Assembly (NCBI GenBank): GCA_947632325.1
Contig: CANROU010000001.1
Span: 7,997-71,996, forward strand
Source of the DNA: an uncultured Bacilli bacterium
Lineage (GTDB): Bacteria; Bacillota_I; Bacilli_A; RF39; UBA660
DNA length: 64,000 nucleotides
Direction of reading: 5' to 3'
In this document: in pieces, positions 1 to 64,000 of the stretch
Position numbering within the stretch: the stretch's first letter is position 1
How the letters are laid out: each line of letters starts with the position of its first letter
Notes under the pieces: generated by a model
Databases searched by the model: none
Told to the model about the DNA's origin: nothing
Seen by the model: the letters and a program-made list of their open reading frames with translations, nothing else
Position numbers and translations under genes: made by a program

Positions 1-17351: not shown

Positions 17352-18557
17352 TTACCTACTATACCAACTTGATGGAAAATTAATTAAAGAAACAGCTCCA
17401 TGAAATCCTTGATGATATCTTCTTTCAACATAATCAGCATAATTTGACCATCGACTACAGTTAGGATCTGTTAAATCATAAAGCTTACAATCAGCAACTT
17501 CAAGATGCAAATGTACTCCATAAGCAAATCCTGTATCGCCCATGTTACCAATATATTGATCTGGAGTAATAGTTTGTCCTTCATAAATATTTGGAGACCA
17601 ACTACTCAAATGACAATATAAGGAACTATAGTTTTTACCAGTTACGGGATCATAATGGTAAATAAGCACCATTTTAGCACCATAACTATCTTTATATATT
17701 CTTTGAATCTTTCCAGCCGCAATTGGATAGACTCTTTCATTTCTTTTATTGGCACTACTCATATCAAGTCCTAAATGGAAATTATTACCAGCTATAACAA
17801 TATCGCGATAACCCATGTATCCTGTTATATATCCCTGTTGTATTGGTCGATAAAATCCTGAAACAGAAACATTTTTGGCACAATCAACACCCACGACATC
17901 CGTTGGTTTACATCCTAATTTTTGATAAGTTGCTACCATATCTTGATATATTTTTAATTGTTCTCTTGATGATACAGCTCCAACTTGAATACCAATTTTC
18001 TCATTTTCTAGAGATGAAATTTTACTATTTAATACTACCTTTTTCTCTTCTAACTCTACTTCTTTTTTGTTTAGTTCAACTTCTCTTTGCTTATTTTCTT
18101 CAATCATTTCTTCTAATTGATTTATAGTCTGTTCATTGTAATCTGTCAACTGTTCAACAATTGACATTCTAAAAACTAAATCCGTAATGTTTTCTGCCCC
18201 AAAAATGTATTCAAAATACACATTTTCACCTTCAGAAACCTGGAAATATTGAAATATTTGTTTTGTTTGCAAACTTTTTTCTTTTATTTCCTTATTATAA
18301 TCGTCAATTTCTTGATGCATTTGTTCAATCTCATTGACCATTTCTTTCATTTCATTATTAATGCTTTCTATCTCCGCTTTAGTCGCATTTATTTGACCTT
18401 CAGTTTGATTAATTTTCTCATTGGCTGTATTAACTTCTTGTTGGTAAGCATTTAATTTATTTATGTATTCTTGCAAAGTGGCAGCATCTACATGTATTGG
18501 TAGTAATACAGTAGAACTAATAACTATTGTTAAGCCTATAATTATTACTTTTTTCAT
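17352..18557 (-). CDS. M23-family peptidoglycan metalloendopeptidase with N-terminal coiled coil (EnvC/PcsB-like FtsEX partner)
   Basis: Signal peptide, ~200 aa of coiled coil, and a C-terminal LytM domain with HLHLEV. The start overlaps the ftsX stop. Confidence 0.7.
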   Translation of the reverse strand: MKKVIIIGLTIVISSTVLLPIHVDAATLQEYINKLNAYQQEVNTANEKINQTEGQINATKAEIESINNEMKEMVNEIEQMHQEIDDYNKEIKEKSLQTKQIFQYFQVSEGENVYFEYIFGAENITDLVFRMSIVEQLTDYNEQTINQLEEMIEENKQREVELNKKEVELEEKKVVLNSKISSLENEKIGIQVGAVSSREQLKIYQDMVATYQKLGCKPTDVVGVDCAKNVSVSGFYRPIQQGYITGYMGYRDIVIAGNNFHLGLDMSSANKRNERVYPIAAGKIQRIYKDSYGAKMVLIYHYDPVTGKNYSSLYCHLSSWSPNIYEGQTITPDQYIGNMGDTGFAYGVHLHLEVADCKLYDLTDPNCSRWSNYADYVERRYHQGFHGAVSLINFPSSWYSR

Positions 18558-19477
18558 TATACTTTTAAATACTTCCTAACGGCGGATGCACTACCAATCA
18601 TTCCAACCAACATTCCAACTAACGCTACAAAAAGGGAAACAATATAGACAAATGGCTGTGGATTTACTAATTGAATCAAAGATGAATATAACACTCCATT
18701 AAAGTGATCAAACAATAATGTATAACCATAAATAACAATTAAAATAGGAATAATTGAACCAATAAAACCAAGCACCATACCTTCAACAATAAAGGGAACT
18801 TTAATAGAAAAATTACTAGCTCCAACTAAACGCATTATCGATATTTCTCTTTTTCTTGAAAAAATAGTTAATTTAATAGTATTAATAATTAAAAATACTG
18901 TGACAACTATTAATGCTACAACAGCAACAATAGCGATTTTTTCAATAGTTGAAAAAGTTGATATTAAATTGTTAACCATTTCTTCCCCATAATTTACAAT
19001 ATCTACTTTTTCATATGAGCGAATAATATTAGCCGTATTTTTTATTTCTTCTATATTTTTTACCTTAATCAAAAATGAATCTTTTAACGGATTATCCTTT
19101 TCTTCCCATGTTTGCATAATTCCTTTAAACACATCTGATTCAGCCATCATTTCTTCTTTAGATTTAGCTTTAGACTTAAAGTTACATTTTTCGACATTAT
19201 TAAGTTTATTAATTTTTACTTCTAGTTCTTTAATTTCATCTTCAGTAATGTCATTATCTAAAAAGACAACCATTGTTACATCTTTTTGAATAACTTTTGA
19301 GAAGTGTTCTACATTATAAGAAGCTACCATAGAAACAGCTACAATAATTAAGGTAATAGTTATACACGTTATAGAAGCCATTGATAAACTAAAATTACGA
19401 AATACACTTTTGAACGCATCTCTTATACTGCGTCCTAACATTCTAAATATCTTCATTATGATACGTTCCTTTCTCAT
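18557..19477 (-). CDS. ftsX: cell-division ABC transporter permease FtsX
   Basis: Four TM segments with a large extracellular loop, FtsX-like topology, directly downstream of ftsE. The start may instead be the Met at 19456. Confidence 0.75.
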   Translation of the reverse strand: MRKERIIMKIFRMLGRSIRDAFKSVFRNFSLSMASITCITITLIIVAVSMVASYNVEHFSKVIQKDVTMVVFLDNDITEDEIKELEVKINKLNNVEKCNFKSKAKSKEEMMAESDVFKGIMQTWEEKDNPLKDSFLIKVKNIEEIKNTANIIRSYEKVDIVNYGEEMVNNLISTFSTIEKIAIVAVVALIVVTVFLIINTIKLTIFSRKREISIMRLVGASNFSIKVPFIVEGMVLGFIGSIIPILIVIYGYTLLFDHFNGVLYSSLIQLVNPQPFVYIVSLFVALVGMLVGMIGSASAVRKYLKV

Positions 19478-20141
19478 AATCTTTAACTAAGCGACCATCT
19501 TTTAACACCAATACTCTTTTCTTCATTTTATTAACAATGTCACGATCATGAGTGGCCATAATAATGGTTGTGCCACAAGTTTTATGAATATTATCTAAAA
19601 CTTTAACAATTTCCATACTTCTTTCTGGATCCAAATTACCCGTTGGTTCATCACAAATTAATAGTTTTGGTTCATTAACTATAGCTCTTGCAATAGCTAC
19701 CCTTTGTTGCTCACCTCCAGATAATTCATCTGGATAATTATGAACTTTTGCCTTTAATCCTACTAATTCAATAGCCTTTAGGGTCTTTGTCCTTATTTCT
19801 TCTTTCTTAGCTCCTAATACCTCTAAGGCAAAAGCCACATTTTCATATACATTAGATTTAGCTAATAATCGGTAGTCTTGAAAAACAATTCCTAACTTTC
19901 TTCTTATTTTGTATACTTTTTTATTTCTTAGCTTAGCGACATTAACACCACCAACAATTATTTCACCTAATGTAGGCTTTTCTTCACGATATAGCATTTT
20001 AATAAGAGTACTTTTTCCACTTCCTGATCCCCCAATAATAAAAGCAAATTCTCCTTTTTTTATAGTTAAATTCAAATCATAAATGGCGGTTACACCATTT
20101 TTATATTGCTTTTTAACATTTTTCATTTGAATAAAATCCAT
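19443..20141 (-). CDS. ftsE: cell-division ABC transporter ATP-binding protein FtsE
   Basis: Walker A GGSGSGKST, ABC signature LSGGEQQR, Walker B LLICDEPTGNLD. Confidence 0.85.
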   Translation of the reverse strand: MDFIQMKNVKKQYKNGVTAIYDLNLTIKKGEFAFIIGGSGSGKSTLIKMLYREEKPTLGEIIVGGVNVAKLRNKKVYKIRRKLGIVFQDYRLLAKSNVYENVAFALEVLGAKKEEIRTKTLKAIELVGLKAKVHNYPDELSGGEQQRVAIARAIVNEPKLLICDEPTGNLDPERSMEIVKVLDNIHKTCGTTIIMATHDRDIVNKMKKRVLVLKDGRLVKDYEKGTYHNEDI

Positions 20142-20203
20142 TAATTCACCACCTATTCTATTTCATTATACCATAAAACAAATTATTTGTCTTCATTAAC
20201 TAG

Positions 20204-21115
20204 TTATGCTCCTCCTTCTACTTGGTAAGCATCACTAACTACAAAGAAAGCTTCCTTATCAATAAGTTTAATACCTTCAGTCAATTGAAAATATTCTTTA
20301 GTTGGTACTACAGCTAATAAAACTTTACGTTTTTTTTCTAAAAAGCCACCTTTAACATCAAATACAGTTACACTATGTTTTAATTTTTCAATAATATATT
20401 GTTTTACAGCTTCATCATTTTTAGTAATAATGTAAAATGACTTATTCCGTGAGATGCCAAGTAAAACTCTATCTATTAATATACTATTAATATAAATGAC
20501 AATGATGGCATACATAACCATATTCCATCCAAAATAAATACCCCCTATAATTACTATGATACCATTCATTACTAAATTGGTCTTACTAATAGCTATATGT
20601 TTATATTTATAAAGTATTTGACTAATAATATTTAATCCACCACTACTAAAGCCTGTTTTAAACATTATACCAGAGGTTATTCCACTTATTAATCCACCAA
20701 ACAAAGATACTAATATCATATCAGTAGTATCTATTCTAATATAATCGGCAATATTAGCTGTAAAACTAACAAAAAAGGGATAAACGATTGTAGCATAAAT
20801 AGACGCCGATGTTTTTTCAATTCCTAAAAATAAAAAGCTAAAAATCAGTAACACTAGAGAAACAAAAAAGATAGAAATAGAAGGACTAATATTAAAAAAA
20901 TAGTCAGTTAAAATAGCTATACCATTAGTACCACCGGAAACAATTCTAGTTGGTAACAGCAATAAGTTAAAAGACATGGCAGAAATAAATAAAGCAATAG
21001 TTAAATAAAAATATCTTTTAATAAGATTACGTTTTTTAATGGTTTGTAATATATTTGGCATTTTATCTTGATTAAATATATCCATATTATTCACCTCCAA
21101 ATACTTCATAGGCAT
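20204..21115 (-). CDS. YitT-family membrane protein (DUF161 + DUF2179)
   Basis: Multi-TM N-terminal domain plus a C-terminal DUF2179-like domain. Tandem paralog of 21087..21983. Confidence 0.55.
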   Translation of the reverse strand: MPMKYLEVNNMDIFNQDKMPNILQTIKKRNLIKRYFYLTIALFISAMSFNLLLLPTRIVSGGTNGIAILTDYFFNISPSISIFFVSLVLLIFSFLFLGIEKTSASIYATIVYPFFVSFTANIADYIRIDTTDMILVSLFGGLISGITSGIMFKTGFSSGGLNIISQILYKYKHIAISKTNLVMNGIIVIIGGIYFGWNMVMYAIIVIYINSILIDRVLLGISRNKSFYIITKNDEAVKQYIIEKLKHSVTVFDVKGGFLEKKRKVLLAVVPTKEYFQLTEGIKLIDKEAFFVVSDAYQVEGGA

Positions 21116-21983
21116 CTGTTACTACAAAGAAAGCATCACTATCTATCTCATGAATTCCTTCTTTTAGTCTGTAATAATCTTTAGTTGGTATAACGCACAT
21201 TAATACTGTCTGTTTTTCTTTAGTGTATCCTCCCTTAGCATTAAAAATCGTTACGCCATGATTTAGATATTTTAAGATAAACTCTTTAACATCAGCTTCT
21301 TTATCCGTAATAATATAAAAAGCCTTACTATCAGAAATACCTAAAACAACTCTATCAGTCATTATGGTAATAATATATAAAACAATTAGAGCATACATCA
21401 ATTTAGTTGGTCCAAAAATAAAAACTCCCCCTAATACTATAAGACCATCACTCATTAACATACTTTTTCCAAGTGATACTTTCGCATATTTGGAAATAAT
21501 TTGATTAATAATATCTGTTCCGCCTGTTGTAAAACCGGCTTTAAAGATAAGACCTGTTCCAAAGCCTTGGATAACTCCTCCAAAAATTGCCGCTAATAAT
21601 AACTGGGTATTATCTATATCTAAAAAAACATCAATGTTAGCTGTTAATTTTACAAATAAGGGAAATAACAATGATCCTAATACTGATCCTAACGTTTTGT
21701 CTTTCCCAAGTAATATTAAACTGACTAAAAGTAATATTAGGGACGCCACTAAGATAAACAAAGAGGGATCAATGCCAAATAAACGTTTAAAAATAAGGGA
21801 TAAACCACTAACACCCCCCGCTACTAAAGAATTGGGTTCTAAAAATAAGTTAAAGGCTACAGCAACCAAAAAAACACCGATGACAAACTGAATGTATCTT
21901 TTGATTCGTGATTTGTGATATATTTGCTGTATAATGCTATCGTTTAATTTTTTTCTAGAACGAAAAGGCCAAGTTATTGTCAC
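21087..21983 (-). CDS. YitT-family membrane protein (DUF161 + DUF2179), paralog
   Basis: Homologous to the 20204..21115 product. Confidence 0.55.
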   Translation of the reverse strand: MTITWPFRSRKKLNDSIIQQIYHKSRIKRYIQFVIGVFLVAVAFNLFLEPNSLVAGGVSGLSLIFKRLFGIDPSLFILVASLILLLVSLILLGKDKTLGSVLGSLLFPLFVKLTANIDVFLDIDNTQLLLAAIFGGVIQGFGTGLIFKAGFTTGGTDIINQIISKYAKVSLGKSMLMSDGLIVLGGVFIFGPTKLMYALIVLYIITIMTDRVVLGISDSKAFYIITDKEADVKEFILKYLNHGVTIFNAKGGYTKEKQTVLMCVIPTKDYYRLKEGIHEIDSDAFFVVTDAYEVFGGE

Positions 21984-23081
21984 GATAATTCCTCCTTTAA
22001 ATATGCTTCAATAAATATATCTAGATTACCATCTAAAACCTTATCAACATTACTAGTTTCTACTCCAGTTCTATGATCTTTTACCATAGAGTAAGGGTGC
22101 ATAACATAACTTCTAATTTGTGAACCAAATTCAATATTTTTATGTTCACCTTTTATCTTTTGCATTTGTTCTTGTTGTTTTTCAATTTCTAATAATTGTA
22201 ATTTGCTTTTTAATATTTGAAGAGCTTTTTCTCTATTTTGAATTTGGCTTCTCTCATTTTGACATGTTACTACTATTTTTGTAGGTAAATGAGTAATTCT
22301 AACAGCACTATCAGTCGTATTAACATGTTGCCCCCCTGCTCCTGAAGATCTATAAACATCTATTTTTAAATCAGTATCTTTTATTTCTACATCTATAGTT
22401 TGATCAAATTGTGGTGTAACTTCTACTGAGGCAAAAGAAGTATGACGGCGATTATTAGAATCAAATGGTGATAATCTAACTAATCGATGAACCCCTTTTT
22501 CACCTTTTAAATATCCATAACTATTTTTTCCCTTGATCAATATTGAAGCACTTTTAATTCCGGCCTCTTCGCCTTCTAAATAATCAAGTACTTCTACCTT
22601 ATAATGTTTACTTTCACAATATCTAAGATACATGCGATATAACATCTCAGCCCAATCACAAGCTTCTGTTCCACCAGCTCCACTATGAACTTCTAATATA
22701 CAATTATTTTTATCATATTTTCCATTCAATAAAAGGATTAAGCGTAAGTTATCTAATTCTTTTTTAATAGTAGATACATCCTTTTCTACTAAAGAATACA
22801 TTTCTTTATCATATTCAACGGTTAATAATTCGCATAAATCTATATTACTATTTATCTTATCTTTCAATTCAGTTATACTGTTTACCACACTCTTTAAATC
22901 ATTGATTTCTTTTATTGTGGTCTCAACTTCATCTTTTTTATTCCAAAATGACGGATTATTTATTTTATCATCTAACTTTGCAATTTGGTTTTTCTTGTTA
23001 TCGATGTCAAAGAGACCTCCATAAATCTTCTATTTCTTTTTTACTGTTTAATAATACTTTTTTTATTTCACCTTGATCCAT
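21980..23081 (-). CDS. prfB: peptide chain release factor 2, with programmed +1 ribosomal frameshift
   Basis: A 24-codon leader from the ATG at 23081 ends at ...GGAGG TCT CTT TGA C (TGA at 23009-23007). The +1 frame continues as DIDNKKN... into the 302-aa ORF, which carries SPFDSNNRRHTSFASVEV and GGQ. Confidence 0.9.
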
Positions 23082-23194
23082 ATTATCCCTCTTTCTATTT
23101 TATTAGTAATAGTATATCTTATTTTTTTTATTATCTCAAGTGTTTATCAAAGCATAAGCTTTTTTTTATATCATATATTTTAATAGGTGAACAC

Positions 23195-23893
23195 ATGAAA
23201 ATTGTCGCTAGTAAAAATAATTTATTTAATATGGATTCTTTCCTTAATGATAGTAATAATAAAGATTACGTAACAGGCCTTTTTATTAATATCGCTACAA
23301 CCAAAAATAATCATTTAATTGTTTTTGATTATGTTAATAATAATTATAGTGATTTAGTAAATGTTGAAGAACAAACATTTGATGATATCCATAATGAATC
23401 AATTTTTTCATTAGAGGAACTTTTACAAAAACTTATTACGACAAATGTCCAAAAAGATATTTATCTAAATTTATTATTGAATTTTAATATAATTGATAAT
23501 AAAAAAATAGACTCATATATCGAACAAGTATTTTGCATAATTGATAAATATCCTACTATTTCTTTTCATCTTTGTAGTAACAACCAAAATCTTTTAGCTA
23601 ATTTAAAAACCTATGATCGCAATTATCCTATTGGATATATTATTGGTCCAGGGGGATATATTGATGTTGATTTTTATATTTTTTCAATTCATTTTTTAAA
23701 TACTAAAATCTTAAATGAACAACATGCTTTACAAAAAGGTATGTTGATTCAATTACTAGATTGGGCTGATCTGCAATATGTATGCAATTTTCTAGAAAAG
23801 GAAAAGGATTTTTTAACAAATGGTTTATGTGAAAAAATAAGCTATATTGGAGCTTATCCAGATATTATTCACAATAGTTTAAAAAATAAATAA
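23195..23893 (+). CDS. hypothetical protein
   Basis: ORF from the ATG at 23195, preceded by AGGTGA. The longer track ORF's N-terminus overlaps the prfB leader and is AT-rich, low-complexity sequence. Confidence 0.4.
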   Translation: MKIVASKNNLFNMDSFLNDSNNKDYVTGLFINIATTKNNHLIVFDYVNNNYSDLVNVEEQTFDDIHNESIFSLEELLQKLITTNVQKDIYLNLLLNFNIIDNKKIDSYIEQVFCIIDKYPTISFHLCSNNQNLLANLKTYDRNYPIGYIIGPGGYIDVDFYIFSIHFLNTKILNEQHALQKGMLIQLLDWADLQYVCNFLEKEKDFLTNGLCEKISYIGAYPDIIHNSLKNK

Positions 23894-23907
23894 TTGACCT
23901 TAGCCAA

Positions 23908-24408
23908 TTATTTATTTTCATTTTTACAAACAATTCCTTGTTGGGAATACATTTTTTTTATGCCAGATACAGTAAATTTATTATCACTATTCATAAATTC
24001 TTGTAGTGTCTGATGATCTTCAGCATATTTTTTAGTATCTATCTTATTATAATCAATCACAACAGTTCCAATCATTTTTTCTTTTTCCATCTTTGTCTCA
24101 TATTTAAACCCACTATAAATATCATCCAAAGTTTTATAAAGGTCTTTTATTTGTACCTCATAATCTTCAAGCATATCTTTGTTTTTAGATGTCATAGTAG
24201 TATTGTAGGTAATCTTATTAACAATATCTTTTTGATAATTTACTTGATAAGTAGATAATATTTCATAACCTTTTTCTTCATCAATTGTTTTATAATCACA
24301 AGTAAAACTTTTTCCTTTAAAAAGACTCGATTTATTAAGCAACACTACTCCTACTATGATAATACAAATGGCTATAATGCCTATTATAAGCGATATTTTT
24401 TTTTTCAT
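23908..24408 (-). CDS. hypothetical membrane-anchored/lipoprotein-like protein
   Basis: N-terminal KKKISLIIGIIAICIIIVGVVLL anchor. No recognisable domain. Confidence 0.4.
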   Translation of the reverse strand: MKKKISLIIGIIAICIIIVGVVLLNKSSLFKGKSFTCDYKTIDEEKGYEILSTYQVNYQKDIVNKITYNTTMTSKNKDMLEDYEVQIKDLYKTLDDIYSGFKYETKMEKEKMIGTVVIDYNKIDTKKYAEDHQTLQEFMNSDNKFTVSGIKKMYSQQGIVCKNENK

Positions 24409-24497
24409 TTTAAATCCTATCTCCTATTTTCATATTATAACAATTATACACCACGATTAACTATTTAAGCAAATATAATTATTTCATGTTAATTAAA

Positions 24498-26032
24498 ATA
24501 GGGATATCCCGAAATAAAATACCCCATATATATCCTTGTGTTACAATAATTTTTGTCCAGAAAATTATGAATGGAGGTATATATATGGGTCGTAATTATT
24601 CTAACAAAAATTTATCTATTTTGGAAATAGGAAATATTGAATTTTATTTAAATGAAGGGATATCTCCTGCTGATATAGCTAGGTTATTAAATAAAGATCC
24701 TTCTGGAATTAGAAAAGAAATTAAAAAATATTCTTCTTATTTTGGAAATCAAAGAAAATGTTCTAATTGTTTAAACAAGGATAATTGTCATCAAAAATAT
24801 CTTTGTGAAGATATTAGAGATAAGGTTAAATGTTCTCAATGTAAGTATTGTTCTTATGCTGTTAAAGTTTGTCCCAATTATAAAGTAATTATTGATTGTG
24901 AATTATTAAAAAAGAACCATCATGTTTGTAATGGGTGTCATTTATATTTGAAATGTAAAAAAGTTAAAATTAAATATCACGCTGAAACTGCTATTAAAAT
25001 GCACAATGCTGTTCAAAGAGTTTCTCGTATTGGTACTAAGGTTGATACTTTCCCAGAAGAATTTAAATCTTATGTATCTAGACTTATCAAAAATGGTATC
25101 TCTCCTCAAGTCATTATGAATACTCTTCCAAATAAATTTTTGATGTTCAAAGTTTCTACTCCTACTGTTTATTCTTGAATTGATAAAGGCTTATTAGACT
25201 GTTGTAATTTAGATTTAAGAAACAAAGTTTCTAAAATTAGATATGGTACCAATACCGAAAAAAGAAATACAGTTAGAAATCATCAATTAAATGGCAGAAG
25301 TATTGAAGACCTATCAGAGGAAGAAAGGATCAATAGACCTCTTGGTGTTGTTGAATTAGATACTGTTGAAGGCATTAAAGGTGGTGAACTTCTTTTTACT
25401 ATTATGTTCCCTTGTTTCTCTTTAATGCTTGGTTTTAAAATAAAAAGAAAAACTCAGGAAGAAATTGGCAATATATTAGATATGTTAGAGGATAAATTAG
25501 ATTCTTATTTTTATGTTCTTTTTAGAAAAGGAATTCCTGATAATGGTTGGGAATTTCTTGACTTTGATTTATTAGAAAAATCTATTCATAAGGATTTACA
25601 TAAAAGAATGGAAATTCATTATACACATTCTTATGCTTCGTATGAAAAGCCTCATATTGAAAATAATCATATCCTTTTAAGATGGTTAATCAAAAAAGGT
25701 TATGATATCACTCTTTTATCTGGTGATGATATTTTAGATATTATCAATCGCTTAAACAACTATCTTAGACCAAAAAAGAATTTTAAAACACCACTTCAAC
25801 TTTTAGAAGAAGAACTTGGAGATTATATTCTAGATTTATTAAATTTACATCATATTCCTATCGACCAATTAAATATGAAGGATATGATAATAAAAAATCA
25901 AGAGCGAACAAAGTGAGTTCATCTTGACTCTTGATTTTTTATTTCATATTTTTACCATTATTTTCCCAATAAAGTTTATCTTTATTGGTTATCAATTAGT
26001 AAAAACGGGATTTCTATTCGGGATTTCCTAAC
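24498..26032 (+). mobile_element. IS30-family insertion sequence (~1.5 kb) with imperfect terminal inverted repeats
   Basis: Left end ATAGGGATATCCCGAAATAAAATACCC (24498-24525). Right-end reverse complement TAGGAAATCCCGAATAGAAATCCCG (26003-26032). Encodes an IS30-type DDE transposase. Confidence 0.6.
24585..25916 (+). pseudogene. IS30-family DDE transposase, one in-frame TGA at 25179-25181 (otherwise a continuous 443-codon frame)
   Basis: N-terminal HTH plus a Cys-rich insert. DDE region ELDTVEG...IPDNGWEF...HSYASYEKPHIENNHILLRWLIKKG matches the IS30 signature. ORFs 24486..25178 and 25404..25916 are in the same frame and separated only by this TGA. Confidence 0.7.
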
Positions 26033-26972
26033 TTAAATTCACCAATTCTAAATATTTCTTTAACATTTCTATCTCTAATCCATTTATCAATTTAACAAAA
26101 TCAGTATAATCTTTCATTGTAAGGGCTTTATCTAAGGCTTCATAATATTGTAGTCTATCTTCTTTCTTTATAATTACTGGATTAAATCCATGTTTCATTA
26201 AATCTAAATTCATAATTAATCTTGATGTTCTTCCATTTCCATCAACAAAAGGATGAATTTTAACAAGTTCTCCATGCAATAACGTAGCTTGAATTATTGG
26301 ATGATATTTATTCCAAGTTTTATAATTTAAAATTAATTTTTCCATTAACTCAGGAACTTTTACAAAGTCTGGTGGAATATGAGTTGCTCCTTTTATAGTT
26401 ACATTTTCACTTCTATATCTTCCAGCATTTTCATCATCAATTTCCTTTAATATAAGAGTGTGTATATTTTTAATGTTCCACTCAGTAATTGGGTCATCAT
26501 CCTTTACTAAATCATTTAAAAACAAAATTGCGTGTTCGTGATTTATAGCTTCTAAGTGTTCCTTGATTGATTTGCCTCCAACAGTAATTTCTTCTAAAAC
26601 TACTTGGGTTTCTCTAAGGGTCAGAGTATTTCCTTCTATACCATTACTATTATAAGTCCATTCTAAATTAATTTTTTCTTGTAAAGTTCTAAGTGTATCT
26701 TTTGGTATAGGTCTTTTATTATCAAGTTCTTTTTTTAAATTGTCTACTTCATCAAAAAAATTATTTGGTAAATTAATAATAAAGTCATTATTATCAGGTT
26801 TTATAATCCTTTTATCAACTGGTTTTAGTGCATCAATTGGGATATTCCAACTATTTCCATTTTTGACTGCTCCTTCTATTCTTCCCTCTTTTAATAATTT
26901 TCTTATTCTTCTTTCACTAATATTCCATTTTAGAACAGCATCTTTTGTAGTCATAAATTCCATAGATATCAC
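26028..26972 (-). CDS. Fic-family protein (AMPylation/adenylyltransferase fold) with N-terminal HTH
   Basis: Fic motif HPFVDGNGRTSRL. The stop codon lies inside the IS30 right terminal repeat. Confidence 0.8.
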   Translation of the reverse strand: MISMEFMTTKDAVLKWNISERRIRKLLKEGRIEGAVKNGNSWNIPIDALKPVDKRIIKPDNNDFIINLPNNFFDEVDNLKKELDNKRPIPKDTLRTLQEKINLEWTYNSNGIEGNTLTLRETQVVLEEITVGGKSIKEHLEAINHEHAILFLNDLVKDDDPITEWNIKNIHTLILKEIDDENAGRYRSENVTIKGATHIPPDFVKVPELMEKLILNYKTWNKYHPIIQATLLHGELVKIHPFVDGNGRTSRLIMNLDLMKHGFNPVIIKKEDRLQYYEALDKALTMKDYTDFVKLINGLEIEMLKKYLELVNLS

Positions 26973-27245
26973 CTCTTAAACAATTATACCGCAAACGGTA
27001 TCTTTGGTCAATAATTTTAATCCTTTTTATTTATAATTTGTTTAATGCCTTTGAAAAAAATTTTTTAGATTTTCAATCACTCACAAACCTTATAAACCTA
27101 CTACATTCCGCAACAATATTTGTATTTCTTACCACTGCTACAAGCTCAATGCTATCTCATATTATCTGTATTATAAATATATTCCTTACGAGGCAAAATG
27201 CGGACAACGTCTACACTCGGTTGCTATAACAAAAATTTAATTTTG

Positions 27246-27728
27246 TTAATCAAAATATTTAACTAACATATATTCCTTATCTTCATTTAATTCCTTTTTG
27301 CCATCAAGATAATCATATCCTAATTTTCTATAAAACTCACATCCATATATTGAAGATGGAATAACTAGCTGTTTAACTTTGATTAATTTCGCATATTCTT
27401 CTATTTTTCTTATTAATAGTTTTCCAATTCCTTGACGATGATTTTCCATTCTAACAAAAACAGTTAAAATTATATATTTTGTTCCAGTATCATCACCCCA
27501 AAATTTATCAATACTCGCAGTACCAACTACCTCATTATTTTTTAATGCAACAAAACATTTAGTTCTATTTGGAAAATTTTTTTTGATTTCATTTTCTGTA
27601 AAAAGCTTTGATAATTTATCTACAACTTCTTTGCCATGATCTTTTATTATTATTTCATACATATTGCTTAATATTATATCCGACATTTCTTTTGCATACT
27701 TTTCTTCATATTCTTTGATCTCTATCAT
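27246..27728 (-). CDS. GNAT-family N-acetyltransferase
   Basis: 160 aa with an acetyl-CoA binding motif (RQGIGKLLIRKIEEYAK). Confidence 0.65.
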   Translation of the reverse strand: MIEIKEYEEKYAKEMSDIILSNMYEIIIKDHGKEVVDKLSKLFTENEIKKNFPNRTKCFVALKNNEVVGTASIDKFWGDDTGTKYIILTVFVRMENHRQGIGKLLIRKIEEYAKLIKVKQLVIPSSIYGCEFYRKLGYDYLDGKKELNEDKEYMLVKYFD

Positions 27729-27835
27729 AACAATCTCCTCTCATACATCAAGATTTTACATTATTGAATTCTATCATTTTACTTATTAACTTTTATGGAT
27801 ATTATTTTATAACACAACAAGATTAAAGTCAAAAG

Positions 27836-37502: not shown

Positions 37503-38492
37503 TTATTGTTCCAATAGATTTAAGTTATCTAATAAAATACCACAACCATTAGCTACAGAGGTTAGTGGTTCATCAGCAATAAAAACAGGAACTTTTAATT
37601 CTTTAGAAAACAACTCTGGAAAACCTTCTATTAAAGATCCCCCTCCCGTTAAAACAATACCTTTATCAACAATATCGGCTGATAACTCTGGTGGTGTTTG
37701 TTCTAAAACATTTCTAGTTACCTTTATAATCTCGTACACACTATCATGAAGAGCCTCTTGGATTTCAACAGCATTCACCGTAATAATTTTTGGTAAACCC
37801 GTTACAATATCCCTGCCACGGACTTCCTCTTTCTCATTTTTATCAGGATTATAAATATTAGCTAAATTGATCTTAATATTCTCGGCCGTTCTTTGGCCAA
37901 TTAATAATTTGTATTTATCTTTTATGTATTTAATAATATCGTTATTAAAAGCATTACCGGCTATTCTAAGAGAGTTGCTTGTAACTATACCATTTAAGGA
38001 TAAAATAGCAATATCTGTAGTTCCGCCACCGATATCAATAACCATATTAGCACTAGGTTGAGAAATATCCATACCAGCGCCTATGGCCGCTACTTTTGGC
38101 TCCTCTTCCAAATATACTTTTTTAGCCCCCATACGCTCGGCCACTTCTTTAATAGCATTTTTTTCAACCTGCGTTGTATTGGATGGACAACATATTATAA
38201 TACGCGGTTTAGCTAATAATCCTTTAGCATTTACCTTTTTTATAAAATAATTAAGCATAGCTTCAGTAATTTCAAAATCATCTATTACGCCATCTCTCAT
38301 TGGCTCAACAGCCTTAACTTTACCAGGGGTTCTCCCCACCATTTCACTAGCTTCTTTACCTATCGCTAAAATTTTCTTATCATCAGTTTTTATAGCCACT
38401 ACACTAGGTTCATTTAAAACTATGCCTTCCCCTTTTACATAAATCAAAACATTTGCTGTTCCTAAATCTATACCAATATCTTTTGCCAACAC
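37503..38492 (-). CDS. mreB: rod-shape-determining actin homolog MreB/Mbl
   Basis: DIGIDLGTANVLIY..., actin/Hsp70 fold motifs. Adjacent to spoIIID, as mbl is in B. subtilis. Confidence 0.9.
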   Translation of the reverse strand: MLAKDIGIDLGTANVLIYVKGEGIVLNEPSVVAIKTDDKKILAIGKEASEMVGRTPGKVKAVEPMRDGVIDDFEITEAMLNYFIKKVNAKGLLAKPRIIICCPSNTTQVEKNAIKEVAERMGAKKVYLEEEPKVAAIGAGMDISQPSANMVIDIGGGTTDIAILSLNGIVTSNSLRIAGNAFNNDIIKYIKDKYKLLIGQRTAENIKINLANIYNPDKNEKEEVRGRDIVTGLPKIITVNAVEIQEALHDSVYEIIKVTRNVLEQTPPELSADIVDKGIVLTGGGSLIEGFPELFSKELKVPVFIADEPLTSVANGCGILLDNLNLLEQ

Positions 38493-38519
38493 ATGATCAC
38501 ATCCATTCTTCTACCATTA

Positions 38520-38795
38520 TTATTCTACCATAATCGTTTTTCTATTCCTAATTTTTTCATATTTTTCTTTTGTTTTTTTGCCACCTACTAAATGCCTTGT
38601 TTGAATATGTTTTTGAAAAATCTTTTGTACCTGATTATATAAATTAATATCTATTTTTTTTAATCTTTCGTTGAGATCTTTATGTATAGTACTTTTACTT
38701 ATAAACATCACTTTAGATAATTGCCTGATAGTCATATTAGTTCTTATTATTAACTTAGCCTCTTCTACTACTCTTGTTTTGATTACCTGATTCAC
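38520..38795 (-). CDS. spoIIID: stage III sporulation transcriptional regulator SpoIIID
   Basis: 91 aa with HTH SKSTIHKDLNERL and a C-terminal basic region, matching SpoIIID. Confidence 0.75.
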   Translation of the reverse strand: MNQVIKTRVVEEAKLIIRTNMTIRQLSKVMFISKSTIHKDLNERLKKIDINLYNQVQKIFQKHIQTRHLVGGKKTKEKYEKIRNRKTIMVE

Positions 38796-38867
38796 AATAT
38801 CACCTAATTTAATATATTTGCTAAGTATCTTTTTAGAACAAATTAAAAACTATTGTTTCCAATAGTT

Positions 38868-39500
38868 TTATTCACCAACTGTTTTTTCAAAATAATCTTC
38901 AGGATTAACAACTTGTCCTTTATTATAAAGCTCAAAATGCAAATGATTTTTCATTTCACTATCTAATTTGTTTTCTCCTGTCTTACCAATAATTTGCCCT
39001 TGTTTAACCACATCATCCTTTTGGACCGTTACTTCACTTAAACTTTGATAAATACTGATTAAATCATTATCATGTTGTATTTCTACTATTTTCCCTAACA
39101 ATTCATCTTCTTTTACATCAATCACTGTTCCATCCAATACGGAAACTACATCAAAAACATCATCCAAGATAAAATCCATTCCAGAGTTTTGCATATAAGT
39201 ATTCTCATAATGAACTATTGATTGCTCTTGTTTATCACTATCAGCTTTGTAATCATAATAATATTTTCCAATTTTTACATTTTCGTTGGTATATGGATAA
39301 ATCATTTTGACATCTGTACTTACTACGGGAATTTCATTTCCTAAAATAATACTAGATACATACGTTAAATCTTCATCAGTTACCTTACCTTTTAGTGTAG
39401 CATTCATTAACACTAACGTTGATGCTACGGCTATCAACACTAAATAGATCATTGGTAAAACAAAGGGTTTTAATTTTAACTTTTTTTTCATTTTTTCCAC
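38868..39500 (-). CDS. membrane-anchored M23/LytM-domain protein (SpoIIQ-like position)
   Basis: N-terminal TM segment and a C-terminal LytM domain with HLHFEL. Confidence 0.5.
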   Translation of the reverse strand: MEKMKKKLKLKPFVLPMIYLVLIAVASTLVLMNATLKGKVTDEDLTYVSSIILGNEIPVVSTDVKMIYPYTNENVKIGKYYYDYKADSDKQEQSIVHYENTYMQNSGMDFILDDVFDVVSVLDGTVIDVKEDELLGKIVEIQHDNDLISIYQSLSEVTVQKDDVVKQGQIIGKTGENKLDSEMKNHLHFELYNKGQVVNPEDYFEKTVGE

Positions 39501-39542
39501 CTCATTAAGAGTTTGGTCAAAATTTTAACTTTTATACTTATT

Positions 39543-39740
39543 TTAATAAAATTTTGAACTTAGAAAAAAATCATAAATAAAACTTGTCAACAAATAAATA
39601 ATTATTAAGCCCACGGCTAAATAGAAGATTCGAGCTTGCCATATTTTATTTTTTTTAAAAAAGTGATTTATATTTAAACTATCCATCGACCATATTACTA
39701 ACGGTGTAATAATCAAATAAATAAAAAATTTAACACTCAT
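39543..39740 (-). CDS. small hypothetical membrane protein
   Basis: 65 aa with two hydrophobic helices. Overlaps the upstream rpiB stop. Confidence 0.3.
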   Translation of the reverse strand: MSVKFFIYLIITPLVIWSMDSLNINHFFKKNKIWQARIFYLAVGLIIIYLLTSFIYDFFLSSKFY

Positions 39741-40221
39741 TGGCCTGTTCCTTCACATTGCTTTTTTTTACTGTCTTTCTCTTGGGTTTTTCATAATTAC
39801 TAATTTTATCTATACGTCTTTGATGTCTTTCAATATTAGAAAATTCAGTCGTTAAAAAAGCATCAATTATATCTTTAGCTTTGTAAGTAGGCATAGAACC
39901 ATTTAAAGCTATTATATTCGCATCATTATGGAGTTTAGCTAATTTAGCTTCTTTTATAGAATCTACTTTAGCACAACGTATATCTTTTACTTTATTACAC
40001 GCTATACTAATACCAATGCCACTACCACAAACAGCAATTCCTAAAGCTATTTCTTTGGCAGCTACTTTTTCTCCTAGTAAAAAGGCATAATCAGGATAAT
40101 CAACGCTATCTTTATTAGTAGTCCCTAAATCTACTGTATCATAACCTTTTTGAGTTAAATATTTTAGTAATTTTTGTTTTAAATAGTAACCTCTGTGATC
40201 ACTTGCTAAACCAATATTCAT
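39730..40221 (-). CDS. rpiB: ribose-5-phosphate isomerase B
   Basis: MNIGLASDHRGYYLKQKLLKYL...GIAVCGSGIGISIACNKV, typical RpiB/LacAB. Confidence 0.8.
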   Translation of the reverse strand: MNIGLASDHRGYYLKQKLLKYLTQKGYDTVDLGTTNKDSVDYPDYAFLLGEKVAAKEIALGIAVCGSGIGISIACNKVKDIRCAKVDSIKEAKLAKLHNDANIIALNGSMPTYKAKDIIDAFLTTEFSNIERHQRRIDKISNYEKPKRKTVKKSNVKEQANEC

Positions 40222-40310
40222 ATCTTCACCTCTACTATACGGTATTATAACATAAATTAAGATAATGTTGTGTGTATTTTCTTTTCAACAAAAAAAAGCG
40301 TAAAGCTTTT

Positions 40311-40514
40311 TTAGTTATCAAATCCATATTTTTTGTTGAATTTATCAACACGACCAGTTTTAGATGTCCTGTTTTGTTTACCTGTATAAAATGGATGACA
40401 CTTAGAACATACTTCAACACTTATTTCATCCTTTGTTGATCTTGTTGTAAATGTTTCTCCACAAGCACAGGTAACTTTAGTATCTTTATATTCTGGATGA
40501 ATTCCTTTTTTCAT
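40311..40514 (-). CDS. rpmE: 50S ribosomal protein L31 (zinc-binding type)
   Basis: [10 protein letters not shown]...CACGETF...[10 protein letters not shown]. Confidence 0.9.
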
Positions 40515-40597
40515 TTTATCTCTCCTTCCGCCATGACATTTCTGCCATAGTTATGCAATGTGTTAATAGTATAGCAAGAAAAAGTATTTTTTTCAAG

Positions 40598-41353
40598 CTA
40601 ATTAATAACATTTTTTTCTAAATAATCTATAACTTTATTGCTCATAACTTCATAACCTTTGGTATTAGGATGAATATTTATAGGATTAGGCAAATAATCA
40701 TCATGATTTTTAAATGATTCATATACAGATAAGTATTTTATTTTATATTTATCACACAATTTTTGATATTGTTTATCAGCATAAGCAAATAATTCATCTA
40801 TTTCCTTATCATATTGACCTTCAGTTAATCTAGGCAACGGATTATAATATCCCAAGACAATGATTTCATTTTTAGCGTATTTTCTAACTTCCTTAAAAAC
40901 TTCATTTAACTTAGGTAAAATTTGATCTACTTTCGATTTTAAATCGTTTTGACCAAGATTATCAATAATGTTATTTAAAGTAAATCCCGCTATAAAATCA
41001 TTGGCTCCAATTGATATGGTAACTAAATCAGATTCTCGTAAAGAGGCTTTAATGTTGATAATTTTATCATCGATTTGAATTGTTTTATTATTGTTTATAT
41101 CGTCTAATAAATCTTGAATTTTATCACCGCTTTCAGCAAAACCTTTAGTATAAAATTTTAATAAATTATTACGGTCTAAATAATTCGCTATATAATCAGC
41201 ATAACCATAATCAACCTTTCCATATGGATTTTCTCCTATAGCCAAAGAATCACCTAAGGCAATATAATTCATTCGTTTATCATTACAAGTGATATAAATT
41301 ATAAACACAGTTAAAAACACTAGAATACTGACAATAAGTTTTTTATGTTTCAT
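40598..41353 (-). CDS. secreted SGNH/GDSL-family hydrolase
   Basis: N-terminal anchor or signal peptide, then a GDSL block (YIALGDSLAIGEN). Confidence 0.6.
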   Translation of the reverse strand: MKHKKLIVSILVFLTVFIIYITCNDKRMNYIALGDSLAIGENPYGKVDYGYADYIANYLDRNNLLKFYTKGFAESGDKIQDLLDDINNNKTIQIDDKIINIKASLRESDLVTISIGANDFIAGFTLNNIIDNLGQNDLKSKVDQILPKLNEVFKEVRKYAKNEIIVLGYYNPLPRLTEGQYDKEIDELFAYADKQYQKLCDKYKIKYLSVYESFKNHDDYLPNPINIHPNTKGYEVMSNKVIDYLEKNVIN

Positions 41354-41390
41354 AATTTTCCTCCAACAAAAAAATAGAGATTACTCTATA

Positions 41391-42647
41391 TTAATCTATT
41401 TCTTTAATCTCTATTTTAGCACCTACATTTGTCAGTTTTTCTACTATTTGCTCATATCCTCTTAAGATATGTTCGACATTTTTTATTATTGTTTTACCAG
41501 AGGCTAATAATCCTGCGGCTACTAAGGATGCACCTGCTCTTAAATCTGTTGCTTCTACTTCGCAACCTGTAAGTAATGTTGGTCCATTAATACAAGCTTT
41601 TTGCCCTACTATTTCAATTTTTGCCCCCATGTTATTTAAATATGGAACTTGCATAAAGCGATTTTCCCAAATTGTTTCTTCAATAGTTGATTTTCCTAAA
41701 CATTGTGTTAACAAAGTCATAAATGGTTGTTGTAAATCTGTTGGAAAGCCAGGATAGGTTAAGGTCTTAATATTAACAGGTTTGTATTTTTCCTTTTTAG
41801 TTACTTCGATATAATCTTGACCTATTTGCATATCTACTCCCATTTCACTCATCTTAGATATCAAAGCTTCTAAATGCTCAGGTATGACATTTTTAATTTT
41901 TAAATTTTTACCACATAAGGCTCCTATAATTAGATATGTTCCAGCCTCAATTCGATCAGGTATTACTTCATGAAAACAACCGTGTAAACTATCAACACCA
42001 TCAATTATAATAGTACTTGTACCAGCGCCTGTTATTTTAGCTCCCATATTATTTAAAAAAGTAGCAACGTTAACAATTTCTGGCTCTTTAGCAGCATTAT
42101 CAATAATAGTTTTTCCTGTGGCTTTAACTGCTGCCAACATAATATTTATGGTTGCCCCAACAGATGCAAAGTCTAAATAAATATCGGCTCCTTTTAATTT
42201 TTCAGCTTCTACTATATAACAATTTCCTTCTTGAGTGACAGTTGCTCCTAAGGCTTCAAATCCTTTTAGATGTAAATTAATAGGTCGTAATCCAATTGAA
42301 CATCCACCGGGAAAATACATTTGTACTCTTTTATATTTTCCTAATAGAGCTCCCATAAAATAGTATGAAGCGCGTAATTTTTTTGATAACCGTTCATCTA
42401 TTTTTTTATTATTAATATTTTTAGGGTCTAAAATTAATGTTTCTTTATCCTTCTTTATTTTAACTCCTAAGTAAGTCAAAATATCACACAGTGCTTTGGT
42501 ATCAGCAATATCTGGAATATTATATATTGTAACTAGATCATCAGCTAAAATGGCCGCTGGAATTAAAGCAACAGCACTATTTTTAGCGCCGGCGATAGTC
42601 AGTGTTCCTGTCAATTCTCGATTACCAATAATTTCTAATGCTTTCAT
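41391..42647 (-). CDS. murA: UDP-N-acetylglucosamine 1-carboxyvinyltransferase
   Basis: MurA/EPSP-synthase fold with the active-site Cys region (MYFPGGCSIGLRPINLH). Confidence 0.9.
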   Translation of the reverse strand: MKALEIIGNRELTGTLTIAGAKNSAVALIPAAILADDLVTIYNIPDIADTKALCDILTYLGVKIKKDKETLILDPKNINNKKIDERLSKKLRASYYFMGALLGKYKRVQMYFPGGCSIGLRPINLHLKGFEALGATVTQEGNCYIVEAEKLKGADIYLDFASVGATINIMLAAVKATGKTIIDNAAKEPEIVNVATFLNNMGAKITGAGTSTIIIDGVDSLHGCFHEVIPDRIEAGTYLIIGALCGKNLKIKNVIPEHLEALISKMSEMGVDMQIGQDYIEVTKKEKYKPVNIKTLTYPGFPTDLQQPFMTLLTQCLGKSTIEETIWENRFMQVPYLNNMGAKIEIVGQKACINGPTLLTGCEVEATDLRAGASLVAAGLLASGKTIIKNVEHILRGYEQIVEKLTNVGAKIEIKEID

Positions 42648-42709
42648 GTACCACCTCTAATTAAACATTCTACTATATTTTATTATGCTTTTTAATTTTG
42701 TTACCTTTT

Positions 42710-43576
42710 TTATAATTTGGAAATTTTAGGGGTTTTAAATAAAGTCACAAATTCTTCTATACGTTTTTTGACGGCCATCTCACCACTACTGATTACTTTC
42801 CTTGGATCATAAACATCTTTATTGTTTAAGAGAAATTCCCGCACACTGTTACACCAAGTTATTTGTAAGTCTGTATTAATATTAACTTTAGCAATACCAC
42901 AATCAATGGCTTTGGCAATATCTTCCTTAGAAAGGCCTGTTCCACCATGTAACACTAGAGGAATAGGCAAATTATCATTTATTTTCCTCATCGTATTATA
43001 ATCTAAATTTGGTTTTCCTTTATATAAACCATGGACACTTCCTAAGGCTGGAGCAATAGAATCTATTTTTGTTTCTTGATATAATTTAAGACAATCATCC
43101 AATTTGGCAAAATATTTTTGATCAGCGGATCCCACATCACTTCCACCAATATGTCCTATTTCAGCTTCAACTGTCACATTTTTATAATGGGCCATTTTGA
43201 CAACCTCTTTGGTTAATCTAATGTTTTCCGTTAAAGGAAATTTAGAACCATCTATCATTACCGATGTAAAACCAGCGGCAATAGCCTTACTACAAGCTTC
43301 TACACTAGCTCCATGATCTAAATGCAAACAAACAGGAATAGTTAATTTTAAATCTTTATCTAATCCTTTAACTAATGATGCTACTGTATTATACCCTCCC
43401 ATATATTTAATCGCACCTTCACTTACTCCCAAAATAACTGGAACTTGTAAAGCTTGACACGTTTCTAAAATATATTTGGTCCATTCCAAATTATTAATAT
43501 TAAAATGAGCAACGGCGTATTTATTTTTTTTGGCATCTAACAACATTTTTTCGCTATTGACAATCATTTTTATCAC
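42710..43576 (-). CDS. fba: class II fructose-bisphosphate aldolase
   Basis: Typical FbaA motifs (HLDHG, GTGLSKEDI). fba-murA linkage matches B. subtilis. Confidence 0.9.
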   Translation of the reverse strand: MIKMIVNSEKMLLDAKKNKYAVAHFNINNLEWTKYILETCQALQVPVILGVSEGAIKYMGGYNTVASLVKGLDKDLKLTIPVCLHLDHGASVEACSKAIAAGFTSVMIDGSKFPLTENIRLTKEVVKMAHYKNVTVEAEIGHIGGSDVGSADQKYFAKLDDCLKLYQETKIDSIAPALGSVHGLYKGKPNLDYNTMRKINDNLPIPLVLHGGTGLSKEDIAKAIDCGIAKVNINTDLQITWCNSVREFLLNNKDVYDPRKVISSGEMAVKKRIEEFVTLFKTPKISKL

Positions 43577-43599
43577 CTAATTTAATCATAGTAAGCTCC

Positions 43600-44340
43600 T
43601 ATTATTTTGTCAAGTAAAAATCCACCCTTAAAAAGGGTGGTTTTTCTCTGAAGCCTGTAAGGCTTGACACTGGCTGCTACCATTTGGTAGCTCTTTTAGT
43701 CTGCCAATTGCCTTTATCACTATTACTTACCCGTAAACGGGTCTTTATATTCCTTCAAACTTCTTTGGTCTTTTATTTTATCTTCCAAATCTTGATTTTG
43801 TATATAATGTTTTATTGTATTTTTATTTAATCCTACTGTACTCACGTAATATCCTTCTGCCCAAAAATGTCTATTTCCATAATTATATTTTAAATTGGCA
43901 TGTTCTTCAAATATCATTAGACTACTTTTACCCTTTAAATATCCCATAAAAGATGATACACTAATTTTAGGTGGAATTTTCACTAACATATGTATATGAT
44001 CAGGACATGCTTGTGCTTCTACTATCTCAACTCCTTTATAATCACATAGTCTTCTTAAATATACTCCTATATCTCTTCTGAGTTTTCTGTATATTGCTTT
44101 TCTTCTATATTTTGGTGTGAAGACTATGTGATATTGGCAATTCCATCTTGTATGAGATAATGAGCTTTCATCATCATTTTTTCGTCTCATAAAATAAATC
44201 CTCCTCTGATTTTAGATTTTGGTTGGCAGACCATCATCTATTATATCAAAGGAGGATTTATTTTTCTCTTAACGCTATCGCTTCTTCAGCTCTCACCCGC
44301 ATAGCGGGTGGTTTTATTATGTTCCTATCCCGGAACATAA
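43600..44340. mobile_element. IS200/IS605-family element (GC-rich relative to its surroundings) with subterminal hairpins
   Basis: Y1 transposase gene flanked by hairpins: CCACCCTT-AAAA-AGGGTGG (43621-43640), CACCCGC-ata-GCGGGTG (44294-44310) and GTTCC-tatccc-GGAAC (44321-44336). No inverted repeats, as expected for this family. Confidence 0.6.
43723..44190 (-). CDS. tnpA: IS200/IS605 family transposase TnpA (HUH/Y1)
   Basis: HUH motif HIHMLV and a catalytic Tyr region. 155 aa, the typical size. Confidence 0.85.
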   Translation of the reverse strand: MRRKNDDESSLSHTRWNCQYHIVFTPKYRRKAIYRKLRRDIGVYLRRLCDYKGVEIVEAQACPDHIHMLVKIPPKISVSSFMGYLKGKSSLMIFEEHANLKYNYGNRHFWAEGYYVSTVGLNKNTIKHYIQNQDLEDKIKDQRSLKEYKDPFTGK

Positions 44341-44361
44341 TAAAAAAAGCCATAGTTGACA

Positions 44362-44529
44362 CTATTTGGCTCCGTCGTTTTGGGCAATAATTTCGTTTTC
44401 AACATTTTGATAATATTCTTTACCATATTCTATGGTAACTTTTTTTCTTTCTAGACTACTGTGATTTGGTTTTTTGGTTAAAGGTATCAATTTTTTATAA
44501 TTAAAATTTTTTCTTTTGATTTCTTTCAT
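44362..44529 (-). CDS. small hypothetical protein (55 aa, absent from the ORF track)
   Basis: MKEIKRKNFNYKKLIPLTKKPNHSSLERKKVTIEYGKEYYQNVENEIIAQNDGAK, with GAGGTGAGAT 7 nt upstream. No homology evident. Confidence 0.25.
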   Translation of the reverse strand: MKEIKRKNFNYKKLIPLTKKPNHSSLERKKVTIEYGKEYYQNVENEIIAQNDGAK

Positions 44530-44567
44530 TATCTCACCTCTAGTAATATTATACCCCGTTTTCCCTA

Positions 44568-45113
44568 TTATATAAGAAAATAATAAATAGAAAGTCCAAT
44601 TAAAATAATACTACCAAATACAGTTGCTATTTTACCAAATTGCTTATTTAAACCCGTTCCTATCGTCAAACCTATATAGGTAAAGAGACCACTAATCATA
44701 GAGTATATTAAAGATGATAAAATAATTTCTAAATAGGGCTGTTGAAAAGTACCAAAGCCCATTCCAATAGAAAAACTATCAATACTAACAGTAAGTCCAA
44801 ATAGTAATAGTGATCCTTTGGTTTGAAGATTTTTAACTTCCTCTTCCTTTTTGATGGACCATAACATTTGAAGCGCAATAACCAAAAAGATAAATCCTAT
44901 TAGTATTTCAGGATTTAAAATATATTTAGATAAAACATTGTCACCTAACAAATATCCTAATTGTGGATTAATAAAATGATATAGAGCTACAATACTACTT
45001 AATAGCCATTTCTTTCTTTTAGAAATATTTATAGTTCCATAAATAATCGCCAAAGAAAAAGCATCCATACTAAGACCTATTCCAATTAATATGTTGGTCA
45101 AAAGAAAAGACAT
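44568..45113 (-). CDS. mntP: manganese efflux pump MntP (DUF204)
   Basis: Two repeated GLSMDAFS / SIDSFSIG motifs in a 6-TM protein. Confidence 0.7.
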   Translation of the reverse strand: MSFLLTNILIGIGLSMDAFSLAIIYGTINISKRKKWLLSSIVALYHFINPQLGYLLGDNVLSKYILNPEILIGFIFLVIALQMLWSIKKEEEVKNLQTKGSLLLFGLTVSIDSFSIGMGFGTFQQPYLEIILSSLIYSMISGLFTYIGLTIGTGLNKQFGKIATVFGSIILIGLSIYYFLI

Positions 45114-45150
45114 AAGATCAACTCCTCTTATATCTTACGGTTATCGCTTA

Positions 45151-45690
45151 TTATTCATGCTTAAAAACTTTATCTAACATCTCTTGAACAAAGAATTTAT
45201 ATTCAACTTCACTACTTTCTTGTTCTTCAGTAGCCTCTAAAAGACAAAGGGGTGGAAATAAAACGCACCACCAATTATCACCTTCGCCATTTCCTAAAGT
45301 TATAACTAAAGATTCATAGTATCCTTCTTCATATATGAGACCTTTATATTTTTTAGGAGGAAAATAATTTAAGCCATAATTTAATTTAAAGGGTTGGCTA
45401 TTACCTGAGGATGTTAAAGTTTCATCAACTATTACTTCTATGTGTGGTAGCTCTTTTTCAATTAAAGAACGGGCTTCAGCAATTGATTTTGTGTCTTTCA
45501 AGAGTTCATAGAGTTTTTTTTGAACATTTTGTTGTACTTTACCCTTTAACTGTTGGTCATCTGTATTATTACTATTAGGTATAATTCGTAAGCGTATTGC
45601 TTCATTTGGTATCTTTGGTTGTTTAGCATTAATATTAGTAAAAGTTAAAACAACTCCACCTATTAGAAGTAAGAATATTAATTTTTTCAT
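45151..45690 (-). CDS. spoIIR: stage II sporulation protein R
   Basis: Signal peptide, RLRIIPNSNNTDDQQLK region and the signature GDNWWCVLFPPLC. Confidence 0.8.
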   Translation of the reverse strand: MKKLIFLLLIGGVVLTFTNINAKQPKIPNEAIRLRIIPNSNNTDDQQLKGKVQQNVQKKLYELLKDTKSIAEARSLIEKELPHIEVIVDETLTSSGNSQPFKLNYGLNYFPPKKYKGLIYEEGYYESLVITLGNGEGDNWWCVLFPPLCLLEATEEQESSEVEYKFFVQEMLDKVFKHE

Positions 45691-45734
45691 AAAAAATCAC
45701 CTTTCATTTTCATGGTGAGGGATTTTTTATATTT

Positions 45735-46571
45735 TTATACTAATTTATGAAAAACAAAAATCATTCTATTTCGACCTTGTAAATCTTTTTTAGTTATTAT
45801 ATTAACATCATCTAAATTATCGTATATCAATTTAATAACATCATCTTTTTGATCACAACCTATTTCAAAAGCTATTAAATACTTTTCATTAACGTGCTTA
45901 GGAACATCTTTTAATATTTTACGATAATAATCCAATCCATCAATGCCTCCATATAAAGCTAGCTTTGGCTCATTGTTTTTAACAATATCTTCAATTGGCT
46001 CATTTTCTTTAATATATGGTGGATTGCTGATAATTATATCATAGGTTTCTCTTACTTCCTGTAACATATCACTTTTAATAATATTAACATCAACATCATT
46101 TTCTAAAGCATTAGTTTGAGCAACATCTAAACACTTTGAATCAATATCAACCAATGTAACATCAATATTAGGACACTTTTTTTTAATTGTTATTCCTATT
46201 ACTCCACTACCACAACCAAGATCGATAAGCTTTATGTTCTTTTTATCATAATATTTATTAATATAATGTAAAGTGTTTTCAACCAATTCTTCTGTCTCAA
46301 ATCGTGGTATTAAAACATTTTTAGTAACTTTAAACGTATAACCATAAAAATTAACATGCCCTAAAACATATTGAATGGGCTGCCCTGACAATAAAGCGTC
46401 AATCATTTTTTGATAGATTTGACAGGTTTGTATCTGTATATCTTCATCTAAGTGATTTAATAATTCTAATGGATTATAACCCAAGAGATCGCTTAGTAAC
46501 ATTCTTGATTGCGTTTTATGAATATACTTAGCCCCAAGGCTTAATAAATCTTCTACTTTCATATTATTCAC
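45735..46571 (-). CDS. prmC: release factor glutamine N5-methyltransferase PrmC/HemK
   Basis: SAM-binding LDLGCGSG and the NPPY motif. Lies immediately downstream of prfA. Confidence 0.85.
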   Translation of the reverse strand: MNNMKVEDLLSLGAKYIHKTQSRMLLSDLLGYNPLELLNHLDEDIQIQTCQIYQKMIDALLSGQPIQYVLGHVNFYGYTFKVTKNVLIPRFETEELVENTLHYINKYYDKKNIKLIDLGCGSGVIGITIKKKCPNIDVTLVDIDSKCLDVAQTNALENDVDVNIIKSDMLQEVRETYDIIISNPPYIKENEPIEDIVKNNEPKLALYGGIDGLDYYRKILKDVPKHVNEKYLIAFEIGCDQKDDVIKLIYDNLDDVNIITKKDLQGRNRMIFVFHKLV

Positions 46572-47619
46572 TCATCATTTTTTGCTTTTGATCTTCTATG
46601 GTTAAGGCATTTATAATTTCATCTAAATCTCCGTTCATTACTCGATCTAGATTTTTGGTTGTAAATCCAATACGGTGATCTGTAACTCGATTTTGGGGAT
46701 AATTATAAGTTCGAATTTTTTCAGCTCTATCACCAGTACCTATTTTACTACGACGCATTTGTCCTTCTTTCTGTTCAAGTTCCTGTTGTTTTTGTTCATA
46801 AAGACGCGCCTTTAAAACTTTCATAGCTTGTTCCTTGTTTTGAATTTGGCTTCTTTCATTTTGACATGTTACTACTGTATTAGTGGGTATATGAGTTATT
46901 CTTACTGCTGAATCTGTGGTATTTACACCTTGGCCACCGCAACCACTACTACGATAAATATCTATACGTAAATCAGTAGGTTTAATTTCAATATCAACTT
47001 CTTCGGCTTCAGGCATTACCAATACTGTAGCTGTAGATGTTTGTAAGCGTCCATTGGCTTCAGTAGTAGGAACCCGCTGAACTCGGTGAGCACCGCTTTC
47101 ATATTTAAAAGTACTATAAGCATTATTGCCTTTAATCATAAATTCTATTTGACTAAAGCCACCAGCTTCTCCTTCGATAGCATTATAAACGTTTATTTTA
47201 TAACCTTTTTTTTCAGCATATCTAGAATACATTCTAAATAAATCACCGGCAAAAATATTAGCTTCGTCACCTCCTGCAGCTCCCCTTATTTCAACTATAA
47301 CGTTTTTATCGTCATTAGGATCCTTAGGAATTAATAGCTGTTCTAGTTCTTTTTCTAAAGTTGCTTTTTTATTTTCTAAAGAGGCAATTTCATCTTTAGC
47401 CATTTCAGCTAGATCTTTATCATTTAATAATTCTTTAGTATCTTCTAACTGCTGTAGACAATCTTTATAATTTTGATAGACTTTAACAGCATCTTCTAAA
47501 TCATTCATTTCTTTAGATAATTGTCTGGTTTTATTAAGGTCTTTTAAAATATCTTCTTTAGTCAATTCTTGTTGTATTTCTTGATATCTTTTTTCCATGA
47601 TCTCTAATCTTTCTTTCAT
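46564..47619 (-). CDS. prfA: peptide chain release factor 1
   Basis: GGQ motif plus the RF1-specific PxT-type region (PTTEANGRLQTST). Start at MKERL (ATG 47619). Confidence 0.9.
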   Translation of the reverse strand: MKERLEIMEKRYQEIQQELTKEDILKDLNKTRQLSKEMNDLEDAVKVYQNYKDCLQQLEDTKELLNDKDLAEMAKDEIASLENKKATLEKELEQLLIPKDPNDDKNVIVEIRGAAGGDEANIFAGDLFRMYSRYAEKKGYKINVYNAIEGEAGGFSQIEFMIKGNNAYSTFKYESGAHRVQRVPTTEANGRLQTSTATVLVMPEAEEVDIEIKPTDLRIDIYRSSGCGGQGVNTTDSAVRITHIPTNTVVTCQNERSQIQNKEQAMKVLKARLYEQKQQELEQKEGQMRRSKIGTGDRAEKIRTYNYPQNRVTDHRIGFTTKNLDRVMNGDLDEIINALTIEDQKQKMMSE

Positions 47620-47689
47620 AGAACCATCCTTTCTCTTCTTAAATCTATTATAGCATACACTTATGTACAATATTATCTAAAAACTAGAA

Positions 47690-48133
47690 TTATTGTTCTA
47701 ATTCTAGTTCATCTTCATCTATTACAACCAAATCTTTTAATTCATCATCTGTTTCTTCATAATCTTCATCATCATCTACATCATCATAATTATCTTCATC
47801 TTCTTTAACGTTATCAATTTCTTCTGTCTTTATTTCATCTAATTCATCATCTTCATCAATGTTCGTTTTCATGATTTTATCAGATGTATGACGACTTCTT
47901 AGATCCCATTTTCCATCTTCCAATAATACAAAGCGTTTATCAGTGGTTAAAGATGTATAGAAATCACCAATTTTATTATTAAAAGTTGCCTCTGATAGAT
48001 TGAGTATTTTTACTATTTCTTTAAAAATATCGGCTGTATTCATCTTCTTTTTTTTCTCTTCTAATAATAAATATGTCAAATCTTTATAAGATAAAGATTC
48101 TAACTCTTCTTGTTTCATTTTTTTTATACTCAT
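47690..48133 (-). CDS. rpoE: DNA-directed RNA polymerase delta subunit
   Basis: N-terminal HARE-HTH-like domain and a long polyacidic D/E-rich C-terminal tail. Confidence 0.75.
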   Translation of the reverse strand: MSIKKMKQEELESLSYKDLTYLLLEEKKKKMNTADIFKEIVKILNLSEATFNNKIGDFYTSLTTDKRFVLLEDGKWDLRSRHTSDKIMKTNIDEDDELDEIKTEEIDNVKEDEDNYDDVDDDEDYEETDDELKDLVVIDEDELELEQ

Positions 48134-48239
48134 AGTCTTCCTCCTATATTACTATATCATTATATGTAGTACAGTCTAAAAACGCACTTGAAACTGCCAC
48201 TTAACTTATATCATTATTTAAATATAAATGCAACTACTT

Positions 48240-49979
48240 TTACATTTTTTCTGGAACAGATATTCCTAATACATCAAGAAGCAGGCTACATACTTGATAA
48301 GTAATTCTTGTTAAAGTTATCCATGTTTCTTTAAGTAATTCATCCTGTTCGCTTAAAACGTGATTTTCAACATAAAATTTATTGTAATTACTAGATAATT
48401 TATATATATATTCGGCAATTCCATTTAATGATTTTTCTTGATAACTATTAGTTAAAACATTAGGCAAACTTAAAAGTAAGACAGCTAATTTTCGATCTGT
48501 ATTATTTTTAAATTTATGAATAAGAGTTTTATTATTACTATTTACTTTGTTTAATAAAGATTTCATCCTGATAACAGAATATAAAACATATGGTCCAGTT
48601 TTGCCTTCAAGATCAGCAAATTTTGTAACATCAAAAATATAATCTTTATTACGGAAAGATAAAAAATCAGCATATTTAATAGTCGCTATAGTTATAATTT
48701 CCGCTATTTTTTCTTGTTCTTCTTGAGTTATTGATGGATTCATTTTTTGATTGATTTCTTTTTTAACTGTTTCTATTAAATCTATTAAAGACATGACTGA
48801 TCCATCTCTTGTTTTAAATGGTTTGCCATCTTTTCCATTCATTGTACCAAATCCAAAATAGTTTAAAACTATATCACTATTAGCTAAACCACTTTTTTTA
48901 GCGGCTCTAAATACTTGTTTAAAATACAATTCCTGACGATTATCTGCAAGATACCAAAGTTCATTTGGTTTAAATCTTTCAATTCTAGATAACAATGTTG
49001 CTAACTCTCTAGTTTGATAAACAGTACCACCATTTTCTTTTACAATAACTAAAGGCGGCATAGGTTCAGTGTCGCTATCTTCTTTAACATCAATAACCAT
49101 AGCTCCAGCACTTTTATATAATAGTTTTTGATCATTCAATATTTTAAGTACTTTATCAATATATGGATAAGCATCCATTTCACCTTCCCAAAGATCAAAA
49201 TCAACATTTATTCTTTTATAAATATTTTTAATATCTTTAATCGATAATTCCTTGATAGCTTTCCATAAAGCCAAATAACCTGGATGCCCTTGTTCCAATT
49301 GCACTGTAATATCTCTTACCTCATTTAAAACGGCTTCATCCTCTTTAGCTCTAAGGGATCCTGTTGGATATATTTCTTTTAAGTCTTCAACATTAATCGG
49401 TAACACATCATAGCTATCATGGGGCTTTCCATCAAAATAATTTAACTGTGGATAGCGTCTTTTTATTTCATAAATAACAATTCCTGATTGTCTACCAATA
49501 TCACCAAAATGAACATCAGCAATAACTTCATTTCCTAATAATCGAGCCAAACGTTTTAGAGCTTCCCCTATATTAGCACTTCTTAAATGTCCAACATGTA
49601 ACGCTTTAGCAATATTAGCTCCTCCATAGTCTATAAATATTTTTTTACCTTCTGTCATATCTATATTATTCTTAATGTCTTCTTGCATCATATTTAAAGC
49701 TTGATTTAAAAAAGTTGTTTTAAACGTTACATTTAAAAAACCTGGTCCGGCGATAGTAATGTTATCAAAAAAGGAACTATCCTGTAAAACTGCTTTTATT
49801 TTTTCGGCAATAGAAAGAGGATTTTCATGATATTTTTTAGCTAATAACATCGGCTCTGTTATTTGGTATTCTCCTAAATCTTGACGATTAGATTCTTGAA
49901 AATGAACATCATCAATTTCATATCCTAGTTTATTAATGGCAGTAGTTAATTCCTTTTTTAATTGGTTAATAATACTCAT
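48240..49979 (-). CDS. argS: arginine--tRNA ligase
   Basis: HIGH motif region (ALHVGHLRS) and class I ArgRS architecture, 579 aa. Confidence 0.9.
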   Translation of the reverse strand: MSIINQLKKELTTAINKLGYEIDDVHFQESNRQDLGEYQITEPMLLAKKYHENPLSIAEKIKAVLQDSSFFDNITIAGPGFLNVTFKTTFLNQALNMMQEDIKNNIDMTEGKKIFIDYGGANIAKALHVGHLRSANIGEALKRLARLLGNEVIADVHFGDIGRQSGIVIYEIKRRYPQLNYFDGKPHDSYDVLPINVEDLKEIYPTGSLRAKEDEAVLNEVRDITVQLEQGHPGYLALWKAIKELSIKDIKNIYKRINVDFDLWEGEMDAYPYIDKVLKILNDQKLLYKSAGAMVIDVKEDSDTEPMPPLVIVKENGGTVYQTRELATLLSRIERFKPNELWYLADNRQELYFKQVFRAAKKSGLANSDIVLNYFGFGTMNGKDGKPFKTRDGSVMSLIDLIETVKKEINQKMNPSITQEEQEKIAEIITIATIKYADFLSFRNKDYIFDVTKFADLEGKTGPYVLYSVIRMKSLLNKVNSNNKTLIHKFKNNTDRKLAVLLLSLPNVLTNSYQEKSLNGIAEYIYKLSSNYNKFYVENHVLSEQDELLKETWITLTRITYQVCSLLLDVLGISVPEKM

Positions 49980-50003
49980 ACTTTCACCTCTATCTATATT
50001 GTC

Positions 50004-50468
50004 TTATTTATTATTTTTTATTCTTTTTTGATAAGAAAAAATTATAATCCTTGTAAAATTATCACCTTTTATTAGATATTTTATGGAAATATTATTAGTC
50101 TTTTTTTCAAGTGATTGCGTAATAAACGGAACATCACACGATACGTTATTTTCCTTAATTAAAAGAGTAGCTTGTGTTTCTTTGTTGAGCATATATGGGA
50201 AAATTAATTTTAAATTTTTATTATCTTTAACAAATATATTGTTTACTAGATCGAAGGAATATTCATTTATACCATTTATATCTTTGTTTTTCCAACAAAT
50301 TATTTCCTCACTTTTAGTGCCAGATCCTGAAATATCGTATTCTATTCCATCTTCAATTATTTTCCCAATTACTGTAATATTTAACATGCATTTCTCCTTA
50401 AAATTTCTACTTTGCATTATAACACAACTTAATACAATTGAATACATATTTTCATCATTTTTTTTCAT
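50004..50468 (-). CDS. hypothetical protein (possibly a DUF1934/YwiB-like beta-barrel cotranscribed with argS)
   Basis: 154 aa, 24 bp upstream of argS on the same strand. Confidence 0.35.
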   Translation of the reverse strand: MKKNDENMYSIVLSCVIMQSRNFKEKCMLNITVIGKIIEDGIEYDISGSGTKSEEIICWKNKDINGINEYSFDLVNNIFVKDNKNLKLIFPYMLNKETQATLLIKENNVSCDVPFITQSLEKKTNNISIKYLIKGDNFTRIIIFSYQKRIKNNK

Positions 50469-50495
50469 AATAACTTTAGAAAGGTTGATTGATAA

Positions 50496-52454
50496 GTGAT
50501 GAAAGCATTAAAAAAAAGTTTAAAAATATGTGGATTTATTATTGCCTTTTTTATTATAGGCAATATTTTAGCTTATGCTTATGCCAAAATAACACCTAAA
50601 TTACAAATTAAAAGCGCTAATAGCTTAGCTTTATATGATAATAAAAATCAACTTTTTTTTCAAGGTACAGGATCCAAAGAATGGATAGCTTTAGATAATA
50701 TATCAAAAGATTTAATAAACGCTACCATTGTTTCAGAAGATAAAAATTTTTATAAGCATCGAGGATTTGATTTTTTAAGAATTATTAAGGCCTCTTATAC
50801 TAATATTATTACACATTCTAAAAAAGAAGGAGCATCAACCATTTCACAACAATATGCTAAGAATCTTTTTTTAGATTTTGATAAAACTTTGAAACGAAAA
50901 TGGGATGAATTATGGTTAACTTTAGAACTAGAAGTTCATTATACTAAAGATGAAATATTAGAAGGATATTTAAATACTATCAATTATGGTCATGGTATGT
51001 ACGGCATTGAAAATGCTGCTAAATTTTATTTTGATAAAAGTGCTGCTGACTTAACCTTAGCCGAAGCAGCTATGTTAACCGGTATCCCTAAGTCCCCAAG
51101 TAATTACTCTCCTTTAGTTAATGAAAAACTGGCTAAACAAAGGCAAGAAAACATTTTACAATTAATGGTTAAAAACAAATATATTACGGAAGATGATATG
51201 ACCAAAGCTTTAAATGAAGAGCTTCATTATATTGGTAAAAAAGATTTAATTGATTTAGATACAGTTATGTATTATCAAGACGCTGTTATCAGAGAACTTA
51301 ATACTATTGATGCAATACCATCTTCTTTCTTGGATACCGGAGGTTTAAAGATTTATACTAATTTAGATATTGAAGCCCAAACTGCTCTTGAAAATAATAT
51401 TAAAAATATTATGCCTAATGATTCTTCTTTAGAAGTTGCCGCCGTTATGATGAATCCTAATGATGGTAAGATATTAGCTTTAACAGGAGGTAGAAATTAC
51501 AGTAGTTCACAATATAATAGAGCAGTACAAGCCAAAAGACAAGTGGGATCAACTATGAAACCCTTTTTATATTATGCAGCATTGGAAAATGGTTTTACTT
51601 CGAGCACTACTTTTACTAGCGAGGAGACCACCTTTACTTTTTCTAACAACGAAACATATTCTCCTCAAAACTATAATGCTACTTATGGTAATAAACCAAT
51701 TTGTATGGCTACAGCTATTGCTTACTCTGAAAATATATATGCTGTTAAAACCCATATGTTTTTAGGGGAAGATACTTTGGTTAATATGGCTAAAAGAGTT
51801 GGTATTACAGCAGATTTAAAGCCTGTCCCCTCATTACCCCTTGGTACAGGAGAAATAAGTATTATTGAAATGGCCGCTGGTTATTCAGCCTTTGCTAATG
51901 AAGGTTATAAAATAAAACCTCATTTAATTACTAAGGTTGAAGATATTTATGGTAATGTCTTATATGAACATGAAAATATTAAAGAGAATATTTTAAATAA
52001 AAATTTGACTTTCATTTTAAATAATATGTTAACTGCTACATATGATTCTAACTATATTGATTATAACTATCCAACAGCTATTAATTTAGCTGCTAGAATG
52101 ACTCATAAATACGCTTTAAAAACAGGAACAACAGACACTGATAATTGGGCCATTGGTTTTAATAATGCGGCTGTTACAGCTGTATGGGTTGGTTATGATA
52201 ATAATCAAGAAATTGTCCCTAGTGAATATAAGTATGCTTCTAATATATGGTTAGATACAATGGAGGCTTATGAGCAAAATATGACTGGAGATTTATGGTA
52301 TGAGCAGCCAGAAAATGTCTCTTCCATTTTAGTTGAACCAATATCTGGTAAACCAGCAACTGTAGATAGTCAAAAAAAGAAGGTTATGTACTTTGTTAAA
52401 GGTACTGAACCTTCTAATGACGATCCGGTTTTTGATGAGGTCATTAACCATTGA
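50496..52454 (+). CDS. class A penicillin-binding protein (GT51 transglycosylase + transpeptidase)
   Basis: N-terminal TM helix. GT51 motifs (EDKNFYKHRGFD, RKWDE). Transpeptidase STMKP (SxxK) with SxN and KTGT-like boxes. Confidence 0.85.
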   Translation: MMKALKKSLKICGFIIAFFIIGNILAYAYAKITPKLQIKSANSLALYDNKNQLFFQGTGSKEWIALDNISKDLINATIVSEDKNFYKHRGFDFLRIIKASYTNIITHSKKEGASTISQQYAKNLFLDFDKTLKRKWDELWLTLELEVHYTKDEILEGYLNTINYGHGMYGIENAAKFYFDKSAADLTLAEAAMLTGIPKSPSNYSPLVNEKLAKQRQENILQLMVKNKYITEDDMTKALNEELHYIGKKDLIDLDTVMYYQDAVIRELNTIDAIPSSFLDTGGLKIYTNLDIEAQTALENNIKNIMPNDSSLEVAAVMMNPNDGKILALTGGRNYSSSQYNRAVQAKRQVGSTMKPFLYYAALENGFTSSTTFTSEETTFTFSNNETYSPQNYNATYGNKPICMATAIAYSENIYAVKTHMFLGEDTLVNMAKRVGITADLKPVPSLPLGTGEISIIEMAAGYSAFANEGYKIKPHLITKVEDIYGNVLYEHENIKENILNKNLTFILNNMLTATYDSNYIDYNYPTAINLAARMTHKYALKTGTTDTDNWAIGFNNAAVTAVWVGYDNNQEIVPSEYKYASNIWLDTMEAYEQNMTGDLWYEQPENVSSILVEPISGKPATVDSQKKKVMYFVKGTEPSNDDPVFDEVINH

Positions 52455-53012
52455 TTATAATATATCTACATAATCGCCAGTTTTAAGAAACATCCCATTA
52501 GCATCGTCCGTATCTAAATGTAACTCTAATTTATAATTTGGTCCTACTTTCAGTTTAACATGATCTAATACACCACCTTTAGGACCTTTAACAGTTACTT
52601 GAACTTCCTTTTTATTTTGTAATCCTAATTTATTTTGATCATTAGGATTCATGTGAATATGTCTAGTTGCAATAATAACACATTTCTTACTTATGGAAGC
52701 TTTAGTTCCTACAATAGTAATTTCACTAGCACCTTGCAAATCACCTGAATCACGGATTGGTGGATCTATTCCTAATTTATATGCATCTGTTTTAGAAAGT
52801 TCAACTTGCGTATACGATCTAAAAGGTAATAAGACTCTTACGTTTTCTATAGAACCTTTCTTAGTTTGTAATGTTGCTGTTAAATTAGATGCATATTCTC
52901 CAGGTTGCTGTAACTGTTTTTCTTTTATTATAAGCGTATCACCAAAAAGTATTTCATAATCTTCTTGTGTTAGATGAATATGGTGATTTGATATTCCAAC
53001 TTGTACTTGCAT
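52455..53012 (-). CDS. pduL: PduL-type phosphate propanoyl/acetyltransferase
   Basis: VGISNHHIHLTQED...QPGEYA...VRVL...TQVELSKTDA and a second half ATRHIHMNP...GD.V match the two-repeat PduL fold. Confidence 0.6.
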   Translation of the reverse strand: MQVQVGISNHHIHLTQEDYEILFGDTLIIKEKQLQQPGEYASNLTATLQTKKGSIENVRVLLPFRSYTQVELSKTDAYKLGIDPPIRDSGDLQGASEITIVGTKASISKKCVIIATRHIHMNPNDQNKLGLQNKKEVQVTVKGPKGGVLDHVKLKVGPNYKLELHLDTDDANGMFLKTGDYVDIL

Positions 53013-53104
53013 TCAATATCTCTTCTTCCTTTTTATATTTAATTTCATTATATCATGTTTCTGGAAATATTTTTCTTCCTTTTACATAAACTTGTTGTGA
53101 AAGG

Positions 53105-53449
53105 ATGTTATATATGAACAATAATTATTATCCTAATTATACTCCACCAATTACCGTTCCATCTCAGGGAGGAACTCAACCGCCTATTCAAAATATTCCA
53201 ACCACTATTCCTCAACCTATGCCTTATGCTGAAAATTTATTGAAATTAAATGTTGGAAAAAGAGCTACTTTTTATATGTCATATTCTGATTCTGTTGAAT
53301 GGCGAGATAAAACATTCACGGGAATTATTGAAGATGCTGGACGAGATTATGCCTTGATTAATGATACTGATACAGGACGTTGGTGGCTGTTATGGTTAGT
53401 ATATATTAATTATGTGGAATTTGATCAACCGATTACTTATTCTAGGTAA
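53105..53449 (+). CDS. gerQ: spore coat protein GerQ (YwdL)
   Basis: ENLLKLNVGKRATFYMSYSDSVEWRDKTFTGIIEDAGRDYALINDTDTGRWWLLWLVYINYVEFD aligns closely with the conserved B. subtilis GerQ C-terminal domain. The start may be the ATG at 53114. Confidence 0.8.
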   Translation: MLYMNNNYYPNYTPPITVPSQGGTQPPIQNIPTTIPQPMPYAENLLKLNVGKRATFYMSYSDSVEWRDKTFTGIIEDAGRDYALINDTDTGRWWLLWLVYINYVEFDQPITYSR

Positions 53450-53518
53450 TTCGGTTTTTCTTTACTCTTGTTTTGTAGTAATTATTTTGGTATAATTTAA
53501 TTGTTATAATGAGGTGAT

Positions 53519-54055
53519 TTGATGTTATATGGTGTAATTATTTTAGTTATAATTTTAGCAGCTTTAGGAATTTTATTTATTACCTATTTTAATCAATTTA
53601 AATTTAGCTTAGTTAAAATAGCTGAAGCTGAAAATAATATGAATCTTTTGTTAGAAAAAAAATTAGATTGTCTACTACGCATTCAAAATATTATTGAAAA
53701 AAAATTACAGGATGATGAGAAAAAAGAATTTAATGTCAAGCAAATAAAAATTAAATTATTAGATCATTTTAAATTAAGAGAAAAACTTAGTGACAATGAA
53801 AAAGCCCTTAATAAGATTTTAGATCATCGTATTAAATTAGCAGAAATGAAAAATGTCCCTAATATATTAGAAGAATTAAAAGATACTGATACCGATATTG
53901 AAGCTATTAGAAAATACTATAATGATCATGCTGAATTATTTAATCATTTGGTTCATCATTTTCCCTCCAATTTATTAGCTATTTTTCTTCATTATCATGA
54001 AAAAGAACTTTATGCTGACGAAGTAAAGGATACTTTAGAAATTTTAAAAGATTAA
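53519..54055 (+). CDS. LemA-family membrane protein
   Basis: N-terminal TM helix, a coiled region, and a C-terminal YNDHAELFNHLVHHFPSNLLA LemA-like block. Confidence 0.45.
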   Translation: MMLYGVIILVIILAALGILFITYFNQFKFSLVKIAEAENNMNLLLEKKLDCLLRIQNIIEKKLQDDEKKEFNVKQIKIKLLDHFKLREKLSDNEKALNKILDHRIKLAEMKNVPNILEELKDTDTDIEAIRKYYNDHAELFNHLVHHFPSNLLAIFLHYHEKELYADEVKDTLEILKD

Positions 54056-54075
54056 TTCCTAAAGCTTTTACTTTT

Positions 54076-54738
54076 TTATTTTATCTGCCAATTTATTGGT
54101 TTTAGTCCCCTGGATTGTAAAAAATCATTAGTTTTAGAAAAAGGTTTACTGCCGAAAAAGCCTTGATAAGCTGATAATGGCGAAGGGTGTGCAGATTCCA
54201 CAATATAATGGATAGGATTAGTGATAAGATTTTTCTTGCTTCTAGCATAACTACCCCATAATATAAATACCAATGGGGTTGTTTTATTGTTTAATATTTT
54301 GATGACAGAATCAGTAAATATTTCCCATCCCTTATCTTTGTGCGAAGCTGGTTTATCTTTTTCTACAGTTAGGACAGCATTTAATAACATAACGCCCTCA
54401 CGAGTCCAAGGAATTAGGCTACCTCTTTGGGGTATAGGATAACCTAAATCATCATTTAATTCTTTAAAAATATTCTGTAATGATGGTGGCTGTTTAATAC
54501 CCTTCCTCACAGAAAAAGCTAATCCTTGCGCTTGATGAAGTCCATGATAAGGATCTTGTCCTAATAATAAAACTTTAACTTTATTATAAGGTGTATAGCG
54601 AAAAGCATTAAATATTTCTATTTGTTTAGGATAAATTGTTTTTTCTTTATATTCTTTACTTATAAATTCTAATAATTGTTTGAAATATTCTTTTTGATAC
54701 TCTTCTTTTAATAATTCATCCCACTCATTTCCTATCAT
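54076..54738 (-). CDS. ung: uracil-DNA glycosylase (family 1)
   Basis: GQDPYHG, AQGLAFSV and the C-terminal HPSPLSA motif. Confidence 0.85.
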   Translation of the reverse strand: MIGNEWDELLKEEYQKEYFKQLLEFISKEYKEKTIYPKQIEIFNAFRYTPYNKVKVLLLGQDPYHGLHQAQGLAFSVRKGIKQPPSLQNIFKELNDDLGYPIPQRGSLIPWTREGVMLLNAVLTVEKDKPASHKDKGWEIFTDSVIKILNNKTTPLVFILWGSYARSKKNLITNPIHYIVESAHPSPLSAYQGFFGSKPFSKTNDFLQSRGLKPINWQIK

Positions 54739-54763
54739 AAAATCACTCCTTATGCATATTATA

Positions 54764-56071
54764 TCATGTTTTATGTTGCTTTTTTATTTTATATTGATCC
54801 CATTCATATTGGATATCTTTTCGCATACTCATAATTGAGTATATATTTATAATAGCCATTATAGCTACGAAAATATCTACTATTTTCCACAAAAAATTAG
54901 CACTAGCTATGCTGCCATAGATTAACAAAATTAAAGTTATTATTTTAAGATATAATAAGTGTTTACTTTTGCACTTAGGATAAAGATACTGTAAGCCACT
55001 TTCTCCGTAATAGTATCCTGTTATAACAGTAGAAAAAGCAAATAATATGATAGCTATAATCAAAATCCATTGACCTATGTTTCCAAGATGATAATCTAGA
55101 GCATAATGAATTATTTCTATTCCATTAATATCATGAAAAGAAAAATTAGTATAATTAGAAGTTAAAATAATAAAAGCTGTTGAAGTACAAACTATTAAAC
55201 TAGTAAAATATATCCCCAGGATTTGAATTAGACCTTGCCCTACTGGATTATTTGAATCACTAGTAGCTGAGGCAATAGCACCACTACCTATGCCGGCTTC
55301 ACTGGAAAAAATTCCTCTTTGAACCCCAATAATCATAGAGCTTATTACGCCTGCACCTAAACTTTTAAAGTTAAAGGCTTCTTTTATTATGGAAAGAAAA
55401 ATTAAAGGTATTTTATCAATATTAACTAAAATAATAAAGATGGATACTATTAAATAACCTATACCCATTAGAGGAACTAATTTCCCAGTAGTTTCGGCAA
55501 TTCCTTTCACTCCTTTAATAATTATACTACCTGCTATAAGAGCTATTATTATTCCAATTAAAAGTGGTGGTAAATTTATCTTGGTTATAATACTTTTAGT
55601 AATTGTATTAGCTTGTATTGTTAAAAAACCTAATAAATAAGCTATCATAATTAAAATACTATATAATTTAGCCAAACCTTTTTTTCCTAAACCTTTATCT
55701 ATGTAATAAGATGGTCCTCCTTTATAATAAATTCCTGCTTTTTCTTTATATATTACTCCTAGGCAACTTTCTACAAAAGCATTAGGAGCGGTTATAATTG
55801 ATGATATCCATAACCAAAAAATGCTGCCTATACCTCCTACATAAATTGCTAAAGCTACTCCCGCTAAAGAACCAACTCCTATTCTAGCAGCTGTTGCCAT
55901 CATCAGGGATTGAAAAGGTGTAATTTTGACTTGGCCTTTTACTTTAAATCCACGAAACATTTCTTTAAATTTAAACTGGACAAAATGGGTTTTAATTGAA
56001 AAATACACGCCACTTGTAACTAAAAATATTGTAGCTATCCCCCAAAGTATTTTATTTATATTATCTAGCAT
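54764..56071 (-). CDS. alanine/glycine:cation symporter (AGCS family)
   Basis: 435-aa polytopic transporter with the conserved AGCS N-terminal block (FQSLMMATAARIGVGSLAGVA). Confidence 0.7.
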   Translation of the reverse strand: MLDNINKILWGIATIFLVTSGVYFSIKTHFVQFKFKEMFRGFKVKGQVKITPFQSLMMATAARIGVGSLAGVALAIYVGGIGSIFWLWISSIITAPNAFVESCLGVIYKEKAGIYYKGGPSYYIDKGLGKKGLAKLYSILIMIAYLLGFLTIQANTITKSIITKINLPPLLIGIIIALIAGSIIIKGVKGIAETTGKLVPLMGIGYLIVSIFIILVNIDKIPLIFLSIIKEAFNFKSLGAGVISSMIIGVQRGIFSSEAGIGSGAIASATSDSNNPVGQGLIQILGIYFTSLIVCTSTAFIILTSNYTNFSFHDINGIEIIHYALDYHLGNIGQWILIIAIILFAFSTVITGYYYGESGLQYLYPKCKSKHLLYLKIITLILLIYGSIASANFLWKIVDIFVAIMAIINIYSIMSMRKDIQYEWDQYKIKKQHKT

Positions 56072-56118
56072 ATCATCATCACCACTATTATAATATTCTT
56101 TATTCTGTTATATTTTTG

Positions 56119-56150
56119 TCAAAAAAAGAAAGCTATTTATGATAGCTTTC
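56119..56150 (-). terminator. rho-independent terminator of rlmH (overlaps its stop codon)
   Basis: GAAAGCTAT-ttatg-ATAGCTTTC stem, followed on the minus strand by U7. Confidence 0.6.
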
Positions 56151-56588
56151 GTTATTACTTATTTTATATGATCTATAAAGCTGTTCTAAAAGAATAATTC
56201 TAAATAATTGATGGGGAAAGGTCATTTTAGAAAATGATAAGGTGAAATTTGCTCTTTTTTTAATATTAGGCGATAAGCCATAACTACCACCTATTATAAA
56301 GCAGATATCGCTGTGATTATTATATATACTCATTAATTTATTAGAAAATTCAACTGAATTTAATTGGTCCCCTTCAATAGACATAACGATAACATAATCT
56401 TTATTGTCTATAAAGCGATTAATTCTATTCTCTTCAATCGATAATACTTTGTTTTTTTCAGCGATACCTTCATCAGCTACTTCAATAATTTTTAATTTAG
56501 TATACTTTGTTAAGCGTTTTTGATATTCACTGATAGCTTGTTGTAAATATTTTTCTTTTATTTTACCAACACATATTATTTTTATCAT
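56133..56588 (-). CDS. rlmH: 23S rRNA (pseudouridine1915-N3)-methyltransferase RlmH
   Basis: SPOUT-fold YbeA family: MIKIICVGKIKEKY...FIIGGSYGLS. Confidence 0.85.
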   Translation of the reverse strand: MIKIICVGKIKEKYLQQAISEYQKRLTKYTKLKIIEVADEGIAEKNKVLSIEENRINRFIDNKDYVIVMSIEGDQLNSVEFSNKLMSIYNNHSDICFIIGGSYGLSPNIKKRANFTLSFSKMTFPHQLFRIILLEQLYRSYKISNNESYHK

Positions 56589-56599
56589 TATAACCTCTT

Positions 56600-57355
56600 T
56601 TATATTACTATTAAATCAGTAGGTACTTCTTGATTAGCAACTAATATTTTTATATTATCATCTTTGATATTGTTGTATGTTTCTTGATAGGCTAATTGTT
56701 CAGTGTTATTTTGTTCACTTAAATGAGCTAAAATTATATATTTAGTATTGCTTCCTACCAGTTGTTTTAAATATCCAGCAGTACTTTTATTAGACAAGTG
56801 TCCCCTATCACTTATAATTCTTTGTTTAAGATTATATGGATAAGGTCCTTCCATCAACATTTTTTCATCATGATTACTTTCAATTATATATATACTTTTG
56901 TTTTGCATTCTAGTTAAATAACGTCTATTTATATATCCAGTATCCGTAATATAAACTAAGGTGTCTTTTATATTGTTAATAATGTATGCAACTGAAGTGT
57001 TGGTATCATGAGAAGTATATAATAATTCAATGTTAAAATCCAACAAAGAGAATTTATCATCAATAAAAACTACATGTTCTAAATCTATAATCGATTTTAA
57101 TTCTTCATACATTGAAGAAGGAATATAACATTTTAAGGATGTTTTTTTTAAAAGAACTGCTAAACCTTGAATATGATCTTTATGAGCATGAGTAATTAAG
57201 ATAGCATTTAAATCTAAAGGTGTAAGTGCTCTTTTAGACAATTTATAGCATAATGTTTTATAAGAAATGCCAACATCAATTAAAATATGTCCTAAATGGC
57301 TTGATACAATTGTGCAGTTGCCTTTTGATCCACTAGCTAATACTTGTACTTGCAT
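56600..57355 (-). CDS. MBL-fold metallo-hydrolase (YycJ/WalJ-like)
   Basis: HxHxDH motif ITHAHKDHIQG. The N-terminal MQVQVLASGSKGNCT is typical of YycJ. Confidence 0.75.
   Translation of the reverse strand: MQVQVLASGSKGNCTIVSSHLGHILIDVGISYKTLCYKLSKRALTPLDLNAILITHAHKDHIQGLAVLLKKTSLKCYIPSSMYEELKSIIDLEHVVFIDDKFSLLDFNIELLYTSHDTNTSVAYIINNIKDTLVYITDTGYINRRYLTRMQNKSIYIIESNHDEKMLMEGPYPYNLKQRIISDRGHLSNKSTAGYLKQLVGSNTKYIILAHLSEQNNTEQLAYQETYNNIKDDNIKILVANQEVPTDLIVI

Positions 57356-64000: not shown

What the first reader, a model, noticed from the sequence alone, without database searches (positions are those of the whole stretch)
24585..25916. IS30-family transposase whose only interruption is one in-frame TGA, plus an unusual Cys-rich N-terminal insert
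The two track ORFs (24486..25178 and 25404..25916) are in the same frame, and the ~75 intervening codons after the TGA at 25179-25181 are open. The host clearly reads TGA as stop: prfB is present with a UGA-dependent frameshift site, and long housekeeping ORFs are intact. So this is either a very recent TGG>TGA nonsense mutation or a Trp codon inherited from a genetic-code-4 donor (Mollicutes, the sister group of Erysipelotrichia). The N-terminal region carries ~16 Cys in CxxC-type pairs (CSNCLNKDNC...CSQCKYCS...CNGCHLYLKC), not typical of IS30 transposases, which usually start with plain HTH domains.
Basis: partly seen in the sequence, partly recalled or inferred. Interest (0 to 1): 0.5.

Follow-up and report, generated by a model that had tools for sequence, protein, structure and literature searches.

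The report
Nonsense-inactivated IS30-family insertion sequence
This is a single, fixed copy of an IS30-type mobile element whose transposase gene was knocked out by an ordinary TGG-to-TGA mutation at a conserved tryptophan codon. Its cysteine-rich segment is a normal but uncharacterised feature of a whole subfamily of such transposases from anaerobic gut bacteria.

Summary
Window 24585..25916 is one 443-codon frame with a single in-frame TGA, at 25176-25178 rather than 25179-25181.

The gene is an IS30-family transposase inside a 1557-bp IS (24487-26043) with 37-nt terminal inverted repeats.

Trp is invariant at the TGA position in 120/120 close homologs. All 30 related genome loci and 3 metagenome copies with Trp at this position spell it TGG, and none has an in-frame TGA. 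The other two Trp codons of this copy are also TGG.

The host and the relatives' hosts read TGA as stop. prfB carries a CTT TGA C frameshift site, and TGA ends 9 of 55 long ORFs (about 7 of them plausible host genes).

So the lesion is a G>A nonsense mutation. The code-4-donor idea is not supported. dN/dS to the nearest relatives is 0.11-0.12, so inactivation is recent relative to that divergence. The IS is 100% identical, TGA included, in two other assemblies.

The Cys-rich region (12 Cys, residues 59-124) lies between two HTH units. It is invariant in the subfamily and recognisable in 28-40%-identical IS30 relatives from Clostridia, Holdemania and others.

It has no Pfam, PDB-sequence or fold match. 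Whether it binds zinc or iron-sulfur is unresolved.

The parts
24487..26043 (+). Complete insertion sequence (1557 bp), IS30 family
   Evidence: Homology with more than 30 related IS copies in other genomes starts and stops at these positions. There is no second copy in the window.
24487..24523 (+). Left terminal inverted repeat (TGTTAATTAAAATAGGGATATCCCG...). It is a single hybrid copy, where relatives carry two tandem IR-like repeats about 33 bp apart.
   Evidence: Inverted-repeat pair I1 is 36 nt at 72% complementarity. Alignment of left ends shows the 33-bp shortfall in the window copy.
26007..26043 (+). Right terminal inverted repeat (two CGGGATTTC motifs, then CTAACTTAAATTCACC)
   Evidence: The motif GGAWATCCCGAA occurs only at the two IS ends in the 64 kb.
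24585..25916 (+). Transposase reading frame (443 codons plus stop), interrupted once. It is a pseudogene unless UGA is read through.
   Evidence: Translation. NCBIfam IS30 transposase scores 91 bits against a cut-off of 80. The closest relatives are 74-92% identical to 437-453-aa intact homologs.
25176..25178 (+). In-frame TGA replacing the conserved Trp198 codon (TGG in the 33 related DNA copies that have Trp here)
   Evidence: The same allele is present in two other assemblies.
24600..24728 (+). First helix-turn-helix unit (residues 6-48)
24759..24956 (+). Cys-rich module (residues 59-124): C59-x2-C62-x5-C68-x5-C74, C83-x2-C86-x2-C89-x6-C96-P, C105-x9-C115-x2-C118-x5-C124
   Evidence: All 12 Cys are invariant in 120/120 close homologs. 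Eight are invariant or nearly so (at least 34 of 36 sequences) in 28-40%-identical relatives. There is no Pfam, PDB-sequence or fold match.
25056..25205 (+). Second HTH-like helical unit (residues about 158-207). The TGA falls in its last helix.
   Evidence: AF2 predicts helices 158-169, 174-179 and 192-196. There is a weak Pfam HTH_17 hit at residues 187-207, E = 0.0025, below the cut-off.
25359..25661 (+). DDE catalytic core: D259 (25359-25361), D319 (25539-25541), E359 (25659-25661), all intact
   Evidence: These residues are invariant in 36/36 diverse relatives and lie within the NCBIfam IS30 match 128-397.
25889..25943 (+). Perfect 16-bp hairpin spanning the transposase stop codon, followed by T-rich sequence (terminator-like)
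   Evidence: Inverted repeat I15 is 16 nt at 100% complementarity.
23006..23020 (-). prfB programmed +1 frameshift site GGAGG TCT CTT TGA C. It is evidence that the host reads UGA as stop through RF2.
   Evidence: Sequence. The downstream ORF 21980..22888 carries the PCRF and RF-1 domains.
26028..26972 (-). Neighbouring fic gene. Its last four codons (VNLS) and its stop lie inside the IS right end.
   Evidence: ORF list, Pfam Fic E = 1e-22, IS boundary.

Best explanation
An IS30-family insertion sequence sits between a small unknown gene and the 3' end of a fic gene, in a low-GC, standard-code (table 11) gut Bacilli-type bacterium. Its transposase gene suffered one G>A transition that turned the conserved Trp198 codon TGG into TGA.

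RF2 terminates translation there. The product is a 197-residue fragment (HTH1, Cys-rich module, most of HTH2) without the DDE catalytic domain. The downstream ATG-initiated ORF (from M274) lacks D259 and cannot be catalytic. The copy is therefore immobile, apart from any rare near-cognate read-through, and it is inherited vertically.

Shown here: family membership, the Trp/TGG ancestry of the codon, the host code, recurrence of the allele in other assemblies, and purifying selection on almost all of the divergence from relatives.

Inferred: loss of transposition, and that the copy is the only one in its genome.

The Cys-rich module is an ancestral, conserved part of this transposase subfamily. 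It is most likely a metal-binding unit built of Cys4 sites that helps the N-terminal DNA-binding region. The metal is unknown.
For: - IS30 HMM scores above the curated cut-off, HTH_38 is above its cut-off, and the DDE residues are intact and invariant in relatives.
- Terminal IRs and IS limits are defined by more than 30 related copies.
- W is found at the TGA position in 120/120 homologs.
- The codon is TGG in all 30 related genome loci that have Trp there, and in 3 metagenome copies.
- In the 24 relatives whose full CDS was analysed there are no internal stops, and both Trp codons are TGG.
- Host code 11 is shown by the prfB CTT TGA C site, 9 TGA stops among 55 long ORFs, and no other real in-frame TGA.
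- dN/dS is 0.11-0.12 at dS about 0.5 to the nearest relatives, against a family median of 0.15.
- Only 3 of 209 family-conserved columns deviate in this copy, against a family mean of 1.25.
- The IS is 1557/1557 identical, TGA included, in ERZ27249080 and ERZ27249559. A fourth assembly ends 68 nt inside the same insertion.
- The closest intact protein among 15 billion is only 91.9% identical.
- IS GC content (26.7%) and GC3 (15%) match the host's.
Against: - The whole genome was not available, so an intact sibling copy that failed to assemble cannot be excluded.
- The three or four assemblies have consecutive ENA accessions and may be one cohort or strain, so 'fixed in the species' is weakly sampled.
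- The copy lacks the perfect 14-bp target duplication that relatives have, and it lacks one 33-bp left-end repeat. This hints at a longer residence or rearrangement than the clean ORF suggests.
- Low-level UGA read-through by tRNA-Trp would restore the wild-type protein and was not testable.
Confidence: 0.85

Rival explanations
1. The TGA is a Trp codon inherited from a genetic-code-4 donor (Mycoplasmatales or similar) by horizontal transfer, and is now read as stop in a code-11 host.
For: - The TGA sits exactly at an invariant Trp position.
- The IS family occurs in wall-less or low-GC 'Tenericutes/Anaeroplasmataceae'-labelled MAGs.
- IS30-type elements do exist in mycoplasmas (PMC3317919).
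Against: - None of 24 fully analysed relatives has any in-frame TGA, and both of their Trp codons are TGG.
- The homologous codon is TGG in 30 genome loci and 3 metagenome copies.
- This copy's other two Trp codons are TGG.
- Flanking genes of the relatives show about 16 mid-ORF TGA against about 190 TGG, which means standard code.
- No named Mycoplasma or Spiroplasma host appears among the 79 loci.
- Within Bacillota, the UGA=Trp reassignment is documented only for the order Mycoplasmatales in a 42,109-genome survey (PMC13092985).
Confidence: 0.02
2. The copy is attenuated rather than dead. Near-cognate decoding of UGA by tRNA-Trp(CCA) occasionally inserts Trp and restores the exact wild-type transposase at low level. 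The abundant 197-aa HTH/Cys fragment acts as a DNA-binding inhibitor of transposition.
For: - TGG>TGA is the one nonsense change whose natural read-through product is wild type (inference from codon-anticodon geometry).
- Everything else needed for activity is intact: DDE residues, both IRs, RBS and terminator.
- The ORF shows no further decay.
Against: - There is no sign of mobility. The site and sequence are the same in all assemblies, there is no second copy in 64 kb, and no close intact or TGA-bearing sibling exists in the protein collection.
- No relative uses such a stop, so it is not a conserved regulatory device.
- RF2 is present.
Confidence: 0.1
3. The TGA is a sequencing or assembly error in a low-coverage metagenome assembly.
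For: The independent contigs have only about 3.4-3.8x coverage, by their names.
Against: The same base is present in the window's record and in two separately assembled samples, with the 1557-bp IS identical throughout.
Confidence: 0.02

Closest known systems
IS30 family insertion sequences (prototype IS30 of E. coli)
   Same: - A single DDE transposase ORF fills the element.
- It has an N-terminal HTH_38-type DNA-binding region and terminal inverted repeats.
- NCBIfam IS30 model NF033563 is matched above its cut-off.
- The expected mechanism is copy-out/paste-in through joined ends. This rests on established knowledge of IS30 and was not tested here.
   Different: - The transposase is longer (443 aa).
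- It carries a 12-Cys module between the two HTH units that Pfam does not model.
- Intact relatives make exact 14-bp target duplications, rather than the 2-3 bp typical of IS30. The latter figure is from my own knowledge of ISfinder descriptions and was not checked here.
- This copy is inactivated by a nonsense codon.
IS1630 of Mycoplasma fermentans (IS30-type)
   Same: It is an IS30-family element from a low-GC Bacillota relative with unusually long target duplications: 16-, 23-, 25- and 26-bp junction duplications and 27-bp IRs (PMC3317919).
   Different: - IS1630 lives in a UGA=Trp host, and its duplications vary in length.
- Here the duplication is a fixed 14 bp in relatives, and all hosts use the standard code.
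- Sequence relatedness to IS1630, and whether IS1630 has the Cys module, were not tested.
Ferredoxin-type [4Fe-4S] binding motif (PROSITE PS00198, CX2CX2CX3CP)
   Same: - The middle Cys group of distant family members is CX2CX2CX3C in 65 of 140 sequences, and 25 of 140 satisfy the strict PROSITE pattern.
- Pro is the commonest residue after the fourth Cys.
- Cys counts are bimodal (8-9 or 12-13), as expected for modular Cys4 sites.
- All identified hosts are anaerobes.
   Different: - The window's own subfamily has CX2CX2CX6CP (147 of 151) and never matches the PROSITE pattern.
- No Fer4 or SPASM Pfam model matches consistently.
- The PDB profile search gives only marginal C2H2 zinc-finger hits, E about 0.02.
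- There is no structural match. Zinc binding is equally possible.
Transposase pseudogenes with a single nonsense or frameshift lesion in bacterial genomes
   Same: One point lesion in an otherwise intact IS that is fixed at one chromosomal site.
   Different: Nothing essential. The lesion happens to be the TGG>TGA change that mimics code-4 usage.

Membership tests
IS30 family (transposase and element) | Transposase matches the curated IS30 family model above its cut-off | tested here: met
   NF033563 scores 91 bits against a cut-off of 80, over residues 128-397.
IS30 family (transposase and element) | DDE catalytic triad present | tested here: met
   D259, D319 and E359 are present in the window copy and invariant in 36/36 diverse relatives.
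IS30 family (transposase and element) | N-terminal helix-turn-helix DNA-binding region | tested here: met
IS30 family (transposase and element) | Terminal inverted repeats bounding a roughly 1-1.6 kb element with one ORF | tested here: met
   IRs at 24487-24523 and 26007-26043 bound a 1557-bp element. The ends are conserved across related copies.
IS30 family (transposase and element) | Short (2-3 bp) target-site duplication | tested here: not met
   Intact relatives show exact 14-bp duplications. The window copy has no intact duplication, only 14 of 18 matches in a register shifted by 2 nt. Long duplications are known in the family for IS1630 (PMC3317919), so this does not exclude membership.
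IS30 family (transposase and element) | Uninterrupted transposase ORF (active element) | tested here: not met
   There is a single in-frame TGA at 25176-25178.
Gene imported from a genetic-code-4 (UGA=Trp) organism | TGA used at Trp positions in the gene and in its closest relatives | tested here: not met
   There are no TGA codons in 24 relatives' coding sequences. The homologous codon is TGG in 33 DNA copies, and the other two Trp codons of this copy are TGG.
Gene imported from a genetic-code-4 (UGA=Trp) organism | Closest relatives reside in UGA=Trp hosts | tested here: not met
   Flanking long ORFs of 33 related loci contain about 190 mid-ORF TGG against about 16 TGA. No named Mycoplasma or Spiroplasma host appears among the 79 loci.
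Ferredoxin-type 4Fe-4S binding domain | PROSITE PS00198 pattern or a Pfam Fer4-type HMM match | tested here: inconclusive
   The pattern matches 0 of 151 in the window's subfamily and 25 of 140 distant relatives. Pfam gives only isolated single-member hits at E = 0.02-0.24.
Ferredoxin-type 4Fe-4S binding domain | Bound iron-sulfur cluster (spectroscopy or metal analysis) | not testable with these tools
   This needs purified protein.
Selenocysteine or programmed UGA recoding | Homologs carry Cys/Sec or a conserved UGA at the site | tested here: not met
   Homologs have Trp (TGG) at the site, or Tyr/Arg in distant ones. None has UGA.

The most novel reading that the evidence does not exclude
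The conserved 8-12-Cys module between the two HTH units of this IS30 subfamily binds iron-sulfur clusters rather than zinc. It contains a ferredoxin-like CX2CX2CX3CP group in many members. If so, DNA binding, and hence transposition, would respond to oxygen or redox state in the strictly anaerobic hosts to which the subfamily appears confined. That would be a transposase with an Fe-S sensor, which I have not seen described.
Probability: 0.2. Interest if true: 0.6.

Novelty: new member of a known kind. Interest (0 to 1): 0.2.

Why it matters
The main result is a clean negative. An in-frame TGA at a Trp codon in a relative of the Mollicutes looks like a trace of genetic-code-4 ancestry, but comparative data show an ordinary nonsense mutation in a resident IS. 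This guards against over-reading single TGA codons as evidence of code change or cross-code transfer.

A secondary point is that a large, well-conserved subfamily of IS30 transposases in anaerobic Firmicutes and gut Bacilli carries an unmodelled Cys-rich module and makes 14-bp target duplications. Both features are worth a domain model and a biochemical look, but they are not specific to this locus.

Tried and rejected
- **Code-4 origin.** Rejected (see rival explanations).
- **Sequencing error.** Rejected, because the IS is identical in two other assemblies.
- **Other copies or an intact twin.** None in the window. None above 92% identity in the 15-billion-protein collection. An exact 26-mer around the site with TGR found nothing in the metagenome contigs.
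- **Empty site in a related strain.** Exact-protein look-ups of the flanking 166-aa gene returned only contigs that carry the same insertion.
- **Nature of the Cys module.**
  - Pfam on 27 diverse domain segments gave no consistent family.
  - A PDB sequence profile gave only marginal C2H2-like hits driven by 'KPYVCNxC'.
  - phmmer of the domain against 1.84 billion representatives found 16 hits, most of them transposases of about 440 aa or shorter fragments of this subfamily.
  - The first AF2 run with 26 sequences gave pLDDT 45-60 in the module. A second run with 107 sequences gave 63-86.
  - The afdb50 library was unavailable.
- **Literature.** Searches for IS30 with 'cysteine-rich' or 'iron-sulfur cluster' found nothing relevant.
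- **In-frame pair 50004..50468 / 48240..49979.** This is just a small ORF upstream of a complete argS, not another interrupted gene.

Full report
**Observation.** Translating window 24486..25916 in one frame gives a continuous protein with a single stop. The two mechanical ORFs, 24486..25178 and 25404..25916, share the frame, and the 75 codons between them are open. The true start is ATG 24585, seven bases after GGAGG at 24573-24577. This start region is conserved in every related copy. The longer ORF from 24486 begins one base outside the element and merely reads through the inverted repeat. The read-through protein (443 aa) has 15 Cys, 12 of them in residues 59-124.

**What it is.** The protein matches NCBIfam's IS30 transposase model above the curated threshold (91 against 80 bits, residues 128-397). 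It also matches Pfam HTH_38 at residues 6-48 (29.9 against 27 bits). D259, D319 and E359 are present and invariant in 36 diverse relatives.

A 36-37-nt imperfect inverted repeat bounds the element. BLAST against more than 30 related copies from other genomes shows homology beginning at about 24487-24491 and ending at 26043. The IS is therefore 24487-26043, 1557 bp. A perfect 16-bp hairpin spans the stop codon. No other copy or fragment lies in the 64 kb. The element sits between an unknown 166-aa gene and a fic gene. The last four codons and the stop of that fic gene lie inside the right IR.

**The TGA.** A search of 5.8 billion protein clusters returned 222 homologs. The best 120 are 74-89% identical, 437-453 aa long and uninterrupted. 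All 120 have Trp at the TGA position.

A scan of 185,579 species genomes gave 79 loci. The results at the homologous codon are:
- Every close relative that has Trp there (30 loci) spells it TGG.
- Two more distant relatives have TAT, and still more distant ones have AGA or CGA.
- In 24 relatives whose coding sequence was analysed, there is no internal stop and both Trp codons are TGG.
- The window copy's other two Trp codons are also TGG.
- A degenerate-pattern scan of metagenome contigs found three more copies, all TGG.

The lesion is therefore a third-position G>A transition from TGG.

**Host code.** The window is 29% GC. Of 55 long ORFs, 38 end in TAA, 8 in TAG and 9 in TGA. Read-through extensions after the TGA stops are short, and these ORFs hold about 130 TGG codons. 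The prfB gene (21980..22888, PCRF and RF-1 domains) is preceded by the classical GGAGG TCT CTT TGA C frameshift site at 23020-23006. When stops are restricted to TAA and TAG, the only mid-ORF TGA in a real long ORF is the transposase one. The two others lie in an antisense artefact.

The same test on the flanks of 33 related loci gives about 190 TGG against about 16 TGA, so the relatives' hosts also use the standard code. Those hosts are gut MAGs labelled Bacilli, Tenericutes, Anaeroplasmataceae or Clostridia. None is a named Mycoplasma or Spiroplasma. UGA=Trp within Bacillota is documented for Mycoplasmatales (PMC13092985). The code-4-donor reading is therefore not supported.

**Age and state of the copy.**
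- Nei-Gojobori dN/dS between the window copy and its nearest DNA relatives (L001, L002) is 0.11-0.12 at dS about 0.47-0.50. This is within the family range (median 0.15).
- The copy departs from the family at only 3 of 209 columns that are at least 97% conserved (R217K, G232N, P394L). The family mean is 1.25, and 26 of 141 members have 3 or more.
- Almost all its divergence therefore accrued under purifying selection, and the knock-out is recent on that scale.
- Exact-protein look-ups found the same insertion in ENA assemblies ERZ27249080 and ERZ27249559. The flanks are 99.8-99.96% identical and the IS is 1557/1557 identical, TGA included.
- A fourth contig (ERZ27249578) ends 68 nt inside the same IS. 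This rules out an assembly error and shows vertical inheritance at one site.
- The closest intact protein anywhere in the collection is 91.9% identical. No active twin is known, although the rest of the host genome was not available.

**Other peculiarities of this copy.** Intact relatives are flanked by exact 14-bp target duplications, for example TACTGTTTTTCATT in L001, ATTTTTATTGATAA in L002 and CAAAATTATCTAAG in L006. The window copy has none in register, only 14 of 18 matches with a 2-nt shift. Relatives also carry two tandem IR-like repeats at the left end. The window copy has one hybrid repeat and is 33 bp shorter. These point to some post-insertion change, or to a history more complex than one clean transposition. 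Composition matches the host (GC 26.7%, GC3 15%).

**Consequence of the stop.** Termination at codon 198 yields HTH1, the Cys module and most of a second helical unit, without the catalytic domain. The downstream ATG ORF starts at M274, after D259, so it cannot supply a complete DDE site. The copy is therefore inferred to be immobile. One caveat is that near-cognate reading of UGA by tRNA-Trp would regenerate the wild-type protein, so a very low level of active enzyme cannot be excluded. No relative uses such a stop and no mobility is seen, so this is a minor rival.

**The Cys-rich region.** All 12 Cys of residues 59-124 are invariant in 120 close homologs. The module lies between the HTH_38 unit and the second helical unit.

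Relatives at 28-40% identity carry the same module. They come from Clostridia, Lachnospiraceae, Tissierellaceae, Desulfitobacterium, Holdemania, Brassicibacter, Zhenpiania, Treponema and others. Their consensus is NxC-x5-C-x5-C...C-x2-C-x2-C-x3-C...C-x9-PYVCNGC-x5-C. Eight Cys are invariant or nearly so, present in at least 34 of 36 sequences.

Across 140 distant members, Cys counts are bimodal at 8-9 and 12-13, which suggests modular Cys4 sites. Of these, 65 have CX2CX2CX3C and 25 satisfy PROSITE's ferredoxin pattern. The window's subfamily instead has CX2CX2CX6CP, in 147 of 151 members.

Tests for a known domain came up empty:
- Pfam does not model the region.
- Scans of 27 domain segments gave only isolated weak hits.
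- A PDB sequence profile gave marginal C2H2-like hits.
- phmmer of the window's domain against 1.84 billion representatives found 16 proteins, most of them transposases of about 440 aa or fragments of this subfamily.
- AF2 with a 107-sequence alignment gave mean pLDDT 78, and 63-86 in the module.

Literature searches found no description. The module is thus real, ancient within the subfamily and uncharacterised. Zinc or iron-sulfur binding cannot be decided here. All identified hosts are anaerobes, which is compatible with Fe-S but also with simple phylogenetic confinement.

**Comparison and verdict.** The element meets the defining features of the IS30 family: the HMM match, the DDE triad, the HTH and the IRs. 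The exception is the short target duplication. Long duplications are already known in the family for IS1630, at 16-26 bp (PMC3317919). It is a decayed member of a populous, database-annotated subfamily; 'IS30 family transposase' is the name that JGI and NCBI give several homologs.

The Cys-rich insert is a subfamily trait and not a local oddity. Interest is low for the TGA and modest for the Cys module.

Noticed in passing
L001, L002, L006, L008, L017, L018, L020, L031, L033 (IS ends): Intact relatives of this IS are flanked by exact 14-bp direct repeats of target DNA. This is far longer than the 2-3 bp usual for IS30-family elements, and it appears fixed in length.
   Followed up: partly
window 24487-24523 versus L001:2870-2940 and other relatives: Relatives have two tandem IR-like repeats at the left end: an outer GTTAATTAAAATA..GAAATCCCG and an inner AATTTAAATT.GGATATCCCGAAAT, about 33 bp apart. 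The window copy has a single hybrid repeat, as if the two had recombined.
   Followed up: partly
window 26028-26043: The fic gene on the minus strand takes its last four codons (VNLS) and its stop from the IS right inverted repeat. The insertion replaced the native C-terminal tail.
   Followed up: partly
window 13351-13906 and 16755-17318: A roughly 560-bp direct repeat (92% identity) lies at the 5' ends of two large ORFs with no Pfam match (10069..13761, 1230 aa; 14823..17165, 780 aa). The otherwise 99.8%-identical assembly ERZ27249080 lacks the roughly 2.9-kb segment between the repeats, so this is a strain-level indel by recombination between paralogs.
   Followed up: partly
window 40522-40550 (-): The only Rfam hit in the window is an L31-Firmicutes ribosomal protein leader (37.6 bits against 33.3). 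No tRNA genes occur in the 64 kb.
   Followed up: no
proteins P0178-P0296: More than 100 database proteins of 75-168 aa consist only of HTH_38 plus the Cys-rich module. They may be truncated or decayed copies, contig-end fragments, or stand-alone N-terminal products. This was not sorted out.
   Followed up: no
window 46564-47670 (-) and 21980-22888 (-): Two release-factor paralogs appear to be present. A 185-bp stretch of prfB matches 46811-46995 at 74% identity, inside ORF 46564..47670 (368 aa), which is probably prfA. That ORF was not scanned against any protein family library.
   Followed up: partly
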